Shown here: positions 1 through 64,000 of the stretch, in pieces
Numbering within the stretch: position 1 is the stretch's first letter
Layout: each line of letters starts with the position of its first letter
Source of the DNA: a virus
Reading direction: 5' to 3' (one strand)
Length of the DNA: 64,000 bases
IMG/VR virus record: IMGVR_UViG_3300003322_000128
Span: 34,784 to 98,783 of that record
Program-made: the position numbers and the translations under genes
Notes under the pieces: generated by a model
What the model was told of the DNA's origin: nothing
The model's database searches: none
Seen by the model: the letters and a program-made list of their open reading frames with translations, nothing else

Positions 1-38
1 GCAACACCAAAATAAATAATAAACCGTTAGGAATAAAA

Positions 39-413
39 ATGAACCGTCGTATTACGGCTGCTGTTGTCTCTGCTGTTGCTGTCTCTGTGGTGGCTACGGG
101 TTGTTCTGCCTCTGCTGGTCACTCTGTCAGCCGCGCGGGAATTGTGGTGGACCGCGATATTGAAGGGCATGGCTATGAACTGGAGACTAAGAACAGTTCT
201 GGCAAGCACGAGTTTAGTGTGAGCGCCAAGGTTTATCACGATTGTCAGAAGCGCGAGTACTACCCCTCTTGCATTAAGAGCAGCAAGAAGGACAGCGATA
301 ACCGCAAGAGCTACAAGAAGTCCAAGAAGAAGCGCTCTTGGTCTTGGACTAAGAAGAACAAGTCTAAGAAGTCTTCTAAGGGATTTAGCTTTAAGCGGAG
401 TAAGAGGCGCTAA
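39..413 (+). CDS. Predicted lipoprotein with Lys/Ser-rich basic C-terminal tail
   Basis: Signal peptide MNRRITAAVVSAVAVSVVATG-C with lipobox; AGGA upstream; very basic tail. Confidence 0.75.
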   Translation: MNRRITAAVVSAVAVSVVATGCSASAGHSVSRAGIVVDRDIEGHGYELETKNSSGKHEFSVSAKVYHDCQKREYYPSCIKSSKKDSDNRKSYKKSKKKRSWSWTKKNKSKKSSKGFSFKRSKRR

Positions 414-744
414 GTAAAACCCGGGCGAAAGAAATTTCGCCCAAGCTTGCAATTTTGCCAAAAATTATGACCATCGTAACAGCAAATTCTGTGGCAGTTT
501 TTTGGACCATCGTAAAGGGGTTCCCGGCGAGTCGGGAATGTCGGACATGCCCCGCTTCGCGGGGCTTAGCCCGTGTTTGTACCAATTTGATAGTGTTTGT
601 ACAAATATGTACCAGAATGTCCGATTTGCCCAAGGCTAGTCGGCAAGGTGGGAAACTTTACCAAACCGTGACCAAAAAACCTTCCGTGACGTGCTATCGC
701 GCGATAGGATGGCGCTACGCGCCACCCAAACAGGAGGTACCAAA

Positions 745-999
745 ATGGCCAGGATTACGAACAACAAGCACGTTATGCACTGGAGCGGCGAGACTGTCAC
801 CATTACCCGTCGGTTTCTCAAGTCGGGCGCCGTGCGCGTTCGTGTTGTTGTGGCTGAATCATTCAATGGTACGGAGCGTTTGAACGAATACCGCGATTAC
901 GTTGACATGCACAAGGGTGATGCTGTATATGCTCGACACATCAAAAAGTTTGAGCGTGCAATTGAGTCAGCCGCTCGCGAAGCTTGGAACGCTCGTTAG
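745..999 (+). CDS. Hypothetical early protein
   Basis: CAGGAGG SD before ATG 745 within ORF 691..999; followed by terminator. Confidence 0.75.
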   Translation: MARITNNKHVMHWSGETVTITRRFLKSGAVRVRVVVAESFNGTERLNEYRDYVDMHKGDAVYARHIKKFERAIESAAREAWNAR

Positions 1000-1011
1000 G
1001 CATACCTAACC

Positions 1012-1040
1012 AGGGAGCCGGACAACCGGCTCCCTTTTCT
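1012..1040 (+). terminator. Intrinsic terminator
   Basis: AGGGAGCCGG-acaa-CCGGCTCCCT followed by T run. Confidence 0.85.
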
Positions 1041-1066
1041 ATGCCTGCTAAAAGGTTGAATTCTGT

Positions 1067-1098
1067 ACATCCACAGCTGTGGATAAACCTGTGGATAA
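1067..1098. promoter_or_regulatory. DnaA-box cluster
   Basis: TGTGGATAA (reverse complement of TTATCCACA) at 1078-1086 and 1090-1098; opposed 7/9 box ACATCCACA at 1067-1075; another perfect box at 1343-1351. Confidence 0.75.
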
Positions 1099-1564
1099 CT
1101 TCGCTACTCTCTGCAATGTTACTTTACAGTATGTGAGAAAAGCTCTGTACGCCCTTCTAAGAGCCTCCCAGGGATGCCAATAGGCGACCACCCCAGGACA
1201 CCCGCGAAAGGCCGTTAGACGCGATTTTCACGTTGTGTAGTATCTGATGGAGTGTCAGAGAACCAACGAAAGCGCAGGTCAGACACTGTTTTTCAATCTG
1301 ACAGCGTGTCAGGTTACCGGCCAGTGGTCACAGACTGCTGACTGTGGATAACTTTCTTTACCTAAACGTTACGAAGACACGCCGACATAGGGGTTGACAA
1401 TCTTTAAAAAATTTGCATAGGGGGAAAAGCCGGCCACTTAGGTAAAATTTTGGTAAAGAAAATCAGAAATGGTTGACACAGACTGAGAGTGCCTGTATTT
1501 CGCGCACACTCACACACTCGCCGCATGTTGGGAGCGGCTAGGTTACTCGCGAGTTAACTAACGA

Positions 1565-1580
1565 TGTGACGCACGTCACA
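1565..1580. promoter_or_regulatory. CRP-family binding site
   Basis: Perfect TGTGA-N6-TCACA (TGTGA CGCACG TCACA). Confidence 0.65.
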
Positions 1581-1618
1581 CAAATAGCATGGGAAAGGTT
1601 AGGCATGCTAAACATGGC

Positions 1619-1669
1619 CTCTGACCTGCGAAAACTCACAAAACCGCAGGTCAGAGCATAGGCTAGTGT
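1619..1669 (+). promoter_or_regulatory. Probable early promoter within a 12-bp inverted repeat
   Basis: CTCTGACCTGCG (1619-1630)/CGCAGGTCAGAG (1645-1656); CTCACA-N18-TAGGCT, or alternative -10 TAGTGT. Confidence 0.5.
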
Positions 1670-1686
1670 TTACCTCAGAACGAACG

Positions 1687-1753
1687 GCCCGGAGGAAAGC
1701 CCCGCAAGGGGCGAGTACAAAGGAAGTCGCGGTTACTTGAGAACTAAATAGCG
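1687..1753 (+). promoter_or_regulatory. rRNA-operon-leader-like antitermination element (boxB hairpin + boxA)
   Basis: GCCCGGAGGAAAGCCCCGCAAGGGGCGAGTACAAAGGAAGTCGCGGTTACTTGAGAACTAAATAGCG closely resembles the Streptomyces rrn leader as I recall it; GNRA hairpin 1699-1712, boxA-like 1731-1744. Confidence 0.75.
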
Positions 1754-2122
1754 GGATTCAGAAACACATTACGCACAAGGAAACTCGCGGGTCACTGCCT
1801 AGAGGTCTAGCTAGGAAATCACCCCTTACATTCTGCGAGTTGAATTGACATTCTCGGCACTTTGCCAGGATTAGCGAACGGGCGGTTCTTCCCTTTCCGA
1901 TATGCCAGGAAATATCGACCGTCGAATATAGTGCGATTCCTTTTGGGATAGCGGTAGATATCCAATGCCACTAAAGGGATTCAAGTAGCGAAATCCAGCG
2001 GGTGTTTTGTTTGTCAGTCGAAAGTGCGCCGTGTCCCGATTATCTAGGGACTGTGGCTTTAGACGCTTACCCTTTCGAGCGTCTAGTGTCCACAAAGGAA
2101 TTAGGGAAGAAAGTGAGTCATC

Positions 2123-2452
2123 ATGACGACTGCCGCTCCTGCCAAGAAGACTGCCGCCCCGCGCAAGCGGGCGACTAAGAAGGCTGTCAGCACTCCTCAG
2201 ACGGCCGAACAGACGACGACTGTGTCTGTTGTTGACCCGGACGTCTACGTGCCCCCTACGGGGCTTGCAGAGGGTTTCCAGAGTGATGGGTCCGGCCCGC
2301 TGTTGGATGACCGTCTGACTCCGCGTGCGCTGGAGAACCTGACAGAGCTTGCCACGGACGGAAACACGAACACGGCCCGAAAGTACTGGATTGCCGTGCT
2401 GGCAAAGTACGGCGTCACGGTTCCTTTTGTGCCGGTTGACGAAAGCGAGTAA
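2123..2452 (+). CDS. Hypothetical early protein with histone-like PAKK/KRATKK N-terminus
   Basis: ORF; basic Ala/Lys/Pro-rich N-terminus. Confidence 0.75.
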   Translation: MTTAAPAKKTAAPRKRATKKAVSTPQTAEQTTTVSVVDPDVYVPPTGLAEGFQSDGSGPLLDDRLTPRALENLTELATDGNTNTARKYWIAVLAKYGVTVPFVPVDESE

Positions 2453-2539
2453 AACCGCCGCGCAAAACAACTGAATAGCAATTCCCAAACAAACAACCCC
2501 CTAATTCCTCTGCGGACACTAGAAACCGGAGGAAAAGTA

Positions 2540-2941
2540 ATGGACGCAATGACCGCAAAGGTTGCTCTCCGCATTCTCAAGAAATTGAAGCAGCGTGAGG
2601 CGGAATACTGGGAGGCTCGCCGCTATTGGTATGAAAGCGGTGATGGACGTCCGTCCGATTGGCGAGTTGACCCGGAAACGGGTCGGCACTGGAATGCAGG
2701 CGGTAAGGGTTGGACCTATCCGGAATGCATTCATGGCACTTCCCGTTGGACGGATTATGACAACATTTGTGGCGGGTGTGAGGATGGATATTCCATCTAT
2801 CAACTCGCCATTTGGGAGGCCCAAGAAAAGGTCGCTCAATTCAAGGAACGTGCCGAATGGGTTGGGGCAATGCCTAGTTCCTTTAGGCACACGGAAATGT
2901 ATCATGACGTGCTCGATTGGGTTTTCGAGACCGTCCGGTAA
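2540..2941 (+). CDS. Hypothetical early protein
   Basis: GGAGG SD; CxH...CxxC motif. Confidence 0.8.
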   Translation: MDAMTAKVALRILKKLKQREAEYWEARRYWYESGDGRPSDWRVDPETGRHWNAGGKGWTYPECIHGTSRWTDYDNICGGCEDGYSIYQLAIWEAQEKVAQFKERAEWVGAMPSSFRHTEMYHDVLDWVFETVR

Positions 2942-3015
2942 TTCCAAGCTGTAGGGATTTGGGGGCGTTATCCGAAAGGATGACGTTCCCCATGTCCACA
3001 CAGAGGGGAAACGCA

Positions 3016-3489
3016 ATGCAGCACTACAACCCGACCAAACCGCTTACGTTGGACAACTATGCTATTCAGGTTGACTATTACCTGAATGGTGAAAGCGGCG
3101 AAAAGTGCGCGCGGTTCGGTTCGGCAAAGGAATTTGCCGAATGGATGGACTCATTCGACTACAGTTCGGGTGACATTACTGGCTGGACTGGCGACAGTGC
3201 GACCATGCAGGCGGTAAACAGTTACCGCAATGACAGGCCATACCGCGCAATTCCGGAGTTCATCACGGAATTCAACACGAACGATGGTAGTTCGGAAATC
3301 GTTGGGGCAGACCAATTCCACAATTTGCGTCGCATGTTTACCCGCGACCGCGATAACTACCGCGTTTACCGGCATTACGCCGATGACGCAAAGGTCTACT
3401 CGGTAATGTACGTCGGAAAGGGGGATGCCCGACTTTCTTCCTACGTCTGGCATGTTCCTTTTGGAGCGGATGAAATTCCGATTTCCTGA
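3016..3489 (+). CDS. Hypothetical early protein
   Basis: GAGGGG SD before ATG 3016 within ORF 2917..3489. Confidence 0.75.
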   Translation: MQHYNPTKPLTLDNYAIQVDYYLNGESGEKCARFGSAKEFAEWMDSFDYSSGDITGWTGDSATMQAVNSYRNDRPYRAIPEFITEFNTNDGSSEIVGADQFHNLRRMFTRDRDNYRVYRHYADDAKVYSVMYVGKGDARLSSYVWHVPFGADEIPIS

Positions 3490-3613
3490 AAAGGAACGTG
3501 CGAGAATGAAAGGGGGTGGTTTCCTTGCGACGTAGGCGCAAGCGCAAATTACCCGGGTAAAAACCCAAGCTAATTGATTTGGCCCCGGGCATTCTTCGGA
3601 ATGTTCGGGGAGC

Positions 3614-4051
3614 ATGTCCATTAGAAGGGTGAAGCAAATGGTGGATGAGTGGCATTACTATTCTGACCAATTCGATGCCCGCGAGACTGGGGAGCATGGT
3701 TGGCGGAAATCAAATGTGAAGCCACGGGAAAGCATCCTGCGTAGGGATTCAACACACCGCGCGGGAAGTCGTTGCGGAAAGCTGTGCGTTGACGGGCTGT
3801 GGCCTATTCCTAGGGAATTGACGAGTGTCAAGCCTCCCCAGGGTCCGGGCCCATTCGGATTCACTTCCAATGAATTCGCGTGTGCTTGGTATGTGACGCA
3901 AAACGGCCGGATTTTCAAGCTCATTCGCCACCACGGGAACAATCACAATCTCGTGGTGGAAATTGCTTGGCAGATTCATCAGCCGTATTCATGGATTCCG
4001 AATTACCCCCGGACGCAAGTTTGGGATTGGGTCGGAGTTCAGAGCATCTAG
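3614..4051 (+). CDS. Hypothetical early protein (Trp-rich)
   Basis: ORF with GGGGAG upstream. Confidence 0.65.
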   Translation: MSIRRVKQMVDEWHYYSDQFDARETGEHGWRKSNVKPRESILRRDSTHRAGSRCGKLCVDGLWPIPRELTSVKPPQGPGPFGFTSNEFACAWYVTQNGRIFKLIRHHGNNHNLVVEIAWQIHQPYSWIPNYPRTQVWDWVGVQSI

Positions 4052-4139
4052 TGACATTTAGTGTGTCAGGGGACGCACAAGCCTTTCCGGTTGTGCTTTC
4101 CCCTAATGCATTGAAAGTCAATGCATGAAAGGGGTCAAA

Positions 4140-4319
4140 ATGCGTACCTGCACCGTGAACGGCCGGACGGGCATCATCACTGCACAGAACGGTAAGAGTG
4201 GCGTTCCCGCCACTCAGGTTTTCGTTCTGTTCGATGACAACCGTCCGACCGAATCGGATGCTGCATGGTTCGACGTGTCCGCCGTTCTGCCCACGGGCAT
4301 GGTGACTGTCACGTTCTGA
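4140..4319 (+). CDS. Hypothetical small early protein
   Basis: AAAGGGG SD before ATG 4140. Confidence 0.7.
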   Translation: MRTCTVNGRTGIITAQNGKSGVPATQVFVLFDDNRPTESDAAWFDVSAVLPTGMVTVTF

Positions 4320-4422
4320 GTGTCTGGGGACCGTTCTAAGCGACTCGGAACGGTCCCCCGGCCCGGTTGTCCAACCAAGCCACGAACGGCCGTTAGAACG
4401 GCACAGAGAGGTTTTTTGTACC

Positions 4423-4647
4423 ATGGCACGTACCAAGTGGGAAATCCTGACTGCCCGACTCGAAAAGGCACGGCAGGAAGTTGCCGAACTGGAAAGCATT
4501 ATGCGGGGGATGGAAAACACCCCGGATAACGTTGCATGCTCCGGTTGCGGTGAACAGTTCCGAGTGAATGCCGATTTCGCGCGGCATTTCAAGATTCCGA
4601 ATGAGCAATTGCTCAACACGGGATATTGCCCCAACAATCCGCGATAG
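4423..4647 (+). CDS. Small coiled-coil + zinc-finger-like protein
   Basis: CSGC...H...C motif; GAGAGG SD. Confidence 0.7.
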   Translation: MARTKWEILTARLEKARQEVAELESIMRGMENTPDNVACSGCGEQFRVNADFARHFKIPNEQLLNTGYCPNNPR

Positions 4648-4656
4648 GGGCGAGAA

Positions 4657-4902
4657 ATGGAAAACGCGGAAAACTGCAAGGATTGTCGGACTCCTATCAC
4701 CTTTGCTTATCGCGAATGGTGGGATGAGAACGACGACAATACATGTCCCAAGGGTGGAACGCATTTCCCGTATTTCAAGACGGAACTTGCGCCTACTCCG
4801 GTTTTTTCGACTTCCGGGCCGATAGCGAAGAATCGCGAAAAGCGTTTCGTTCCGCTCCGGGCCCAAAGGGCACAAAGAAGGGGTTTGGTTACTGACGCTT
4901 AG
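4657..4902 (+). CDS. Hypothetical Cys-containing protein
   Basis: CKDC...CP...H motif; packed after previous gene. Confidence 0.65.
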   Translation: MENAENCKDCRTPITFAYREWWDENDDNTCPKGGTHFPYFKTELAPTPVFSTSGPIAKNREKRFVPLRAQRAQRRGLVTDA

Positions 4903-4978
4903 TTGTCTTGGGATTGCCATTCTTTCGGGAATGGCATTGCCCAAAATGTCTAAGGGTTAGGCATTAGAAGGGGCTGCA

Positions 4979-5311
4979 ATGCTTATTCAGATTCTCGACA
5001 TTCTCTCTCGCCAGATGCGGGGTCAGTCACTTACGACTGGTCTTGAAACGGCGCGAGAAATTGAGGCCCTGGTTAGGGAGACTTCCCCTAAGTCTCCCGT
5101 TCGTTCGAATCACTCGGACGAGATTCCGCTTTCGGTCGATATGATTCGCGCGACTGCATGGGCCGAGCGGGCTTTCAATTCCGATGATTTGACGAATTAC
5201 AAGATTCGTGCAATCAAGGAAATCCGCACGAATTGGAATTTGGGCCTTAAGCAGGCTAAGGACATTGCCGATAACGTTTACGGTTCGGCGCCTAAGTCCT
5301 ATTGGGACTAG
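4979..5311 (+). CDS. Protein with ribosomal bL12 (L7/L12) C-terminal-domain-like region
   Basis: KIRAIKEIRTNWNLGLKQAKDIAD matches the L12 CTD signature KIxVIKxVRxxTGLGLKEAKDLVE. Confidence 0.75.
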   Translation: MLIQILDILSRQMRGQSLTTGLETAREIEALVRETSPKSPVRSNHSDEIPLSVDMIRATAWAERAFNSDDLTNYKIRAIKEIRTNWNLGLKQAKDIADNVYGSAPKSYWD

Positions 5312-5403
5312 CTCTCTGCGCTTTATGGTGGTGGCCATTTCGGGCGGGTTTTGAAATGGCCATTCGCCAAATGCGTTAAGGGTTAACGCAGGAAAGGGAA
5401 TCA

Positions 5404-5766
5404 ATGCGTACGGAAATGGTTCACCTCACCAATGCGTTTGTCCGTTACTGCGCTTCCGCTCGGAAGCTTGGTTACGACACTACGGGTTGGGGGCTTACGG
5501 TCGGTTCTAAGACCCAAGGGAACCCCTACAAGGTTGGGGTGAAGGGTGAATGCGGTAAGAGTCTTCCTGGCATGGGAGATGGAGATATCGGCCGGACCCG
5601 TGGCGAGGCTTACGACAGGTTGGTTACCGCCGCGAACGTGCTTGACGACGTGTGCAAGCATCTTTACGGATGTTCCGGAGACGGCTATGCGAGTGAAATG
5701 CCGCATGACACTTTCGTTCGGGAATCTCTGCACGTTTCCGGATTTCATCAGTACTGCAATAACTGA
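5404..5766 (+). CDS. Hypothetical early protein
   Basis: GAAAGGGA SD; ORF. Confidence 0.75.
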   Translation: MRTEMVHLTNAFVRYCASARKLGYDTTGWGLTVGSKTQGNPYKVGVKGECGKSLPGMGDGDIGRTRGEAYDRLVTAANVLDDVCKHLYGCSGDGYASEMPHDTFVRESLHVSGFHQYCNN

Positions 5767-5785
5767 ATAGAAAGGAAAAGACATC

Positions 5786-5977
5786 ATGCGAATTCAGCCG
5801 CGCCAAAGTGTTCAGACTACTTGGAATCGAGCTATCAACGATTCGTTTTTCCGGTTTGAGCATTACGTTATTCCGGGCAAGGAATCCGCCACTTACGTTT
5901 ATCGGCGGGTTTTCGATTCGTGGACTCCCGATGGACGTTGGGAGCTGGAAAAGCTCATTCGGCTCTATGCTGAATAG
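5786..5977 (+). CDS. Hypothetical small protein
   Basis: GAAAGGA SD; ORF. Confidence 0.7.
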   Translation: MRIQPRQSVQTTWNRAINDSFFRFEHYVIPGKESATYVYRRVFDSWTPDGRWELEKLIRLYAE

Positions 5978-6046
5978 CTGAATGTCCGGGGCACAATGTG
6001 TCCCGTGGCATTGTCTATTCAGAGTGAGTAGGCAGGAAAGGGCATC

Positions 6047-6127
6047 ATGCGGAAGATTCTTGGTGACATTGCGCTTACGGTCGTTGTCTTTGTGGGCGTT
6101 ACTGTTGTCTGGAATTGGCTTTTCTGA
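6047..6127 (+). CDS. 26-aa single-TM microprotein MRKILGDIALTVVVFVGVTVVWNWLF
   Basis: Read manually; GGAAAGGG SD; fills the gap between two conserved stem-loops. Confidence 0.65.
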   Translation: MRKILGDIALTVVVFVGVTVVWNWLF

Positions 6128-6191
6128 GTAGCTGAATGCGGCGGGTATGCCTTTATGGATATCCGTTCGCATTGTCTACTTAGGAGGAGCA

Positions 6192-6347
6192 ATGCGGGAA
6201 GTTGCCAGTATCTATCTTTCCAGCAATGGAAAGGAATTCCTGATTTATGACAGAAACGAGCAATTGGTTTCTGTCAAGGCAATTAGCGACCTTGCCGATT
6301 TGGGAGAGACGGTTGTCAATACTGTCTCGGAAGCTATTGAGGAGTAG
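6192..6347 (+). CDS. Hypothetical small protein
   Basis: AGGAGG SD before ATG 6192. Confidence 0.7.
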   Translation: MREVASIYLSSNGKEFLIYDRNEQLVSVKAISDLADLGETVVNTVSEAIEE

Positions 6348-6349
6348 AA

Positions 6350-6688
6350 ATGCCCTACGGAACGATTTCGCCGGAAGTCAAGAATTTCGTCGAAATGCGT
6401 GCAAGGCAGGGGAACGTTTTCGGGCGCTTCGAACTTGAGCCGCAAACGTGTGAATTTCCCGATGACTGCGAAAAGGCGGAAAACTGCATCTGCTTTGTTC
6501 CGGGCCTTTCGCGAATCTCCATTATCGTCGAAGGTGCCCTAGACGAAGAATTCGAAATCCGGGGTGGCGGCTTTGAGGTCAACATTGCCGACTGGATTTC
6601 AGAATTCATGTTCTGTGAGAACGTCGGCAATTACTGGATTATGGTTTCCGACAGTGAGGGAAACCTGACTTACTCGGTAGAGGGGTGA
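6350..6688 (+). CDS. Hypothetical acidic protein
   Basis: GAGGAG SD; ORF. Confidence 0.75.
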   Translation: MPYGTISPEVKNFVEMRARQGNVFGRFELEPQTCEFPDDCEKAENCICFVPGLSRISIIVEGALDEEFEIRGGGFEVNIADWISEFMFCENVGNYWIMVSDSEGNLTYSVEG

Positions 6689-6694
6689 CCAGCA

Positions 6695-7054
6695 ATGGCA
6701 TGGGTTGAATTCACGCCGGGTGTTCCGGACATTGTCCGCGAATACCAAAGCAAGGTTGAGGACACAGAAAATGGAATCACCCTTTATGAAAACATCGGGT
6801 TGATTTCGGCAATTCGAAAGTCCGGGGACCGCTACTGGATTTACGAAACGGATTTCCGGGAAATGCTGGAAATTGACGTCACGGAATTGCAGCCGGGTGA
6901 TGTTATCTGGCATTGCTTGGATGACGGCCCGGTTAAGAGTCACGAACCGTATTCGTCATATCCGACTGAGGAATTGGTTTCTTTTCGGTCTGGCACAGCT
7001 GAACGGTTCGGCAAGCCGCAAAAGTTGGGTGTTTTGAGGGGTGGGCAGTTTTAG
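6695..7054 (+). CDS. Hypothetical protein
   Basis: GAGGGG SD; ORF. Confidence 0.75.
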   Translation: MAWVEFTPGVPDIVREYQSKVEDTENGITLYENIGLISAIRKSGDRYWIYETDFREMLEIDVTELQPGDVIWHCLDDGPVKSHEPYSSYPTEELVSFRSGTAERFGKPQKLGVLRGGQF

Positions 7055-7154
7055 GCAGTAGATTGGTACATAGCTTGCTACAAAAAGGGGCTGTGTGCCT
7101 TTCTAGGGCCCCGGACAATCGAGCCGGGGTCATTGCCTAGGGGAGGTCCTGAAA

Positions 7155-7511
7155 ATGGCTTACAGCGCAACTGAGTGCAAGGGTGACGGCATGGGGGACT
7201 ACGGGCGTCCCTGCAACGGATACGCGCGTACCGAATCGCCGTGTGCGGTATGCCTGCTGGCACACAAGCTCTATTCCACTGAAGAGAATTCGGCCGGGTT
7301 TGTTGAGGTAGAAGAGACAGATAACTTCCCCATTACAGTAATTGCCTATAGAGGAATAAACACAGTAACAGTGAAGGGTATTCGCTGTGACTCAATCAGT
7401 ACTCAGGTAGACAAGCGGGGCAATGCCCATCTGTCCTTTGAGTTCTACGAGAATGCAAACCGAATCGGTTACATTCCTTGCGTCGATTGGTACGAGACGG
7501 TATGCGAGTAA
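7155..7511 (+). CDS. Hypothetical Cys-rich protein
   Basis: GGAGG SD; ORF. Confidence 0.7.
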   Translation: MAYSATECKGDGMGDYGRPCNGYARTESPCAVCLLAHKLYSTEENSAGFVEVEETDNFPITVIAYRGINTVTVKGIRCDSISTQVDKRGNAHLSFEFYENANRIGYIPCVDWYETVCE

Positions 7512-7666
7512 AGGTATGCAGGAAGTGTGCCCATGACATACCCCATCCTTTGGCACATTGGCATGTGTGGTGCCGTTACTGCCATAGGGTAAGGGTATTC
7601 AGGGGACCTAGCTGTAAGGTCTGTTACAGGAAGGCTAGGGCCCTTGTAGCAGACCTGTTCAAATAG
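7502..7666 (+). CDS. Small basic protein with three CxxC motifs
   Basis: CRKC, CRYC, CKVC; overlaps stop of previous gene. Confidence 0.55.
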   Translation: MRVKVCRKCAHDIPHPLAHWHVWCRYCHRVRVFRGPSCKVCYRKARALVADLFK

Positions 7667-7793
7667 GAACTACCCACTATCTTTTGGAAAGCACTAACTA
7701 AAAGTTAGTGTAAATGTAGGGTATTTGTGCGGCTATCTAGGCGCAATTAAGCCGCATTTCTGCCTGAATTCGGGCAAAAACAAGGGAAAAAGC

Positions 7794-7880
7794 ATGTATT
7801 CGCTTGCATTTCTTGCAATTACGGCCCTTTTCCTGATTGCCGCCTACTTTGCCGGGGTATTGCCGGGCGGTATTCAGTAG
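7794..7880 (+). CDS. 28-aa single-TM microprotein MYSLAFLAITALFLIAAYFAGVLPGGIQ
   Basis: Read manually; AAGGGA SD. Confidence 0.6.
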   Translation: MYSLAFLAITALFLIAAYFAGVLPGGIQ

Positions 7881-7900
7881 ATACAGAAAGGTAAATACAC

Positions 7901-8188
7901 ATGCCTATTGCTATTCAGTATATGGATAGGCCCAATTCTCCTAATGGTGCATACTATGGGGGGTATTGTGTGAATGATGGTAGCAATACCGTATTCATAG
8001 AAACCCGGGCTGCAAATAATCTCTTGCCTGTATATGCATGGCTAGGTAATGGAGATAGGGCTATTGGCAGGGAGGTCTATAAGACAGCTCTAGTTATGCC
8101 TAGCGTTACTCTCAATGCCAAGCAGTACAATACCTTGGTATGTTCTATTCCTACTCATGAGCAGAGGGCATATAGCAAAGGAGATTGA
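7901..8188 (+). CDS. Hypothetical protein
   Basis: GAAAGG SD; ORF. Confidence 0.7.
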   Translation: MPIAIQYMDRPNSPNGAYYGGYCVNDGSNTVFIETRAANNLLPVYAWLGNGDRAIGREVYKTALVMPSVTLNAKQYNTLVCSIPTHEQRAYSKGD

Positions 8189-8366
8189 GACAGAAATTCC
8201 CCCGAATTCTCCTGAAATCAATAGGGGAAAGGCAATTGCAGCTAGTTCTATAACTGTAGTTGTGGGAAGTGGCTTTTCTGCCTTGGTCATCATTGCAGTC
8301 TCGTTTATCCTGGTCACAATTCTTTGTGTCCTATGGGGCGTAGGGATTGCTATTTCGGCAGTATAG
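8157..8366 (+). CDS. Small membrane protein (start uncertain)
   Basis: Long hydrophobic C-terminal half in ORF 8115..8366. Confidence 0.5.
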   Translation: MSRGHIAKEIETEIPPNSPEINRGKAIAASSITVVVGSGFSALVIIAVSFILVTILCVLWGVGIAISAV

Positions 8367-8585
8367 GAATTCTTTAGTGGGACCCCCGAGATAATTTCAA
8401 ATGGGTCCCCCGAATTCTTTTTGAATTCAATATGCATTTGCTTTTATGGGCGCACTAATTGCAAGTGCGAATTCTATTTGCCGGCCTATATCATACATCT
8501 ACAAAATTTTTTAACATTTTGAATCTGGAAATTAGGTTACTTTGAGTTGATTGTAGCTAACTGAGAGTAATGGTCTGTAAACATA

Positions 8586-8624
8586 GAAAATCCCCACACC
8601 CTTTTTGGGTGTGGGGAAGTCTTT
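8586..8624. terminator. Terminator at the convergence of rightward and leftward blocks
   Basis: AAAA-TCCCCACACC-loop-GGTGTGGGGA; genes converge here. Confidence 0.75.
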
Positions 8625-8773
8625 CATGAATAAATCTGTGCATGCTTCTTACACATCATTCTCAAAACGCCTCTGAAGAAAACTTTTTGAAATGGTTTAT
8701 TTTGACATCTTGCCATGAAGCATTTGTTGTCGTTTCCTGACCTGTCTTCTCTCTTTGGTCCGCTATGTCCCAT
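8624..8773 (-). CDS. 49-aa zinc-finger-like microprotein
   Basis: Read manually: MGHSGPKREDRSGNDNKCFMARCQNKPFQKVFFRGVLRMMCKKHAQIYS; AAGGA SD. Confidence 0.65.
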   Translation of the reverse strand: MGHSGPKREDRSGNDNKCFMARCQNKPFQKVFFRGVLRMMCKKHAQIYS

Positions 8774-8891
8774 AGTATTCCTTACTATGTTTTTTACATA
8801 GGAGGAGTGTTCTTCCTCTTACTTTTGTCTTATAAACCCGGCCGGATTTCTTACATAGGAAACACTTGCCAGTTAACTTCTCTTCGCTCAT
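8763..8891 (-). CDS. 42-aa zinc-finger-like microprotein
   Basis: Read manually: MSEEKLTGKCFLCKKSGRVYKTKVRGRTLLLCKKHSKEYYGT; GGAGG SD, ATGA overlap. Confidence 0.7.
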   Translation of the reverse strand: MSEEKLTGKCFLCKKSGRVYKTKVRGRTLLLCKKHSKEYYGT

Positions 8892-9094
8892 TCTTCCTCC
8901 ATAGAAAATGCGGGATTAGGGGTAAAGGTCAATCCCTTCTCATGCATATCCGCCAATTGTGTAGCCTTAACAGGGTCATGTACAGACAACAAAGCAAGGT
9001 TGATATCATACAGTCTCATAAGCATAATCAAGAGTACTGTTTGAAAATTTTCCGGGTCAAAAGCGAAGCCCGGCTGGATTTCTTCCTCACTCAT
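8888..9094 (-). CDS. Hypothetical protein
   Basis: ORF with ATGA coupling. Confidence 0.75.
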   Translation of the reverse strand: MSEEEIQPGFAFDPENFQTVLLIMLMRLYDINLALLSVHDPVKATQLADMHEKGLTFTPNPAFSMEEE

Positions 9095-9258
9095 TGAATA
9101 AACAACAACTTATCATTACGGTCTAGAACACACTTCAAATGCCCCACGAAAATATAGTTGGCGCCCTCTACTGTATTGGCACCAATCTTCTTTGCATACT
9201 TAATAATGTCCTTCTTGTTCTTACAACGAAGAAGGAGCTTTGCATTTGGTTCACTCAC
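9091..9258 (-). CDS. 55-aa hypothetical protein
   Basis: Read manually (GTG start, MSEPNAKLLLRCKNKKDIIKYAKKIG...); AAGGA SD; fills gap. Confidence 0.65.
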   Translation of the reverse strand: MSEPNAKLLLRCKNKKDIIKYAKKIGANTVEGANYIFVGHLKCVLDRNDKLLFIQ

Positions 9259-9466
9259 TGTATTCCTTCAATCTTTCAATCAAATCATGTAGAGCTTGAT
9301 TTGCCAGGGCTGTGGCGGATGTAAGAGGTGGATACATTACCTTGTCTGACATATGAAGCCCGGCGTTTGCCTCGCTTTGTATTTGCAGATACTTTGTAAC
9401 CTTCTCAAACACGCCCTCAACCTTTTCTAGCTCTCTAATCAAATCTTCGTTTTTCAAATTCTTCAC
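9251..9466 (-). CDS. Hypothetical protein
   Basis: ORF in tightly packed operon. Confidence 0.65.
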   Translation of the reverse strand: MKNLKNEDLIRELEKVEGVFEKVTKYLQIQSEANAGLHMSDKVMYPPLTSATALANQALHDLIERLKEYSE

Positions 9467-10088
9467 CTATATATCTTGTATATGCTGGAGGAATGGCTTC
9501 GTTGATTTCTTTTGTAATCATCCAGTCAATTCCCATAGCTGCCCTCTTTGCCGCGATAGGAGCATTTCCTCCGCCTGTTACCTGAACGAACATATCATCA
9601 GTCAATGGCCGTCCAAAATGATGCTTTCGTTTATCGAATGTATATACGAGTGCTGTGTGCTTTGGATGGTCTGGTTGTTTCAGAGACCAATTAGTCTCAA
9701 ATAGTCTATGCCTGTAGACTCTAAGCCCCTTGAACATCCCGCCGCAAAGCATCACCGGCTGCTCCAATGGAGCAGTATCTACATTCTCAATAACGTAAGG
9801 CAATCCAGAGTCCTGTAGCATTTCCCTCACAGGTTTAATTAGGTCTGGATATTCCTTGCCTGTTCGTTTTTGCAAGTCGCTGTATTTTTGGCAGGGAGGC
9901 GATGCGTGTACAAGGTCGAATCGACCAGACATCATCATACGCCAACCTACAGAAAGAGCGTCACCCAATACGAAATTGAAAGGGTAACGCACTTGAAAAC
10001 GATTGTCAACACCGACAACCTCAAATCCAGCTTGGTGATAGCCCATTGCACTACCACCAGCTCCGCTAAACAAATCCAATACTCTCAC
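9435..10088 (-). CDS. DNA cytosine-C5 methyltransferase (short type)
   Basis: Motifs DLFSGAGG, ASPPCQ, IENV, RHRLFE. Confidence 0.9.
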   Translation of the reverse strand: MRVLDLFSGAGGSAMGYHQAGFEVVGVDNRFQVRYPFNFVLGDALSVGWRMMMSGRFDLVHASPPCQKYSDLQKRTGKEYPDLIKPVREMLQDSGLPYVIENVDTAPLEQPVMLCGGMFKGLRVYRHRLFETNWSLKQPDHPKHTALVYTFDKRKHHFGRPLTDDMFVQVTGGGNAPIAAKRAAMGIDWMITKEINEAIPPAYTRYIGEEFEKRRFD

Positions 10089-10327
10089 GAATCAATTTTA
10101 TCAGATTCTGCGGGCTTTGTCTCTGTCCATTCGAAGAAATTCTTTACATAAATCACTAGATAAACTACACATACTATAATAAACGGATATTGCTTAGTAA
10201 AGTATGCGTAAAGAATCCATAGGATTTGGTAAAGCGCTCCGATGGCCCATCCCCATCTGTTCTTCTTGCCAGCGATGTAGACACCAATGATGCCTACAGC
10301 CGCCAAAATCCAGCTAAAAAGTTCCAT
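10085..10327 (-). CDS. PnuC-like small membrane protein
   Basis: Three hydrophobic segments, KKNRWGW..G...Q.LW..Y pattern. Confidence 0.6.
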   Translation of the reverse strand: MELFSWILAAVGIIGVYIAGKKNRWGWAIGALYQILWILYAYFTKQYPFIIVCVVYLVIYVKNFFEWTETKPAESDKIDS

Positions 10328-10521
10328 CAGCTAAGCTGCTTCACTACATGCTCAGCTACTGAAATAATTGTTCCTTGAGTGTCCTCACTCTGGTAAATCT
10401 TTACAAGAGCGTTACCCCTCATATAATTTGAGGCAGCAAGGAATTCCCTTATTTCAGAAAGAGTGACTTCTCCATTGCGACCAACGTTCATTTCTACTTT
10501 CGTCTTTACAATGCTTGACAT
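10327..10521 (-). CDS. Hypothetical protein
   Basis: ORF, translationally coupled. Confidence 0.7.
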   Translation of the reverse strand: MSSIVKTKVEMNVGRNGEVTLSEIREFLAASNYMRGNALVKIYQSEDTQGTIISVAEHVVKQLS

Positions 10522-11288
10522 TACTTGTCCTTAATAGTTTCCATACATACAGGGAAGTGTTCGTGTGTCAACTCCCACACTCCCTTGGCGTAATCCTGAA
10601 TTTCCTTCTGAGCATCATGCTCAAGTCTCTGGTGAAGGAAATGAGTTAGAGCGCCAAGAGAGCAAGTCCAGCGCCAACGGACATAAAGTCCATAAGCGGG
10701 GAGAAATAGTCTTGCTTGCTCAGCACAAACACCATTAGCCATGGCGGAGTCATAAAGGTCAACGCTCTTACGGACAAGCTCTGTAAGCTCGTCTGACCAG
10801 AAGTTTCCGTACTCCTCAGCAAAATCGTCCCTAACATCAAGTGAATAGTCGTTGTATCGCCAAGCACCCCACTCAACATCATCAAGTGACTTGAGAGGTT
10901 CGCTTGAACCCTGCTTCTTGTTCTCTGGAGCAGAGCGCCACTCATTTGGTGCAGGAACATAAAATTCTGGGATTTCAGTTACATAACGACGACTCGACTC
11001 ATTCCAACCATTCTGGTCCTCAAGATGAGTGGACGCTACTGCGTACTTCCACCACTGTCTTGCAACGAAGAGTGGTGCATAAACCTCAAAAGTGAGAGCG
11101 GAATGACGGAACACTGAGGAGTGCTCTTCACGTTGAAGAAAGGCGAGAAGTCGTGCCTCTCTATCTCCAAACTCTGCTGACTCCTTGGCAAAGGAAACTT
11201 TTGCTGAGTTCACTGGGTCCAAATCGTCACCCATGTGCTTAATGTATCTTACATAGCCCTTGTCAAGGACTTCAATCTTATCTATCAT
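10521..11288 (-). CDS. thyX: Flavin-dependent thymidylate synthase
   Basis: VLDKGYV, EHSSVFRH, APLFVARQW, NESSRRY, EQARLFLP, AQKEIQ. Confidence 0.93.
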   Translation of the reverse strand: MIDKIEVLDKGYVRYIKHMGDDLDPVNSAKVSFAKESAEFGDREARLLAFLQREEHSSVFRHSALTFEVYAPLFVARQWWKYAVASTHLEDQNGWNESSRRYVTEIPEFYVPAPNEWRSAPENKKQGSSEPLKSLDDVEWGAWRYNDYSLDVRDDFAEEYGNFWSDELTELVRKSVDLYDSAMANGVCAEQARLFLPAYGLYVRWRWTCSLGALTHFLHQRLEHDAQKEIQDYAKGVWELTHEHFPVCMETIKDK

Positions 11289-11499
11289 ATGTATTTCCCA
11301 AAACGTGTCTCATAAGTGCTTCGTGCTTGTTTGTCATTTCGTACTTTCGGCGGGCTTCGTCATAACCCGCCATAATTGCATTAGCGAACCAGCCATGCAT
11401 CATGTCTTCATCAATTTGCAGATTGCCATCTTCAACAACCTTCATAAATTCTTCTGCCCAAGCAAGCGCGTCGGTGTTTGATGTATCGAAGTGAGTCAT
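11278..11499 (-). CDS. Hypothetical phage protein
   Basis: ORF; DALAWAEEF...GWFANAIMAG. Confidence 0.75.
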   Translation of the reverse strand: MTHFDTSNTDALAWAEEFMKVVEDGNLQIDEDMMHGWFANAIMAGYDEARRKYEMTNKHEALMRHVLGNTYDR

Positions 11500-11651
11500 T
11501 GAATCTTATTCAAGTCATTCTGAAGTTTCTTGATTTTATTCTCAGCGCGCTTGGCACCAACTTCATTGCCCTCACGCTTATGCTGCTCAAGAATAGCCTT
11601 CTGATGATTAATCAGATTCGTCAGCCTCAGTGCCTCTAGCATCGAGCCCAT
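11496..11651 (-). CDS. 51-aa helical microprotein
   Basis: Read manually: MGSMLEALRLTNLINHQKAILEQHKREGNEVGAKRAENKIKKLQNDLNKIQ; GAGGAGG SD. Confidence 0.7.
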   Translation of the reverse strand: MGSMLEALRLTNLINHQKAILEQHKREGNEVGAKRAENKIKKLQNDLNKIQ

Positions 11652-11677
11652 TTACAACCTCCTCAAACTTCTTAGAG

Positions 11678-11935
11678 TCATTGACCTTTTCCTGAGTGAC
11701 GTAGAAAGCTCCATCGTCGTCCTGTTCGAATGGAATTCCGTCTGCGCCAATAACGACGTTTCCCACTTTGTCTCCTTTTCATAACAATCCAGCCCTTTTC
11801 TTGACATTGCCAGCAGGGTTGGAATACGTAGTTATCCATGTCCAGAACAGACTTTCGAATCTGACAAACTGGACATGCGTAATCATGTTGTGCAAACAGG
11901 CCATCGGTTAGAATCTTTGGCTTATGCATCTTCAT
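11678..11935 (-). CDS. Zinc-ribbon protein with Arg-rich tail
   Basis: CPVC...CWQC; GAAAGGA SD. Confidence 0.7.
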   Translation of the reverse strand: MKMHKPKILTDGLFAQHDYACPVCQIRKSVLDMDNYVFQPCWQCQEKGWIVMKRRQSGKRRYWRRRNSIRTGRRWSFLRHSGKGQ

Positions 11936-11937
11936 TG

Positions 11938-12105
11938 CTACTTCCTTTCTCGGAAGAGCCTTACAATTTCCTTATTGATTTTCTCAATTGCTTCGCGTGC
12001 CCTGCGCATACCAAGTTCATCGCCTGAATTTCTTGCGGCCTCATACTTGGTTGCCTGGACTACCTTATCTTGCTTGAGATTTTGAAGTGTTTTCTTTCTG
12101 GACAT
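11938..12105 (-). CDS. 55-aa helical microprotein
   Basis: Read manually: MSRKKTLQNLKQDKVVQATKYEAARNSGDELGMRRAREAIEKINKEIVRLFRERK. Confidence 0.65.
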   Translation of the reverse strand: MSRKKTLQNLKQDKVVQATKYEAARNSGDELGMRRAREAIEKINKEIVRLFRERK

Positions 12106-12131
12106 AAAAATGCCGCTGTGAATACAGCGGC
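12106..12131 (-). terminator. Terminator-like hairpin downstream of tRNA cluster
   Basis: Minus strand GCCGCTG-tattca-CAGCGGC-ATTTTT. Confidence 0.6.
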
Positions 12132-12154
12132 GGGTCTCCTTTTCTATTCACAAG

Positions 12155-12227
12155 AGCCTAGTGTGAGAATCGAACTCACGACCTCTTCCGTACCAAGGAA
12201 GCGTTCTTCCACTGCAACTAACTAGGC
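12155..12227 (-). tRNA. tRNA-Thr(GGT)
   Basis: Cloverleaf: GCCTAGT/ACTAGGC acceptor, CTTCC-TTGGTAC-GGAAG, GTGAG-TTCGATT-CTCAC; CCA not encoded. Confidence 0.92.
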
Positions 12228-12278
12228 AAGTATAAGCTTGCCGGTATCAAGAAAGGAGAATAAAAAGATACCGACCAG

Positions 12279-12350
12279 AGCCAAATAACGGATTCGAACC
12301 GTTTTCTCATCTTTACGAGAGATGCGTTTTTCCTATTAAACTAAGCTGGC
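12279..12350 (-). tRNA. tRNA-Thr(CGT)
   Basis: CATCT-CTCGTAA-AGATG, AACGG-TTCGAAT-CCGTT; one acceptor-stem mismatch. Confidence 0.88.
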
Positions 12351-12355
12351 AAGAG

Positions 12356-12427
12356 AGCCGCCTGGGGATTCCGAGACCCCGACCTGTGCTTTACAAGAGC
12401 ACTGCTCTGCCTCTGAGCTAAGGCGGC
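12356..12427 (-). tRNA. tRNA-Thr(TGT) with atypical T-loop
   Basis: GCCGCCT/AGGCGGC, GTGCT-CTTGTAA-AGCAC; T arm GGGG-TCTCGGAAT-CCCC. Confidence 0.85.
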
Positions 12428-12434
12428 AACGCCA

Positions 12435-12464
12435 GTATATCACATAGCTTCCCCTCAGGGCAAG
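12435..12464 (-). promoter_or_regulatory. Promoter for tRNA-Thr cluster
   Basis: TTGCCC-N18-TATACT, with the -10 ending 7 nt before the tRNA 5' end. Confidence 0.6.
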
Positions 12465-12546
12465 ATTTCTGTCGCATTCAGTCCTCTTGGTAACATACTG
12501 GTAAGTTGGTTCCGTTAACAACGACCAACGGTTTCCGAAATGTCTC

Positions 12547-12620
12547 GTGCGCCCCTAGAGACTTAAACTCCAGACTACCAGCGTATCAGGCATGGCGTGC
12601 AATCGTAACACTAGAGCGCA
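12547..12620 (-). tRNA. Irregular tRNA-Ile(GAT)-like gene
   Basis: TGCGCTC/GGGCGCA acceptor, GTGT/GCAC D stem, loop CTGATAC, bulged anticodon stem, T-loop TTTAAGT. Confidence 0.6.
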
Positions 12621-12708
12621 TGCGGTCAGTTTCTATTTCAACTATTTCATCAATCTGACCAAGCTTGGGATGCTTTGTTCGAAGCCCCATCCCTAGGCCA
12701 GTTACTAC

Positions 12709-12737
12709 ATCTTAGCATAACGGATTATGCGTGTCAA
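12709..12737 (-). promoter_or_regulatory. Promoter of tRNA region
   Basis: TTGACA-N17-TAAGAT; spacer is a palindrome GCATAA-N4-TTATGC. Confidence 0.7.
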
Positions 12738-12740
12738 GAA

Positions 12741-13394
12741 TCAGTAGCCGCAACGTGGGGCTGTAACCCAGTTGCCTGCTCCCCTTCCATTATTCCACAA
12801 CTTCCAGAATGCCGCATCCTGTTGTGCAGGTGAGTAATTCATGGCCTTTCCTGAAAGTCCGGTCACTGTGTGCCAAGTGGCATCCATGAACTGATAAGCT
12901 CCTGATGCTCCAGAGCTAGGGTTTAGCGCTCTGTAGTTTCCACCTGACTCATACTTCCGGATACACGCGGCAATTCCTCCTGGGGCCGCGTAATTATTCT
13001 TTGGTTGAGTTGCCCTATGCTTATATACTCGTGGCTTAGAATTTAGCTGACGCTGCTTCCTGGCCTTTTCAGCAGCAGCCGCTAGGGCTGCCTTTCGGGC
13101 TGCTTCTTCACGAGCCTTCTTTTCTTCGGCCCGCTTCTTTGCTTCTGCAATATCCCTTAGGCGCTTCTCTTCAATTGCCTTCTGGTTATTGCGTTTATCA
13201 ATTGCCATTTGTTCAACTTCTGAAACAAGTGGCTGCCGCGTTTCACTTCGTGATGTCCTATGGTCATCTTCTCTGCTATCCGACTGGCTGTCGGCTGCTA
13301 CGACAGGTCTTTCTGTATTACTCTCCACAACTACAAAAGATGTAGTTCCTCCGACTGCAAGGATTGTGGCTAGTGTTGCGATTGTTCTCTTCAT
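12741..13394 (-). CDS. Secreted/anchored Rpf-like lytic transglycosylase
   Basis: N-terminal signal/TM, charged helical linker, CIRKYESGGNY...GASGAYQFMDATW...AQQDA domain. Confidence 0.85.
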   Translation of the reverse strand: MKRTIATLATILAVGGTTSFVVVESNTERPVVAADSQSDSREDDHRTSRSETRQPLVSEVEQMAIDKRNNQKAIEEKRLRDIAEAKKRAEEKKAREEAARKAALAAAAEKARKQRQLNSKPRVYKHRATQPKNNYAAPGGIAACIRKYESGGNYRALNPSSGASGAYQFMDATWHTVTGLSGKAMNYSPAQQDAAFWKLWNNGRGAGNWVTAPRCGY

Positions 13395-13558
13395 GAGACC
13401 TCCTTTGTCAGCAACGATTCATCTAATGTATCAGAACTGTAACAGCAATGCAAGTACGATATTGGAAAAATTGCCGGGGTTTACTACTTGACAGACAAAG
13501 GAAGGTGTTGGTAGAGTATTAATTATACTAGAAACAAAGGAAAGAAGAGTATCTACAA

Positions 13559-14563
13559 TTGAAAATAAGTTTTTATACAGTTAGAGGAGATATTAGAGAA
13601 GATAATGGATTCGGTTACGCTGGTAATAGCATTCGTAACAGCCTTCAGAATCTTGGTCATGATGTCTCCCTTTTTGATGACCAAGCAGACGTTCAACTGA
13701 GCTTTTGTCATCCAACATATTACGAGCCCAACCATCAGTATCAGATTGGTTACTCTCCATGGGAGTCCTCAGCCTTGCCAGAAGGATGGCTTGAAGGATT
13801 TAATTCTATGGATGAGGTATGGACTACATCTCGTAAGTGTCAAGAATGGTTTCATGATGCTGGCGTAGAGAAGCCTATTTATGTTTATGAACATGGTGTA
13901 GACTCTATTTGGACTCCTAAGCATCGAAAGCCTCAGCAGAAGATTAGATTTCTTCATATTGGCGAACCCGCCCCAAGAAAGGGTGGACAGCTTGCTTTTG
14001 AGGCATTTATTGAAGCCTTTGGAGCAAGACAGGATGTTCATTTGACTATCAAGGCTAATGGTCATAATACAACCAGAGCATACGTTCCCGGCCAAATTCG
14101 GCGGGGTGGTCCAAGGAACATTCTTGGATTGCCACATCAAGTTTATAGAAATGTTACATTGATTGAAGACTCCCTGTCTCTTGAAGAACTTGTTGCACTG
14201 TACCATAGCCATGATGTGTTGGTCTACCCATCCTGGGGAGAAGGTTTCGGACTCATTCCATTGCAAGCTTTGGCTACAGGAATGCCAACGATTTGTACAG
14301 CCGAATGGGCTTCTTACGATAGATTTCTTGGTAATCTCGCCCTTGATTCGCATGAAGTCTCATCGCCATGGCCAGATATTCATCCTGGCATGATGTCAGA
14401 ACCAGATAGACATCATCTAGTTGAGCTATACAGATATTCATATGAAAACTTTGACGCCTTGTCAAGGACTCATTTTGATAACGCTGAGGATGTTCATAGC
14501 CAATATAATTGGAATGAACTTACTAAAAATGCATTTACATATTTGGAGAATAAGATTAAGTGA
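13559..14563 (+). CDS. Glycosyltransferase (GT-B, GT4-like)
   Basis: PWES, HGVD, RKG, DVLVYPSWGEGFGLIPLQALATG. Confidence 0.92.
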   Translation: MKISFYTVRGDIREDNGFGYAGNSIRNSLQNLGHDVSLFDDQADVQLSFCHPTYYEPNHQYQIGYSPWESSALPEGWLEGFNSMDEVWTTSRKCQEWFHDAGVEKPIYVYEHGVDSIWTPKHRKPQQKIRFLHIGEPAPRKGGQLAFEAFIEAFGARQDVHLTIKANGHNTTRAYVPGQIRRGGPRNILGLPHQVYRNVTLIEDSLSLEELVALYHSHDVLVYPSWGEGFGLIPLQALATGMPTICTAEWASYDRFLGNLALDSHEVSSPWPDIHPGMMSEPDRHHLVELYRYSYENFDALSRTHFDNAEDVHSQYNWNELTKNAFTYLENKIK

Positions 14564-15555
14564 AAATTTCATTTCACACTGTAAAAGACAATCTGGATAC
14601 AACACGTGGATACGGTAATGCTGGAATGCATGTTGTCAAGTCATTGCAATCTCTAGGTCATGAAGTTCCTTTTGACGACCCTACAGCTCCTGTTCAGATT
14701 TCCTTCTGCCCGCCGCATTGGTACAACTTCCATGAGGGGCAGTACAAGATTGGATATACTCCTTGGGAATCTACTGAATTGCCTAGTGGTTGGGCTGAAA
14801 TCATGAATGAATGTGATGAGGTATGGGCTACATCACAGTGGGTTGCCGATGTTTATAAAAATGCTGGAGTGACAAAGCCAATCTACGTTTATCACCATGG
14901 CCTTGACCACAAGTGGAAGCCAAAGAAGCGTGAGAGAGGAGACGTAGTCAAGTTTCTTCATATGGGTGAGCCTGCTTTGCGCAAGGGTGGTCAGATGACT
15001 GTTGATGCATTTCGGGCGGTCTTTGGAGATAGAACAGATGTTCATCTGACAATCAAGGCTTATCATCAGCATTTTTTGCGGGTCTGGCATAACGGTAAGG
15101 TAATTGAACCGGATGATGCATACAATAATGTAACAGTAATCAAGGATTCTATTCCTGAGAATGAATTGTTGCAACTGTATTACGACCACGACGTTCTTGT
15201 TTATCCTTCATATGGTGAAGGCTTTGGTCTTATTCCATTGCAAGCACTTGGAACTGGAATGCCCGTGATTTGTACAGATGAATGGGCACCATACAGAAAT
15301 TACACACAAATGCTATCAATTGGCGGCCGGTGGGATAGAAGTATTTGGGCTCTTCACCCTGGTGATGTTTTCTATCCTGACTACGAATGGTTGAAGTCTA
15401 AGATGGAACGTCTTGTTGACGACGAACCAAACCTACTGGATAAGATGTTCAAGTACTATTTTGACCAGGCTGACCACATCCATAAGCAATTTGATTGGGA
15501 TTTCCAAACTGAATATGCCTTCCGTCATATTGTTGAGAAGTTTACAGAAACGTGA
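14560..15555 (+). CDS. Glycosyltransferase (GT4-like), paralogue of upstream gene
   Basis: Same motifs: DVLVYPSYGEGFGLIPLQALGTG. Confidence 0.92.
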   Translation: MKISFHTVKDNLDTTRGYGNAGMHVVKSLQSLGHEVPFDDPTAPVQISFCPPHWYNFHEGQYKIGYTPWESTELPSGWAEIMNECDEVWATSQWVADVYKNAGVTKPIYVYHHGLDHKWKPKKRERGDVVKFLHMGEPALRKGGQMTVDAFRAVFGDRTDVHLTIKAYHQHFLRVWHNGKVIEPDDAYNNVTVIKDSIPENELLQLYYDHDVLVYPSYGEGFGLIPLQALGTGMPVICTDEWAPYRNYTQMLSIGGRWDRSIWALHPGDVFYPDYEWLKSKMERLVDDEPNLLDKMFKYYFDQADHIHKQFDWDFQTEYAFRHIVEKFTET

Positions 15556-15581
15556 CCTAAAAACTCCTGAAACACCCCTGT

Positions 15582-15629
15582 CTTCTAAAGATGGGGGTGT
15601 TATCATAGAAGAACCACAACATATTGTAT
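15582..15629. promoter_or_regulatory. Tandem NrdR boxes
   Basis: CCACAACATATTGTAT (15614-15629) and weaker CTTCTAAAGATGGGGG 32 bp upstream, directly before the RNR gene. Confidence 0.65.
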
Positions 15630-15665
15630 ATAGGCCCGGAAGGGTCAGAAGGAGTTTTGTTTTTT

Positions 15666-17612
15666 ATGGATTTCATCGACGCTTCGGGCCGGATTACCGA
15701 CCCTTATCGTAACTTTATTCACTTGTCTCGCTACTCAAGATGGCTAGAAGACAAGGAACGCAGAGAGACTTGGGTTGAGACAGTTGACCGTTATGTCAGT
15801 TTTATGCTTGACCATCTGAACAAGAACAATGGATATACACCACCTGAGCATGATGTTCAGCTTGTTCGCACTTTTATTCTTGAGCACATGGCACTTCCAT
15901 CAATGCGTGCTCTTATGACAGCAGGACCCGCCCTTGAGCGCAATAACATTGCAGGATATAACTGCTCCTATGTAGTTTTGGATAATCCAACAGCATTCGA
16001 TGAGATTCTTTACATTCTTATGAATGGAACAGGTGTTGGGTTCTCTTGCGAAGAGCGATATGTCTCTCAGCTTCCTGTTATTCCTCAACTTCATGATTCA
16101 GAAAATACGATTGTAGTTGAGGATTCCAAGGAAGGATGGGCAAATGCTTACAAGGAGCTTGTTGCAGGTCTTTACAACGGAGTCATTCAGGGTTGGGATG
16201 TTAGCAAGGTTCGACCAGCAGGCGCAAGACTTATGACTTTTGGTGGTCGCGCTTCCGGTCCAGCACCACTTGTTGAGCTATTTGAGTTCACTATTGACAC
16301 GTTTCTTCGTGCTCAGGGTCGTAAGCTGACTGACCTTGAAGCGCATGACATCGTGTGTGAAATTGCAAGCGTTGTAGTTGTTGGTGGCGTTCGGCGCTCC
16401 GCTCTTATTTCTCTGGGAGACCTAGATTCCTCTGGGCACCGTACAGCAAAGTCAGGTGCATGGTGGGAGAAGGACGGACAGCGCGCTCTTGCTAATAACT
16501 CAGCAGTATTCGATGAGAAGCCTTCCCGTGAGCGTTTTGATGAAGAATGGCAGTCATTGATTGATTCTGGTTCTGGTGAGCGTGGTATTTTCAGCCGGGT
16601 TGCTTCTCAGAAGCAGGCATCAAAGTTTGGTCGTAGGAGTCCAGATATTGAATATGGAACGAATCCATGCTCGGAAATTATTCTTCGTCCTAATCAGTTC
16701 TGTAACCTGACAACAGTTGTTGTTTCTGGCGACGACGATTATCTGATTTTGTCAAAGAAGGTTGAAGCCGCAACCATTCTTGGAACATGGCAATCAACTT
16801 TGACAAACTTTAAGTATCTTCGTCCAATCTGGAAGCAGAACACTGAAGAGGAAAGACTTCTTGGAGTTTCAATGACAGGCCCGTTCGGTAACAAGTTGCT
16901 GAATGGCTCTCTTGGAATGAGGAAGACAGAAGAGGTTCTTTATGCTCTCCGCGCACATGCTGTAAAGGTTAACAAGATTGTTGCTGAGCAGATTGGAATT
17001 CCTCAGGCGTCGGCGGTTACGTGTGTAAAGCCAGAGGGAACATCTTCACAATTGACCCTTACTTCATCTGGATTGCATGCTTGGCATAAGGAGAAGTACA
17101 TTCGTACAGTAAGAATGGACCGAAAGGACCCACTTGCCCAGTATATGATGGACGCGGGCTTCCCATGGGAGCCTGATGTTATGAATCCAGAGAATACCGC
17201 AGTGTTCTCATTCCCTATTGCAGCTCCAGAGGGCGCATTGACAAGGAATGACCTTACTGCGATTGAGCACCTTGAGCTTTGGATGACATATCAGAGAATG
17301 TGGTGTGAGCACAAGCCTTCGGTTACTATTTATGTGAAGCCTGAAGAGTGGGAGGAGGTTGGAAATTGGGTTTATGACAATTTTGATGAAGTTTCTGGAA
17401 TCTCATTCCTTCCTCATTCAGAGCACACATACCAGCAGGCTCCATATCAGGATATTACTGATGCCGAATATGATGAGTGGATTGCTAGAATGCCTAAGGA
17501 TGTTGATTGGGATATGCTTTCTTCTTATGAGTTGGAAGACACAACTACTGGAACGCAGGAGCTTGCTTGCGTTGCGGGTTCTTGTGAAGTCGTAGATACT
17601 GTTACTAGTTAA
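15666..17612 (+). CDS. nrdJ: Class II (B12-dependent) ribonucleotide reductase
   Basis: RETWVETVDR, PSMRA, YNCSY, GGVRRSA, TNPCSEI, TCVKPEGT, C-terminal CVAGSC; no beta-subunit gene adjacent. Confidence 0.92.
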   Translation: MDFIDASGRITDPYRNFIHLSRYSRWLEDKERRETWVETVDRYVSFMLDHLNKNNGYTPPEHDVQLVRTFILEHMALPSMRALMTAGPALERNNIAGYNCSYVVLDNPTAFDEILYILMNGTGVGFSCEERYVSQLPVIPQLHDSENTIVVEDSKEGWANAYKELVAGLYNGVIQGWDVSKVRPAGARLMTFGGRASGPAPLVELFEFTIDTFLRAQGRKLTDLEAHDIVCEIASVVVVGGVRRSALISLGDLDSSGHRTAKSGAWWEKDGQRALANNSAVFDEKPSRERFDEEWQSLIDSGSGERGIFSRVASQKQASKFGRRSPDIEYGTNPCSEIILRPNQFCNLTTVVVSGDDDYLILSKKVEAATILGTWQSTLTNFKYLRPIWKQNTEEERLLGVSMTGPFGNKLLNGSLGMRKTEEVLYALRAHAVKVNKIVAEQIGIPQASAVTCVKPEGTSSQLTLTSSGLHAWHKEKYIRTVRMDRKDPLAQYMMDAGFPWEPDVMNPENTAVFSFPIAAPEGALTRNDLTAIEHLELWMTYQRMWCEHKPSVTIYVKPEEWEEVGNWVYDNFDEVSGISFLPHSEHTYQQAPYQDITDAEYDEWIARMPKDVDWDMLSSYELEDTTTGTQELACVAGSCEVVDTVTS

Positions 17613-17624
17613 GAATACTCTTAG

Positions 17625-17652
17625 AACCCCGCCTTTTTGGCGGGGTTTCTTT
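17625..17652 (+). terminator. Intrinsic terminator (CCCCGCC family)
   Basis: AACCCCGCC-ttttt-GGCGGGGTT-TCTTT. Confidence 0.85.
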
Positions 17653-17705
17653 GTATTCACACATCTTTCAATGTATAATATGTAAAGGAGGTGAAGAAAT
17701 AAGAT

Positions 17706-18590
17706 ATGGCAACACCAATGACATCCTCACAGATTGTAGCTCAGCTAAAGAAGTGGGGAATTAAGTACAAGGAAGTAAAGTCATGGGAGACCCACAACCG
17801 TAATTCCAAGGGAGCTTGGGGCGGTATGAATGGTTTCATTTGGCACCACACCGGAGCTGATGTTTCGGCGGCTAATGCAGCATCATATGCTGGTTCTACT
17901 CTTTATAATGGGCTAAGTACATTGCCAGGACCGCTTTGCCACTTTGGTCTAGCGCCTGATGGAACAGTTTATCTAGTAGGTTGGGGTAGAGCAAACCATG
18001 CTGGTGGTGGAGACCCAGTAGTTTTGAATCATGTCATTAATGAAGATTATTCCGGTCAGCTAAAGCCAACTAAGGGTAATGCTGATGGTACAGATGGTAA
18101 TGCTCACTTTTATGGTGTAGAAATTATGTATTCAGGAAGCCATAAGATGACTGATGCTCAGTATCAGGCAGCTCTAAAGCTTTCTGCTGCTATTCTCGAT
18201 TTCCACAAGTGGACAGAGAAGTCTGTAATTGGTCATGGAGAGTGGTCTAACGATAAGTGGGACCCAGGTTATGCTTCTGGAAAGATTATGGATATGTCTG
18301 CTGTACGTAAGGATGTTCTAGCGACATTGAAGGCTGGACCTAATACAACACCAGCAAAGCCAAGTACCCCTTCAACGGGAGGTGGAACTGTGACAACACC
18401 AGCAAAGGATGCAACGTATAAGTCAGTATGGGACCTTGATGTGGCTACTCCACCAAAGGGGCACGAGACTACTGAGAATCCAAAGTGGGCGCCAATGAGT
18501 CTTCTTAAGGGAATTTATGAAAATCTGGATGTTCTTTCAAAGAAGGTCGATGAACTTTCTAAGAAGATTGACGCTCTAGAATCAAAGTGA
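17706..18590 (+). CDS. Endolysin, N-acetylmuramoyl-L-alanine amidase
   Basis: WHHTG, LPGPLCH, GRANHAG, GVEI, IGHGEW...KWDP. Confidence 0.92.
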   Translation: MATPMTSSQIVAQLKKWGIKYKEVKSWETHNRNSKGAWGGMNGFIWHHTGADVSAANAASYAGSTLYNGLSTLPGPLCHFGLAPDGTVYLVGWGRANHAGGGDPVVLNHVINEDYSGQLKPTKGNADGTDGNAHFYGVEIMYSGSHKMTDAQYQAALKLSAAILDFHKWTEKSVIGHGEWSNDKWDPGYASGKIMDMSAVRKDVLATLKAGPNTTPAKPSTPSTGGGTVTTPAKDATYKSVWDLDVATPPKGHETTENPKWAPMSLLKGIYENLDVLSKKVDELSKKIDALESK

Positions 18591-18602
18591 TATAATCTAA
18601 GT

Positions 18603-18701
18603 ACAGCCTATGGAAATGAGTCCGGGTTGTCTATGGCGCTAAGTGCAGCGCTACTTAGGTGGTTATACTTACCGACATACCCCGTCTTTGGACGGGGTTT
18701 T
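18603..18701 (+). ncRNA. Candidate ~100-nt small RNA
   Basis: TTGACG-N17-TATAAT (18568-18596) and terminator ACCCCGTC-tttg-GACGGGGTTTT bracket a hairpin-rich stretch with no SD-led ORF. Confidence 0.55.
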
Positions 18702-18737
18702 GTCGTTTAATCTCCATAGTGATATACTTTAATTACA

Positions 18738-20456
18738 ATGACTTATGTATATAGTGTATTGAGAGACGGACCTATTGGATTGTGGTCTTTTGATTCTCTA
18801 CCACTTAATGATTCTACTGGATATGGTAACAATGCCACTTATTCAGGTACTCCACAAACAACCCGCCCAATTGTGGCGGGCGGTGTTGCTGCTCAGTATC
18901 TAAGCTCAGACGACACAGTAAATTATCCAGTGTCCTCAATTATGATTGCTGGTCGAGAGTCCAGGGCATTTTCTCTGGAGGCGTGGATTAAGCCTCAAAG
19001 CGGTACAGCAGCAATCTTGGCAAGAGACAATAGCGGACTCTTCCTTGACGGATTGACCCTTAGATTCTCGATGGACTTTTCTTCACTGGTTAGTGTTATT
19101 TATGAACACTTGCAGGCTGGTGAAATCTATCATGTTGTAGCTGTCTATGATGGCAAGTCAATGGTTTTGTATGTTAACGGGGAAACTGTTGCCAGTTCTG
19201 ATATTGACGACTCAGAGATTTTGGCCGGGATTTCAGATACAACCACCAATCTTAAGACTACAATGACAACAACTATGGTTATGGATACTCCAGCAGTATA
19301 TAACTATGGACTAGATTACGTTCGTGTAAGCAGACATTACAACACTGGAATAAAGTACCCGCAAGTTGTCAATCTTTCAGCGAATAATTCTGGCAAGTAT
19401 TATCTGTTCTCAGATGCATACAGTTCGGTATATGACACAGTTTCATTTGGTGAAACTGATGACTGGAATTCAGGAATTTTCGCGGGTAATGTAACGTCAG
19501 TAGACGATGAGCTTGTCAATCTATTTGATGAAACAACAGGAGAGTGGCTTACTGGAACATGGACATACCAATATTCTGTAGCAGGAGACGAAGGTTCCGG
19601 TATTACACTCAATGGCTCAAGAATCACATGGGACTCGCTTGACACAATCACTGTAGAAACATCAACAGACAATGTAACGTGGACTCCAGTAACAAATGGC
19701 AGTTCAATTGTTGGAACTCAGAGTCTGTCTTCTGGATGGGCTATTGCTGTCAGAGTAACTATTCCAACAACAACTGACCATCAATCCACTGTTAGCAACC
19801 TGAAGGTTGTATTTTACACAGACAAGCATATTAAGGGTTCCGACGAGTCTCTTGTTGCTTCATTTAATGCACCACTGACAGTCACATTGGCAGATATGGC
19901 ATATCCACCAGCAAGTTTCAATGATAACGCCGGGGTTTTGTTGCCAGCATCCAATGGGATTTCAATTCCAGCAGACACAGACTTTGACCCTTATTCTGTA
20001 GTGGAGATGACTGTTAAATTCGATACCAGCACAGCGAGTAAGACGGTCCTTGCCCTAGGTTCTGCTTCAATTACATCAAATGGTTCGGGCCAGTGGGTTT
20101 CTACAGGACTCACCGCTTTGTACGTTGATGGAGTATCGGTTTCATCACCATTTTCTATTGCTGCGGGAAAGTGGCACCATGTGTTGGCTGTATTTCCGGC
20201 AACAACAGATATTGTTTATATTGGAAATAGTTCAGCAGGTTCTGCGGGCTACCCAATGAGGGTCGGATATGTTGCCTTGTATCCAGACACTATCACATCA
20301 GGCACAGCAACTGCAATTTATGATGCTTGGGTTGGGGTAGCAGCAGTTCAGATGGAAGATGAGAATACATCGAACATTTCTGAGCATATTTTTTCAGATA
20401 CTTCGTCACCATTCAGGGGATATTCATTCGATTGGTCTATTACGGGCGCCGGATAA
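18738..20456 (+). CDS. LamG/ConA-like domain virion protein
   Basis: FSLEAWIKP, YHVVAVYDG...LYVNG, WHHVLAV. Confidence 0.8.
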   Translation: MTYVYSVLRDGPIGLWSFDSLPLNDSTGYGNNATYSGTPQTTRPIVAGGVAAQYLSSDDTVNYPVSSIMIAGRESRAFSLEAWIKPQSGTAAILARDNSGLFLDGLTLRFSMDFSSLVSVIYEHLQAGEIYHVVAVYDGKSMVLYVNGETVASSDIDDSEILAGISDTTTNLKTTMTTTMVMDTPAVYNYGLDYVRVSRHYNTGIKYPQVVNLSANNSGKYYLFSDAYSSVYDTVSFGETDDWNSGIFAGNVTSVDDELVNLFDETTGEWLTGTWTYQYSVAGDEGSGITLNGSRITWDSLDTITVETSTDNVTWTPVTNGSSIVGTQSLSSGWAIAVRVTIPTTTDHQSTVSNLKVVFYTDKHIKGSDESLVASFNAPLTVTLADMAYPPASFNDNAGVLLPASNGISIPADTDFDPYSVVEMTVKFDTSTASKTVLALGSASITSNGSGQWVSTGLTALYVDGVSVSSPFSIAAGKWHHVLAVFPATTDIVYIGNSSAGSAGYPMRVGYVALYPDTITSGTATAIYDAWVGVAAVQMEDENTSNISEHIFSDTSSPFRGYSFDWSITGAG

Positions 20457-20551
20457 CCAACTTATGGACAAAACTTGCCTCTAAAGCTGAATTTTGACGC
20501 AAAACTTGCCTAAATTTGCTCATAGGCAAGGATAAAGGTATAATTTCTGAT

Positions 20552-20869
20552 ATGAAGACTACACGAAAGCAAATTGTAGAAGAGGTCCCCTGGGGTGTTT
20601 ATGTCTGGGAAATGCCTGATGGTCGCTGGATTGGCGACGATGAAGGCAATTTCTTGAGTATTGCATCCATGAAGGGTGATAAGAAGCGAATGCAGCAGCT
20701 AAAGGACTCTGTTCGCTCATATGGTGTTACCGAGGGTAAGCCATTCTTCCTTTCTGGTCACAGAAAGGTCTCAGATGAAGAGTTCGAAAATCAGAAGCGA
20801 CGCATGGAATTCGGTTTGATTCCAGATGAGCTTGATATTGCAGCGTTTAGAGAGGGTCAGGTTAGCTAA
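20552..20869 (+). CDS. Hypothetical protein upstream of portal
   Basis: Likely leaderless ATG 7 nt after TATAAT. Confidence 0.8.
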   Translation: MKTTRKQIVEEVPWGVYVWEMPDGRWIGDDEGNFLSIASMKGDKKRMQQLKDSVRSYGVTEGKPFFLSGHRKVSDEEFENQKRRMEFGLIPDELDIAAFREGQVS

Positions 20870-22452
20870 TGGCAAATAAGGTTGTATCAGCAGAGGAAGA
20901 GTCAAGGGAAATTGAGGTTAAGGTAGGCTCAATCGTAGAATATTCGGCATCTTCTTCTGAAATTGATGTATTCTCAAAGTCAGCAGATGAAGTCCGTAAG
21001 ATGGATGGAATCACTCCTGCCCTTAAGAGGAAGACGACTCGTGAAATCCAGAAGTTCCAACGTGGAACTGGTGGAGCAAAGACCAAGCGTGAAGAGCGAG
21101 ACGAGATTACGGGGTACAACCTATTTGAAGTAGTTATGCCACCCTATAATCTTGATTATCTAGCAGCTCTATACGAGAAGTCTTCTCCACATGCGGCAGC
21201 TGTTAAGGCTAAGGTCAAGAATATCGCCGGGTTGGGTTATCAGTTTGTAGAATCAGAGGCAACGAAGGAACTTCTAGACAGAGCAGAAGGAAATGAGTCT
21301 AAGCTTTCTCAGCTACGTAGGAGACTGTCCCGTGGTCGTATCCAGCTCAACGAGTGGCTTGACTCATGTAATGAAGAGGATGAATTCGATGAGACTCTAG
21401 GGAAGCTGTGGACAGATTATGAAACCACCGGAAACGCTTACCTTGAGATTGGTAGAAAGAACACTGGAGAAATCGGATATCTTGGACATATTCCTGCAAC
21501 TACATTGAGAATCCGTAAGCAGCGTGATGGATTTGTTCAGATTATCTCAAATCGGGCGGTTTTCTTTAGGAACTTTGGTGACAAGGAAACAACCGACCCA
21601 ATTGGTCATGACCCACGTCCTAATGAGATTATCCACTTCAAGAAGTACACTCCTACACATGGATATTACGGTGTTCCTGATATCATTTCTGCAATGACGG
21701 CGGTTACTGGTAATGAGTTCTCCGCTCGATTTAATCTTGATTATTTTGAGAACAAGGCAGTTCCTCGTTATGTTATCGTTATCAAGGGTGGCAACCTTTC
21801 TGCTCGTTCAGAGCAGCAGATTCTAGAATTCTTCCAGGCTTCTTTGAAGGGTAAGAATCACAGGACTCTGTATGTTCCACTTCCAGCAGATGAGGAAGGC
21901 AAGAAGGTTTCGTTCGAAATGAAGCCTGTTGAAACTGGAACGCAGGATTCTTCGTTCAATAATTACCGAAAGGGCAATCTGAACGAAATTCTGATGGCTC
22001 ATGGAGTCCCTATCTCAAAGGTGTCTCTTGGTGAGGGAGTTTCTTTGGCGGCGGCTAGAGATGCAGACAAGACGTTCAAGGAACAAGTATGTAGGCCAGA
22101 CCAGAGAATTCTTGAAAAGAAGTTGAACAAGATTGTCAAGGAACTCACACAAGTATTTGTGTTGAAGTTGAATGAGCTTTCTTTGACTGATGAAGATACT
22201 CAGTCAAAGATTGATGAGCGTTACCTACGTCTTGGTACCTATTTGCCAAATGAGGTTCGTGCTCGTAAGGGTATGCCTGGCATTAAGGGCGGAGACAAGC
22301 CTGTAGAACTTAAGCCACAGCAGGCGGCAGAGCAAAAGACTCAGGCTTCCGGTAATAGAAAGAGGGACCAGGAGCGTCAGGGTAATTCGACAGATTCCGC
22401 TTCCTCAAATAACACAAGAAATCCGCAAGGGGAAGGAAGACAGACCGCCTAA
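20869..22452 (+). CDS. Portal protein
   Basis: TGNAYLEI, EIIHFK, YYGVP, YFENKAVP, NEVRARKGMP; position. Confidence 0.92.
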   Translation: MANKVVSAEEESREIEVKVGSIVEYSASSSEIDVFSKSADEVRKMDGITPALKRKTTREIQKFQRGTGGAKTKREERDEITGYNLFEVVMPPYNLDYLAALYEKSSPHAAAVKAKVKNIAGLGYQFVESEATKELLDRAEGNESKLSQLRRRLSRGRIQLNEWLDSCNEEDEFDETLGKLWTDYETTGNAYLEIGRKNTGEIGYLGHIPATTLRIRKQRDGFVQIISNRAVFFRNFGDKETTDPIGHDPRPNEIIHFKKYTPTHGYYGVPDIISAMTAVTGNEFSARFNLDYFENKAVPRYVIVIKGGNLSARSEQQILEFFQASLKGKNHRTLYVPLPADEEGKKVSFEMKPVETGTQDSSFNNYRKGNLNEILMAHGVPISKVSLGEGVSLAAARDADKTFKEQVCRPDQRILEKKLNKIVKELTQVFVLKLNELSLTDEDTQSKIDERYLRLGTYLPNEVRARKGMPGIKGGDKPVELKPQQAAEQKTQASGNRKRDQERQGNSTDSASSNNTRNPQGEGRQTA

Positions 22453-22457
22453 TTTAA

Positions 22458-22892
22458 ATGGTTAAGATTCTAAGAAGGGCTTGGGAGAGCCTAGCCACAG
22501 CTTTGGCTAGGCCAATCAATAAAGTAGCCGCAGTAGTTTTGTCAGTTTATACATTTCTCTGGGGGTTCTGGATTGCCAACCCCTTCTGGGATGTTTTTGG
22601 AAATGCACATGTATATGATTGGCTATCTAGTGTAGCCCCAGAAGAATATTGGGGTAGTATGGCAATGGCTGTTGGCGCAATCATGACTTATGGGGTAATT
22701 CGCGGCTCCAGAAAATCCTTGACGATTGGAGCATTTGTCGGTTTTATTCATTGGCTAATCATTGCCATGGGATATTTTGCGGGTGACTGGAGAAATACCG
22801 GTGGAATTACATCAAGCGCAATGGCACTTTATTGTGCAGCTATCTATCTAAACATCAGATACCTTCATTTTAAAGAAACACATCCCGAATAA
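22458..22892 (+). CDS. Multi-pass membrane protein
   Basis: About four hydrophobic segments. Confidence 0.75.
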   Translation: MVKILRRAWESLATALARPINKVAAVVLSVYTFLWGFWIANPFWDVFGNAHVYDWLSSVAPEEYWGSMAMAVGAIMTYGVIRGSRKSLTIGAFVGFIHWLIIAMGYFAGDWRNTGGITSSAMALYCAAIYLNIRYLHFKETHPE

Positions 22893-22928
22893 TTTGCCTT
22901 TTTAAAAGGCGGCTGATAATATACAACT

Positions 22929-24242
22929 ATGGAGATTAAGAAGGCTCAGTGGGCTTCAGATGGCGAAAGTATTCGTCTGACGATGCCACTTTCTAAGGTT
23001 GATAAGGAGAACCGCCTAGTTTCAGGGTGGGCCTCTCTTGACAACGCTGATAGCCAAGGAGATGTAGTTCTCAAGGAGGCCAACCAGCGTGCATTCAGCC
23101 GTTTCCGTGGAAACATCCGAGAGATGCATCAGCCAATTGCTGTTGGTCGCATGGTTGATTTCAAGGAAGACTCCTACTTCGACCAGGAGACGCAGAAGTT
23201 CTATAATGGAATTTTTGTTACAGTATATGTTTCCAAGGGTGCGCAGGATACTTGGGAGAAGGTTCTAGACGGAACGCTCCAGGGATTTTCTATCGGCGGT
23301 GCGATTAAGGATGCTGAGACTCAGTGGGTAAAGGAAGCAAATGCAGCCATCCGCTTTGTTAAGGACTATGACCTAGTTGAACTAAGCTTGGTAGATTCTC
23401 CAGCTAACCAGCTTGCAAATATCTTCTCTATTACAAAGTCATCTGATGGTGAGGTTGTAATGAAGGGAATTGTAGCAGATACTCATTCAGAGAATGTCTA
23501 CTACTGTGAGCAGGATGGTATTGCTAAGACTTCCACTGATGAGTCAGCAGAATGCGGTAACTGCGGTTCCGCAATGCAAAACATTGGATGGTTTGAGTAC
23601 GGCAGCGATGAAGAGAAGGCGGAAAAGGTTTCGTCACTAGTTGCTGCACGTAATTCTTCTAACACGAGCGGTTCAGAGGAACCAATCGCTAAGCAGGATA
23701 CTGCACAAAACGAAGGAGGTGTAATCGTGGCAGAAGAGAACAAGAATTCTGAGACTGAGGTTCCGGCCGGTTCTACTTCAACTGAGGTTAACGAAGTTGC
23801 AGAAGAAGGAAAGGCTGAGACTGAAGTTGAGTCAAGCACAGAGACAGTAGCAGAAGAGGCAAAGAAGGAAGAGGAGACCGCCGACAATTCGGAGGTTGCT
23901 CCAGAGCCAGACATTGCAAAGATGTTTGGTGACCTACAGACTGCTATTTCGTCTGGCCTTGAGAAGAATGCAAAGGCGGCTGAGGAAGCAATTGCTAAGG
24001 CAGCAGAAGCATTCGAGACCAAGGTAGGAGAACTTGTAGAGAAGCACGAAGAGCTTGTAAATAAGTTTGAGTCTCTAAAGACTGACATCGGTGGCGTTGA
24101 AAAGCGTCTTGAGGGTGTAGAGTCTGAGACTGCTATGAAGAAGTCCGGAGACCTAGGCGGGTCAACGGAGGATACCCTAAAGAAGAGTAAGGGTTCAACG
24201 TGGGGCGGGCGCTTCCTCGGCCTTTCCGACCTACAAAACTAA
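22929..24242 (+). CDS. Prohead protease fused to acidic/coiled-coil scaffold region
   Basis: LVSGWAS, IREMH, GFSIGG, ELSLVDSPAN. Confidence 0.9.
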   Translation: MEIKKAQWASDGESIRLTMPLSKVDKENRLVSGWASLDNADSQGDVVLKEANQRAFSRFRGNIREMHQPIAVGRMVDFKEDSYFDQETQKFYNGIFVTVYVSKGAQDTWEKVLDGTLQGFSIGGAIKDAETQWVKEANAAIRFVKDYDLVELSLVDSPANQLANIFSITKSSDGEVVMKGIVADTHSENVYYCEQDGIAKTSTDESAECGNCGSAMQNIGWFEYGSDEEKAEKVSSLVAARNSSNTSGSEEPIAKQDTAQNEGGVIVAEENKNSETEVPAGSTSTEVNEVAEEGKAETEVESSTETVAEEAKKEEETADNSEVAPEPDIAKMFGDLQTAISSGLEKNAKAAEEAIAKAAEAFETKVGELVEKHEELVNKFESLKTDIGGVEKRLEGVESETAMKKSGDLGGSTEDTLKKSKGSTWGGRFLGLSDLQN

Positions 24243-24273
24243 TTTCTAGGAAATATGGAGGTGACACAAACAG

Positions 24274-25272
24274 ATGAGTAATACAGAACTACTAGAGAAG
24301 GTTATCCGTACTACCGAGGTTGGTTCCGGTGGTGGTGGTCTTCTTAACGCAGAGCAGGCAGACCGTTTCATTGATTACATGTGGGATGCAACTGTACTTG
24401 GTTCACAGGTACGTACAATCCGCATGCGTGCAACGGAGCAGGACATCGACAAGATTGGTGTTGGAGAGCGTCTAATGCGTGTTGCAACTGAGGCTGTTGA
24501 CGACGGTGTCAACGCTGGTGCGACATTCACCAAGATTTCTCTAACTACAAAGAAGTTGCGTCTTGACTGGGAGCTTTCAACCGAGTCTCTTGAGGACAAC
24601 ATTGAAGGTGACGCTCTTGAGGACCACATTGCGCGCCTTATGGCAACGCAGGCGGGTAACGACATTGAGGATGTTGCTATTAACGGTAACACCGCTCTTA
24701 CTTCAGACCCGCTGATGAAGGCATTTGACGGTTGGCGTAAGCTAGCCCTTGCAGGTGGACACGTTGTTGACCACGCTGGACAGCCACTTAACCGTGCTGC
24801 TGCCAACAAGGCTCTTAAGGCAATGCCACGTAAGTACATGCAGCGACGTAACGGTCTTAAGTTCTTCACCGGTTCAAACCTAATTCAGGATTACCTATAC
24901 GGTCTAACACAGACTGCTTCTGGCCTAATCAGCCTTGAGCAGGTTGCGCAGAACGTAACCCAGAACGGTGTTCGTACTGAGGGTCCTGCTGGATTTACCA
25001 GTCAGGCAATCTTCGGTGTTCCAGTTCAGGAGGTTCCACTATTCCTTGAGACAGTGGATGGTGACTACTCAGGTGCTACAGGTGACCATGGTGACCTATG
25101 GCTAACATTCCCACAGAACATGCTTTGGGGTGTAAAGCGTGAGATTCAGGTTTACCGTGAGTTCAAGCCAAAGAAGGACACAATCGAGTACACAATGTAC
25201 TGCCGTGTTGGTACACAGATTGAGAATGCAGACGCTTTCGTTGTTGTAAAGAACGTTAAGGTCTCAGCCTAA
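24274..25272 (+). CDS. Major capsid protein
   Basis: GGGLL..EQADRFI, ESLEDNIEG, INGNT; strong SD, biased codon usage, position. Confidence 0.92.
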   Translation: MSNTELLEKVIRTTEVGSGGGGLLNAEQADRFIDYMWDATVLGSQVRTIRMRATEQDIDKIGVGERLMRVATEAVDDGVNAGATFTKISLTTKKLRLDWELSTESLEDNIEGDALEDHIARLMATQAGNDIEDVAINGNTALTSDPLMKAFDGWRKLALAGGHVVDHAGQPLNRAAANKALKAMPRKYMQRRNGLKFFTGSNLIQDYLYGLTQTASGLISLEQVAQNVTQNGVRTEGPAGFTSQAIFGVPVQEVPLFLETVDGDYSGATGDHGDLWLTFPQNMLWGVKREIQVYREFKPKKDTIEYTMYCRVGTQIENADAFVVVKNVKVSA

Positions 25273-25286
25273 AATTCTGTTTGACG

Positions 25287-25319
25287 AACCCCGCCCAAAA
25301 GGGCGGGGTTTCGTGTTTT
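25287..25319 (+). terminator. Intrinsic terminator (CCCCGCC family)
   Basis: AACCCCGCCC-aaaa-GGGCGGGGTT-TCGTGTTTT. Confidence 0.85.
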
Positions 25320-25364
25320 ACACAAGCTTCTGCTATAATGAAATCAACATGGAGGATATGATTA

Positions 25365-25754
25365 ATGAGTTTTGAGACACTAAAGAAGGAAGACCTTCTG
25401 AAGATTGCCGATGATTACGGCGTAGAAACAAAGCCAACCGACACTAAGGCGGTCATTATTGCTGCGCTTGCTGAGGATGGCGTTAATTGGGAAGATGTTG
25501 CTAAGATGGACAAGACTGTTGCAGAACAGGATGCTGTTCTAAAGGAAGAGGCTGCTGAAAAGAAGTCTAATGGACCTAAGCAGCTTCTTAAGATGCTTCG
25601 TGCGAATGGAACATACGAAATTCGCGGGATTAAGTTCACCAAGGAACACCCATTTGCTCTTGTACCAGAAGATGATGCTGAGTATATCGTAGAAAGCGAT
25701 GCTCAGGGATTCCGTTACGCAACTCCAAAGGAGGCTGCGGAATATTATGGCTGA
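25365..25754 (+). CDS. Hypothetical protein with Rho-N/HeH-like N-terminus
   Basis: LKKEDLLKIADDYGV...TKAVIIAAL. Confidence 0.75.
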   Translation: MSFETLKKEDLLKIADDYGVETKPTDTKAVIIAALAEDGVNWEDVAKMDKTVAEQDAVLKEEAAEKKSNGPKQLLKMLRANGTYEIRGIKFTKEHPFALVPEDDAEYIVESDAQGFRYATPKEAAEYYG

Positions 25755-26133
25755 TATTGTCTTCCCAGGAATGGCAGCGGGGGGTCCTATTGGACAGGAC
25801 TATCTTCCTGCCAATTATGACCTTGTGCTGTATAAGGGAGACTATCTACCATTTACAGTAACTCTTAAGGACAGCCAGGGTAATGCGATTGACCTAACGG
25901 GTCATACAGCAAAGTGCAGTCTAAGGACGTCCTTTGATGCAGTAGAATCTTTTGACGCAGATTGCACAATTACTCCGTCAGAGGGAACAATTGATATTGT
26001 ATTTCCATCATCGTTGACATCAACTTTGACAGCAAGTTCCTACATTTGGGATTTTCAGGTAACTGATGAAGATGGAAATAACAGAACGTATTTTGCTGGT
26101 GACGTCACAGTATACTCAGAGGTAACAAGGTGA
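25747..26133 (+). CDS. Virion-associated beta-sandwich protein
   Basis: LYKGD, IDLTG, YIWDFQV; GGAGG SD. Confidence 0.75.
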
Positions 26134-26684
26134 CAACCCCATCAGGGCCAATTAATATTGAAATTGTGCAGGCGGAGTCCCCAATGGTATCTATTACCAG
26201 GACTCCGCCACCTGGTGTTTCTGTTTCAGGTTCTGGGCCAAGAGGTCCGCAGGGAATTCAGGGACCTACAGGGGCTACCGGAGCGACAGGGCCCAAAGGA
26301 GATAAAGGCGACACTGGTAATACTGGTGCAACAGGAGCCACGGGCGCAACTGGTCCTGCCGGAAATAATGGTACAGATGGTGCACAATGGTTGAATGGAA
26401 CAGTAAATCCAACAAGTGGCCAGGGTGTTGTTGGAGACTGGTTTATTAATACAACAAGTCAGGATGTATTTAAGAAGACTAATTCAACCACATGGACATT
26501 GCAAGTCAATATTAAGGGTGCCACTGGTGCTACTGGAAGTACAGGTGCGCAAGGTGTCAAGGGCGATACTGGAGCAGCCGGACCAAATAATTTGGTTATT
26601 GTTACGGCTGGAACTGCACTACCAACCGACCCAACAGAACTAGCTGCTCTTGAAGGCAAGTTGTGGGTGGAGTACACGCCATGA
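26130..26684 (+). CDS. Collagen-like (Gly-X-Y) fibre protein
   Basis: Two GXY repeat tracts. Confidence 0.85.
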
Positions 26685-27463
26685 CAGGAGTTCTACTTGG
26701 TGAGTGGGGATTTCTCGATAATCTGAATGATACATCTGGTCATGGTCATACAGCTACTGTAAATTACACTCCAACGTATGTAAATGGACCTCATGCTGGT
26801 TCACGGGGGATTACATTTTCGGCAGACGGACAGACTATTACTTATGGCCGAACAGGTCTAGAACCAGTCGCATCAGACGGGGGTGTTTGTATGATGGCTT
26901 GGGTTAAACTTTCGGCATCATCAACCGGATATCTTGGAGTTATCCATAAGCACAGAGACCCAAGCTCATTGTCTACTAGAGCAGGCTGTGACATGATTGG
27001 GAACAAGTTCAGACCATTTGCGAGATGGCGTGACCAGCTAGCTTTTGCAGATGGAATTGGCCCGGATTTGAACGATAACACTTGGCATCATCTTGCTGTA
27101 GTAGATGCAGATGACAGATATGAATGGTATGTCGATGGAACAAGTGTTCAGTCTGCAAGTAGAACGGGAACGGGAAGTGTAACTTGGGAGCCTTATCCAT
27201 GGTTTAGTGGTTTTACTGCGGACATGCATTCAAGCTCTCTGCTTTCAATTTCTGGAGTGAGGATTTTTTCCGGGTCACTGACAACAACTGAAGTAAATAC
27301 ATGGAAGAACACTGCTATTACATCTGCTCAGCCGGGAAATATTATTGTGGGCGGTATTAAGAAGCCGGTTTCTTCAAAGTCTGCCATTGTCGGCGGGGTT
27401 AAGAAGTCAGTTTCAGGTGCATATGTTATTGTAGGTGGAGTAAAGAAGCCTGCAAACCTATAA
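26681..27463 (+). CDS. LamG-like domain protein with triple C-terminal IVGG(I/V)KK repeat
   Basis: MAWVK, WHHLAVV, YVDG; three IVGGxKK units. Confidence 0.8.
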
Positions 27464-27507
27464 CTCAATTTTAGGTTTTATATATTCAAATGTGATATAC
27501 TGACGAC

Positions 27508-28428
27508 ATGGAAATCTATAGAAATGAACTAGCAAATATTGACCTGAAGGTGCCTGTCACTGCGGTCAGTGGAACCTTTGAGGTAGCTGCCTATGAAGGT
27601 AACACACTGCTGTACACGTTCGCAACTGTATCACAGATTTCTGGTGGCTATAGAGTCGTGCTTCCATTCAGCCTTGTTCAGTCAGATAAGACTATCCAGA
27701 TTAGATGGAAGTTCAATTATGTTGAAAATTCTGTAACCAAGACATACAACTACACTACTGTTGTTGATGTTGTGACTCCGTATGTGACTTTGGATGAAAT
27801 TAAGGAAGCTATTCCTGAAGTTTTGACCATGTTCGATACCACTGACAAGATGGACCTTGAGCTGAAGAGGCTTGAGAGAAGGATTCGCGGCATTATTGAT
27901 AATTATACCGGGCAGTCATTTGGCAGGTATGTTGGAACACGTGAGGTGATTGGTTCTGGTGATGAAGAGCTTAAGCTTTCTGATAGGCTGGTTTCTCTAG
28001 AAAACATTGCTGGAGCGAATATTATTTACTCAAGTGACGGCATTTCTTCTCCTGGCCTTTACACTTCTAGAGGAGACGGATGGTACATTGGATTTTCCGC
28101 CCCAACTCCTACAGGTGATTATGTGTTTGAGAATGTTATCAGAGACCCGGACAGTGTTTATTCGCGCGGGTTTAGGGATAATTTTGTCTATACAATTACT
28201 GGAGTATGGGGATGGGACGATGTTCCTGCCGAAGTTAAAGAAGCAGCCCTGTCACTTTGTGAAGATGAATTGTGTCCACAAGCAGAATATAGAGACAGAT
28301 ACTTGAAGAGCATTTCTGGAGATGGCTGGAGATACGAGTACAATCCAAATGCTTACTATGGAACAGGAAGTGTGATTGTAGACCAGCTTCTTGAGCCTTT
28401 CCGACGTAGCACTATGGTTGTGATTTAA
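27508..28428 (+). CDS. Head-to-tail adaptor
   Basis: YVTLDEIK, IIDNYTGQSF, GWDDVPAEVKEAA. Confidence 0.8.
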   Translation: MEIYRNELANIDLKVPVTAVSGTFEVAAYEGNTLLYTFATVSQISGGYRVVLPFSLVQSDKTIQIRWKFNYVENSVTKTYNYTTVVDVVTPYVTLDEIKEAIPEVLTMFDTTDKMDLELKRLERRIRGIIDNYTGQSFGRYVGTREVIGSGDEELKLSDRLVSLENIAGANIIYSSDGISSPGLYTSRGDGWYIGFSAPTPTGDYVFENVIRDPDSVYSRGFRDNFVYTITGVWGWDDVPAEVKEAALSLCEDELCPQAEYRDRYLKSISGDGWRYEYNPNAYYGTGSVIVDQLLEPFRRSTMVVI

Positions 28429-28917
28429 TTGATTAGATGTCTAGCAAGTGCGAAGTTCAGTATGCTGGCAGACATTGTGAAGCCTGATGCTGCACCAGAT
28501 GATTCTTCATCATCAACAGGTCATTGGGAATGGGTTCAGGACCCTGATTCCTGGGCTTTCATTCAGGTTTGGGTAACAGATGACCCAAATACCCCGGATG
28601 TGGAAGGTCATGTTGTCACAGTTAAGTGTCGTGCTAAGGCTGCAATGACCGGAAGCATCCGAGCAGCAGAACAGTTTGGCTCAGAGTATTTGAATGAGGA
28701 GTGGGTTAAGCTCGAACTACCATTTAATGCCGATATTACTCTGAGAGACAGAGTAGCCAATATCAGGACTCTCAAGGGACAGACTCTTTGGTCTGAAGAG
28801 GAATCTGATGGCAATCCACCAACTACATTCGATGTATTCAGGGTTTCTCCTGAAATCGACGGGTTTGGAATGCTTATTGGCAAAATTGCTCTAGTCAAGA
28901 GGGCGGTTGTTCAATAA
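28429..28917 (+). CDS. Head-to-tail stopper/closure protein
   Basis: Position; ADITLRDRV. Confidence 0.65.
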   Translation: MIRCLASAKFSMLADIVKPDAAPDDSSSSTGHWEWVQDPDSWAFIQVWVTDDPNTPDVEGHVVTVKCRAKAAMTGSIRAAEQFGSEYLNEEWVKLELPFNADITLRDRVANIRTLKGQTLWSEEESDGNPPTTFDVFRVSPEIDGFGMLIGKIALVKRAVVQ

Positions 28918-29741
28918 TGGCTAAAAAGTACATTGGTTTCAATGTTGACATTGCTGAGTCAGCCGCCCTCACCGGATTTTTGCAAGAGCTTTCTATGGGT
29001 ATTAAGACATCTAGACATATTGGTCCAGTCCTTAAGTATACCCATGTGATTATGTCACAAGCATTTACTGATTATATGTCAGTAGTTGGTCCAGCGCAGC
29101 CTTCAAGGTTCCATCATGTCTATGAATGGGGGCAGATTGGAGACCCTACAGCTAAATTGTGGGACGATAAGCTTTTGGGAAGCGGTGCTACAAGGACAGC
29201 GACATTTTCTTGGCGGGCCTCGAAGCAAACTGTTCCAGTTCGGTCAGACTTTAAGGACGTTGGAGTAAAGCAAATCCATGTCTTTGTATGGAAGGCTCCT
29301 GTAATGGAATATGGAAAAAACATTTTGATTGAGCCAAAGAGAGGAAAGTTCCTCGCTTATTTCACAGGTCCCACGAATCCTAGTATGAAGTATGAGCGTC
29401 AAATTACTCAGAATCCTATCCATGTAACTGACCCTGGTGGACCTTTGGTAAAGGGTTCATTTACTAAGGAGTATGTTTCTTGGTGGGGTGGTTCTGGTGC
29501 TCAAGAGGTATTCAACTCATCAATTCGGCGGGTTCTAGAAGAAGACCTTGGTAAGATGCCTATTGAATCAGCAACAAAGCCATTCAGAAGAGCAAGAACA
29601 AAGACGTTCGCTATTAACACTATTGCGGATGCCGAAGCTGCACAAAGAGCTGGTGCATTGGCAGCAAAGAAGTATCTAGAATCTCGCTCTAGAAAATATA
29701 TTGAGGCGGCAAGAGCCAGGGAGGGGATTATTAATGGCTGA
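28917..29741 (+). CDS. Neck/tail-completion-region protein
   Basis: Position; FHHVYEWG. Confidence 0.65.
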   Translation: MAKKYIGFNVDIAESAALTGFLQELSMGIKTSRHIGPVLKYTHVIMSQAFTDYMSVVGPAQPSRFHHVYEWGQIGDPTAKLWDDKLLGSGATRTATFSWRASKQTVPVRSDFKDVGVKQIHVFVWKAPVMEYGKNILIEPKRGKFLAYFTGPTNPSMKYERQITQNPIHVTDPGGPLVKGSFTKEYVSWWGGSGAQEVFNSSIRRVLEEDLGKMPIESATKPFRRARTKTFAINTIADAEAAQRAGALAAKKYLESRSRKYIEAARAREGIING

Positions 29742-30282
29742 AGATTATAGGGTTGTTGGTGCTCATGAAATCAACAAATGGCTTTGGGATAAGCTTAAGG
29801 CGTTTGAGTATAAGCCGGGAGTAAAGGCATTTAAGGATTATAAGGGTTCTGGAAATACTTCAGGATATGATATTGTTCCTATTGTCCCTGGTTATCAGTG
29901 GCCACAAATGAGTGACATTACCGGAAATAGAAGCCCGTATATCGTTTACAATTATATTGTGTCTGCATACTCATCTGAATGGTGGTTGTGTAGAGAGCAG
30001 TGTGCCTATGTAATTTATGACTTTGATGAAGAACGCTTGAGGGCAATTAATGCCTATATGGTTGACCTTATGAAGAGAATGGATTGGACAGCCCGGGATT
30101 TGAACAACAGTTCCTTGGTATCAGACAAGTTTGATTTCAAGTTTGTGCAGCTTACTTCTGCGGCTGGCCCTGATGATTTTGCGGTAACAACTGAAAAGAC
30201 CCTTAGAGGAGCCATGGTAGTTGTCAATTACGAATATACAACTGATATGAATACTCAAGAGGGAAATGGCATGAGAGCATAA
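29734..30282 (+). CDS. Probable tail terminator
   Basis: PYIVY motif; precedes major tail gene. Confidence 0.65.
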   Translation: MAEDYRVVGAHEINKWLWDKLKAFEYKPGVKAFKDYKGSGNTSGYDIVPIVPGYQWPQMSDITGNRSPYIVYNYIVSAYSSEWWLCREQCAYVIYDFDEERLRAINAYMVDLMKRMDWTARDLNNSSLVSDKFDFKFVQLTSAAGPDDFAVTTEKTLRGAMVVVNYEYTTDMNTQEGNGMRA

Positions 30283-30387
30283 TTGGTTAATTTTGCTTTA
30301 GAACCCAAATCAGGATAATATACTGATAGAGGAAGTGCCTAGCCAGCACACAAAACTTTTTAACCTAAATGGAGGTGACATTCAAAA

Positions 30388-31017
30388 ATGGCATATCAGG
30401 TACGTAACATTATCATTGGTGCAGCAGCTCTTTATATTTCTGCAAAGGATAGCACTGATGTAGCATGGTCCGGAGGTCCGGCACTGCCAGCAAATCCATC
30501 TTCAGGTCAGTCTTTCACGACTGCTCTAGATGCTTCTGCTGACTTCCGCCACGCCGGTTTTACGACAGAAGGTCTTGAGGTTTCTTATGAGCCAGACTAC
30601 GGAGATGTAGAAGTTGACCAGCTTCTTGACTCAGCTAAGCTCTTCAAGCAGTCAATGCGAGTAACCATCAATACTACTCTTGCTGAGGCAGCGCTAGAGA
30701 ACCTTCTAGTTGCTTGGGGTCAGCAGTCTGCAACCCTTACATCAACAGCGAGCGTTACTGAACTTGGAATTGCGGCGGGTGCTCTAGGTGATGAGCCTGT
30801 AGAGCGTGCTCTAGTTGCTGTAGGTCCAGGTCCAAAGACTGCTGCTGGAGCCAAGCGTGAGCGTATTTATCACGCACGCAGAGTTCTGTCTGTAGAATCT
30901 ACTGCACACAGCGTTAAGCGTAATGAGGCTACGGTATTCCCAGTTGCATTCCGACTTCTACCAGACCCTAACTTCAGTGGTTCTGAGTACGGAATCATTC
31001 GTGACCGTAACATCTAA
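30388..31017 (+). CDS. Major tail protein
   Basis: GFTTEGLEVSYEP...VEVDQ; strong SD; terminator follows. Confidence 0.88.
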   Translation: MAYQVRNIIIGAAALYISAKDSTDVAWSGGPALPANPSSGQSFTTALDASADFRHAGFTTEGLEVSYEPDYGDVEVDQLLDSAKLFKQSMRVTINTTLAEAALENLLVAWGQQSATLTSTASVTELGIAAGALGDEPVERALVAVGPGPKTAAGAKRERIYHARRVLSVESTAHSVKRNEATVFPVAFRLLPDPNFSGSEYGIIRDRNI

Positions 31018-31033
31018 GATTTGATTTTCTATG

Positions 31034-31066
31034 AAGCCCCGCCTTTTGGCGGGGTTTTCATTTTTG
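31034..31066 (+). terminator. Intrinsic terminator (CCCCGCC family)
   Basis: CCCCGCC-tttt-GGCGGGG-TTTTCATTTTT. Confidence 0.85.
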
Positions 31067-31134
31067 CCCCATAAAATTGCGCCCATGATTAAATCGTGGT
31101 AAACTGAGATTATAAATGGAAGGAAAGGTTTAAA

Positions 31135-31482
31135 TTGGCAACATCTGTATATGTAACAGAGGATATTGGTCTACAGGACGAAACCTCAGTTACTCTAAAG
31201 CCACTTAACATTAAGACACTGCGTACCTTTATGAAGGTAATGGAAAAGTTTGGCGAGGAAGGTGCAACTGAAGAGGATGGTCTAGAAGTTCTTCTAGATG
31301 CGTCCGCTTTGTGCTTGAAGTCTCAGAGACCAGAGTTCTGGGATAACGACAAGCATACTGAGGCTTATGAAGATGCCGTTGATATGCCCACTGTATATCA
31401 CATTCTTGATGTATGTGGCGGAATTAAGCTCAACGACCCAAATCTTCTAGCGATGGCTCAGGAGGCTCTTGGAAGGAGCTAG
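31135..31482 (+). CDS. Tail assembly chaperone (short form)
   Basis: Between major tail and tape measure genes. Confidence 0.85.
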   Translation: MATSVYVTEDIGLQDETSVTLKPLNIKTLRTFMKVMEKFGEEGATEEDGLEVLLDASALCLKSQRPEFWDNDKHTEAYEDAVDMPTVYHILDVCGGIKLNDPNLLAMAQEALGRS

Positions 31483-31775
31483 ACCTGGCCGAACTAGAGG
31501 CTGAGGTTTTTCTCCTAGGCCACTGGAAAAACTTCGAAGAGATTGAGGACAATCTTACTCTCGATGAGCTTCGAGCAATTCTAGAGGCATCGCGTGAACA
31601 AGAATACCGACGACAGAAGTTCGCGGCGGCTCTTAAGGGAATTGACCTAGACGAAAAGAAGAACAATGATTCTTCATTCGAAGAGGTAAAGAGAAGGGCA
31701 GAGGCTAAACTTCGCGGGGTATCCGAAGAACAGCTTGAATTCTCCGATATTGGTATCGGAATTATTGAAGAATAA
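31135..31775 (+). CDS. Tail assembly chaperone, -1 frameshifted long form
   Basis: Slippery C CCA AAT at 31437-31443; start-less -1 frame open to TAA 31773-31775. Confidence 0.8.
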
Positions 31776-31793
31776 ATGAAGGAATGAGTTAAG

Positions 31794-34700
31794 ATAGAAA
31801 ACATTCAGATTAGATTTAGCGGTTCCGCAAACTTTAGAGAAGTTTACGGAGAAGTAACCCGATTGAACCAGCAGTTGCAAGTAATGCAGCGCAATATGGC
31901 ATCGGGTGCTTTGTCTATGAGCAATGTAAATGACTCTCGTAACTCATTCCGTAGAGCCGTTTCACAAATTGGTGACCTAGCCGTACAATCTGTACAGGCT
32001 AGGACTGCCACTTCCGTTCTGACTGAATCAATTATTAAGCGTGATATCAGTCTAAAGCAGTCAATGCAGGTCCACAAGCAGTTTACTAACATTCTGAAGG
32101 AACAGTATGCTCTTCAGCGTGCTATGGCTGTTCAGTGGACCACTTCAACTTCTGGCCGGGTTGGTGCGGACATGATTATTCCGCGCGGTAGCACAGAAAG
32201 AATTGAAGCAATGACCAACTCTCTTGCTGCAAACTCAAAGGCCATGGCTCGTGGCCTTATTGGCATGGGAGGATTGAACGAAGCTTGGTCAGTTATGCGT
32301 GTTCGTATTGGACTGACAACCGCCGCTTTGGGAGCAGCGTCAGAATCTCTTATTAAGTGGGGTAAGAATACTCAGTGGGCTGGTCGTCAGCTTATGGTTG
32401 GTTTTACCGTTCCATTGATGGCATTTGGCGCGGTGGCTGGAAAGGCTGCCTATGATGTAGATGCTGCAATGACTCGTATCCAGAAGGTTTACGATACCAC
32501 AGCAACTTCAGTAATGGGGAAGCAAAGAGAACTTGATGAACTACGTACTCAATCAATGAGTATGGGTGTTCAGGTTGCAAAGATGTATGGTCAGTCTTTG
32601 CAGGATACTCTCAGTCTAGAAGCTGACCTTGCTGCTACTGGTCTAAAGGGTCAGCAATTGCAGCAGGCAACTGTTTCTGTTACCCGCGCGGCTACTCTGG
32701 GTGAACTTGACAAGCAGCAGGCTATGAAGGCAACAATTGCACTTCAGTCTGTGTATGGAGATAGCGCAGAGCAGCTTACCAAGGACTTCAATTACATGAA
32801 CGCCATCGAGAATGCTACCAGCCTATCAATGCAGGACTTTGTTGATGCTATTCCTCGTGGTGCTGGTGTTATGAAGGCAATGGGCGTTGACCTAAAGCAG
32901 ATGGGTGTACTTCTAGTTGCCCTAAAGCAGAATGGTATTTCTGCGGCGGAAGGTATGAATGGTCTTCGTGCAGCGTCCCAGCGTCTTCTTATGATTCGTC
33001 CAGAAGGTGAAACAGAAAAGTCTTGGAAGAAGTTGCTTCCTGATGCACCTACCCTAAAGTCTATCGTTGACACCTATGAAGGAAAGTTTATTCCAATTCT
33101 TCAGGAACTGGGTAAGCAAATGGAAGGTCTTAAGCCTTACCAGCAGCAGGAAATGATTGCTCGTATCTTTGGTGTTTATCAGTCTAACAAGATTTATGGT
33201 GTTCTGAACGGCCTTGTAAACAAGACTGGGCAGGTTGGTACTGCCTACAAGATTATGGCTCAGGATGCTACAACGAACTCCACTATTGCTCAACAGGAGC
33301 TTGACAAGATGGCGGATTCTGCATCTGGTAAGTTCAAGCGTGCCCTTGAGTCTATTAAGGCTCAACTAGCAGTTGTCGGAGAACCGTTCCTTGAGGTTGG
33401 TTCTAAGATTCTCGGCTTCATCGGAAAGCTATTTGATATGTTCAATGCTATGCCGGGTGCCCTTAAGAAGGCAATGGCTGGTTTCATCATCGGTGGAGCG
33501 ATTCTTGGTCCTATCATTATGCTTACTGGTCTATTTGCTAACCTAATGGGCCAGATTGTTAAGCTTGGTGGTCTTCTTACTGGACTTCTTACAAGATTCC
33601 GCCCTCTTTCAATTGAGCAAAAGGCGCAGGCTATGTTGGCTGAGCGTTCCACTTTGGCGTGGTCAAATCAGGCTAGAGCTGCACAGGCTTTGTCTGGTCA
33701 GCTTTCTATGCTTACTTCTCAGATGGAGAGAATGGCCATTGCTCAGATGCAGGCTAATGGAATGGCCATCACGAGATTTGGAAGTACTACACCGAACTAT
33801 ACAACAAATGTAGGTGGAATTGGTCCGGCTCTTCCAACTGGTCAGTCTCCATATCGTCAGACAGCCAATGGTAGATATCAGAATGTTACAACCGGACGTT
33901 TTGTCTCAACACAAGAGATGAATGCATATGCGGCTGCGCAGGCAGCCGGTGCCCGTTCTGCACAGCAAGCGGCTGCTGCCTCAACTGTAACATCAAGAAA
34001 CTGGGGAAGAATTTCACTGGCAATGGGTGGGGTTGGACTTATGGCTGCAACAATGATGACAGCTTCCGGCTCTTCGGGTGAAATCATGAACAACATTAGT
34101 CTTGCTCTTGTTGCTGCTTCCATGCTTGGTCCTATGCTGGTAAAGGCTTTCCGTAATGCTGGAATTGCGGCGGCTGCTTCAAATGTCGGTGCGGCCTTTG
34201 GTCTAGGTTCTCGTGCTGGTTCAATTGCTGGTAGGGGTGCAGTTGGTAGATTTGCTTCTGGATTGTCGGCAGCAATGAGACCGGCATTGGCTCTTTCTGG
34301 AGTAATTCTTAGATTTGCTGGCCCTGTAGGACTTTTGGCGGGTGGAGCAATTCTTGCATTTAAGCTTTACCAGAATATGAAGAAGGGTGTAGAAACTCAG
34401 AAGAGAATCAATGAATCTGCTAAGGACTGGGCGGACGTTCTTGGATTTGTATACACAGAAGCTGGTCAGGTAAAGGATGCCAATGACAAGATTGTCAGCT
34501 CTATTGATGCTCAGGTAACAAAGCTGAAGGAAAAGAACGCCGAGCTTGTTAAGAGTTTGCAGCTTGCTAAGGATAATGAGGATACTCAGAATGCTATCAA
34601 CTTGGCGATTGCTGAGGGTCTTAAGGTGAAGAATCATGGTGGTTCTGCTGAAGATGCAACTTCTGCAACTGAACTATCTCTACGTGCTGCTGGATATAAG

Positions 34701-37700
34701 AGTTCAGAAGTTCAGGAATTGATGGTAAAGGTTCGTGCCCAGGTTGATTTCTCAGATGCAGAGAGCACCATGAGAGAGCAAATGCGCCAGTTCAAGGATA
34801 CCTTTAACAAGGTTGCCAATAACGAATTTGGTCAGGGAACTTGGGAAGGCTTTACTCGCGTATTCTCTGGTCGTGGAGATATTAACAAGAATGCTGCTGA
34901 ACGTGGTAAGGGAATGGCTGAGGAATTTTGGACGGGATTCCAGGCACAAACAACACAGTCAGAAAAGAAGGATTACTTCAGTAAGTTCTTCAAGTCTGTA
35001 GAGGCCGAACAGCATGAGGCTTGGGGTCGTCTTGGTAATTCTAACCGTAAGGACCTTCAGAAGGTTGGTATTGACTCATGGCAGGAATTTGCTCAGGCTT
35101 ACACAGACGCTCAGAACATGACTGATGTGGAGTTTAAGTTTGCGTGGGGTGATGGTGATATTGAGCAGGCAAAGAAGGTTAAGGCAGCTTTGAACGGTCT
35201 TGGTTCAGAGACAACCCGATATGCCGAGAAGCACATTGATGCGGAGAAGTATATTGCTCAGGCTATTGCTAAGAAGAATAACATGTCTGATGAAGATATC
35301 AAGCGTGTCCACACCCTTGCTGACCTTTATAACATTCTTGATATGTCGTTCTCAACAGTAACTGAGGCACAAAAGGGTTACAACGAAGCAATCATGAACT
35401 ACAATAGACAAGGTACAAAATTGTCTAAGGATGAGCAGCTTCGTATCCTTAACATCTATCGTGCAAATGCTGGGTTGACAAAGGCTACCAGTATTGAGCA
35501 GGGATTTGGAGATGCAGTTGACTCCGTAACCGGAAAGGTTAAGGAGAATGGACAGGCCATGGAAAATTCTGTGGCAAGCATCGACGAATGGGCTAGCGCC
35601 AGACAGAAGGCTATGTCTGGGGCTCAGGATTATGCATTCCAGGCCGCTGAGGATATTTGGCAGGAGAAGGCGGATGCGGAAACTGATGCTATTGAAAAGC
35701 GGGGTCAGCAAAGAGAGGATGCTTTGGATGACCAGGCTGAGCGTCAGGATAAGCGTTTTGATGATAGAGCTGATGCGGCGGATAAGAGATTCGACAGGCG
35801 TTCAAAGGCTCTTGATAAGCGCTGGGACAAGATTGATGAAGATTTCGATAACAGGTGGGATGCTCGTCTAAAGAGAGAAGAGGACGCCTATAACAAGAAG
35901 ATTGACAACATCAAGAAGACAATGGATGCTGAAGAGAAGGCTGAGGAGCAGCGTCAGAAGATTTTCGAGGCTGAAAAGACACGTCTCGAAAGAATGGCGT
36001 CCATGGCAAATTCTCAGATTGACTTCAATGTTGCTGTAAATACTGGAAATCTTGATGAGGCTGCAAAGATTGCTAATACTATGCAGTCTACAGAAGCTGG
36101 TTGGTCTCTTGATGATGCGGCGGCCTCTAGTCAGTCTCAGTCTGATGCTCGTAAGGAGCAAATGCAGGGACAGATTGATACCCTTGAGGCAGCACGAGAT
36201 AAGCGTATTGATGACCTAAAGAAGGTTGAGGAGGCTGAAAAGAAGGCTCTTCAGGATAAGAAGGAGCGTGAACAGGAAGCTCTTCAGGCTGAGCGTGAGC
36301 GCTATAACAAGGCTTTGGAAGCAGAGCGTGAACGTTACCGTAAGGGAATTGAAGCACAAAAGAAGGCTATTCAGGAGCAAACTCAGCGTGATACTGAGGC
36401 TAAGCGTAAGGAGCTAGAGCGTCAGAAGAAGACGCTTGAGCTTGAACTTTTGGCAATTCGTGCATCTGTTCCACGTAATAAGAAGGAATATGATGCGCAA
36501 ATCAAGACTATTGAAAAGATGTACTCCAAGTATGGTGTAAATCTTAAGGCTCAGGGTAACCAGTGGTCAAAGATTATTGGTGATGGTCTAACTGCTCATA
36601 TTAAGGAAGCTTCTGCCGACCTTCAGAATGAAATCAAGTGGAAGAACATTGGTAATGCCGTAACTCAGAAGATGGTTGACGGTGGATTCAACATGTCTAC
36701 CGCAGAATTTATGAAGTGGGTTACCACAGGTGAGCTTCCAAAGAAGTACAGTGCACCTGCTAAGCCAAAGACCCGCCACACTGGTGGTCCGGTAAATGGT
36801 TCTTCTAAGTATGACAATCGTGGTGGACGTAACTGGGGAACGGGTCTTCGTCGTGATGAGTCAATGATGCTTCTGAAGAATGACGAGTATGTTCTTAATG
36901 GAAAGGCTCACAAGGCTCTTGGTACTGACTACCTAGATAATATCAATAAGACTGGTGGTCGTGGAACTGGTGGAATTGGTGGCGCTGGACTTGGTCTAGT
37001 GGGAATTTATGCGGCAGCAGCGGAAGGAATGTATGAAGCAGCGGCAGATGCAGCAATTCAGGCAGCCGGAAACAATGCCATGGGATTTGGTATTGACGGA
37101 ATGGCTATTGCTGGTAAGGCTGGAACATACGGCGGGGTTCCGCTAACAGCCACACAGCTTCAGAATGCAGCTACCATTATTGGTGTAGGTAAGGGAATGG
37201 GTGCAACTACAAATGACCTTATCGTTTCCCTTATGACTGCAATGCAGGAGTCTACTCTTCGTAATCTGAATTATGGTGACCGTGACTCTTTGGGTCTGTT
37301 CCAGCAGCGTCCTTCTCAGGGTTGGGGTACTCCTCAGCAGATTATGAATCCTTCATATGCTGCACGTAAGTTCTTTGAGCACTTGCTAGCAATGAAGGGC
37401 CGAAATAAGTTGAGTCTAACACAGCAGGCTCAAAGAGTTCAGCGTTCTGCATTCCCTGAGGCTTATGCAAAGTGGGAGGCAATGGCACGTCAGGTTGTTG
37501 CTGGAACTTCGTTCCAGCCGTTTGCTGGTTTGACAGGCGGAGGAAAGGTTCGTCCTGTTAATGGGCCGGTTTCTCGTGACTACGCTCATCACACTAATTT
37601 GCCAAGAGCTACAGACTTCGGTGTTGGTGTCGGTACTCCAGTTCGTTCAGCTATGAATGGACAGGTTATTACCTCTGCCGACCTTAAGGGTCCGGGCGGA

Positions 37701-38174
37701 TATCGTTCGTATGGTCGATACATTGTTGTTGCAAATGGTGCTGAGAAGACTCTGTATGCTCACCTTTCTCAGAGAGGTGTTCGTGCTGGACAGACTGTTA
37801 GGGCTGGACAGCTAATTGGTTATTCTGGTAACACAGGTAATTCAACTGGTCCTCACCTTCACTTTGAGACATGGCGTAATGGAAAGACTTTGCCACCAGG
37901 CCCATTTGGAATTCCGGGAATGAGAAAGGGCGGGTTTACTTTGAGCGATGGTTACGCGAAGTTGCACGCAAAGGAAGCTGTTCTCACAGCACCATTGACT
38001 GACCAGCTTAAGTCTGGAATCCAGAAGATTGACCAGGGCATTAATAACGATTATAATGTAAATGTGAACTTTTATGGACCAGTCAGCTCAGATGTTGACG
38101 TAGAGAAGGCTGTAACGGCAGCTTTGAACAAGAGAGATAGTAAGCTAGGAAGAAGTAGGAGTGTTAAGTCATGA
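31794..38174 (+). CDS. Tape measure protein with C-terminal transglycosylase-like and M23 peptidase domains (start uncertain: ATA 31794 or TTG 31863)
   Basis: >2100 aa helical; AMQES...DSLGLFQQRPSQGWG; YAHLS...SGNTGNSTGPHLHFE. Confidence 0.93.
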   Translation: MENIQIRFSGSANFREVYGEVTRLNQQLQVMQRNMASGALSMSNVNDSRNSFRRAVSQIGDLAVQSVQARTATSVLTESIIKRDISLKQSMQVHKQFTNILKEQYALQRAMAVQWTTSTSGRVGADMIIPRGSTERIEAMTNSLAANSKAMARGLIGMGGLNEAWSVMRVRIGLTTAALGAASESLIKWGKNTQWAGRQLMVGFTVPLMAFGAVAGKAAYDVDAAMTRIQKVYDTTATSVMGKQRELDELRTQSMSMGVQVAKMYGQSLQDTLSLEADLAATGLKGQQLQQATVSVTRAATLGELDKQQAMKATIALQSVYGDSAEQLTKDFNYMNAIENATSLSMQDFVDAIPRGAGVMKAMGVDLKQMGVLLVALKQNGISAAEGMNGLRAASQRLLMIRPEGETEKSWKKLLPDAPTLKSIVDTYEGKFIPILQELGKQMEGLKPYQQQEMIARIFGVYQSNKIYGVLNGLVNKTGQVGTAYKIMAQDATTNSTIAQQELDKMADSASGKFKRALESIKAQLAVVGEPFLEVGSKILGFIGKLFDMFNAMPGALKKAMAGFIIGGAILGPIIMLTGLFANLMGQIVKLGGLLTGLLTRFRPLSIEQKAQAMLAERSTLAWSNQARAAQALSGQLSMLTSQMERMAIAQMQANGMAITRFGSTTPNYTTNVGGIGPALPTGQSPYRQTANGRYQNVTTGRFVSTQEMNAYAAAQAAGARSAQQAAAASTVTSRNWGRISLAMGGVGLMAATMMTASGSSGEIMNNISLALVAASMLGPMLVKAFRNAGIAAAASNVGAAFGLGSRAGSIAGRGAVGRFASGLSAAMRPALALSGVILRFAGPVGLLAGGAILAFKLYQNMKKGVETQKRINESAKDWADVLGFVYTEAGQVKDANDKIVSSIDAQVTKLKEKNAELVKSLQLAKDNEDTQNAINLAIAEGLKVKNHGGSAEDATSATELSLRAAGYKSSEVQELMVKVRAQVDFSDAESTMREQMRQFKDTFNKVANNEFGQGTWEGFTRVFSGRGDINKNAAERGKGMAEEFWTGFQAQTTQSEKKDYFSKFFKSVEAEQHEAWGRLGNSNRKDLQKVGIDSWQEFAQAYTDAQNMTDVEFKFAWGDGDIEQAKKVKAALNGLGSETTRYAEKHIDAEKYIAQAIAKKNNMSDEDIKRVHTLADLYNILDMSFSTVTEAQKGYNEAIMNYNRQGTKLSKDEQLRILNIYRANAGLTKATSIEQGFGDAVDSVTGKVKENGQAMENSVASIDEWASARQKAMSGAQDYAFQAAEDIWQEKADAETDAIEKRGQQREDALDDQAERQDKRFDDRADAADKRFDRRSKALDKRWDKIDEDFDNRWDARLKREEDAYNKKIDNIKKTMDAEEKAEEQRQKIFEAEKTRLERMASMANSQIDFNVAVNTGNLDEAAKIANTMQSTEAGWSLDDAAASSQSQSDARKEQMQGQIDTLEAARDKRIDDLKKVEEAEKKALQDKKEREQEALQAERERYNKALEAERERYRKGIEAQKKAIQEQTQRDTEAKRKELERQKKTLELELLAIRASVPRNKKEYDAQIKTIEKMYSKYGVNLKAQGNQWSKIIGDGLTAHIKEASADLQNEIKWKNIGNAVTQKMVDGGFNMSTAEFMKWVTTGELPKKYSAPAKPKTRHTGGPVNGSSKYDNRGGRNWGTGLRRDESMMLLKNDEYVLNGKAHKALGTDYLDNINKTGGRGTGGIGGAGLGLVGIYAAAAEGMYEAAADAAIQAAGNNAMGFGIDGMAIAGKAGTYGGVPLTATQLQNAATIIGVGKGMGATTNDLIVSLMTAMQESTLRNLNYGDRDSLGLFQQRPSQGWGTPQQIMNPSYAARKFFEHLLAMKGRNKLSLTQQAQRVQRSAFPEAYAKWEAMARQVVAGTSFQPFAGLTGGGKVRPVNGPVSRDYAHHTNLPRATDFGVGVGTPVRSAMNGQVITSADLKGPGGYRSYGRYIVVANGAEKTLYAHLSQRGVRAGQTVRAGQLIGYSGNTGNSTGPHLHFETWRNGKTLPPGPFGIPGMRKGGFTLSDGYAKLHAKEAVLTAPLTDQLKSGIQKIDQGINNDYNVNVNFYGPVSSDVDVEKAVTAALNKRDSKLGRSRSVKS

Positions 38175-38572
38175 CAATGACGTTTTCTAATCCAAGACTG
38201 ATGAGATGGAATGGTAATGCTATTACCGACCATAATCGTCAGCCTCTGGCAATTGATGTTGAGCGTATTGAAAAGAAGCAAAGAATGGCTAACGGAACTT
38301 TGCGTAAATATATCGTTGCTGACAAGCGTTCTTTTACTACGTCATGGAATATGCTTCCAAAGAATACTTCTCAGACTGTTGACGGATTCTGGGGGGCCGA
38401 TGATATTGAACAGTTTTATAATACTGTAACAGGCTCCTTCTCTCTTGAGATTTCTGATGGAGATGCAGAAACTTATACATATAATGTAATGTTTTCTGAT
38501 TTCTCGAAGACCATTTCTAAGCGTGGAAGTGTTGATTTTTGGGAAATCAATGTAAGTATGGAAGAGGTCTGA
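38171..38572 (+). CDS. Minor tail protein (distal-tail-like)
   Basis: Directly after tape measure; RMANGTLR. Confidence 0.8.
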   Translation: MTMTFSNPRLMRWNGNAITDHNRQPLAIDVERIEKKQRMANGTLRKYIVADKRSFTTSWNMLPKNTSQTVDGFWGADDIEQFYNTVTGSFSLEISDGDAETYTYNVMFSDFSKTISKRGSVDFWEINVSMEEV

Positions 38573-38573
38573 T

Positions 38574-41500
38574 ATGCAGTCGGGCTCATTGTTCATTCAG
38601 AACGCCCTAAAGGAGGGCGAGAACCTTACTCCAGCAGCACGTGTAATTGCTGAGTGGAATCACAATCGCTATACAGAAATCACCACAGTAGATAATTTTG
38701 GTCATGCTGAGGAAACCTATGGCTATGACCTTGATATGTATCCCATTGAGACTATTACGCAACCTCTTCGTCCAACGGCGGGTTTGTTGAAGGCTCGTGT
38801 TGGTGAGGGTGCTGTAGTTCAAGGGTATTCTGATACTCCTGGTGTTTATAGGACGTATACTGCTGACCCTGATTCAAAGTACAAGTACTGGACTGGTCCC
38901 TCTCAATCAAATACAACGCCTTATTCGGGCGGTGGATATACGCTACCCGAAACTGTTCAGCCGTATATCATCTACGCGAATCCTGTTTTGACGAACAAGA
39001 TTTATATTTGCATCGAGAATTCATGGGCCCGGCCACAGAAGTGGGATATTCAGATTACAACTAACGGGACTACTTGGACAACAATTGCTTCCGATGTGGT
39101 AACGAATAGCAAGGGTCAGGTCATCCTGTATTTGCAGGATGCTGGAACCACATGGTCGTCTACTGTAGCACGCGACTTTGCAATGGATATTAAGGGTATT
39201 CGTCTTGTTGTTCATTCAATGAGTAGAATTAATTCTTGGTTCAATCTAGTTGAACTTGGCGCTCGACTTGAGAAGGATTTGTCAGACAGAGTCGTTGATT
39301 ATTCCGTCAGCAATGAGCTTGGTGATACTGATTTTATTACTCCAATGGGAACCATTAGTTCAAATACTGGTTCTGTAACGCTGTCTAATTATGATGGCAT
39401 TTTTCATATTGACAACGTAGATTCTCCTTATTATGGGCTTATTGATGCCAATGTAAAGTTTACTATCGATTTTGGTATTGATGTTTCCGATTGGGGCGGC
39501 TCAGGGATTGAGTACATCAGACTTGCGACCATGTACTCAGAAAATTGGGGCGGTGGAGATGAAACAGTTCAGGTTCCTCTCAAGGATGCCTCAAAGTTTC
39601 TTCAGGAGATTAAGCCTCTCAAGGAACTGATGCAGGATGTAACCATTGGTATGGCTATTTGGCGTATGCTGGATTCGGTCGGGTTCATTGATTACGAATA
39701 CACAAGAAGCGCTGAAGTTGCGTCTAATAATATTGCATTCTATTGGACAGATGATGAGAAGACAATTTGGGACCATATTCAGGAACTATGTCGTGTCACT
39801 CAGTCAGCTTGCTACTTTGATGAACATGGAATTCTGCAAATCAAGACAAGGGACTCTGCTTTCAATAAGACAGCACCAGTTGTTTGGACTTTTGATTATG
39901 CTAAGAATGGGAGTAAGCTTCCTGACATTGTAAGCCTACAGGTTGGTGACAACTTTGAGGCAAACAAGGTTACTGTAAAATATCAGAAGACCACTCTTGC
40001 TCAAGATTCTCAAGGAAGGCCAATTTCTGAGGTTGTTTGGCAACCTGATGACACTATTGTTTTGCGTAGCTCTGCTTTGACTACTGCTATGACTAAGGAA
40101 GATATGCACTTCTGGATTGACAAGAAGGACGTTACTGATTGGCCGTATGAAGGTATGGTAAATATTCGTGGTGAGCTTATCAAGTATAAGGGTAAGGGAT
40201 ATCGCTATTATCCGGCCGGTGGTTCATATACTGGAAATATCAATGCTGATACAGTGTTCAAGGTAATCTATACCAGTGATGAAAAGTTGCAGATTGATAA
40301 TGAACTCTCTTCAGAGACTGATGGTTGGAGAAATTATTTCACTGGCTATATGAATGTTGAAGAGCGTGGTTACGATAGCACAACGGCGAAGGACTATCCT
40401 CTTATTCAGAATATTTGGTTGAGCAACGGGTCCTATTTTGGCAGTTCTGGAACGCAGAAGCTATGGAATGGTGGAACAAAGTTCATGCCAACCGATTCTC
40501 TTCTAAGACTACAGGCTACTGGAAAGAAGGCTACATCAAAGCATCTTTACACAGCACGGCGAGGTGACTGGGAGGGTGAAGCTCCAAGGTTCATTGGAAC
40601 CAGAGTTAAGTTTCCTTCTAACCCTAAGGGAAGTCAGTCAATCGGCGGGGTTTGGTTCTGGGGAAACACATCTCATAATCAAATGTATTGTGTAGATATT
40701 CAGAGAACGGCCACTTTGAACAGGAATCTTGGAAATGAGATTCAGGTTTTGAAGAGGAAGTCTGATGGTTCATTGACTCAGATTGGTGGGAAGGGTGCTA
40801 CATTCGCAATTGATTATGATAAGTGGTATGACATTGATATTGTTGTTTCTGGAACATCTAGAGTAACTGTTGCAATCAATGGAAATGTCGTTCTGAACGT
40901 AATTGATAGTGACCCTATTCCTGCTTCTGGTTGGGCTGGACTTTACGCTAGAGGAGATAGTGTTGTTGATTTTGAGTATTTCTACATGATGGCTGATGGG
41001 GGTATTCAGGAAACAGACCTAGATAATTCTTCATATCTTGATTTGATTCGCGGCGGTTATTATTCAAGTCAGTACTACAGAGACTTCGTAACTCGTACAA
41101 GAACATGGATTAGAAGAAGAGGAAAGAAAACGGTCCTTGACACTCAATGGTATGACCAGAGGTACTTTGATGAGTTTGGTATGCAGGTTCATGAGTATAG
41201 ACCTTATGACATTACCTTTGAAAAGTCGCCGGTTCTGTATTCCAGCCTATATGTGAGCAATGATAGCCAAATTGTACAGGATGAGTATATTCACAATCCA
41301 TTTGGTGCCAAGTTCATCATTGCCAACGCATCGAGAGTAAATTCTGTAGTTAATGGTGAAGACACATTGACTTTTGGGGCGGATAATCCTGTAGACCAGA
41401 AAATCATGATTATTGGCAGAACAGTTCAGCAAGCAGAAACAACAGACTATGTTGTACAGAATGATGTAGCAATTCGTGCTCGTGGTGAGATTGCTATTGA

Positions 41501-41762
41501 ATTCTCCTCTCCTTGGATTCAGTCTGAGGCAACAGCTAAGGCTCTCGGAGACTGGATTGTCGAAAACTGGGGTTCTCCTGCTGACCAAGTTGAGCTAGAA
41601 GTCTTTGGAAATCCCCTTCTACAAATTGGTGATATTGTGGCAATCAACTATTCCCCTAGGGATATGACTGAGTCTACACATAAGTATTTCGTTGTTTCAG
41701 TTGACCAGAATTGGGAAGCTGGGCTTACAACTACATTGACTTTGCGTAGAGCAAGAATTTGA
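38574..41762 (+). CDS. Large minor tail/hub protein
   Basis: YFDEHGILQI, GNPLLQIGDIV. Confidence 0.85.
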   Translation: MQSGSLFIQNALKEGENLTPAARVIAEWNHNRYTEITTVDNFGHAEETYGYDLDMYPIETITQPLRPTAGLLKARVGEGAVVQGYSDTPGVYRTYTADPDSKYKYWTGPSQSNTTPYSGGGYTLPETVQPYIIYANPVLTNKIYICIENSWARPQKWDIQITTNGTTWTTIASDVVTNSKGQVILYLQDAGTTWSSTVARDFAMDIKGIRLVVHSMSRINSWFNLVELGARLEKDLSDRVVDYSVSNELGDTDFITPMGTISSNTGSVTLSNYDGIFHIDNVDSPYYGLIDANVKFTIDFGIDVSDWGGSGIEYIRLATMYSENWGGGDETVQVPLKDASKFLQEIKPLKELMQDVTIGMAIWRMLDSVGFIDYEYTRSAEVASNNIAFYWTDDEKTIWDHIQELCRVTQSACYFDEHGILQIKTRDSAFNKTAPVVWTFDYAKNGSKLPDIVSLQVGDNFEANKVTVKYQKTTLAQDSQGRPISEVVWQPDDTIVLRSSALTTAMTKEDMHFWIDKKDVTDWPYEGMVNIRGELIKYKGKGYRYYPAGGSYTGNINADTVFKVIYTSDEKLQIDNELSSETDGWRNYFTGYMNVEERGYDSTTAKDYPLIQNIWLSNGSYFGSSGTQKLWNGGTKFMPTDSLLRLQATGKKATSKHLYTARRGDWEGEAPRFIGTRVKFPSNPKGSQSIGGVWFWGNTSHNQMYCVDIQRTATLNRNLGNEIQVLKRKSDGSLTQIGGKGATFAIDYDKWYDIDIVVSGTSRVTVAINGNVVLNVIDSDPIPASGWAGLYARGDSVVDFEYFYMMADGGIQETDLDNSSYLDLIRGGYYSSQYYRDFVTRTRTWIRRRGKKTVLDTQWYDQRYFDEFGMQVHEYRPYDITFEKSPVLYSSLYVSNDSQIVQDEYIHNPFGAKFIIANASRVNSVVNGEDTLTFGADNPVDQKIMIIGRTVQQAETTDYVVQNDVAIRARGEIAIEFSSPWIQSEATAKALGDWIVENWGSPADQVELEVFGNPLLQIGDIVAINYSPRDMTESTHKYFVVSVDQNWEAGLTTTLTLRRARI

Positions 41763-41801
41763 TAATTTGACTTTCATTTGACTGAAAGATATAATTACAT
41801 T

Positions 41802-42185
41802 ATGAGTCAGATTTCCACAGCAAATGTCATTAAGACCCCAGAGGTCGTTCTTCATCCGGCGTTCTTTTTGCCACCGGATGTTGTTGATATTCGTGTTTCC
41901 GATACATCGGACCCATCTGAGGAAGATGGCGTAACGTTTGATGATGTAATCGATGCTGATGATGTAATTGATGGCTCTGCCGACGATGGTGGTATCTCTG
42001 ATACCCCAAACATTCCTACAGACGATGATGGTGAGGGAGTAGAAGTGCTCCCTACACCACAATGGATGAACATTATTAGTCAGCAGGTAAGAATCGCCCC
42101 GGATGGTAAAGCAGTTGTTGATGTTGTAATCGAGCTTGAAGACGTAACCGGAGCATCAGAATACGACGTAAGGATTACCAAGTGA
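41802..42185 (+). CDS. Acidic minor tail protein
   Basis: Likely leaderless ATG 6 nt after TATAAT. Confidence 0.75.
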   Translation: MSQISTANVIKTPEVVLHPAFFLPPDVVDIRVSDTSDPSEEDGVTFDDVIDADDVIDGSADDGGISDTPNIPTDDDGEGVEVLPTPQWMNIISQQVRIAPDGKAVVDVVIELEDVTGASEYDVRITK

Positions 42186-43078
42186 GAGGCATCTACCGAT
42201 TTTATCAGAATAATGAGCTTATTGCAGAACATGAAAACCTCATTACCACAGAAGGTAAGAGGCTTATTTTGCGCTATCTTGCCGGACAATCACCTTCTCT
42301 AGGTGCTGCGATTGGTTTGGGAGTTTCCGGAGTTGCGGCAACTTCAGCCGATACCATTCTTGGGTTTGAAATTGACAGAGTTGCTGTCGATTTGAAGAAT
42401 GCAGACTATGTAAACAATGTTGTTTTGTTCAAGGGAACAATCGAGCAGGATGCTGCTTTCAGCATTTATGAGGCGGGTTTGTGGAGCACCGCGACAAATG
42501 ATTTGAGTGGAGAATTCGACTCAAGACTTATGACGACTTTTGATTCTGACCTTGAAGCATGGACAAACATCACTCTAGATTCTTCAGTTGCAAGAACAGG
42601 TCCGGATGCTGCAAAGGTAAGTGCCGGGTCAAGCGCAACCACATCCCCAAGACTAGATGTTGATATGGATTTGTCTGGTTATTCAGCAAATGACACATTC
42701 TATCTAGCATTCAGCAAGCCGAATAATAACATTGCATCAATTAAGCTGATTTTTGAGGACACATCAACCGGTGGGTCTTTTTCCCTGACAAAGACTGTAT
42801 CTTCTCTTCCTACGGGCTATAACATTCTAGCTTTTAGAAAGGGAGATTTTGTTGTATCTGGAACAATCAGTTGGGACAGCATTACTCGTTTCGGATTTGA
42901 TGTAACAGCCACAGCAACGGCGGGCTATGTTATTTTGGACGGGCTAAGAATTGAAGACCTAGATACAGTGAATCAGAATTTCGTTCTTGTATCACATACA
43001 GTATTGTCTTCTCCATTGGTAAAGTCAAGTACGGCTCCAATGGACGTTGAATATGCATTGGACTTTAGCGTAACATGA
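42182..43078 (+). CDS. Minor tail protein
   Basis: HENLITTEG, IYEAGL. Confidence 0.8.
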   Translation: MRGIYRFYQNNELIAEHENLITTEGKRLILRYLAGQSPSLGAAIGLGVSGVAATSADTILGFEIDRVAVDLKNADYVNNVVLFKGTIEQDAAFSIYEAGLWSTATNDLSGEFDSRLMTTFDSDLEAWTNITLDSSVARTGPDAAKVSAGSSATTSPRLDVDMDLSGYSANDTFYLAFSKPNNNIASIKLIFEDTSTGGSFSLTKTVSSLPTGYNILAFRKGDFVVSGTISWDSITRFGFDVTATATAGYVILDGLRIEDLDTVNQNFVLVSHTVLSSPLVKSSTAPMDVEYALDFSVT

Positions 43079-46000
43079 CAAGAATTCTACTAAGAGACCT
43101 TGAGCCAGGAAGGCTCTATCGAATTCAGGCCAGAGCAAATAATGGTGATGACACCTCTCAGTGGTCACAACTCTGGGACCTTCAGACAACCAGCGATATT
43201 ATGCCACCAGCCGCACCTACCAGTCTTTCTTGGACTGTTGAGGGTACGGCTTTTAAGGCTGTCTGGACAGGGCCAACAACAAATCAAGATGGTAGCACTC
43301 TAAAGGATTTCAAAGACTTTCAAGTAAAGGTTTTCTCTCCAGCAGCACCTTCTACTATTGCTACATATTATACTCCAGCAGCTAGATTTGATTTCCCATT
43401 TGAAATGAACGTCAATGCTCTTGGAACCCCTCGCGCTCAGGTAACAATTGAGGTAAGAGCACGTGATAATTCGGGGAATCTTTCTTCGGCGGCAACATCA
43501 ACTGTTTCAAATCCTGCCCCGGCCAATGTGACGGGTTTCACGGCAACTGGAGTAACAGACTCCATCGCTTTGTCATGGAATCAGAATACAGACACTGACC
43601 TAAAGTATTATCAGGTTTATCAGGGAACTGCGCTTGGTGCAGAAAATACTTTGGTATATACAGGATTGGGCAATTCATATAAGTTCGATACACTGTCAAC
43701 AAATCCACAGTACTTCAAGATTTATGCGGTTGACGTATTTAATACACAGTCAGCAACTGCGGCACAAGCCAACGCAACCGCACGAAGCTCCATTGGTGTT
43801 GATGTGACTCCACCAGCAGCACCTACAGGAGTTACGGTTTCTTCTGCTCTTGATACTTCTGACGCTTCTGGTGGAAGAGCTTATATCGATGTTTCTTGGA
43901 CAGGTGTAGCAGATACAGACCTACAGAATTATAGTGTTCGTTATAGTACTGGAACTACTTGGGAATACACTAATGTCCCAGATGGCGTTACTAATGCTCG
44001 AATCAATGGTCTGCGTCCGGGTACTGCATATAATGTTGCTGTTGCAGCAGTAGACTTCCAAGGAAATTCTAGCGCATACACAAATGCAGGAACGTATCCA
44101 ATTACGACAACTTCAGATACAACAGCCCCCGCCGCTCCAACTGGAGTGACTGTGGGTGCCGGTGTAACTACAATGACGGTTTTCTGGAATGAGAATACCG
44201 AGAATGATGTAAAGAATGGCATTGGATTCTATGAAGTACAACTAGATACAGTTAATACATTTAACTCAGGTAACCTTATCACAAAGAGAGTGACTGCTAC
44301 AATTACTTCATTCTCAAACCTTACTTCAAATACAACATATTATACAAGAGTGAGGGCTTATGATGCATCTGCCAATGCAAGCTCATATTCTTCAATTGTA
44401 TCTGGAACTCCGCGTTATGTAGCCAATGCTGATATTCAGGCAGGTACTATCAATGGTGACAGAATTACCGCTGCAACCATTAATGGTGACAGAGTTATCG
44501 CAAACAGCCTTGATGCAAATACAATCAAGGCTAATACGACATTCTCTCAGAACTTGACTGTTGGTTCAACCTTCACAATTGGTACCAGCGGAATTATGCA
44601 GAGCGCGAATTATTCCGCTGGCGTTGCGGGCTGGCAGCTAACTAACAGCACGCTAGAAATTAACCAGGGTACCATCAGGGCTGCGGCGCTACTCCTTCAG
44701 AACGGCCACAACATGCTTCACCCTGCTTATGCCGATTGGGAATTCCTTTCAACATGGTATTCAGGAAAGCTGGAAACTGTAACGCCATCTGGAACTCTTA
44801 CTGCCACAATCGTTGATTCGGTAACACAGGCTCCAAAATTTGGCGGGCAGTGCCTGAGAGTTGTGCGCTCAGGAGGTTCAGCAGGAGATGATTCAGACGT
44901 ATGGCTAGGAGCTAGCTCAACATCATACAATGTTGCTGTTGAACAGAACACTACATACATCTTTTCTGTATGGATTTTCAATGCTTCTGGTTCTGGTGCA
45001 AAGAATGTCCAGCTAAAGCTTCGCTCTAGTGATGGAACGTATCGTTCCTTTGACTCAATGTCATCAAGGGCGGCAAATGGTGCATGGACAAGATATTCTG
45101 GAACACTGACAACTGGAACATATAATGCAATTACAATTGGATTGTCTACAGAAACAGATGGAACGCTGTATTTTGATGGCCTTCAGCTTGAACCGCAATT
45201 GACTAGTTCTACATCACCTTCACCATGGAAGCCACCAAGTCAGACTACTATCGATGGTGGAATCATCAGAACTGGTTCTATTCTGTCCACAGCTTCAGCC
45301 AATGGCTTGGCTGGTCAACCAGCATGGTCAATTAACGTGTCTGGTGCAGCTCAGTTTGGTGATGCTACAATTCGTGGACGTCTTGTTGTTGGTGACCCAA
45401 GCAACCCGTCTGCTGATGGTGTTAACAGTAAGATTATGTCATCCAACTATTCGGCGGGTTCTGCCGGATGGGTTATCAGAAATGACGGATTTGCTGAATT
45501 CAATAACGTAACTATTCGTGGTGGAACTGTAGTTTCTGGTACAGGATTGTACTACAACGGAACTCCAGCGGCCGGAAACTTGCTATTTGCTATTGCTGCT
45601 GCTTCTGGAACAGATTCCTTTGGTAATACATACCCAAGAGGTGTCAGTGCTGGAGTAAGTACCGGGCCTCAGGTAATCATGAACACTAACAGTGGCGCCG
45701 GATTTATTCAGTTCCCAACACATAGGTCAATTGAGAACGTTGCCGGTAGAATTCTTGTTGGTGTTGTTAATTCTGGAGCTGTAAATGAGTATGCGTCGCT
45801 TCAGCTACTTGGTCCAACAGTAACAGGGGCAACGGACAGTGCAAGTCTTTTGCTAGCTTCACAGAATAATGATGGAAGCTCCAATGCAAATGCTACCATT
45901 GCCACTGGAACGTCAAATGTTACCATCGATAAGGACCTTGTTCGACTAGTTGGAAACCGTTTGCAAATTAGCCCCACTCCATCATCAAGTTCTGTTATTT

Positions 46001-46485
46001 TCATTAATCCTCAGTCTACTTATACTGGAAACTTCCTTAGATTCCAGAATGATGGAACGGATGTATTTTCACTCTCTATTGATGGTGTAATTACAAATTA
46101 TTCGCAAAATGCATTTGGAACATATACTCCTTCTATTACTGGAGGAGGAACAGTTACATGGTCATCTTTGACTGGTTGGTACCAAAGGATTGGTAAGATG
46201 GTTTACGTAAATATCTGGGCGGTGGCCAGCGCTGCTGGTTCAGGAAGTTCGACCTTGAGTGTAACTACACCAACAAGCGTAGAGCGTACTAATCAGCAAG
46301 TTCTGGTTGGTCATATTGCAGGTTCTTCAGCAATTAACGGAACAGTTGCAGCGGTTGCCCTGACTTCAGGTTCTGGAACTACAGTTGACCGTATCAGAAC
46401 AAATGCGGGTGCTAACATTACTGGTTCTCAAATTAACGCTTCGGGATGGTCGATGAATCTTCAGGGTTGGTATCGAGAAGCGTGA
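43075..46485 (+). CDS. Tail fibre/receptor-binding protein with FN3 repeats and carbohydrate-binding-like module
   Basis: Repeated PAAPT...W...Y.V FN3 units; YIFSVW...DGLQLE. Confidence 0.85.
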   Translation: MTRILLRDLEPGRLYRIQARANNGDDTSQWSQLWDLQTTSDIMPPAAPTSLSWTVEGTAFKAVWTGPTTNQDGSTLKDFKDFQVKVFSPAAPSTIATYYTPAARFDFPFEMNVNALGTPRAQVTIEVRARDNSGNLSSAATSTVSNPAPANVTGFTATGVTDSIALSWNQNTDTDLKYYQVYQGTALGAENTLVYTGLGNSYKFDTLSTNPQYFKIYAVDVFNTQSATAAQANATARSSIGVDVTPPAAPTGVTVSSALDTSDASGGRAYIDVSWTGVADTDLQNYSVRYSTGTTWEYTNVPDGVTNARINGLRPGTAYNVAVAAVDFQGNSSAYTNAGTYPITTTSDTTAPAAPTGVTVGAGVTTMTVFWNENTENDVKNGIGFYEVQLDTVNTFNSGNLITKRVTATITSFSNLTSNTTYYTRVRAYDASANASSYSSIVSGTPRYVANADIQAGTINGDRITAATINGDRVIANSLDANTIKANTTFSQNLTVGSTFTIGTSGIMQSANYSAGVAGWQLTNSTLEINQGTIRAAALLLQNGHNMLHPAYADWEFLSTWYSGKLETVTPSGTLTATIVDSVTQAPKFGGQCLRVVRSGGSAGDDSDVWLGASSTSYNVAVEQNTTYIFSVWIFNASGSGAKNVQLKLRSSDGTYRSFDSMSSRAANGAWTRYSGTLTTGTYNAITIGLSTETDGTLYFDGLQLEPQLTSSTSPSPWKPPSQTTIDGGIIRTGSILSTASANGLAGQPAWSINVSGAAQFGDATIRGRLVVGDPSNPSADGVNSKIMSSNYSAGSAGWVIRNDGFAEFNNVTIRGGTVVSGTGLYYNGTPAAGNLLFAIAAASGTDSFGNTYPRGVSAGVSTGPQVIMNTNSGAGFIQFPTHRSIENVAGRILVGVVNSGAVNEYASLQLLGPTVTGATDSASLLLASQNNDGSSNANATIATGTSNVTIDKDLVRLVGNRLQISPTPSSSSVIFINPQSTYTGNFLRFQNDGTDVFSLSIDGVITNYSQNAFGTYTPSITGGGTVTWSSLTGWYQRIGKMVYVNIWAVASAAGSGSSTLSVTTPTSVERTNQQVLVGHIAGSSAINGTVAAVALTSGSGTTVDRIRTNAGANITGSQINASGWSMNLQGWYREA

Positions 46486-46557
46486 CAATTTGATAACGCA
46501 GTCTTGACAACCCTCCGAAATCATGATTATAATATACAAAGGTAGAAAGAAAAGGTT

Positions 46558-46749
46558 ATGGATAATAGTAAGAGACTAGAACTAATTATTACTGCTCTAA
46601 AAGAGAGTCTAGCACAAAAGGTTACTAGCTATGAAGAGCAGCTAGCATTGATTCGGGCGGATGCTACAATGATTGTAGAAGAGAACAATTTGAGAATTGC
46701 AGAACTGGAAAAGAGGCTAGCAGAGCTAGAAGGTGGAGATGTTTCGTAA
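46558..46749 (+). CDS. Small coiled-coil protein
   Basis: ORF with own promoter and SD. Confidence 0.75.
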   Translation: MDNSKRLELIITALKESLAQKVTSYEEQLALIRADATMIVEENNLRIAELEKRLAELEGGDVS

Positions 46750-47137
46750 GAAGAGTGAGCAGCGCCCGATTCCTACAACAAGAACAGAATATCCATACGG
46801 GGTGTTTCTTTGTACAGAATCCGGATTCTTTCTTGTAAGAGATAAGTGCAGATTCAAGATTAAGTCTCAAAGAGCGATGGCTAGCTGGTCGGCACCTGTG
46901 CTACAATCTTCAGAGAACGCTGTGAAACACCTCCCAATTTTGGGAACTGTTGGATTTAGGGACGGGTCTCTTGTAAGAAACTTTGCTGATGGCAAAGTTT
47001 ATCTTATCTCAAAGAATCTGAAAAGGCACATTCAATCTCCGGATGTGTTTGACAAGTTTGGCTTGAACAAGAATCTTATCATTGATGCTTCTCTTGAAGA
47101 GGTAAATATTCATGAGGATGGGGAGGTGTTGAGCTAA
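46739..47137 (+). CDS. Hypothetical protein
   Basis: ORF, coupled. Confidence 0.75.
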   Translation: MFRKKSEQRPIPTTRTEYPYGVFLCTESGFFLVRDKCRFKIKSQRAMASWSAPVLQSSENAVKHLPILGTVGFRDGSLVRNFADGKVYLISKNLKRHIQSPDVFDKFGLNKNLIIDASLEEVNIHEDGEVLS

Positions 47138-47578
47138 TTGTCCGTTTCATCATTTAAAGATGTTAATTGGGGTTCCAATGAGTATCTAGCAAGTGACAAG
47201 TTGAATACAATGGTATCAAATACAAGATACCTGTTTGAAAGGGCTCCAAAACTTTATTATAATTCATATTCAACAAAGAAAGATACTGGAATTAAAATTG
47301 CTTGCGGAACCGCAACAATTGCGCCGGGTAAGGTACATTACTATACAAAGACAATCAACTTTGGTTCGTTCTTTACTGTAGGTTCTAAGCCGGTAATTGT
47401 TACTAGCGTTACCTCTCCATATAATAGAAGAATGATTCTTTCTCATTGGGGAATTCAGGGAACTGGTTATGTTCCAGACCATAGAGGCTTTGTTGTTTGT
47501 GCAGCAACGGCTACAGTTGAGAAGTCGCATGTTTTGTCTAAGCAGATTTATGTGAATTGGCTAGCAATGGGATACTGA
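47138..47578 (+). CDS. Probable minor tail/fibre-associated protein
   Basis: LASDKLN; C-terminal VNWLAMGY; GGGAGG SD. Confidence 0.7.
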   Translation: MSVSSFKDVNWGSNEYLASDKLNTMVSNTRYLFERAPKLYYNSYSTKKDTGIKIACGTATIAPGKVHYYTKTINFGSFFTVGSKPVIVTSVTSPYNRRMILSHWGIQGTGYVPDHRGFVVCAATATVEKSHVLSKQIYVNWLAMGY

Positions 47579-47597
47579 TATAAACTGGAAAGGGGAC

Positions 47598-47885
47598 GTG
47601 TCTGTGAAATATTCACCACTTCAGAAGTGGTATAGACGCGACCGTCGCCTAAACTCTAACGGATATGTTCTGGTTTGGGTTCCAGAGCATCCAAAGAGTT
47701 TTGCGGGCGGATGGTACTATGAACATAGGCTTGAGGCAGAGAGGAGTGTGGGAAGAATTCTCAAATCATGGGAAACCGTGCACCATATCTCTGGAGACAA
47801 GACGGATAATTCATGGTGGAACCTGTTCGTTTGCACCAGGAAAGAGCACGATAACGCTGAACGGTTGACACCGCAAATTGCGTGA
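47598..47885 (+). CDS. HNH endonuclease
   Basis: YYEHRL...ETVHHISGDKTDN...NL....EH. Confidence 0.88.
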   Translation: MSVKYSPLQKWYRRDRRLNSNGYVLVWVPEHPKSFAGGWYYEHRLEAERSVGRILKSWETVHHISGDKTDNSWWNLFVCTRKEHDNAERLTPQIA

Positions 47886-47951
47886 GCTACAATAAGATGT
47901 ACGTTGAACGGGGCTGGGTAACTGGTCCCGTTCTTTTTGATAGGAGAGTAT

Positions 47952-48767
47952 ATGAAGTGGGCTTTTGTAGGAGATTTGCAAGCACCATATCATGACAAGA
48001 GGGCGGTGGACCTTTTCTTCAAGGCGATGAAATGGTGGAAGCCCGATGCGATGGATTTCCTTGGTGACATTGATGACCAGCTAGAGTATAGTCGGTTTTC
48101 TGATGGAACTACTGACGAATTCTTCAGTCAGCTAAAGAAGGAAAAGAAGATTGAGGAAGAGACTGATGAGCAGTTTCGCGGCCGGGTTTCCCCTCTTCCA
48201 TTTGTAAAGAAAAATGCAGAGGTGGCAAAGGAGTTCTATTCGTTTGCTAGACTTCAGCATAAGGATGCAGACATGCATGCTAGTTTGGGAAATCATGATA
48301 TCCGTGCCAAGGGATATATGGATAAGAAGTTTCCTGAGTACGTTGATGAAGTAACCCCAAACATGCTGTGGTCATTGGATGACCTAGGAATTGCATGGAG
48401 GCCATACGAATTGCCGCCAGTGGAAAGATTCGGCGGGATTTATGTCCATCATGGTAATACAACAACCACAACAGGTCTAGCAGTAAAGAGTGACATTGAG
48501 AACTACAATATCTCTTTGGCTCGTGGTCATGACCATCGCGGTGGTGTAGTATACAAGTCTTATCCAATGACAGGGACCACATTGGTTGGTCTAGGCACTG
48601 GTCATATGTGTGACCCAAGTGCATATGGATTGCGTTATACAACGAATCCATCCTGGGAATTGGGATTTGGAATTGGGCATGTTATTGATAATGTTCCATT
48701 TCTTCAATTCATTCCAATTTCTCCAGAATATGTTATTGTTCTGGACGGGAAGGTTTTCAAGGGATGA
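47952..48767 (+). CDS. Calcineurin-like metallophosphoesterase
   Basis: GDLQ, GDIDD, GNHD, HHG, GHDH. Confidence 0.88.
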   Translation: MKWAFVGDLQAPYHDKRAVDLFFKAMKWWKPDAMDFLGDIDDQLEYSRFSDGTTDEFFSQLKKEKKIEEETDEQFRGRVSPLPFVKKNAEVAKEFYSFARLQHKDADMHASLGNHDIRAKGYMDKKFPEYVDEVTPNMLWSLDDLGIAWRPYELPPVERFGGIYVHHGNTTTTTGLAVKSDIENYNISLARGHDHRGGVVYKSYPMTGTTLVGLGTGHMCDPSAYGLRYTTNPSWELGFGIGHVIDNVPFLQFIPISPEYVIVLDGKVFKG

Positions 48768-48831
48768 TTGCCCTTGAACGTGCGCTCTGCTATAATGGGC
48801 GTAGATAAAAAGTAAAGGAGGTATAACCTAT

Positions 48832-49176
48832 ATGGCTTATGCCAAGTCTCTACTAGCAGTTCTTGTTACTGCTATTACAGCTATTGTTGCTGCACTTACT
48901 GATAACGTTATTACAAACGTTGAGTGGATTAATGTTGGTATTGCTGCTGCTGGTGCTGCTGCTGTTTTTGCTGCACCTAATGTTCCTGGTGCACGTTACA
49001 CAAAGGCGGTTCTCGCAGTAATCACCGCAGTTCTTACATTCTTCGTTACTGCTGTAACTGACGGAATTTCAGCGGCTGAGTGGATGCAGGTACTTGTTAT
49101 TGCTGCTGGTGCTATTGGCGTCTATGCAGTTCCAAACAAGCCTTCGACCACGATTGGTCAGCCTGGTGTACTGTAA
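48832..49176 (+). CDS. Holin-like membrane protein with internal duplication
   Basis: Two repeats of Y.K..LAV...TD..I...EW...A.GA..V.A.PN. Confidence 0.75.
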   Translation: MAYAKSLLAVLVTAITAIVAALTDNVITNVEWINVGIAAAGAAAVFAAPNVPGARYTKAVLAVITAVLTFFVTAVTDGISAAEWMQVLVIAAGAIGVYAVPNKPSTTIGQPGVL

Positions 49177-49357
49177 GAAGTGTGGCGGTCGAGTAATGTT
49201 CGACCGAGTGTTTTCGGAAAAGAAGCACGTAGAGCTGTTTTGCATTCTCTGTGGAAACAGATGGATGCTTGATAAGACTAAGAATAGGTTTGCTGCATGG
49301 CTATGGAAAATGGAACAAAGCCACGCCAACGCCGCAATCGCAAGTCTGCCAGACTGA
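49166..49357 (+). CDS. Zinc-ribbon protein
   Basis: CKKCGG...FCILCG. Confidence 0.7.
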   Translation: MYCKKCGGRVMFDRVFSEKKHVELFCILCGNRWMLDKTKNRFAAWLWKMEQSHANAAIASLPD

Positions 49358-49833
49358 GATATTTCTTCCTGAATGGAGACTTGCACAAGGTCCTGAGTGT
49401 TACACGTGCTCAGGACCTTGTCGTTTGTTGGAATTATCCACAGGAGAAGCGGGTTGGATATGTGTGGTCAGATGTCAAGAAGAGGCATCAAAAAGCGTTT
49501 AAAATGCAAGAGGTATCTAAGATGATTGGCCGCCATCGCACAAATATTGAACGCGATATTTTGGCGGGTAACATTAAGGCACCTCAGCGTTCTTATGTAC
49601 TTGCAAATAGAAGGCCATTGTATTATTTCTTTAGTGAAGAAAATGTATTTGACCTTCATGACTATCTTTTGACAGTTCACGTCGGAAGACCTAGAAGTGA
49701 TGGTAAGATTACCCCAAGAACAACATTGCCATCAAAGGCCGAACTAAGAGCCATGATGAAGCATGATGTTGTGACCTATGTAAAAACTGAGCAAGGAGAG
49801 TTTGTTCCGGTTTGGAAGGAGCAGGATTGGTAA
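49297..49833 (+). CDS. Probable HTH DNA-binding protein
   Basis: FKMQEVSKMIGRHRTNIER helix-turn-helix-like segment. Confidence 0.7.
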   Translation: MAMENGTKPRQRRNRKSARLRYFFLNGDLHKVLSVTRAQDLVVCWNYPQEKRVGYVWSDVKKRHQKAFKMQEVSKMIGRHRTNIERDILAGNIKAPQRSYVLANRRPLYYFFSEENVFDLHDYLLTVHVGRPRSDGKITPRTTLPSKAELRAMMKHDVVTYVKTEQGEFVPVWKEQDW

Positions 49834-50132
49834 GAGTCAAGCCCGTTACGTATGAGCCCTTTGGTAATGAACTAAGTGCTAATGTGGCACTTGTTCAGGC
49901 TGCATCTACTCTTGACGCAGCCGCATATCTAGCGGTAGAATCGAAGAATGTAAGTAAGTTGCTGGACATTGCCGCCATGTGGATGGGGTTGGCTGAGCGT
50001 CTGACTATTGAGGTTGATGAAGAGGAAGACGATGAAGATGAGCCAACAGATAAGAAGGCGTTTGGATTTGGCAATGGACATATTTCACAAGTTGATGAGC
50101 CTACAAAGGAGGTAATTGCAGAAGATGCATGA
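49827..50132 (+). CDS. Hypothetical protein
   Basis: AAGGAG SD before TTG; acidic tract. Confidence 0.7.
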   Translation: MVRVKPVTYEPFGNELSANVALVQAASTLDAAAYLAVESKNVSKLLDIAAMWMGLAERLTIEVDEEEDDEDEPTDKKAFGFGNGHISQVDEPTKEVIAEDA

Positions 50133-50355
50133 AATTGAAAAGCCGGGCCACCGAGTAAAGGTGAGCCTTGGATACACTCGTAATATGCAGAACTATGAGT
50201 CTCTTCGTGTAGACATTGGCCTTGAGGCCGATGGTACAGGAAACCCTAACGACACATTTGATAAGGTCTACAGCTTTGTTGAGCGAAAGTTGCTTGAGAA
50301 GGTTGAAGAGGTTGAGGCAGAAATCCGGGGTGTGAAGGGAAAGTACGAGAACTGA
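50125..50355 (+). CDS. Hypothetical phage protein
   Basis: LGYTRNMQNYESLRVD; AAGGAGG SD. Confidence 0.75.
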   Translation: MHEIEKPGHRVKVSLGYTRNMQNYESLRVDIGLEADGTGNPNDTFDKVYSFVERKLLEKVEEVEAEIRGVKGKYEN

Positions 50356-50356
50356 T

Positions 50357-50701
50357 ATGACCACTGACGCGGTAATTAACAAGCAGGCTAATGGCCTTTA
50401 TACACTTTACCAGAAGAATTATACTGAAAAGTATGGGCGTGGTCCGAATGGTAATCGTTACCGCGCCAAGTGGGGTCTTCGGGATATGCTCGAAGATTAT
50501 ACGTATGACCAGTGCAAGGAAATTGTAGAGTATTACTTTAGAACTGGTAAGCAGGGTCATCCAATTGATTTTCTTCTGACGAATTATGACCGTGTGTTTG
50601 AATTCATGGTTGAGCGTAAGGAAGATGAACGAAAGCGTGAAGAGCTGCGTAAGCAGACTGAGCAAAATGTAAGGAAGTGGGAGTCTAAGAATGACGGCTG
50701 A
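50357..50701 (+). CDS. Hypothetical protein upstream of helicase (possible loader)
   Basis: ORF; position. Confidence 0.7.
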   Translation: MTTDAVINKQANGLYTLYQKNYTEKYGRGPNGNRYRAKWGLRDMLEDYTYDQCKEIVEYYFRTGKQGHPIDFLLTNYDRVFEFMVERKEDERKREELRKQTEQNVRKWESKNDG

Positions 50702-51908
50702 AGCAAATCTCATTAGCGCAGTCTGTGAGAACAAGGATATTTCTGTTCTTTATTCAGAAAACGTTGATGACCTATTCGTGTCTCATGGTGATGTCTGGGA
50801 TACAATCAAGGAATACTACACCAGATACAAGTCTGTACCAACACTAGAATTTCTTGAAAAGAAGCATAGTGAGTTTGAGCCGGAACGTGTTTCTGGTGCT
50901 ACTGAATACTATCTTGATGAATTGAAGAATGAGTATTTGAAGGCGCGCATTCAAAGCATCTCTTTGCGTGCTGCCAAGGAACTCAAGGCTGGCACTGCTC
51001 CAAGTGAAGTTCTCGACAAGACTAATGGGGCTCTGTCAAAGTTGGGGAAGTTTACGAATAATGTTCGAGATGTTGATGTGACTGATTTTGCAGCGGCGGA
51101 GGAGCATTTTGCGGCGGTTCGTGAACGCAGCAATGCGACTGGTAGCCCTGGCATCCCAACGACCTTCAAGTCTATTGACTCTGTCTATCCTACTGGAATG
51201 GCCCCTGGTCACCTTATTGTGGCTATCGGATGGCCTGGTAAGGGTAAGACATGGTTCACTTCCTATCTTGCCTGTAAGGCATGGGAGCAGGGTTTTAAGC
51301 CCATGATTGTCTCTCTTGAGATGTCTCCTGAGAATATGCGCGACCGTATCTACACAATGATGGGTTCTGGTCTGTTTAGAGCCTCGGATTTCGCCAAGGG
51401 AGACGTCAATATTGATGATTTCCACGCTTGGGGTAAAAGAAGGTTTGATAATCGCGGCGGTTTTGTGGTAGTATCAAATGAAGGACTATCGGATGTAACT
51501 CCGAATACAGTACAGGCTAAGATTGACCAGCATAAGCCAGACCTAGTGATTTGTGACTATCACCAGTTGTTCCAAAACAATGGTCGGTCTAATAGTCCTA
51601 CTGAGCGTGGTATGGCGGTTTCTCGTGAATTCAAGATGCTTGCGGTTACCAACAATATTCCGCTGATTGATATTACGGCTGCAACTCAGTCTGACCTTTC
51701 AGACCGTGACAATCCTCCGATGATGAGTCAGGTTGCTTGGTCAAAGGCAATCGAGTATGATGCTGACATGGCGTTCGCAGTTCATCGCAATGAGGATTCT
51801 GGCCTGGTTGAAATTGCCTGCCGAAAGAATCGTCATGGAAGTATGTTTGACTTCTACCTTGACTGGGACATTGACCGTGGTATCGTGAATGAGAAGTTCT
51901 CACTTTGA
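50691..51908 (+). CDS. dnaB: DnaB-like replicative helicase
   Basis: GWPGKGKT, SLEMS, ICDYHQL, IEYDAD, KNRHG. Confidence 0.93.
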   Translation: MTAEANLISAVCENKDISVLYSENVDDLFVSHGDVWDTIKEYYTRYKSVPTLEFLEKKHSEFEPERVSGATEYYLDELKNEYLKARIQSISLRAAKELKAGTAPSEVLDKTNGALSKLGKFTNNVRDVDVTDFAAAEEHFAAVRERSNATGSPGIPTTFKSIDSVYPTGMAPGHLIVAIGWPGKGKTWFTSYLACKAWEQGFKPMIVSLEMSPENMRDRIYTMMGSGLFRASDFAKGDVNIDDFHAWGKRRFDNRGGFVVVSNEGLSDVTPNTVQAKIDQHKPDLVICDYHQLFQNNGRSNSPTERGMAVSREFKMLAVTNNIPLIDITAATQSDLSDRDNPPMMSQVAWSKAIEYDADMAFAVHRNEDSGLVEIACRKNRHGSMFDFYLDWDIDRGIVNEKFSL

Positions 51909-51911
51909 TAC

Positions 51912-52232
51912 ATGCATAAGACAATTAAGCGTTTTGGAATGTCGGGCAAAATTGGTGACGATGCTGATTTTGCCCGGCTTCGCGCACAGTATGAGAATAT
52001 GATTCTCAACGATATGAGAGACCTTGGCTATGTTCCTGTTTTGGACCTTGGGCCATATTGGTCTACAGAATACGACAAGCCGGGAAACAATTATGAATTT
52101 GTTATCTCGGTTTATGGCGTTTATCTAGGAAGGAGGCGGTCGTGGGAAGTGGAAGGGATTTCAAATGGGAGGGAAATGTTGAGACCTACACCCCCAACCA
52201 AATCGAAGCCACCATCAGAGCCTGCGGGGTAG
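51912..52232 (+). CDS. Hypothetical protein
   Basis: ORF between helicase and primase. Confidence 0.75.
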   Translation: MHKTIKRFGMSGKIGDDADFARLRAQYENMILNDMRDLGYVPVLDLGPYWSTEYDKPGNNYEFVISVYGVYLGRRRSWEVEGISNGREMLRPTPPTKSKPPSEPAG

Positions 52233-53239
52233 ATGTTGAGGGCGAAACAACGAATGACTTTCTATGCTTCTGCCCCTTTCACGGAAACAGATTCACTCCA
52301 TCATTCAGTGTATCTAGAACAAGTGGAAAGTACATCTGCTTCAATCACTCTTGCGGTGTTTCAGGTACTCTGGTAGACTTGGTGAAGAAAATCCCAATGA
52401 GGGATGGTACTCACAGGAATGAATTCGCTGCTCGTAGACTCATCATTAAGAAGGGTTCAGAAACCGAACAGGCGTTTGAAGACCAGCTAGCGAAGGAATT
52501 CGAACCAGAAGTAGATTTTATTGAATTTCCTCAAAATGTACTTGACAGAATGTATGATGACTTCTGGAGGAATCCAGAGGCAGTTCGATACATGGTTGAA
52601 GAGCGAGGATTTGAGGAGGAAATTCTAGACTTCTTTAGAATTGGATATTCTTCAAAGAAAGATATCATTGCAGTCCCTATGCACAATGGAAAGGGACTGC
52701 CTGTAGGTGTTATTGGCAGACCAGCCGATACGGAAAACAAGTTCTTTAAGAATTCCCGTGGGCTGCCAACGAGTAAGACTCTTTGGAATATGCATCGTGC
52801 AAAGAAGCATGGCGATACGGTAATTATTTGTGAAGCATCTTTTGATGCCATGAGGATTCACCAGGCTGGATATCCCAACGTGGTTGCCTGTCTTGGCGGA
52901 AACTTTAGTCCGTATCATTTTGACCAGTTGAGTAAGAACTTCAGCCGGATTATCATCATGACTGACTTTGACAGAAGAGAGAAGCATATCTACAAGAACT
53001 GTCGTAAATGTAAGAAGATTGGCCTAAATTTGTGTAAGGGCCATAATCCAGGGCGTGACCTTGGTGCAACAATTGCGGCGGGTCTGCATACAAAGGAAAT
53101 CCTTTGGTCTTCATATGCAGATAAGATGATTTACCCCCATGATGCGAAAGATGCTGGCGATATGACAGATGATGAAATTCGTCAGTGCCTCAGAAATGCA
53201 GTGACTAACTTTGAATATGAAAGTTGGGGATTGTACTGA
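52142..53239 (+). CDS. dnaG: DNA primase (CHC2 zinc finger + TOPRIM)
   Basis: CPFH...PSF...C...C; ICEASFDA; TDFD; KDAGD. Confidence 0.92.
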   Translation: MGSGRDFKWEGNVETYTPNQIEATIRACGVDVEGETTNDFLCFCPFHGNRFTPSFSVSRTSGKYICFNHSCGVSGTLVDLVKKIPMRDGTHRNEFAARRLIIKKGSETEQAFEDQLAKEFEPEVDFIEFPQNVLDRMYDDFWRNPEAVRYMVEERGFEEEILDFFRIGYSSKKDIIAVPMHNGKGLPVGVIGRPADTENKFFKNSRGLPTSKTLWNMHRAKKHGDTVIICEASFDAMRIHQAGYPNVVACLGGNFSPYHFDQLSKNFSRIIIMTDFDRREKHIYKNCRKCKKIGLNLCKGHNPGRDLGATIAAGLHTKEILWSSYADKMIYPHDAKDAGDMTDDEIRQCLRNAVTNFEYESWGLY

Positions 53240-53345
53240 GAATGCCGGGTTCGCCCGGCAAGCTTGTGCCACATCGTGACAGATGGTACAATAGTAGAAG
53301 AAGCCTCATTGAAGGCTCAATTATACTAGGAGATTATTAAACAAA

Positions 53346-54047
53346 ATGGCAAAGATGATTAAGGGCCTCGCAGGAATTAAGGCTAATCAGCAGGCTCAGC
53401 AGGAGCGCGCTGAGGCTGGCAACCGTCCAAAGGCGGAGTGGTTCAAGTTTCCAAAGGGTGTTGCGAATGTAACCGTTCGATTCCTTCAGGAGCTTGACCC
53501 TCAGATGAACAACTATAAGGAAGAGCGCGGCGTCGGATTCATCGCAACTGAGCACAATGCCCCTGGCCCTGATGGCTGGAAGCGTCGTGGACTTTGTACC
53601 ATTGACGATGGCGAGTGCTATGCTTGTGAGCGTCACAAGATGAACTACAAGGAAGGATGGCGACAGAAGCAGAACCTTTACATCAATGTTCTTGCCAACA
53701 TTGGTGATGGTGAAAAGGTCTATGTGCTTACTCGTAACGCCAATTCTGCATTTACTCAGGCTCTTATTGAAGAGGCTGTTGATGAGGGAAGCATCACGAA
53801 TGCAAACTACCGAATCACTAAGACTGGTGAGGGAACTACTACTCAGTGGCTTTTGAAGCGTCTTAAGGATGAGCCTCTTGATGACAGTAATGTTGAGGTA
53901 TTTGACCTTGACAAGACTGCTGTTCGTGAGGTTGAGTATGAGAAGCAGCACGAATACTATGGTGCGGTTTACCAGGATGAGTCTACTCCTGTTCAGGTTT
54001 CTGACCGTAAGCCTTCCCCTCAGGCTGCCGCTGATGATGAGTGGTGA
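53346..54047 (+). CDS. Probable single-stranded DNA-binding protein
   Basis: VRFL, C...CYAC, YRITKTGEG, acidic-aromatic C-terminus ADDEW. Confidence 0.75.
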   Translation: MAKMIKGLAGIKANQQAQQERAEAGNRPKAEWFKFPKGVANVTVRFLQELDPQMNNYKEERGVGFIATEHNAPGPDGWKRRGLCTIDDGECYACERHKMNYKEGWRQKQNLYINVLANIGDGEKVYVLTRNANSAFTQALIEEAVDEGSITNANYRITKTGEGTTTQWLLKRLKDEPLDDSNVEVFDLDKTAVREVEYEKQHEYYGAVYQDESTPVQVSDRKPSPQAAADDEW

Positions 54048-54063
54048 CATGACTTTGTGAAGA

Positions 54064-54093
54064 GACCCCGCCTTGAAAAGGGCGGGGTTCTTT
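54064..54093 (+). terminator. Terminator (CCCCGCC family) overlapping the next promoter
   Basis: ACCCCGCC-loop-GGCGGGGT-TCTTT with TTGAAA -35 in the loop. Confidence 0.8.
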
Positions 54094-54108
54094 GCTATAG
54101 TGAAGCTT

Positions 54109-54408
54109 ATGAGTTTTGAACTGACAGAGGACTATAAGAAATACATTAAGAGTCCCCAATGGAAAGCAAAGTGTGCTCGGTACTGGGCTCTGTATGGCAG
54201 GAAGTGTCAAGCATGCGGCTCCAGAAAAAATCTACACGTCCATCATAATACCTATGATAGATTCAAGCGTGAGATTATGTCAGACCTCACAGGTGTTTGT
54301 CATGACTGTCATAGACGCATTCATCAGCAACACCGCGCAAATCGGCGGGTTAGTCTGAAGCTTGTTACATACAACTTTGTAAAAGCAATGCGTAATAAAA
54401 GACTATGA
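54109..54408 (+). CDS. HNH endonuclease
   Basis: CQACG...LHVHH...CHDCHRRIH. Confidence 0.88.
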   Translation: MSFELTEDYKKYIKSPQWKAKCARYWALYGRKCQACGSRKNLHVHHNTYDRFKREIMSDLTGVCHDCHRRIHQQHRANRRVSLKLVTYNFVKAMRNKRL

Positions 54409-54456
54409 CCTTACACAGAACTTGACTATCACGATTAATCGTGATACGATATTTCT

Positions 54457-55089
54457 ATGTATATTAACGAAGCATGGCTAGCAGGATTTATAGAGGGCGA
54501 TGGATGCTTTTCTGTTAATTCTCAACAGGGCGGACGATACGTTTACCCAAAGATTGAGATTCATCAAAAGAATACAGAGCCGCTGAAGGCAGTAAGAGAC
54601 CAATTTGGATTTGGATTTTCTCCGGGAGGAAAGATTCCTCGGGTTCAGATTGTCGGAAGACCAGCGCAGGCGGTTTTTGATAAAATTTCTCCGTATCTTT
54701 CGTCAAAAAGAATCGAACAGGCCGAAACAAAAGGTTTTATTTTCAATGGCGTAAGAAAACCACACAACCGTTCGTGGTTTGCCGGATATTATGAAGCTGA
54801 GGGATGTATTTATACAAAAACAAATGGTCAGACTAAAAGAGACGGTTCTAAAACTTTGTTTGTTGCTATGACAATTTCTCAGTATTACTCGGATGAAACA
54901 AGTAGGTTCTGCAAAAATGCACTCGGCTTCGGACGGGTGGCAGGACCATATATGGCTAAGGGAGAGAGAAGAGCTTACTCATTCAATCTCTCTGGTCGAC
55001 AAGCAATCCAGACCGTTGAGTCTATTCAAAATATGCTCTCCGAAGAGAAGCGTCACCAATTGAAAGAGGTAAAGAATGCCGTATTGTGA
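54457..55089 (+). CDS. Free-standing two-motif LAGLIDADG homing endonuclease
   Basis: WLAGFIEGDG and WFAGYYEAEG. Confidence 0.9.
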   Translation: MYINEAWLAGFIEGDGCFSVNSQQGGRYVYPKIEIHQKNTEPLKAVRDQFGFGFSPGGKIPRVQIVGRPAQAVFDKISPYLSSKRIEQAETKGFIFNGVRKPHNRSWFAGYYEAEGCIYTKTNGQTKRDGSKTLFVAMTISQYYSDETSRFCKNALGFGRVAGPYMAKGERRAYSFNLSGRQAIQTVESIQNMLSEEKRHQLKEVKNAVL

Positions 55090-58000
55090 ACTCCATTTGC
55101 ATGACTACTATTCAACTCTTGATGGATTGAATAGTCCAGAAGAATATATGATTCGCGCAAAGGAATTGGGAATGACCCATCTTGCGCAGACTAATCACGG
55201 TACACTTCTTGGCCACCGTGAATTTCAGAAGGCTGCCAAGAGTGCGGGCATTGTCCCTATTCTTGGTGTTGAGGCTTATATTTCGCCCACCGACCGTTTT
55301 GACCGTCGAGCTAAGGCTAAGCGTACTGATGGTACGAATGTCTATAATCACCTTATTATCCTGTCACAGGGTGAGACTGGTTTGAAGACTCTTCAGACCC
55401 TCAATGAAAAGGCTTGGACAGAAGGATTTTATAACAAGCCACGCATTGATATGGAGCTTCTTGAAGAGCATAATGAAGGTCTTATCATTTTGTCTGGATG
55501 TCTTAATTCGATGCTGTGTAAGGCAATTGAGGCAGGCAATTATGAAGAGGCTGAGCAGATTGCCCTAGAGTTCAAGCGTATTCTTGGTGACCGATTCTAT
55601 ATTGAGGTTCAGGCTCATAATCCAAAGAAGATGAATGAGGCTCTATTCAAGATTGCTGATAGCAATGGCATTAAGCCTGTTGTTACTTCTGACTGTCATT
55701 ATGCTCGAAAGGAAGAGCTTTGGATTGAAGAGGCTATGCTGATTCTTTCAACAAAGCCCGGATTTGGTAAGGAATTTGACTTCAGCAAGTCTCAGAAGAT
55801 GGATATGCTTGAGAGGTTTAACTACCTATATCCTGACCGTAAGATGACATTCGAGGAAATTCAGATTTATATGAAGTCTGCTGAAGAGCAACTTAATGAT
55901 TTCCAGAAGAATGGATTTGAGCGTGAGGATATTGTAAAGAATACTGAGGAAATTGCTTCTCGAATTGAGGAGTATCCTTTCCACCAAGGTCTTGACCTTC
56001 TGCCTCGCCCAAAGAATGGAAATCCTGATGAGCTTCTGGAAAAGAAGGCTCGGGCGGGTCTTCGTAATAAGGGTCTGGATAAGAATCCAGAGTACGTAGA
56101 GCGTCTTAATGAAGAGCTTGAGATTATCAAGAACAAGGATTTCTCGACCTACTTTCTGATTCTTGCCAATACGATTAAGTGGTCTAAGGACCAAGGAATT
56201 TTGGTTGGTCCTGGTCGTGGTTCTGGTGCCGGTTCTTTGGTCAACTATGTTCTTGGTATTACGGATGTAGACCCGATTAAGTGGGGTTTGCTGTTCTTCC
56301 GATTTATCAACCCTGAGCGTAATGACTATCCTGACATTGATACAGACTTTGAAGACCGTAGGCGAAATGAGGTCAAGGATTACCTAACCCGAAAGTTTAC
56401 TCATGTCGCATCTATTGCTACTGTGGGTTACTTCAAGGATAAGGGTGTTGTTCGAGATGCTGCGCGGGTTTTCCGTATTGAGCAGTCAGAGACAGATGAA
56501 GCACTAAAGACTATTTCAACATATGAAGAATATCTGACTTCACCTGCTACTGAGGCTTACCGAAAGAAGTATCCAGAAGTTGAGAAGTTGGCCAATGAAC
56601 TTCGTGGCCGAATTCGTCAGACTGGAATGCACGCGGCGGGCATCGTTATCTCAAAGGAGCCTATTGCAAAGTATGCTCCAATCGAGACTGCTGCTGACCC
56701 AAAGGATAAGTCTGCGCCTAGGCGTATGCTTGTTGCAATGGACATGAATGAGGCTGCCGACCTCGGTCTGATTAAGTTGGATGCCCTTGGCCTGAAGACT
56801 CTTTCCGTTATGGGTGATGCTTTGAAGATTATCAAGGAGCGGCACAACCGTGACATTACACTCACAGAAATTCCTCTTGAGGATAAGAAGGTGTATGAGA
56901 TGCTTTCTGCTGGTCATACAAAGGGAGTTTTCCAGTGTGAGGCTGCGCCATATACCGGCCTGATTGTCAACATGGGTGGTATTGATAACTTTGCTGAGCT
57001 TGCTGCGTCCAACGCACTTGTTCGGCCGGGTGCGATGAACACTATTGGTGCTGAATATATTGCTCGAAAGAACAATGAGTCTCCAGTGACGTTTCACCAC
57101 GAAGATATGCGGTGGTTTACTGAAGACACCTATGGTGAGATTCTGTATCAGGAGCAGGTTATGCTTACGATGACTGAATTGGCCGGGATGTCTATGGCAA
57201 CTGCCGATAAGGTTCGTAAGATTATCGGTAAGAAGAAGGATGCTCGTGAATTCGATGCTTATCGTGACGAATTCATTGCGGGTGCTTCTAAGAAGGTTTC
57301 AAAGGCCGTGGCTGAAAAGCTATGGCATGACTTTGAGGCTCACGCAGGCTATTCTTTCAACAAGTCTCACGCTGTTGCATATTCCATGATTTCTTACTGG
57401 ACTGCATGGCTGAAGACTTACTATCCTGTTGAATTCATCTACGCAATGATGAAGAATGAGGAAAAGAAAGAGAACCTTACCGCCTATCTCCTTGAGGCAA
57501 AGCGCATGAAGGTGAAGATTAAGTTGCCTCATGTCAATCACTCTCAACTTGATTTTTCGATTGAGGACGACTCTATTCGATTTGGTCTTGCTGACATCAA
57601 GTTTATCTCTCACAATCTGGGAGCTAAGTTGATTGAAAAGAGGCCGTACAGAGATTATGCCCATTTGTACGAGACTGTGAAGGAAAAGGGAAGTGGCTTG
57701 AATGTCCGGGTTTTGTCTTCAATGAATGCTATTGGAGCTGCAACCTTTCCGGACAATCCGAAGCGTGGCGATGAGAGGCACTTCCTGTACGAGTATCTAA
57801 ATATTCCGGCGTTTGAAATTCCTGACATGCCTGATGGTGTCAGGTCACAATTTACGCCGCTCAGTGCTTTTCGTGAGGACTCTACGAGTATCATCATGGG
57901 AATGGTCAAGAACGTGAAGCGTGGAAAGGGATGGTCTCGGATTGAGGTTGTTGATGAGACTGGTGAGGCTTCTTTCTTCCACAAGGAAGACACACTCATT

Positions 58001-58366
58001 GCACCTGGTAATATGTACGCCATGCTGATTGCCAACAAGCGTCTGGCACGCTATGTAGAAATCAGCGATTTTGTACGGGGTTCTAGTAACACATTTGTAA
58101 GATTTGTGTACACAAAGAACTTTGCATCACTGACTGATGGATTTTATTACGTTGTTTCCAATCAGAGTCGAAAGACGAAGGCTGGAAAGAATATGGCTGA
58201 CATGGTACTTGCGGACCATGATAAAAACCTGTATCCTGTACTAGTGTTTCCGCAAATGTTCCACAAGGCTTACGGATTCTGTAAGGAGGGTTCAGTAATT
58301 GAGGCCACTCTTAAGCAGACTCAAGATGGAGATTCCTTCTTTCTTGATGAAGTAATTCCGCGCTAA
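55076..58366 (+). CDS. dnaE: DNA polymerase III alpha subunit
   Basis: HLHDYYSTLDG, GPGRGSGAGS, PDIDTD, HAAG, KLDALGL, FNKSHA. Confidence 0.96.
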   Translation: MPYCELHLHDYYSTLDGLNSPEEYMIRAKELGMTHLAQTNHGTLLGHREFQKAAKSAGIVPILGVEAYISPTDRFDRRAKAKRTDGTNVYNHLIILSQGETGLKTLQTLNEKAWTEGFYNKPRIDMELLEEHNEGLIILSGCLNSMLCKAIEAGNYEEAEQIALEFKRILGDRFYIEVQAHNPKKMNEALFKIADSNGIKPVVTSDCHYARKEELWIEEAMLILSTKPGFGKEFDFSKSQKMDMLERFNYLYPDRKMTFEEIQIYMKSAEEQLNDFQKNGFEREDIVKNTEEIASRIEEYPFHQGLDLLPRPKNGNPDELLEKKARAGLRNKGLDKNPEYVERLNEELEIIKNKDFSTYFLILANTIKWSKDQGILVGPGRGSGAGSLVNYVLGITDVDPIKWGLLFFRFINPERNDYPDIDTDFEDRRRNEVKDYLTRKFTHVASIATVGYFKDKGVVRDAARVFRIEQSETDEALKTISTYEEYLTSPATEAYRKKYPEVEKLANELRGRIRQTGMHAAGIVISKEPIAKYAPIETAADPKDKSAPRRMLVAMDMNEAADLGLIKLDALGLKTLSVMGDALKIIKERHNRDITLTEIPLEDKKVYEMLSAGHTKGVFQCEAAPYTGLIVNMGGIDNFAELAASNALVRPGAMNTIGAEYIARKNNESPVTFHHEDMRWFTEDTYGEILYQEQVMLTMTELAGMSMATADKVRKIIGKKKDAREFDAYRDEFIAGASKKVSKAVAEKLWHDFEAHAGYSFNKSHAVAYSMISYWTAWLKTYYPVEFIYAMMKNEEKKENLTAYLLEAKRMKVKIKLPHVNHSQLDFSIEDDSIRFGLADIKFISHNLGAKLIEKRPYRDYAHLYETVKEKGSGLNVRVLSSMNAIGAATFPDNPKRGDERHFLYEYLNIPAFEIPDMPDGVRSQFTPLSAFREDSTSIIMGMVKNVKRGKGWSRIEVVDETGEASFFHKEDTLIAPGNMYAMLIANKRLARYVEISDFVRGSSNTFVRFVYTKNFASLTDGFYYVVSNQSRKTKAGKNMADMVLADHDKNLYPVLVFPQMFHKAYGFCKEGSVIEATLKQTQDGDSFFLDEVIPR

Positions 58367-58408
58367 GTGGTTGGGCCTTCGGGCCCAAGCTTACCTATAG
58401 GAGGAAAA

Positions 58409-58600
58409 TTGGCTAACGAGCCTACGCAGATTGACCTTGCCCCATTTTTGGCGGCGGCTGTGGAAGAGGCAGGCGGCGAAATCCGTATTCCATATGACAC
58501 ATTCCGAAACCAAGTAGGGCAGAAGGCACTTGCGATTGATATTGAAGATGACGGAGCAACAGTTGTGCTTCGTGTAGTAGATGGGATTCCAAATGACTGA
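58409..58600 (+). CDS. Hypothetical small protein
   Basis: AGGAGG SD before TTG. Confidence 0.75.
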   Translation: MANEPTQIDLAPFLAAAVEEAGGEIRIPYDTFRNQVGQKALAIDIEDDGATVVLRVVDGIPND

Positions 58601-58943
58601 CCTTGATTTCGATAAGTATCAGCTTGCCACTGCTGATACTGCTATTTATCCCGGAGCGCTTGAGGGAAATGCTGACGCACTTTCCTACGTTGCTCTCGGT
58701 TTGGTTGGCGAGGCTGGTGAGATTGCCAATAAAGTCAAGAAGATTCTTCGTGACAAGGCTGGTCAGGTAAAGTATGAAGATACTCTGGAGCTTTCCAAGG
58801 AACTTGGTGATGTTCTGTGGTATCTTGCCCGATTGGCTGATGAGATTGGTTATCCTCTTGAGGCTATTGCGCAGAGCAATTTGAATAAGTTGAATTCTCG
58901 CAAGGCGCGAGGTGTTATCAGCGGTAGCGGTGACAACCGTTAG
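58593..58943 (+). CDS. MazG-like NTP pyrophosphohydrolase
   Basis: LGLVGEAGE...KELGDVLWY...N..KL..R. Confidence 0.9.
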   Translation: MTDLDFDKYQLATADTAIYPGALEGNADALSYVALGLVGEAGEIANKVKKILRDKAGQVKYEDTLELSKELGDVLWYLARLADEIGYPLEAIAQSNLNKLNSRKARGVISGSGDNR

Positions 58944-58964
58944 TCAGCCTGGTATAATATCAGT

Positions 58965-59159
58965 ATGAATGTGAACGGCTACTTCCTCCGGGGAATCAAT
59001 GAAGACAACATTTTGGTCTTTAGGTCTGAGGACCCGGAGGAATTGCTACGTATTATTCAGCGGCTGTGCGCCAGTCGCGATAAACAAATTAGGGCGCTAG
59101 CACAAAAACTTGAAATTGACTGGAATAGTCGAAATTACAATAAGGACAATAAAAAGTAG
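58965..59159 (+). CDS. Hypothetical protein
   Basis: Likely leaderless ATG 6 nt after TATAAT. Confidence 0.7.
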   Translation: MNVNGYFLRGINEDNILVFRSEDPEELLRIIQRLCASRDKQIRALAQKLEIDWNSRNYNKDNKK

Positions 59160-60181
59160 TGGCATTCGAAGATTTTATGGCTAAACTGGACCCGAAGACA
59201 GCGAAGCGTTTGAAGACAGCTCAGGAAATTGAGCTTATCAAGTTTCCGCTGGCAAGTACGGGTCTAACTACTGCTCTAGGTGGAGGTATTGGAGCAGGTA
59301 GAATTACACTGGTTTATGGAAATACCAGTAGTGGAAAGTCTGTTCTCATGATGCAAACTGTTGGTCTTCTTCAGAAGATGGGCAAGGTTTGTGCATGGGT
59401 TGATGTTGAAGGTACATATGAGAAATCATTTGGTGCCAGACTTGGAATCAACAATGATGAGCTTATTCTGATTCAGAAGAAGTCATTCGGAGCAATTACA
59501 GATTCTATTATGCCGCTGATTCGCGGCGGGATTGACTTGATTGTCGTTGACTCAATTAGTGATGCTCTTCCAGAAGTCTTTGTAGATAAGGACGGAGAGG
59601 CTGTAGAATTCGAGAAGATGAAGCAGCTTGGAGCACATGCAAAGTCTTGTACTATGATGGTTAATGCTATTCATTATGAGAATGAGCAGACGGCCGTTGT
59701 TTTGATTTCACAGACAACCACAAAGATTGAAGCCACCTATGTTAAGCAGGTTCCTCACGGTGGTCAGAAGGTGCCATTTGCATCTTCGCAGATTATCAAA
59801 TTGACTTCTTCAAATACGGAAAATCAGCAAAAGAAGGGAATCACATATATTGGTGATATCCAGATGGAAACTCCAATTGGCCGCAAGGTTGAATTTTATG
59901 TAGAGAAGAACAAGTTGGGTCCTCAGTCTCGTAAGGGTGAGTACGACTTGTTCTATGACGGTTCCTTTGTTGGTATTGATTCTGTTGGAGAAGTTCTAGA
60001 TGCTGCTGAAAAGTATGGCATTGTCACAAAGAAGGGGGCATGGTACACTGTTGAAGAGAAGCAGTACCAAGGTCGTGATAATGTGATTGCGATGCTTCGT
60101 GAAAACGATGTACTGCTGAAGTCTTTGACGGAGAAGGTGAATCTAGTCCTAACGGGCGAACTACCTGATGACGAAGTTTAG
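59159..60181 (+). CDS. recA: RecA-like recombinase
   Basis: GNTSSGKS, IVVDSI, ISQ, VEKNK, GAWY, QGRDN. Confidence 0.92.
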   Translation: MAFEDFMAKLDPKTAKRLKTAQEIELIKFPLASTGLTTALGGGIGAGRITLVYGNTSSGKSVLMMQTVGLLQKMGKVCAWVDVEGTYEKSFGARLGINNDELILIQKKSFGAITDSIMPLIRGGIDLIVVDSISDALPEVFVDKDGEAVEFEKMKQLGAHAKSCTMMVNAIHYENEQTAVVLISQTTTKIEATYVKQVPHGGQKVPFASSQIIKLTSSNTENQQKKGITYIGDIQMETPIGRKVEFYVEKNKLGPQSRKGEYDLFYDGSFVGIDSVGEVLDAAEKYGIVTKKGAWYTVEEKQYQGRDNVIAMLRENDVLLKSLTEKVNLVLTGELPDDEV

Positions 60182-60362
60182 CGATTTCGTTGCACAGAGT
60201 CAGGCAGAAGAGGCACCCAAGGGTATGGATATCTCCGGTGCCTTTGGGTGCCAAACCTGTCACGAGCAGTGTGACGATGCACAGTATTTTAATGTTGAGA
60301 AGATTTTGAAGTGGACTTGTTCAAAGGGGCACATTTCGTATGTTGAGGACTTTGTTCTCTGA
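60168..60362 (+). CDS. Small zinc-binding protein
   Basis: CQTC...WTCSKGH. Confidence 0.7.
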   Translation: MTKFSDFVAQSQAEEAPKGMDISGAFGCQTCHEQCDDAQYFNVEKILKWTCSKGHISYVEDFVL

Positions 60363-60469
60363 TATTATTCGAGATGTCAGTCTATTTTTGAGCGGGTTGC
60401 TTTTGGGGGTAGCTCTGGGAATCATTGCTACCCTCATTTGTGTTTCGGCCTATACGAGTAGGGATAGAG

Positions 60470-60640
60470 ATGTTTGAAAGAATGTTTGAGTGGAAATGGT
60501 TTTACGCAGCCTATTCGTCACGACGTGACTGGGGCGTCGGCTTTGATTTTGCTGGACAGAAAGATTATGCTTTTGCAAGTTTTAGAATCCTAAAGTGGCA
60601 ATTCGAAATTCAGTGGGACAGGGATTATGTCAGAAGCTGA
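60470..60640 (+). CDS. Small Trp/Phe-rich hypothetical protein
   Basis: ORF; start uncertain. Confidence 0.55.
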   Translation: MFERMFEWKWFYAAYSSRRDWGVGFDFAGQKDYAFASFRILKWQFEIQWDRDYVRS

Positions 60641-60953
60641 CGAAATTAAGCGTGATGGTGCAACGCCGGTAAAAAATTCCGGGCGGTCCAAGGGAGTAAA
60701 CAAGGGTGATGCTATCCTTGAACCTTTCCTTGTAGACTATAAGGAGTATAAGAAGTCTTTCAGCGTAACAAAGGATTTCTGGTCAAAGATTTCTACCGAT
60801 GCTATTCATAATGGACGAAGGCAACCAGCACTCAAGTTGGTAATTCGGGAAGATGATGACCCTGAATCAAAGACTCCAAAGACTCGGCTGTGGGTTATTG
60901 GTGATGCAATGTTTCATGAAATGCTAGAGGCATGGAGAGAAAAGTATGAGTAG
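60627..60953 (+). CDS. PD-(D/E)xK nuclease, Holliday-junction-resolvase-like
   Basis: NSG...KGD...VDYK. Confidence 0.7.
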   Translation: MSEADEIKRDGATPVKNSGRSKGVNKGDAILEPFLVDYKEYKKSFSVTKDFWSKISTDAIHNGRRQPALKLVIREDDDPESKTPKTRLWVIGDAMFHEMLEAWREKYE

Positions 60954-61317
60954 ATTTTTTGTCCTGCGAGAAGAGGGCGTTGGACCTGGTGGAGATATCA
61001 TTTTCCGGAAGTGTCATCCAGAATACCAGTGGTATTATGTATGTCTTGATGATGTAAAGATTGGTCAGGCGATGTTGGATACCATGAACCGTTGGACAGC
61101 AATTTCATTTGCAGAGCACAGTGAGTGGTTTAACGTAAATTCAATGGAAGGCTTTGCCACTCGATACGATGCGGCCAGATTTGTTATTAAGCACAATGGA
61201 TATTGGATGCATCAAGAGAAGGATATGAAGGCCAGTCATGAACGTGCAGAAAAGTTTTTGAGAAAGATTATGATGGAAAAGAGCCACGCGATTGTGGTAA
61301 ATTCGGAGGTTTTGTGA
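60946..61317 (+). CDS. Hypothetical protein
   Basis: ORF, coupled. Confidence 0.7.
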   Translation: MSRFFVLREEGVGPGGDIIFRKCHPEYQWYYVCLDDVKIGQAMLDTMNRWTAISFAEHSEWFNVNSMEGFATRYDAARFVIKHNGYWMHQEKDMKASHERAEKFLRKIMMEKSHAIVVNSEVL

Positions 61318-61712
61318 AGTATGTAGCAAGGCCAGTGGAGACGGAAGCGATTCAGTTTACTGGCAAAAATTGGGCGGAGGTAGATGAGTTTTCTGGTAAT
61401 CATCAGATTGACACCAATGCCTATTTGAATAACTTTCTTCCAGCAGAAGAAATGTGGGTTGACATCCCAGAAGATATTGTTGCTATTGTTTGGGTAGAGC
61501 CAAGTAAGCAATGGGCAGGCGTAAAAATCGGGGATTATATTGTCAGAGATGCAGCAGGTGATGTGTATCCTTGTGAAAAGACAATCTTTGAGCGCAAGTA
61601 TGAACCTGTGGAGATGAAGGTCGATGTGAATGTTCAGGGTGTTGTAACGTCTGAGCAGATTAAGAAGGCAGTCGGTCAGAGTATTCAGCAGAGTCGGAGG
61701 TTTCGGGGTTGA
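61314..61712 (+). CDS. Phage protein with PVE.EAIQF...GDYI...YPC...F..KY pattern
   Basis: Motif recalled from a widespread phage family; GGAGG SD. Confidence 0.75.
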   Translation: MKYVARPVETEAIQFTGKNWAEVDEFSGNHQIDTNAYLNNFLPAEEMWVDIPEDIVAIVWVEPSKQWAGVKIGDYIVRDAAGDVYPCEKTIFERKYEPVEMKVDVNVQGVVTSEQIKKAVGQSIQQSRRFRG

Positions 61713-61897
61713 AGCTGAGAATCACTATTCTGCCAAAGACAATAGACGTTGAATTGTCTGATGAAGAATACCAGAGATACCTTGATATAAAGCGCCGGGT
61801 TGATGAAGGAGAGCTTTACGATTGGGAGCTAGATAATTTTTGGGACTGTGAAATCTCTGATATAGATGCAGAAAAGGAGTGGGAAGTAATTGAGTGA
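61709..61897 (+). CDS. Small acidic protein
   Basis: ORF; GGAGG SD. Confidence 0.7.
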   Translation: MKLRITILPKTIDVELSDEEYQRYLDIKRRVDEGELYDWELDNFWDCEISDIDAEKEWEVIE

Positions 61898-62222
61898 ATA
61901 TGAGGACCCAATTTTGACAGTATCAAAGATTACTGAGTTCAATGATATTATCGAATATATGCAGGACCCAGACCTTGATAGGGTTCTTGACCTTGCAATC
62001 AAATGTATCGCAAAGCCAGAAATTAATGCTCAAAAGATTCCATTGGTTATTGTAGAACTTCAGGCAATTTCATTGAAGTTTTCGGTAAAGGCTGTTGAGT
62101 ATGCAACTATCAAGAAAGATAGAGCGGGTACAGACAACAATAACCGAAAGTACATCTATCGCAGCACGAAGGAAGCAGTTGACCGTTTGGTTGATGCTCT
62201 TAAGTACATGGCTAGGATGTAA
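61890..62222 (+). CDS. Hypothetical protein
   Basis: ORF, coupled. Confidence 0.75.
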   Translation: MSEYEDPILTVSKITEFNDIIEYMQDPDLDRVLDLAIKCIAKPEINAQKIPLVIVELQAISLKFSVKAVEYATIKKDRAGTDNNNRKYIYRSTKEAVDRLVDALKYMARM

Positions 62223-62277
62223 ACTAGTCAACCAAGATTTACCGTGCTATAATTAATGTACAATAACAAGACTAAGG

Positions 62278-63069
62278 ATGAAATTGGTAACAAGAGATAT
62301 TGTCCAGGGTCTCAAGTTTCGTAAGCAGCCCAAGGGTTTCGATGCTAATAAGTTGGCTGAAATGCTTGAGGCTGCTTACATGCAACAGAGACGACCTGAC
62401 AAATTTACACAGAAGAAGACTTTTTCCCCAAGTACTATTGGGTATGGTCATGGAACCTGCCCACGATATTGGTACATTGCGTTTAACGGTGCTCATTACG
62501 TTGAGACCGTAGACGCTTTGGGTATTGCCAATATGGCCAATGGTACACAGGCGCATGAGAGAATTGAGGCATTGTTTGATGCTTCCGGGATTCGTCTTGG
62601 AAATGAGATTGAAATCCTGAACGACAGCCCGCCTATTCGCGGGTTTGCCGATGTTGAAATCATGTGGGAGGGCGAGGAAGTAATTGGTGAGGTAAAGACA
62701 ACACGCCAGGAAGCCTTCCTTGTTAGACAGGCAACAATGAGACCTAGCCCCAATCATCTATTTCAGATTCTTACGTACATGAAGGTACGTAATCGTAGGC
62801 TAGGATTTTTGCTTTATGAAAATAAGAATTCTCAGGAATTTCTTATCATTCCAATTGAGATGAATGCCGAAAATGAAAAGTTGATTGACGATGCTTTTGA
62901 TTGGATGCGGCGGGTTTATAAGTCATACGAAGACAATGAAGTTCCCAATAGACCTCTGACTAAGCGTAGTAAGATTTGCAAGGGTTGTCCTTTCTACGAA
63001 TATTGTTGGAGTGATGGGGCTCCTGAAGGAATGGTAGATATTCCTGTAATGGAGGTTCCAAAACTTTGA
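62278..63069 (+). CDS. Cas4-like (RecB-family) exonuclease
   Basis: SPS...CPR, GTQAH, GFAD...EVKT, Q...Y, CKGCPF...C. Confidence 0.9.
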   Translation: MKLVTRDIVQGLKFRKQPKGFDANKLAEMLEAAYMQQRRPDKFTQKKTFSPSTIGYGHGTCPRYWYIAFNGAHYVETVDALGIANMANGTQAHERIEALFDASGIRLGNEIEILNDSPPIRGFADVEIMWEGEEVIGEVKTTRQEAFLVRQATMRPSPNHLFQILTYMKVRNRRLGFLLYENKNSQEFLIIPIEMNAENEKLIDDAFDWMRRVYKSYEDNEVPNRPLTKRSKICKGCPFYEYCWSDGAPEGMVDIPVMEVPKL

Positions 63070-63347
63070 AATGTGCATATGCTGAATGTGGCCAGGAATT
63101 TGAGGCCAAGACACATAATCAGCGATATTGTTCAGATGATTGCTGCCGAAAGGCAACAAACGCCAGGCTAATGAAGCAGTACTACGAAAAGAAGGCCAGA
63201 TTGAAAGGTCACATTCGTGTATGCACAAGCCCGGACTGTGACACTGTCTTGTCTAGATATAATGAGAGTGAGACGTGTCGCAAGTGCGAAGCAGCTCAGG
63301 AACGAAAGAATCGCACCGAGTTGTTGTTTAATCTAGTGGGAATTTGA
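63066..63347 (+). CDS. Cys-rich zinc-binding protein
   Basis: C....C...YCSDDC...C....C...CRKC. Confidence 0.78.
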   Translation: MKCAYAECGQEFEAKTHNQRYCSDDCCRKATNARLMKQYYEKKARLKGHIRVCTSPDCDTVLSRYNESETCRKCEAAQERKNRTELLFNLVGI

Positions 63348-63348
63348 T

Positions 63349-63933
63349 GTGGCACTAGCCAATTTGAAGAAAACAAAAGCCAGCAGAGTCATGGGAATTG
63401 ATTGTTCGACCCACTCTTTGGCGTTCACCATCTTTTACAATCGGAGACCTGTTCAGTGGGGCAAGATTGTATTTGAAGGGGCGGATGTCTTTGAAAGACT
63501 TGAGGATGCCGCCAATAAGTTGCGTGCAGTAAAAGACTCATTCAATGTAGATTACATTGCATTTGAGGGTGCTATCATGGCTAAGGTAAAAAATCCGGAC
63601 GTCACAATTAAACTAGCAATGGTCTATGGAGCTTGTATTGCAGAGCTTATGAGAAAGAATGTAAAGGTTGTCACAGTACAGCCTTTGTCGTGGCAATCAT
63701 TCATTGGGAATCCAAACTTTAAGACTGCTGAAAAGAATGCACTTAAGGCTGAATTTCCCGGAATGTCAGCATCATGGTATTCAACAAAGATTCGTGCCAT
63801 TCGCAAGCAGAGAACTATGGATATCTTCAATAAGAAGTGGCCCGAAATGAATCTTGAAGATAATGATGTTGGTGACAGTGCTGGCATTGCTTATTATGCA
63901 TATCATCAGCTCACGACTCGTGGGACTATATGA
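63349..63933 (+). CDS. RuvC-like resolvase/endonuclease
   Basis: MGIDCS, IAFE, P.SWQ, DNDVGDS. Confidence 0.85.
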   Translation: MALANLKKTKASRVMGIDCSTHSLAFTIFYNRRPVQWGKIVFEGADVFERLEDAANKLRAVKDSFNVDYIAFEGAIMAKVKNPDVTIKLAMVYGACIAELMRKNVKVVTVQPLSWQSFIGNPNFKTAEKNALKAEFPGMSASWYSTKIRAIRKQRTMDIFNKKWPEMNLEDNDVGDSAGIAYYAYHQLTTRGTI

Positions 63934-63966
63934 TATGCTGGGCTTCGGCCCAAGCTAGGAGGAGAT

Positions 63967-64000
63967 ATGAAGGTGGGAATTACCGGTCATCGTCCTGAGA
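63967..64000 (+). CDS. Partial gene, SLOG/DUF1273 (YspA)-like N-terminus
   Basis: AGGAGG SD; MKVGITGHRPE runs off the window. Confidence 0.6.
   Translation, partial: MKVGITGHRPE

Follow-up and report, generated by a model that had tools for sequence, protein, structure and literature searches.

The DNA analysed here (the window, 64,000 nucleotides) belongs to a metagenomic contig that is circularly permuted and represents a Streptomyces phage similar to cluster BE2 (Loccivirinae). This big lytic phage has its largest non-coding region here, the upstream half being positions 1036–1675 with their flank. In the portions of the Faust record examined, the largest annotated gap is the counterpart of this region, and most of the annotated relatives compared leave a gap of 1–1.8 kb here. 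To the left lies an ORF (745–999) which is specific to the window, without a counterpart in relatives, and is closed by an intrinsic terminator on the plus strand (1012–1035; 10-bp stem with 8 G-C pairs, T run). To the right follow a sequence copying the Streptomyces 16S rRNA leader at ~80% identity, a likely RNA of ~300 nt and small rightward genes. The ORFs inside the region encode 31–50 aa and none is conserved, so that the initial annotation, which described the region as devoid of ORFs, holds in practice. PHROGs searches with four flanking ORFs returned no family, nor did an Rfam scan of positions 1–6000 at E-values up to 1, and a tRNA scan found three tRNA-Thr genes only, all far from the region. 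The Faust genome ends in an exact 772-bp terminal repeat; by synteny with it, the region is non-terminal, lying ~6.5–7 kb inward of the right genome end, which does not fit its earlier assignment to the first-injected DNA. Faust has neither an annotated RNA polymerase nor an annotated sigma factor, and 25 canonical host-type promoters occur elsewhere in the phage, so that transcription relies on the host RNA polymerase. The phage-encoded replication set comprises a DnaB-like helicase, primase, DnaE and DnaQ; no initiator is annotated.

Conservation of the region and of its motifs

Since the motifs had been picked post hoc from the sequence, conservation was taken as the decisive filter. Retention of each motif was scored in 12 relatives, and a wider set of 19 relatives included tectiviruses. 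The region is ~75–87% identical to its relatives, similar to or above neighbouring gene stretches, and its conserved blocks are sharply bounded at 1055 and 1580, delimiting a 525-bp block. Every sequence listed by the initial annotation is present at its place, and motif density exceeds the background of 2000 dinucleotide shuffles: three DnaA boxes versus 0.04 expected (three were reached in 0 of 2000 shuffles), three GTnAn-N6-GTnAA repeats versus 0.12 (0/2000), six GACAC cores versus 1.68 (8/2000) and two TTGACA hexamers versus 0.29 (65/2000). Footprinting divided the list. The DnaA boxes, both TTGACA hexamers, the three 11-bp-spaced repeats and the Crp-type palindrome (9/12) are kept across 12–19 relatives, whereas the WhiA cores, the DtxR-like sequences and the exact near-palindrome are not. 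Judging by these comparisons, the region is a real, conserved non-coding element, in which at least the DnaA boxes, and plausibly also the Crp-type palindrome, have the appearance of protein-binding sites under selection. Chance accounts for several of the other host-regulator sites that had been proposed. The modules form a mosaic and may not work as a single unit.

Among the motifs lost by this filter are the six GACAC/GTGTC cores, interpreted earlier as WhiA sites. The cores at 1197, 1252, 1282, 1306, 1376 and 1475 are retained in 6, 0, 2, 3, 4 and 5 of 12 relatives, respectively. GACAC is the core of the WhiA site, and the study describing it cautions that it occurs too often to be used predictively (PMC3781837). 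The supposed DtxR/DmdR-like sequence GTTAGGCAT occurs at 995 and 1598, one copy being on the stop codon of the window-specific ORF and the other in a lineage-specific segment, and is kept in none of the 12 relatives. The DtxR/IdeR/DmdR iron box is a 19-bp palindrome near TTAGGTTAGGCT(A/C)ACCTAA; the closest sequence in the region, at position 991, deviates at 6 of 19 positions and the closest in the contig at 5, and no relative has a match with fewer than 6 deviations. The near-palindrome fared similarly, as exact TTACTCGCGAGTTAA is found in 0/12 relatives and its centre is variable.

DnaA boxes and a cassette shared with tectiviruses

Near the left end of the conserved block lies a DnaA-box cluster (1067–1098, no strand assigned), in which a degenerate ACATCCACA (1067–1075) faces a tandem pair of TGTGGATAA (1078–1086 and 1090–1098). 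The pair reads TGTGGATAA-ACC-TGTGGATAA (1078–1098), with a gap of 3 bp. A fourth box, again TGTGGATAA (1343–1351, no strand assigned), is kept in 12/12 relatives, and its distance to the tandem pair is 248–256 bp in every siphovirus relative. The copies at 1078, 1090 and 1343 are three of the four in the 98.8-kb contig, and all three are 9/9 matches to the universal DnaA box. Retention of the boxes in 10–12 of 12 relatives bears out the initial annotation on this point. Muntaha, Comrade and Belfort retain the middle box in flipped orientation, which argues for a DNA-binding site rather than an RNA element. The boxes are invariably TTATCCACA within an extended CTGTGGATAAC, and not the Streptomyces optimum TTGTCCACA; thus, a phage protein could be the binder. 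Tandem consensus boxes no more than 3 bp apart belong to the definition of the basal unwinding system of chromosomal-type, DnaA-dependent origins, as do at least three DnaA-trios (middle A, consensus 3'-GAT-5') within ~13–16 bp of the boxes (PMC8287927). The tandem arrangement is found here and is conserved in relatives; no DnaA-trios were seen by eye on either strand, on either side of the tandem pair or of the single box. By our own estimate, tandem box pairs are present in at least 118 viral contigs versus ~2 expected by chance. A literature search for DnaA boxes in actinophages returned nothing relevant. No DnaA boxes were found in host rrn upstream regions, which places the phage boxes outside the rRNA-operon mimicry described below.

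The boxes bracket a ~200-bp cassette (1105–1300), which also occurs in unrelated Streptomyces tectiviruses. Tectiviruses replicate by protein priming, and their copies of the cassette are devoid of DnaA boxes. The most conserved piece of the region is block B (GTTAC..ACAGT..AAAAGCTCTGTACG; 1116–1153, plus strand), with a mean identity of 0.95 in the 12 relatives and of 0.91 in the wider set of 19 that includes tectiviruses. Block C (1209–1247, plus strand) is promoter-like, with TTAGAC (1215–1220), a spacer of 17 nt, TAGTAT (1238–1243) and CTGA. Its hexamers are 0.94 identical and the first 11 bases of the spacer 0.96, falling to 0.67 in the last 6. Block C is one of only two plus-strand copies of TTAGACGC..TAGTnT in the contig; the other, a promoter-like TTAGACGC..TAGTGT (2059–2094, plus strand), is located 29 nt before the start of the gene at 2123 and overlaps GTGTCCACA, an 8/9 match to the Streptomyces DnaA box. 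Block D, CGCAGGTCAGAC (1273–1284, plus strand), is repeated at 1645–1655 and has an inverted copy at 1620–1630. In the Comrade lineage the cassette -10 and block D are deleted, indicating that this part is dispensable.

A host origin of the cassette was rejected: blastn of 1040–1600 against five Streptomyces genomes gave no support (nothing below E 0.18), and a 20-mer of block C, with up to 2 mismatches allowed, is absent from the 201 Streptomyces genomes searched. Additional matches to the block C core in IMG/VR lack all other blocks and are hence due to chance. A regulator shared by tectiviruses and siphoviruses was sought by tblastn with seven Forthebois proteins, with no credible hit. The presence of the cassette in tectiviruses and the lack of a detectable shared protein point to a host factor. 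The intergenic cassette goes unmentioned in the paper on the tectiviruses, and exchange of a non-coding cassette between tailed phages and tectiviruses is absent from the literature searched.

Promoter-like sites, Crp-type palindrome and rRNA-leader mimic

Two perfect TTGACA hexamers, matching the -35 element of the principal sigma factor (HrdB/sigma-70), are found on the plus strand at 1394–1399 and 1473, each kept in 11/12 relatives. Neither is followed at 16–18 nt by a TAnnnT -10, unlike in the 25 clear promoters of this phage, in agreement with the initial annotation, which had noted two TTGACA hexamers without a good -10. At 1394 there is no conserved -10: TAGGGG 18 nt downstream is not conserved and the sequence 16–18 nt downstream varies. 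The site at 1473–1510 (plus strand) consists of TTGACA, a spacer of 17 nt, TATTTC, which departs from TAnnnT in its final T, and a GC-rich discriminator GCGCACAC. In 11 relatives, identity is 1.00 in its -35, 0.48 in the spacer and 1.00 in the -10. The footprint expected of a promoter, fixed hexamers separated by a free spacer of fixed length, is thus found at 1473 as well as at 1215. The 1473 site is abutted by an AT-rich, UP-element-like tract (1438–1472, plus strand; 74% AT, GTAAA-N6-GTAAA), which is the right arm of a 20-nt inverted pair. Its stability falls within the lowest 0.8% for 30-nt windows in the contig, but only the lowest 5.5% for 60-nt and 8.7% for 100-nt windows; the 35-nt tract lies 90 nt from the single DnaA box and 340 nt from the tandem pair.

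The left arm of the inverted pair (inverted repeat I1) is a direct repeat GTAAC-N6-GTAAA at 1353–1372 on the minus strand. A third direct repeat, GTTAC-N6-GTTAA (1542–1558, plus strand), corresponds to the near-palindrome of the initial annotation, and its outer half-sites are kept in 9/12 relatives. Boxes of the OmpR family (GlnR/MtrA/AfsQ1 type) have the consensus GTnAC-n6-GTnAC, and 11-bp-spaced GTnAn direct repeats of this kind are present at all three sites (1353–1372 minus, 1442–1457 and 1542–1557), which are kept in 9–12 of 12 relatives. A relaxed TTTAC-N6-KTTAY is kept in 12/12 relatives and GTAA-N7-GTAA in 11/12. The GlnR/MtrA-like boxes proposed earlier at 1357 and 1442 (reversed) are present and, in an alternative reading, are conserved 11-bp direct repeats; the one at 1442 can equally be read as a UP-like A/T tract.

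The right end of the conserved block is formed by a perfect Crp-type palindrome, TGTGACGCACGTCACA (1565–1580, no strand assigned), which is unique in the contig. It matches perfectly both the E. coli core TGTGA-N6-TCACA and the S. coelicolor Crp consensus GTG-N6-GNCAC (PMC3520106), and is unchanged in 9/12 relatives, being missing from Annadreamy, Blueeyedbeauty and Muntaha; the perfect sequence match noted by the initial annotation is thus confirmed. The palindrome lies at ~+65 relative to the 1473 site and at ~-85 to -100 relative to the -10-like element at 1659–1669. If the 1473 site is real, the palindrome would be ~65 nt into the transcript and could equally be a hairpin of the leader RNA.

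Positions 1581–1675 (plus strand) are a lineage-specific replacement segment, only 0.32 identical to relatives. Besides GTTAGGCAT at 1598, it holds a 12-bp perfect hairpin (1619–1656) and the -10-like TAGGCT/TAGTGT (1659–1669). Most relatives have in its place a host-like rrn promoter CTGATAGAGTCGG and a GA-rich upstream tract. The segment is followed by a mimic of the Streptomyces 16S rRNA leader (1676–1753, plus strand), a leader with a boxB-boxA-type element of the host, which is 79–81% identical to host loci over 67–78 nt. In the host this motif is located 130–205 nt upstream of the 16S 5' end. The region had been placed upstream of the main early promoter, and this stands insofar as it precedes the promoter-like -10 at 1659–1669 that opens the leader mimic. 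No rRNA match was found in 1–6000; the leader is followed instead by an unrelated RNA of ~300 nt and by protein genes. Nothing relevant to phage mimicry of rrn or boxA in Streptomyces was found in a literature search. The RNA, a probable if tentatively assigned stable non-coding RNA at 1713–2031 (plus strand), is represented in two RNA-seq runs of one study. Within 400–2600, near-identical contigs from these runs cover only 1713–2031 (299 nt, 4 differences), and an alifold prediction from aligned relatives (three left out) contains local and long-range helices. No such contig covers 995–1660, which, these being contigs, is uninformative about transcription there.

Possible function of the region

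We tentatively consider the region, with a probability of about 0.4, to be the transcription-control region of a pseudo-rrn unit with an input from host DnaA and perhaps from Crp. This reading builds on the motif sequences and the way they are conserved, on a leader resembling that of the host and on a cassette common to tectiviruses; from these we infer the identity of the binders, the positions of transcription starts and the direction of regulation. The stretch 1036–1675, which encodes no protein, would serve as the upstream control of a phage transcription unit imitating a host rRNA operon, with the terminator at its left shutting the upstream operon. Three DnaA boxes and a fourth 250 bp off would bracket a cassette with CGCAGGTCAGAC and a promoter-like site of its own (TTAGAC-17-TAGTAT). 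At 1473–1510, a perfect -35 preceded by the UP-like AT tract would, together with a weak -10 and the GC-rich discriminator, make up an rrn-P1-style promoter, its leader carrying the GTTAC-N6-GTTAA repeat and the Crp-consensus palindrome, and the final -10-like element (1659–1669) would open the host 16S leader copy. Initiation would be carried out by the host RNA polymerase with the principal sigma factor. The weak -10 and GC-rich discriminator would let host growth state set the output, as for rRNA promoters, the leader mimic would recruit host rRNA antitermination factors, and firing would be modulated by host DnaA at four high-affinity boxes and possibly by Crp at the palindrome. The non-coding RNA and the small genes in the rightmost ~6.5 kb would in this way be expressed according to hyphal physiology. 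In a bolder and rather unlikely version, a DnaA-gated pseudo-rRNA operon, DnaA (perhaps with Crp), rrn-type kinetics and a captured antitermination leader would together time the structured RNA, the terminal early genes and possibly origin firing, the cassette being a regulatory or small-RNA module passed horizontally between tailed phages and tectiviruses.

Close parallels are the E. coli rrnB P1 control region, with its UP element, upstream activator sites and GC-rich discriminator, and the tandem rrn promoters of Streptomyces with their leader. The phage region likewise has an AT-rich tract adjoining a consensus -35, a -10 that is sub-optimal and a discriminator rich in GC, and its several tandem promoter-like sites precede a leader ~80% identical to the host 16S leader. 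To our knowledge, UP-element function is not established in Streptomyces. The phage region differs from rrn in that no rRNA gene follows, 1055–1580 is without sequence similarity to host rrn upstream DNA and host rrn upstream regions carry no DnaA boxes. DnaA boxes beside promoters couple transcription, and possibly origin activation, to the host initiator at pR/ori-lambda of phage lambda, which host DnaA stimulates, and at the DnaA-regulated promoters and box clusters of Bacillus subtilis. The consensus boxes adjoining promoter-like sites in the phage region may be analogous; here, however, the host is an actinomycete with TTGTCCACA as its optimal box, the boxes bracket a 200-bp cassette, and there is neither an adjacent phage initiator gene nor iterons of a known Rep protein. 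Early or regulatory phage DNA that senses host state through consensus sites for a global regulator of the host is known from phi29 (Spo0A) and GIL01 (LexA), the latter a tectivirus case mentioned in PMC6950372; our motif matches may be comparable. In our case, the candidate regulators are DnaA and Crp, and the Streptomyces tectiviruses have the cassette but not the boxes.

The main rival, a serious although doubtful possibility, is that 1055–1580 is the phage replication origin, with host DnaA acting on the four boxes, and repeats, AT-rich and GC-rich segments serving in the manner of plasmid oriV or P1 oriR. Transcription initiated at the internal promoters would help duplex opening for loading of the phage DnaB-like helicase, which makes a regulatory role compatible with this proposal. 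The phage does encode a replication set with no annotated initiator. The consensus boxes with their tandem pair, the recurrence of such pairs in viral contigs and the sharp bounds and high conservation of the 525-bp block all favour an origin, as does the order of boxes, inverted-orientation 11-bp repeats, AT-rich tract and GC-rich tract, which resembles that of boxes, short direct repeats, AT-rich and GC-rich tracts in RK2 oriV and P1 oriR. Unlike in these replicons, however, there is no Rep gene, the repeats come only in pairs, and an outstanding unwinding element and DnaA-trios adjoining the boxes are lacking. The AT tract is short and its stability in 60- and 100-nt windows unremarkable, and the stability minimum of the contig is found elsewhere, e.g. 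at ~13,512, near the junction of leftward and rightward gene blocks (by Faust synteny). Furthermore, the replication genes are ~60 kb or more away, GC skew shows no inflection at the region, and the central cassette is common to protein-primed tectiviruses without boxes.

A different binder is conceivable but unlikely: the sites could be operators for phage-encoded proteins, their resemblance to host DnaA, Crp and OmpR-family sites being coincidental or convergent. The constancy of TTATCCACA within CTGTGGATAAC in place of the host optimum would suit such an explanation, as would the repetition of CGCAGGTCAGA and TTAGACGC, for which no host binder is known, and the large share of phage genes of unknown function; three 9/9 matches to the universal box and the tandem 3-bp spacing typical of DnaA sites speak for DnaA instead, and the tectivirus-shared cassette for a host factor. 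It is quite improbable that the cassette is a small-RNA gene, starting at TTAGAC-17-TAGTAT and ending in a terminator-like hairpin whose loop CGCAGGUCAGAC would base-pair with its complement TCTGACCTGCG in the leader downstream; the DnaA boxes would merely flank the gene. Consistent with such a gene are the promoter-like footprint and, in tectiviruses, a 12-bp hairpin that has block D as its loop and precedes TTTTCC, Forthebois differing from RickRoss/WheeHeim by compensatory changes. In addition, G-U pairs are permitted on the plus strand only, and complementary copies exist at 1620–1630 and, in some relatives, in the variable segment. The hairpin around CGCAGGTCAGAC is nevertheless conserved in tectiviruses only and is weak or missing in many siphoviruses, including DekoNeimoidia, Ankus and Byblos; RNAalifold found no covariation among 20 copies of the 1100–1340 cassette, single-sequence folds of both strands were no better than shuffles (MFE z-scores -0.96 and -1.42), and there is no Rfam match. 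As for the decoy or ratchet of the initial annotation, nothing in our analysis speaks for it. A datA-like titration, in which replicating phage DNA would absorb host DnaA and other proteins and halt host replication or development, would draw on four or five high-affinity-type boxes per genome copy of a lytic, multicopy phage, but is very improbable given that sites of each kind are too few, the WhiA- and DtxR-like sites are not conserved, the region is away from the genome end, and the box positions are fixed around promoter-like elements, suggesting local action.

Very little is known about the timing of early transcription and the start of replication in large lytic actinophages. If DnaA and Crp act at the pseudo-rrn control region, the phage would read both the replication competence and the cAMP state of a multicellular, differentiating host, and would join the few well-studied phages whose control is coupled to master regulators of the host. 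In addition, the region is linked to a captured rRNA leader and an unannotated RNA. For annotation, it suggests that the seemingly empty gap of 1–1.8 kb in ~40 deposited genomes is functional DNA.

Genomic context of the non-coding stretch

Megablast and blastn searches identified the relatives of the 98.8-kb IMG/VR contig (estimated completeness 77%; the window spans bases 34,784–98,783) as ~130-kb lytic Streptomyces siphoviruses of the Stanwilliamsviridae/Loccivirinae, with 31–43 matching records including Faust, Sham, TunaTartare, Annadreamy and Gilson. The non-coding stretch at 995–1660 is embedded in a long series of small rightward genes, and its counterpart occupies 123.6–124.1 kb in the 130.7-kb genome of Faust. 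Faust has an exact direct terminal repeat of 772 bp, the counterpart of which is found inside the window at ~7,700–8,500, indicating that the contig is a permuted assembly running through collapsed genome ends. By this landmark, the stretch is located ~6.5–7 kb inward of the right genome end, away from the terminus, which contradicts the proposal of the initial annotation that it belongs to the first-injected DNA. Most annotated relatives fetched display an annotation gap of 1–1.8 kb at this place, the largest gap in the portions of the Faust record examined. ORF 745–999 (84 aa, with a good ribosome-binding site), the terminator that ends it (1012–1035) and the first GTTAGGCAT copy are restricted to this phage; in TunaTartare, the slot of the ORF is taken by an endonuclease VII/HNH gene. 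Since different genes occupy the same slot, positions 640–1035 appear to be an insertion hot spot. Another conserved non-coding block (470–630, 72–83% identity among relatives) holds two copies each of the direct repeats GACCATCGTAA and GTGTTTGTAC, and in relatives ~400 nt separate its counterpart from the DnaA boxes downstream.

Motif conservation and the DnaA boxes

The initial annotation read the stretch as a dense array of host-regulator sites, and all motifs that it listed were recovered where it had placed them. Several are enriched over 2000 dinucleotide-preserving shuffles, as it had suggested, namely, DnaA boxes (3 observed versus 0.04 expected; no shuffle reaches 3), GTnAn-N6-GTnAA repeats (3 versus 0.12; no shuffle equals the count) and GACAC (6 versus 1.68; equalled in 8 of the 2000 shuffles). 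Because the motif list was drawn up after seeing the sequence, we relied on phylogenetic footprinting. In a 13-sequence alignment, conserved blocks with sharp edges are found within 1055–1580 (75–87% identity); downstream stretches, including the flanking genes, are mostly 66–77% identical, with up to 81% in Kenrey. Among 12 relatives, the DnaA boxes are kept in 10–12, both TTGACA hexamers in 11, and the Crp-type palindrome is unchanged in nine. The GlnR/MtrA-like boxes hold as repeats (TTTAC-N6-KTTAY in 12/12, GTAA-N7-GTAA in 11/12), and the box at 1442 lies inside an AT tract directly upstream of a −35 element; the near-palindrome is preserved in its outer half-sites (GTTAC-N6-GTYAA, 9/12), but not as the exact TTACTCGCGAGTTAA (0/12). 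By contrast, the claimed WhiA and DtxR/DmdR-like sites fail the comparison: the six GACAC cores are kept in only 0–6 of the 12 relatives, this core being too common for predicting WhiA sites according to the WhiA paper itself (PMC3781837), and GTTAGGCAT is kept in none. No 19-bp match to an iron box is present, the best in the region having 6 mismatches. Muntaha alone has its own, differing TTAGC/GCTAA-type palindromes, several of them in a replacement segment (L012, ~2880–2960), e.g. GTTAGGCTAAC; these recall GTTAGGCAT of the window but, with 6 mismatches, are no iron boxes.

The 9-mer TTATCCACA occurs four times in the contig, three of them in this stretch, where the tandem pair is opposed by a degenerate fourth box copy, ACATCCACA. 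Each of the 19 siphovirus relatives examined has two or three boxes upstream of conserved block B (1116–1153) and one downstream, with a constant pair-to-single-box distance of 248–256 bp. The middle box is inverted but kept in Muntaha, Comrade and Belfort, which argues for the boxes being a candidate double-stranded protein-binding site. Their sequence is the universal high-affinity DnaA box, one position off the Streptomyces optimum, TTGTCCACA (PMC4285127); an 8/9 match to the Streptomyces-type box, GTGTCCACA at 2086–2094, adjoins the start of the first gene.

A cassette common to siphoviruses and tectiviruses

Between the DnaA boxes lies a non-coding cassette of ~200 bp (~1105–1300), composed of block B (identity 0.91–0.95), block C (1209–1247; TTAGAC-17-TAGTAT-CTGA) and block D (1273–1284; CGCAGGTCAGAC). 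Unexpectedly, the Streptomyces tectiviruses Forthebois, RickRoss and WheeHeim, with genomes of 18 kb, also have blocks B–D, ~70% identical (L142:2484–2700, L157:1484–1700, L158:1484–1700). In these genomes, a 208-nt gap separates the DNA polymerase gene from gene 10; the cassette lies there in reverse orientation to both genes and is not accompanied by DnaA boxes. We found no protein common to the tectiviruses and siphoviruses and no host copy of the cassette in the Streptomyces genomes searched. In the Comrade lineage, the −10 of the cassette and block D are lost.

The conservation footprint of block C is promoter-like, with the caveat that conservation of the hexamers is matched by that of the first 11 bases of the spacer. 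The promoter-like pattern TTAGACGC..TAGTnT has two plus-strand copies in the whole contig, in block C and before gene 2123; the second (TTAGACGC..TAGTGT, 2059–2094) contains an internal 8-bp inverted repeat, overlaps GTGTCCACA and is almost invariant in 10 of 13 phages. In the tectiviruses, a 12-bp hairpin has block D as its loop and TTTTCC behind it, and isolates differ in a compensatory manner. Hairpin and footprint together would suit a small-RNA gene, able to coexist with other readings of the stretch; however, the hairpin is weak or missing in many siphoviruses, and neither RNAalifold nor fold z-scores support a conserved RNA structure of the cassette, making such a gene quite unlikely.

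Possible transcription control or replication origin

Canonical TTGACA-N16-18-TAnnnT sites number 25 on the plus strand of the contig, most of them clustered upstream of the window at contig positions 5,800–32,000, and none falls within 995–2122, consistent with the earlier remark that the TTGACA hexamers lack a good −10. TTGACA itself is biased to the plus strand (78 versus 32), and TTAGAC is rarer there (5 versus 29). The site at 1473–1510 (TTGACA/17 nt/TATTTC) shows a textbook promoter footprint despite its non-canonical −10, with identities of 1.00 in the −35, 0.48 in the 17-nt spacer and 1.00 in TATTT. Upstream of it, a 35-nt tract of 74% AT, holding one 'GlnR/MtrA-like' box, belongs to the least stable 0.8% of 30-mers in the contig, and downstream of the site is a GC-rich discriminator. 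Growth-rate-controlled rRNA promoters, such as E. coli rrnB P1, combine a perfect −35, a weak −10, a UP-like tract and a GC discriminator; the 1473 site, with its strong −35, is alike in these respects, by analogy only. The second conserved TTGACA, at 1394, has no conserved −10 partner. Were transcription to start from the 1473 site, its transcript would include the GTTAC-N6-GTTAA repeat and Crp-type palindrome at ~+35 to +75, and these could act either at the DNA level or within the leader RNA. The palindrome fits TGTGA-N6-TCACA as well as the S. coelicolor Crp consensus, GTG-N6-GNCAC (PMC3520106).

Positions 1676–1753 share 79–81% identity with the boxB/boxA region of the Streptomyces 16S leader; no rRNA gene follows. 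The leader test motif TTGAGAACTNAACAG matches mostly actinobacterial loci, 54 of 120 having a 16S 5′ end within 800 nt downstream, commonly at ~130–205 nt; a further 48 matches fall at locus ends. Most relatives keep a host-type promoter, CTGATAGAGTCGG, with a GA-rich upstream tract; in this phage the CTGATAGAGTCGG piece is replaced by a lineage-specific segment (1581–1675, identity 0.32) that contains a perfect 12-bp hairpin of CGCAGGTCAGA copies and −10-like TAGGCT/TAGTGT. Region 1713–2031, which has local and long-range helices in aligned relatives, is the sole part of 400–2600 under near-identical RNA-seq contigs (two runs of one study), which hints weakly at an abundant RNA in the place of 16S. 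A stable phage RNA of ~300 nt is probably encoded here, with its end close to the T-rich run at 2005–2015. The leader mimic without 16S, together with this hint, leads us to regard the stretch as the upstream control region of a putative pseudo-rrn unit.

Our tentative reading (probability about 0.4) is a region that controls transcription and takes input from DnaA and possibly from Crp. A phage replication origin would account for the tandem DnaA-box pair and for the arrangement of repeats followed by an AT and a GC tract, in a phage that owns a replisome: the Faust annotation includes a DnaB-like helicase, primase, DnaE, DnaQ and recombinase, along with WhiB-like, Lsr2-like and Ro-like proteins, and contains no replication initiator, RNA polymerase or sigma factor. 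However, DnaA-trios (criteria of PMC8287927) and a GC skew signal are absent here, no outstanding unwinding element is seen at 60–100 nt (the least stable DNA is near window position 13.5 kb and elsewhere), the replication genes are far away, and the central cassette is also found in protein-primed tectiviruses, which makes an origin doubtful. Operators for phage-encoded proteins are unlikely, and a decoy for host DNA-binding proteins is highly improbable.

Leader mimics (CAAAGGAA..TTGAGAACT.AACAG) are also found in six further IMG/VR viral contigs of 46–92 kb (L300–L305), none with a 16S start within 900 nt downstream or with DnaA boxes, and host rrn upstream regions are essentially devoid of such boxes. 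Leader mimicry may thus be recurrent in actinophages, the DnaA boxes appearing to be an addition particular to this phage group. Tandem consensus boxes 3 bp apart are present in at least 118 IMG/VR contigs (including L182–L261), versus ~2 expected by chance by our own estimate, suggesting that DnaA-box pairs are a recurrent, little-studied trait of viral contigs.

Follow-up and report, generated by a model that had tools for sequence, protein, structure and literature searches.

A phage-borne homologue of the Streptomyces rRNA operon leader heads a terminal gene block and may load host anti-termination factors

Why does a phage genome carry a sequence that otherwise belongs upstream of ribosomal RNA genes? 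This question arises from a 64,000-nt stretch of viral DNA, hereafter called the window, which comprises positions 34,784 to 98,783 of the 98.8-kb IMG/VR record IMGVR_UViG_3300003322_000128. The record derives from a root metagenome, and the window is in places approximately 80% identical to the lytic, ~130-kb Stanwilliamsviridae phages of Streptomyces, its relatives including Faust, TunaTartare, Sham, Gilson, Blueeyedbeauty, and Annadreamy. The original prediction, made from the letters of the window, held that a captured rrn leader with boxB and boxA lies at 1687-1753 and recruits the host rRNA anti-termination machinery to an early operon. The letters quoted for the element are present at this place, and the Streptomyces pre-16S leader given there for comparison is letter for letter that of Streptomyces sp. 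NBC_00114 (L046:3378-3442). Using pairwise blastn, we found 81% identity (80.6%) between window 1687-1753 and L046 3377-3441 (67 columns, of which 2 are gaps; E 9e-13), which bears out the claimed colinearity over ~65 nt.

To place the match in the host, Streptomyces chromosomes were searched with BLASTN as the prediction had suggested, and the matches indeed lie just upstream of 16S genes; matches in actinophages were found as well. An 81-nt query gave 6-7 matches per genome in three complete Streptomyces genomes (E ~3e-10). In genome G001, all six matches are located 162-163 nt upstream of its six 16S genes, and according to Rfam the motif is followed by the 16S gene at a distance of 170-200 nt in five loci from complete genomes. 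More than 120 contigs, all of them from Streptomyces, matched a gapped 23-base pattern derived from the element, many of them at their ends. In a tally of host-family genomes, 24 of 151 had a match; since most of these genomes are drafts, whose contigs tend to end at rrn leaders, and scoring was limited to six candidates per genome, this count is not to be read as absence of the leader from the other genomes.

The viral copies are not followed by rRNA. As predicted, there is no rRNA gene after the element, and neither the window nor eight other viral loci carrying the element hold one, which makes the element a phage-borne copy and not an rrn leader itself. In the window, only three tRNA-Thr genes were found; they stand in a row (GGT, CGT, TGT) at 12154-12427 on the minus strand, opposite to the operon described below. 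No ORF of at least 40 aa in the ORF list of the window overlaps the element. Likewise, no Rfam family, HK022 put and EAR included, reached the gathering score in the window, and 1300-2200 gave no match even when E-values of up to 1 were allowed. Since the element also occupies the syntenic place in isolated relatives with complete genome sequences, an assembly artefact is excluded. Judged by its letters, the element is truly homologous to the leader of the host rrn operon, with hairpin, boxA, and boxC, and it precedes a block of small genes in sense orientation. The features of the locus are listed in Table 1.

Table 1. Features at the leader-like element and the operon behind it; positions refer to the window.
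Feature	Position	Strand	Basis
Upstream promoter-like site, TTGACA-17 nt-TATTTC	1473-1501	+	By eye; putative function
Proximal promoter-like site, CTCACA-18 nt-TAGGCT	1635-1664	+	By eye; within inverted repeat; putative
5' single-stranded conserved motif GCCCGGAGGAAA, CGGAGG core	1687-1698	+	Identical to host leader
CGGAGGAAA	1690-1698	+	Coordinates read from sequence
boxB-like hairpin, 5-bp stem GCCCC/GGGGC, GNRA loop GCAA	1699-1712	+	Predicted fold, -11.4 kcal/mol
Purine-rich conserved spacer AGUACAAAGGAAG	1714-1726	+	Identical to host leader
boxA-like GGUUACUUGAGAA, 8-nt core GGUUACUU	1731-1743	+	Comparison with host leader and spacer
boxC-like / NusA-type site GAACUAAAUAG	1741-1751	+	Overlaps boxA tail
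Untranslated structured leader, ~370 nt, no credible ORF	1755-2122	+	RNAalifold, 10 relatives
Operon, ~16 small genes of unknown function	2123-8188	+	ORF list
Bidirectional terminator-like hairpin closing the operon	8591-8617	.	11-bp stem, 8 G-C pairs

The motifs of the element include the hairpin, the boxA core, and GAACUNAAUAG. Comparison of 22 phage and host sequences revealed that the single-stranded motifs CGGAGG, AGUAC-AAAGG, and UUGAGAACUNAAYAG are near-invariant. Within the 5' motif, C2, G3, G4, and A5 are invariant and G6, G7, and A8 are conserved in at least 90% of the sequences. The spacer motif AGUACAAAGGAAG, which is missing from the copy in the host 16S-23S spacer, has invariant A26, G27, C30, A32, A33, G34, and A37, and in the boxC-like part TTGA-AA-T-AA-AG is invariant in all 22 sequences. 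A GNRA loop is present in 20 of the 22. The hairpin is kept despite changed letters, as had been noted for the window: the phage has GCCCC-GCAA-GGGGC and the host GCCC-GAGA-GGGU.

Assignment of the boxA is based on the host operon. A second host copy of the boxA and boxC parts, CGUUGUUUGAGAACUGCACAG, lies in the 16S-23S spacer directly before the 23S gene, and this is the hallmark of an rrn boxA, which is elsewhere defined by its copies in leader and spacer (PMC13753749). The boxA of the host leader reads CGUUCCUUGAGAA and that of the spacer, just before 23S, CGUUGUUUGAGAA; compared copy by copy, the phage has GGUUACUUGAGAACU, versus CGUUCCUUGAGAACU in the host leader and CGUUGUUUGAGAACU in the host spacer. 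Apart from its first base, the phage GGUUACUUGAGAA departs from the host only where the leader and spacer copies differ from each other, and wherever both host copies agree the phage boxA corresponds to their consensus GUU-N-Y-UUGAGAACU. The boxA consensus is AUGAUCUUUGAAA in B. subtilis and UGCUCUUUAACA in E. coli (PMC13753749).

The reading as boxB-boxA thus held for the homology of hairpin and boxA to the host, but the 5' boxA core turned out not to be the most conserved part. It is the first 8 nt of boxA that NusB-NusE reads (PMC3177189). In this 8-nt core, the window has A in place of the C of the host leader, and in phages of the Annadreamy, Faust, and Sham types the core is largely lost (AACACAUU, AACCGAUU; no GUU) with the 3' half intact. 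The part most conserved across the phages is this 3' half, UUGAGAACUNAAYAG, which corresponds to the boxA tail and the NusA-type boxC. The degenerate core in some types suggests that NusB/E loading may not be the conserved function, and the pattern of conservation may reflect an interaction with NusA rather than with NusB. In M. tuberculosis, the KH domains of NusA bind a high-affinity site just after the 8-nt core, with AUA being critical; papers differ in their name for the bound region, either "boxC" or "boxA" (PMC2724277, PMC3993855). The phage sequence at the NusA-type site is AAAUAG.

Variation in the hairpin allowed us to ask at which level selection acts. Stem arms were counted from the loop outward and then on a model-fitted alignment (MAFFT misaligns the variable hairpin). 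Among 16 distinct stems, the arms form 4.56 consecutive pairs with their own partner vs. 1.75 with foreign arms. In the model-fitted alignment of 29 sequence matches, a kind of alignment that leans towards structure, all four stem pairs change on both sides; paired cells amount to 93% compared with 65% in shuffles, and none of 500 shuffles reached the observed score. The stems vary widely (GCCCC/GGGGC, GGCCC/GGGCC, GGCGGG/CCCGCU, GGGGGG/UCCCCC, GCCU/AGGU, CCCG/CGGG). Their polarity flips between strands, and G-U pairs occur, which would be C-A on the opposite strand. This covariation, together with the strand flips and the G-U pairs, points to selection on the RNA of the sense strand. Host leaders vary in the stem and nowhere else. 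Between phage groups the flanks are wholly different and the motifs invariant. The 101-nt region as a whole folds no better than shuffles (z -0.24), so that structure is predicted for the small hairpin only, which is what one would expect if proteins bind the site in single-stranded form. The aligned copies thus demonstrate that both the structure of the RNA and its single-stranded motifs are under selection.

To determine how widely the element is distributed, we searched phage records with both versions of the leader. The 81-nt query matched 42 phage records, all from Streptomyces phages, and the host leader matched 94, adding Camvirus (Joe, Amela), Ibantik, and Flowerpowervirus; the carriers belong to Stanwilliamsviridae, Arquatrovirinae, and Beephvirinae and include Ibantik. 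In the 130-kb group, the element is found on the plus strand ~6 kb from the right end, and in the Likavirus group (~50 kb, Arquatrovirinae), which is unrelated to the 130-kb group, on the minus strand ~700 nt from the right end. In every case examined (ten Stanwilliamsviridae as well as Likavirus, Camvirus, Flowerpowervirus, and Ibantik), the element is in sense orientation and occupies a large gap without annotated genes, with promoter-like sequences on one side and the first gene of a terminal operon on the other. In Joe and Ibantik, the only ORFs in this gap are weak calls on the opposite strand. With a covariance model derived from 12 sequences, exactly one copy was detected in every one of five whole phage records, and a boxC-motif pattern with one mismatch allowed detected one copy in the 98.8-kb record; no second copy was found in the latter or in the five other phage records. 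These comparisons establish homology to the host leader, position, orientation, and recurrence in unrelated phages.

Two of these loci bear on what the element may serve. In Lannister, the operon headed by the element includes an Ocr-like anti-restriction gene, which fits early expression. In an uncultured Streptomyces-type phage contig (L126; IMG/VR 3300046616_000205), the element at 2882-2945 lies behind TTGACA-18-TAAAGT and 48 nt ahead of 30 same-strand tRNA genes that extend over 7 kb (L126:2830-9961). This tRNA array is a largely untranslated unit and thus of the kind that an rrn-type boxA is thought to protect from Rho.

Two promoter-like sites precede the element in the window (Table 1), neither of which was picked up by a strict promoter consensus scan. 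The upstream site overlaps a 35-nt block that is also present in phage Faust. The proximal site, which has a weak -35, would start an RNA ~15-25 nt before the element. At the place of the proximal site, relatives have TTGACA/TTGCAA-17/18-TAGAGT/GATAGT or a host-like block, CTGATAGAGTCGGA. Clear TTGACA-17/18-TAGAGT sites precede the element by 20-40 nt in relatives, and over all cases examined the distance to a site of this general type is 15-40 nt. Seven 130-kb phages, namely Gilson, Kenrey, Forrest, Faust, Beuffert, Blueeyedbeauty, and Annadreamy, copy the host -10/+1 block CTGATAGAGTCGGA(A/G)ACG, which is absent from the window. The 5' flank of the window element (CAGAACGAACGG, 1676-1695) is of the Arquatrovirinae type (L150, L151, and L123 were compared) and absent from the closest 130-kb relatives and from the host. 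This suggests module exchange between phages, in which the leader module would move from one lineage to another.

RNA-seq contigs from two runs of one plant-metagenome study are 98-99% identical to 1713-2031. They cover nothing else of 1300-4300, and at a depth of 2-2.5 and with no DNA control they show neither RNA ends, strand, nor level; uncovered parts are not evidence of absence. The same two runs also hold contigs of the host rrn leader. We take the phage contigs as a weak lead towards a stable leader RNA.

Downstream of the element, RNAalifold with 10 relatives predicts 74 pairs in the conserved, structured leader, 20 of them with compensatory changes, including a long-range helix of around 1772-1776 with 2023-2027. 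The operon that follows is syntenic with annotated genes in Faust, TunaTartare, Sham, and Beuffert. For ten of its proteins, Pfam gave no family above cut-off and PHROG no function. A 110-aa operon protein (4979-5311, plus strand) weakly resembles the C-terminal domain of ribosomal protein L7/L12 (24.3 bits, below the cut-off of 25.9). The expectation that no N-like protein would be involved agrees with these searches, which found none among the ten proteins, although small arginine-rich proteins can escape them. The terminal repeat of Faust is only ~770 bp, and thus the operon simply represents the right-end block of the genome.

The description of the operon as hairpin-dense also proved accurate, as very stable hairpins occupy the intergenic gaps of this block of roughly 6-6.5 kb. 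The hairpins, present in most of the gaps, have predicted energies of -26 to -47 kcal/mol (z -2.5 to -7), and the majority of them lack U tracts. Between 2942 and 7900, nearly every gap has a stable hairpin or branched structure, with -47 kcal/mol reached in 124 nt, and the 389-nt gap at 7512-7900 reaches -150 kcal/mol. The hairpin that closes the operon has a T run on both strands, and minus-strand genes converge there. Since mycobacterial RNA polymerase terminates only with a U tract (PMC3993855), most of the operon hairpins may not be terminators; they may instead act in RNA processing or stability. For the early region of phiC31, terminator hairpins that lack U tails have been reported (Ingham 1995, as cited in PMC3993855).

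What, then, would a single leader copy do for the phage? On balance, we consider it probable that it represents an rrn-type Nus-factor loading site which renders host polymerase termination-resistant. Host RNA polymerase would transcribe the leader copy, and the host rrn anti-termination complex would load onto the elongating enzyme. NusB-S10 would bind the boxA-like GGUUACUU(GAGAA) and NusA the GAACUAAAUAG that overlaps it, the complex would take up NusG and accessory factors, and the GNRA hairpin and the flanking purine motifs would complete the platform. The polymerase thus modified would resist Rho and hairpin terminators, elongate fast, and be carried through the 370-nt folded leader and the 6-kb operon with its stable intergenic hairpins, so that a phage N-type protein would not be needed. 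It may also chaperone the folding of the leader RNA.

This rrn-type anti-termination reading draws on several lines of evidence: the colinear 81% match to a host in which all copies are rrn leaders; the second host copy of the boxA and boxC parts before 23S; the single sense copy per genome with promoter-like sequences before it and a terminal operon after it; the covarying hairpin and the invariant motifs between wholly different flanks; the tRNA array of L126, the long structured leader, and the hairpin-rich gaps; the phiC31 report of terminators without U tails; and the precedent of the T7 boxA behind early promoters. Transcription from a nearby promoter, factor binding, and anti-termination are the steps that we infer from them. 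A boxA can also repress, as it does at E. coli suhB (PMC5725501).

The structured domain that follows the element and is closed by a long-range helix raises the alternative of a module for RNA folding, processing, or stability. In this case, a ~300-nt RNA would be chaperoned and excised by the same host factors, or by RNases, as the rrn complex does with pre-16S, or the 5' hairpin would block 5'-end-dependent decay, and anti-termination would be secondary. The RNA contigs of both runs end at the 3' side of this helix, and the rrn complex aids formation of the leader-trailer helix (PMC10250234). We nevertheless regard this alternative as unlikely: Likavirus keeps the element with only ~120 nt between it and the first gene, the element of L126 precedes tRNAs, and the support from RNA consists of the shallow contigs of one study described above. 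Somewhat related, and doubtful in our view, is a full pseudo-rrn operon consisting of an rrn-type promoter, a Nus-loading leader, a ~300-nt structured RNA replacing 16S, and a processing-type closing helix. If this applied, the early transcript would be treated as pre-rRNA, i.e., it would be made at rRNA speed, Rho-proof, and coupled to growth rate, and rRNA-processing enzymes would cut out a stable functional phage ncRNA and processed early messages.

That seven phages also copy the host -10/+1 block could mean that a strong, growth-rate-tuned rrn promoter was the selected part and that the leader was carried along or tunes promoter escape. This is improbable, as the window, Sham, TunaTartare, and the Arquatrovirinae keep the leader despite other promoters, and conservation and RNA covariation extend at least 60 nt past any start site. 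Near-host binding motifs behind strong promoters would also suit a decoy, in which abundant early leader RNA titrates NusB, S10, and NusA from host rrn operons and thereby stops ribosome synthesis; lambda boxA reportedly competes for a host factor (Friedman 1990, as cited in PMC2724277). Such titration, like a speeding of transcription-driven DNA entry, had been raised in the original prediction and is conjectural here. The presence of one copy per genome argues against such a role, and the positions at the operon head and before the tRNA array fit action in cis better, so that a decoy appears quite improbable. Finally, E-values of ~1e-10 to 1e-13, syntenic conservation across diverged flanks, and compensatory changes in the hairpin exclude a chance resemblance and make it extremely improbable that coincidence or a recent, non-functional scrap of host DNA accounts for the element.

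How the element relates to known systems is clearest for its source. In the Streptomyces rrn operon, the last of the tandem promoters is followed by a nut-like leader, which consists of hairpin, boxA, and boxC and precedes 16S by ~165 nt. The phage element shares CGGAGGAAAG, the GNRA hairpin, AGUACAAAGGAAG, and GUUNCUUGAGAACUNAAYAG with it, colinear over ~65 nt, and many phage relatives also copy the -10/+1 block. In contrast to the host copies, those of phages vary far more and drive protein genes, a structured leader, or tRNAs. The rrn nut site of M. tuberculosis and its NusA-RNA complex were reportedly treated by Arnvig in 2004 and Beuth in 2005; that work concerns a host operon and not a phage. 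A sequence of the GAGAACUNAAUAG type is reported to be the high-affinity NusA KH1-KH2 site in this actinobacterial rrn leader.

Lambda nut sites share boxA with rrn. Like the phage element, nutL and nutR are cis RNA sites near a promoter with a boxA and a GNRA-type hairpin, and they assemble Nus factors for processive anti-termination with N (PMC2724277, PMC2800207). Unlike lambda nut, which is arranged as boxA-spacer-boxB, the element has the hairpin before boxA, as in rrn, and there is no N-like candidate among the ten operon proteins searched. Actinobacterial NusA lacks the AR domains used by N (PMC3993855).

A closer parallel is found in T7, in which a boxA lies behind the early promoters A0-A3 and mutations in it have a phenotype (Savalia 2010, as cited in PMC3709561). 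The suggestion of an undescribed system was therefore overstated, as this source already treats T7 boxA anti-termination as genetically validated. Both cases have an rrn-type boxA in a lytic phage; in T7 it lies in an early leader made by host polymerase and acts without an N protein, which is presumed for the phages studied here. T7 copies the short E. coli boxA, whereas here a whole actinobacterial leader is copied, sometimes with its promoter, in a different host phylum. By analogy, we propose that the element works most like the T7 boxA and less like lambda nut. The boxA at E. coli suhB and at CRISPR arrays is likewise a portable module, which protects or regulates non-rRNA transcripts (PMC5725501, PMC13753749); unlike the phage element, these are chromosomal and gammaproteobacterial, and the outcome at suhB is repression. 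A full-text literature search of partial coverage found no published rrn-leader copy in actinophages. A phage boxA of the T7 kind is thus known, and the copying of a whole actinobacterial leader in actinophages appears to be new.

If the anti-termination reading holds, many phages of Streptomyces, and probably some mycobacteriophages, take over elongation with only a 65-nt RNA copied from the host. The element would then offer a simple handle on actinobacterial rrn anti-termination, which has hardly been studied outside M. tuberculosis NusA, with the phage copies serving as a natural mutational map of the positions that must stay, and Streptomyces engineering could gain a portable part for driving transcripts that are long or untranslated. 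The element also explains why these phage genomes have large "empty" gaps at their ends.

To judge from shorter matches, the theme is probably not confined to Streptomyces. In the actinobacterial genomes G201 and G253, the 19-mer TTGAGAACUCAAUAGUGUG is located ~150 nt before 16S, and this same 19-mer (TTGAGAACTCAATAGTGTG) occurs, as an exact match, in Mycobacterium phage MrMagoo (L154), ~1.27 kb from the right end on the minus strand and pointing inward. Related motifs were found in contigs L129, L134, and L138, with no relatives of L129 and L134 among named phages. Other candidates were rejected: the viral pattern scan also gave L125, L131, and L133, which resemble chance matches in AT-rich coding DNA, and in L155 a provirus call apparently includes a host rrn leader. 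The viral contig L129 also holds a match to a Hammerhead type II ribozyme on the minus strand (12910-12997; 38.4 bits compared with the Rfam cut-off of 37), which lies ~750 nt downstream of its boxA/boxC-like motif.
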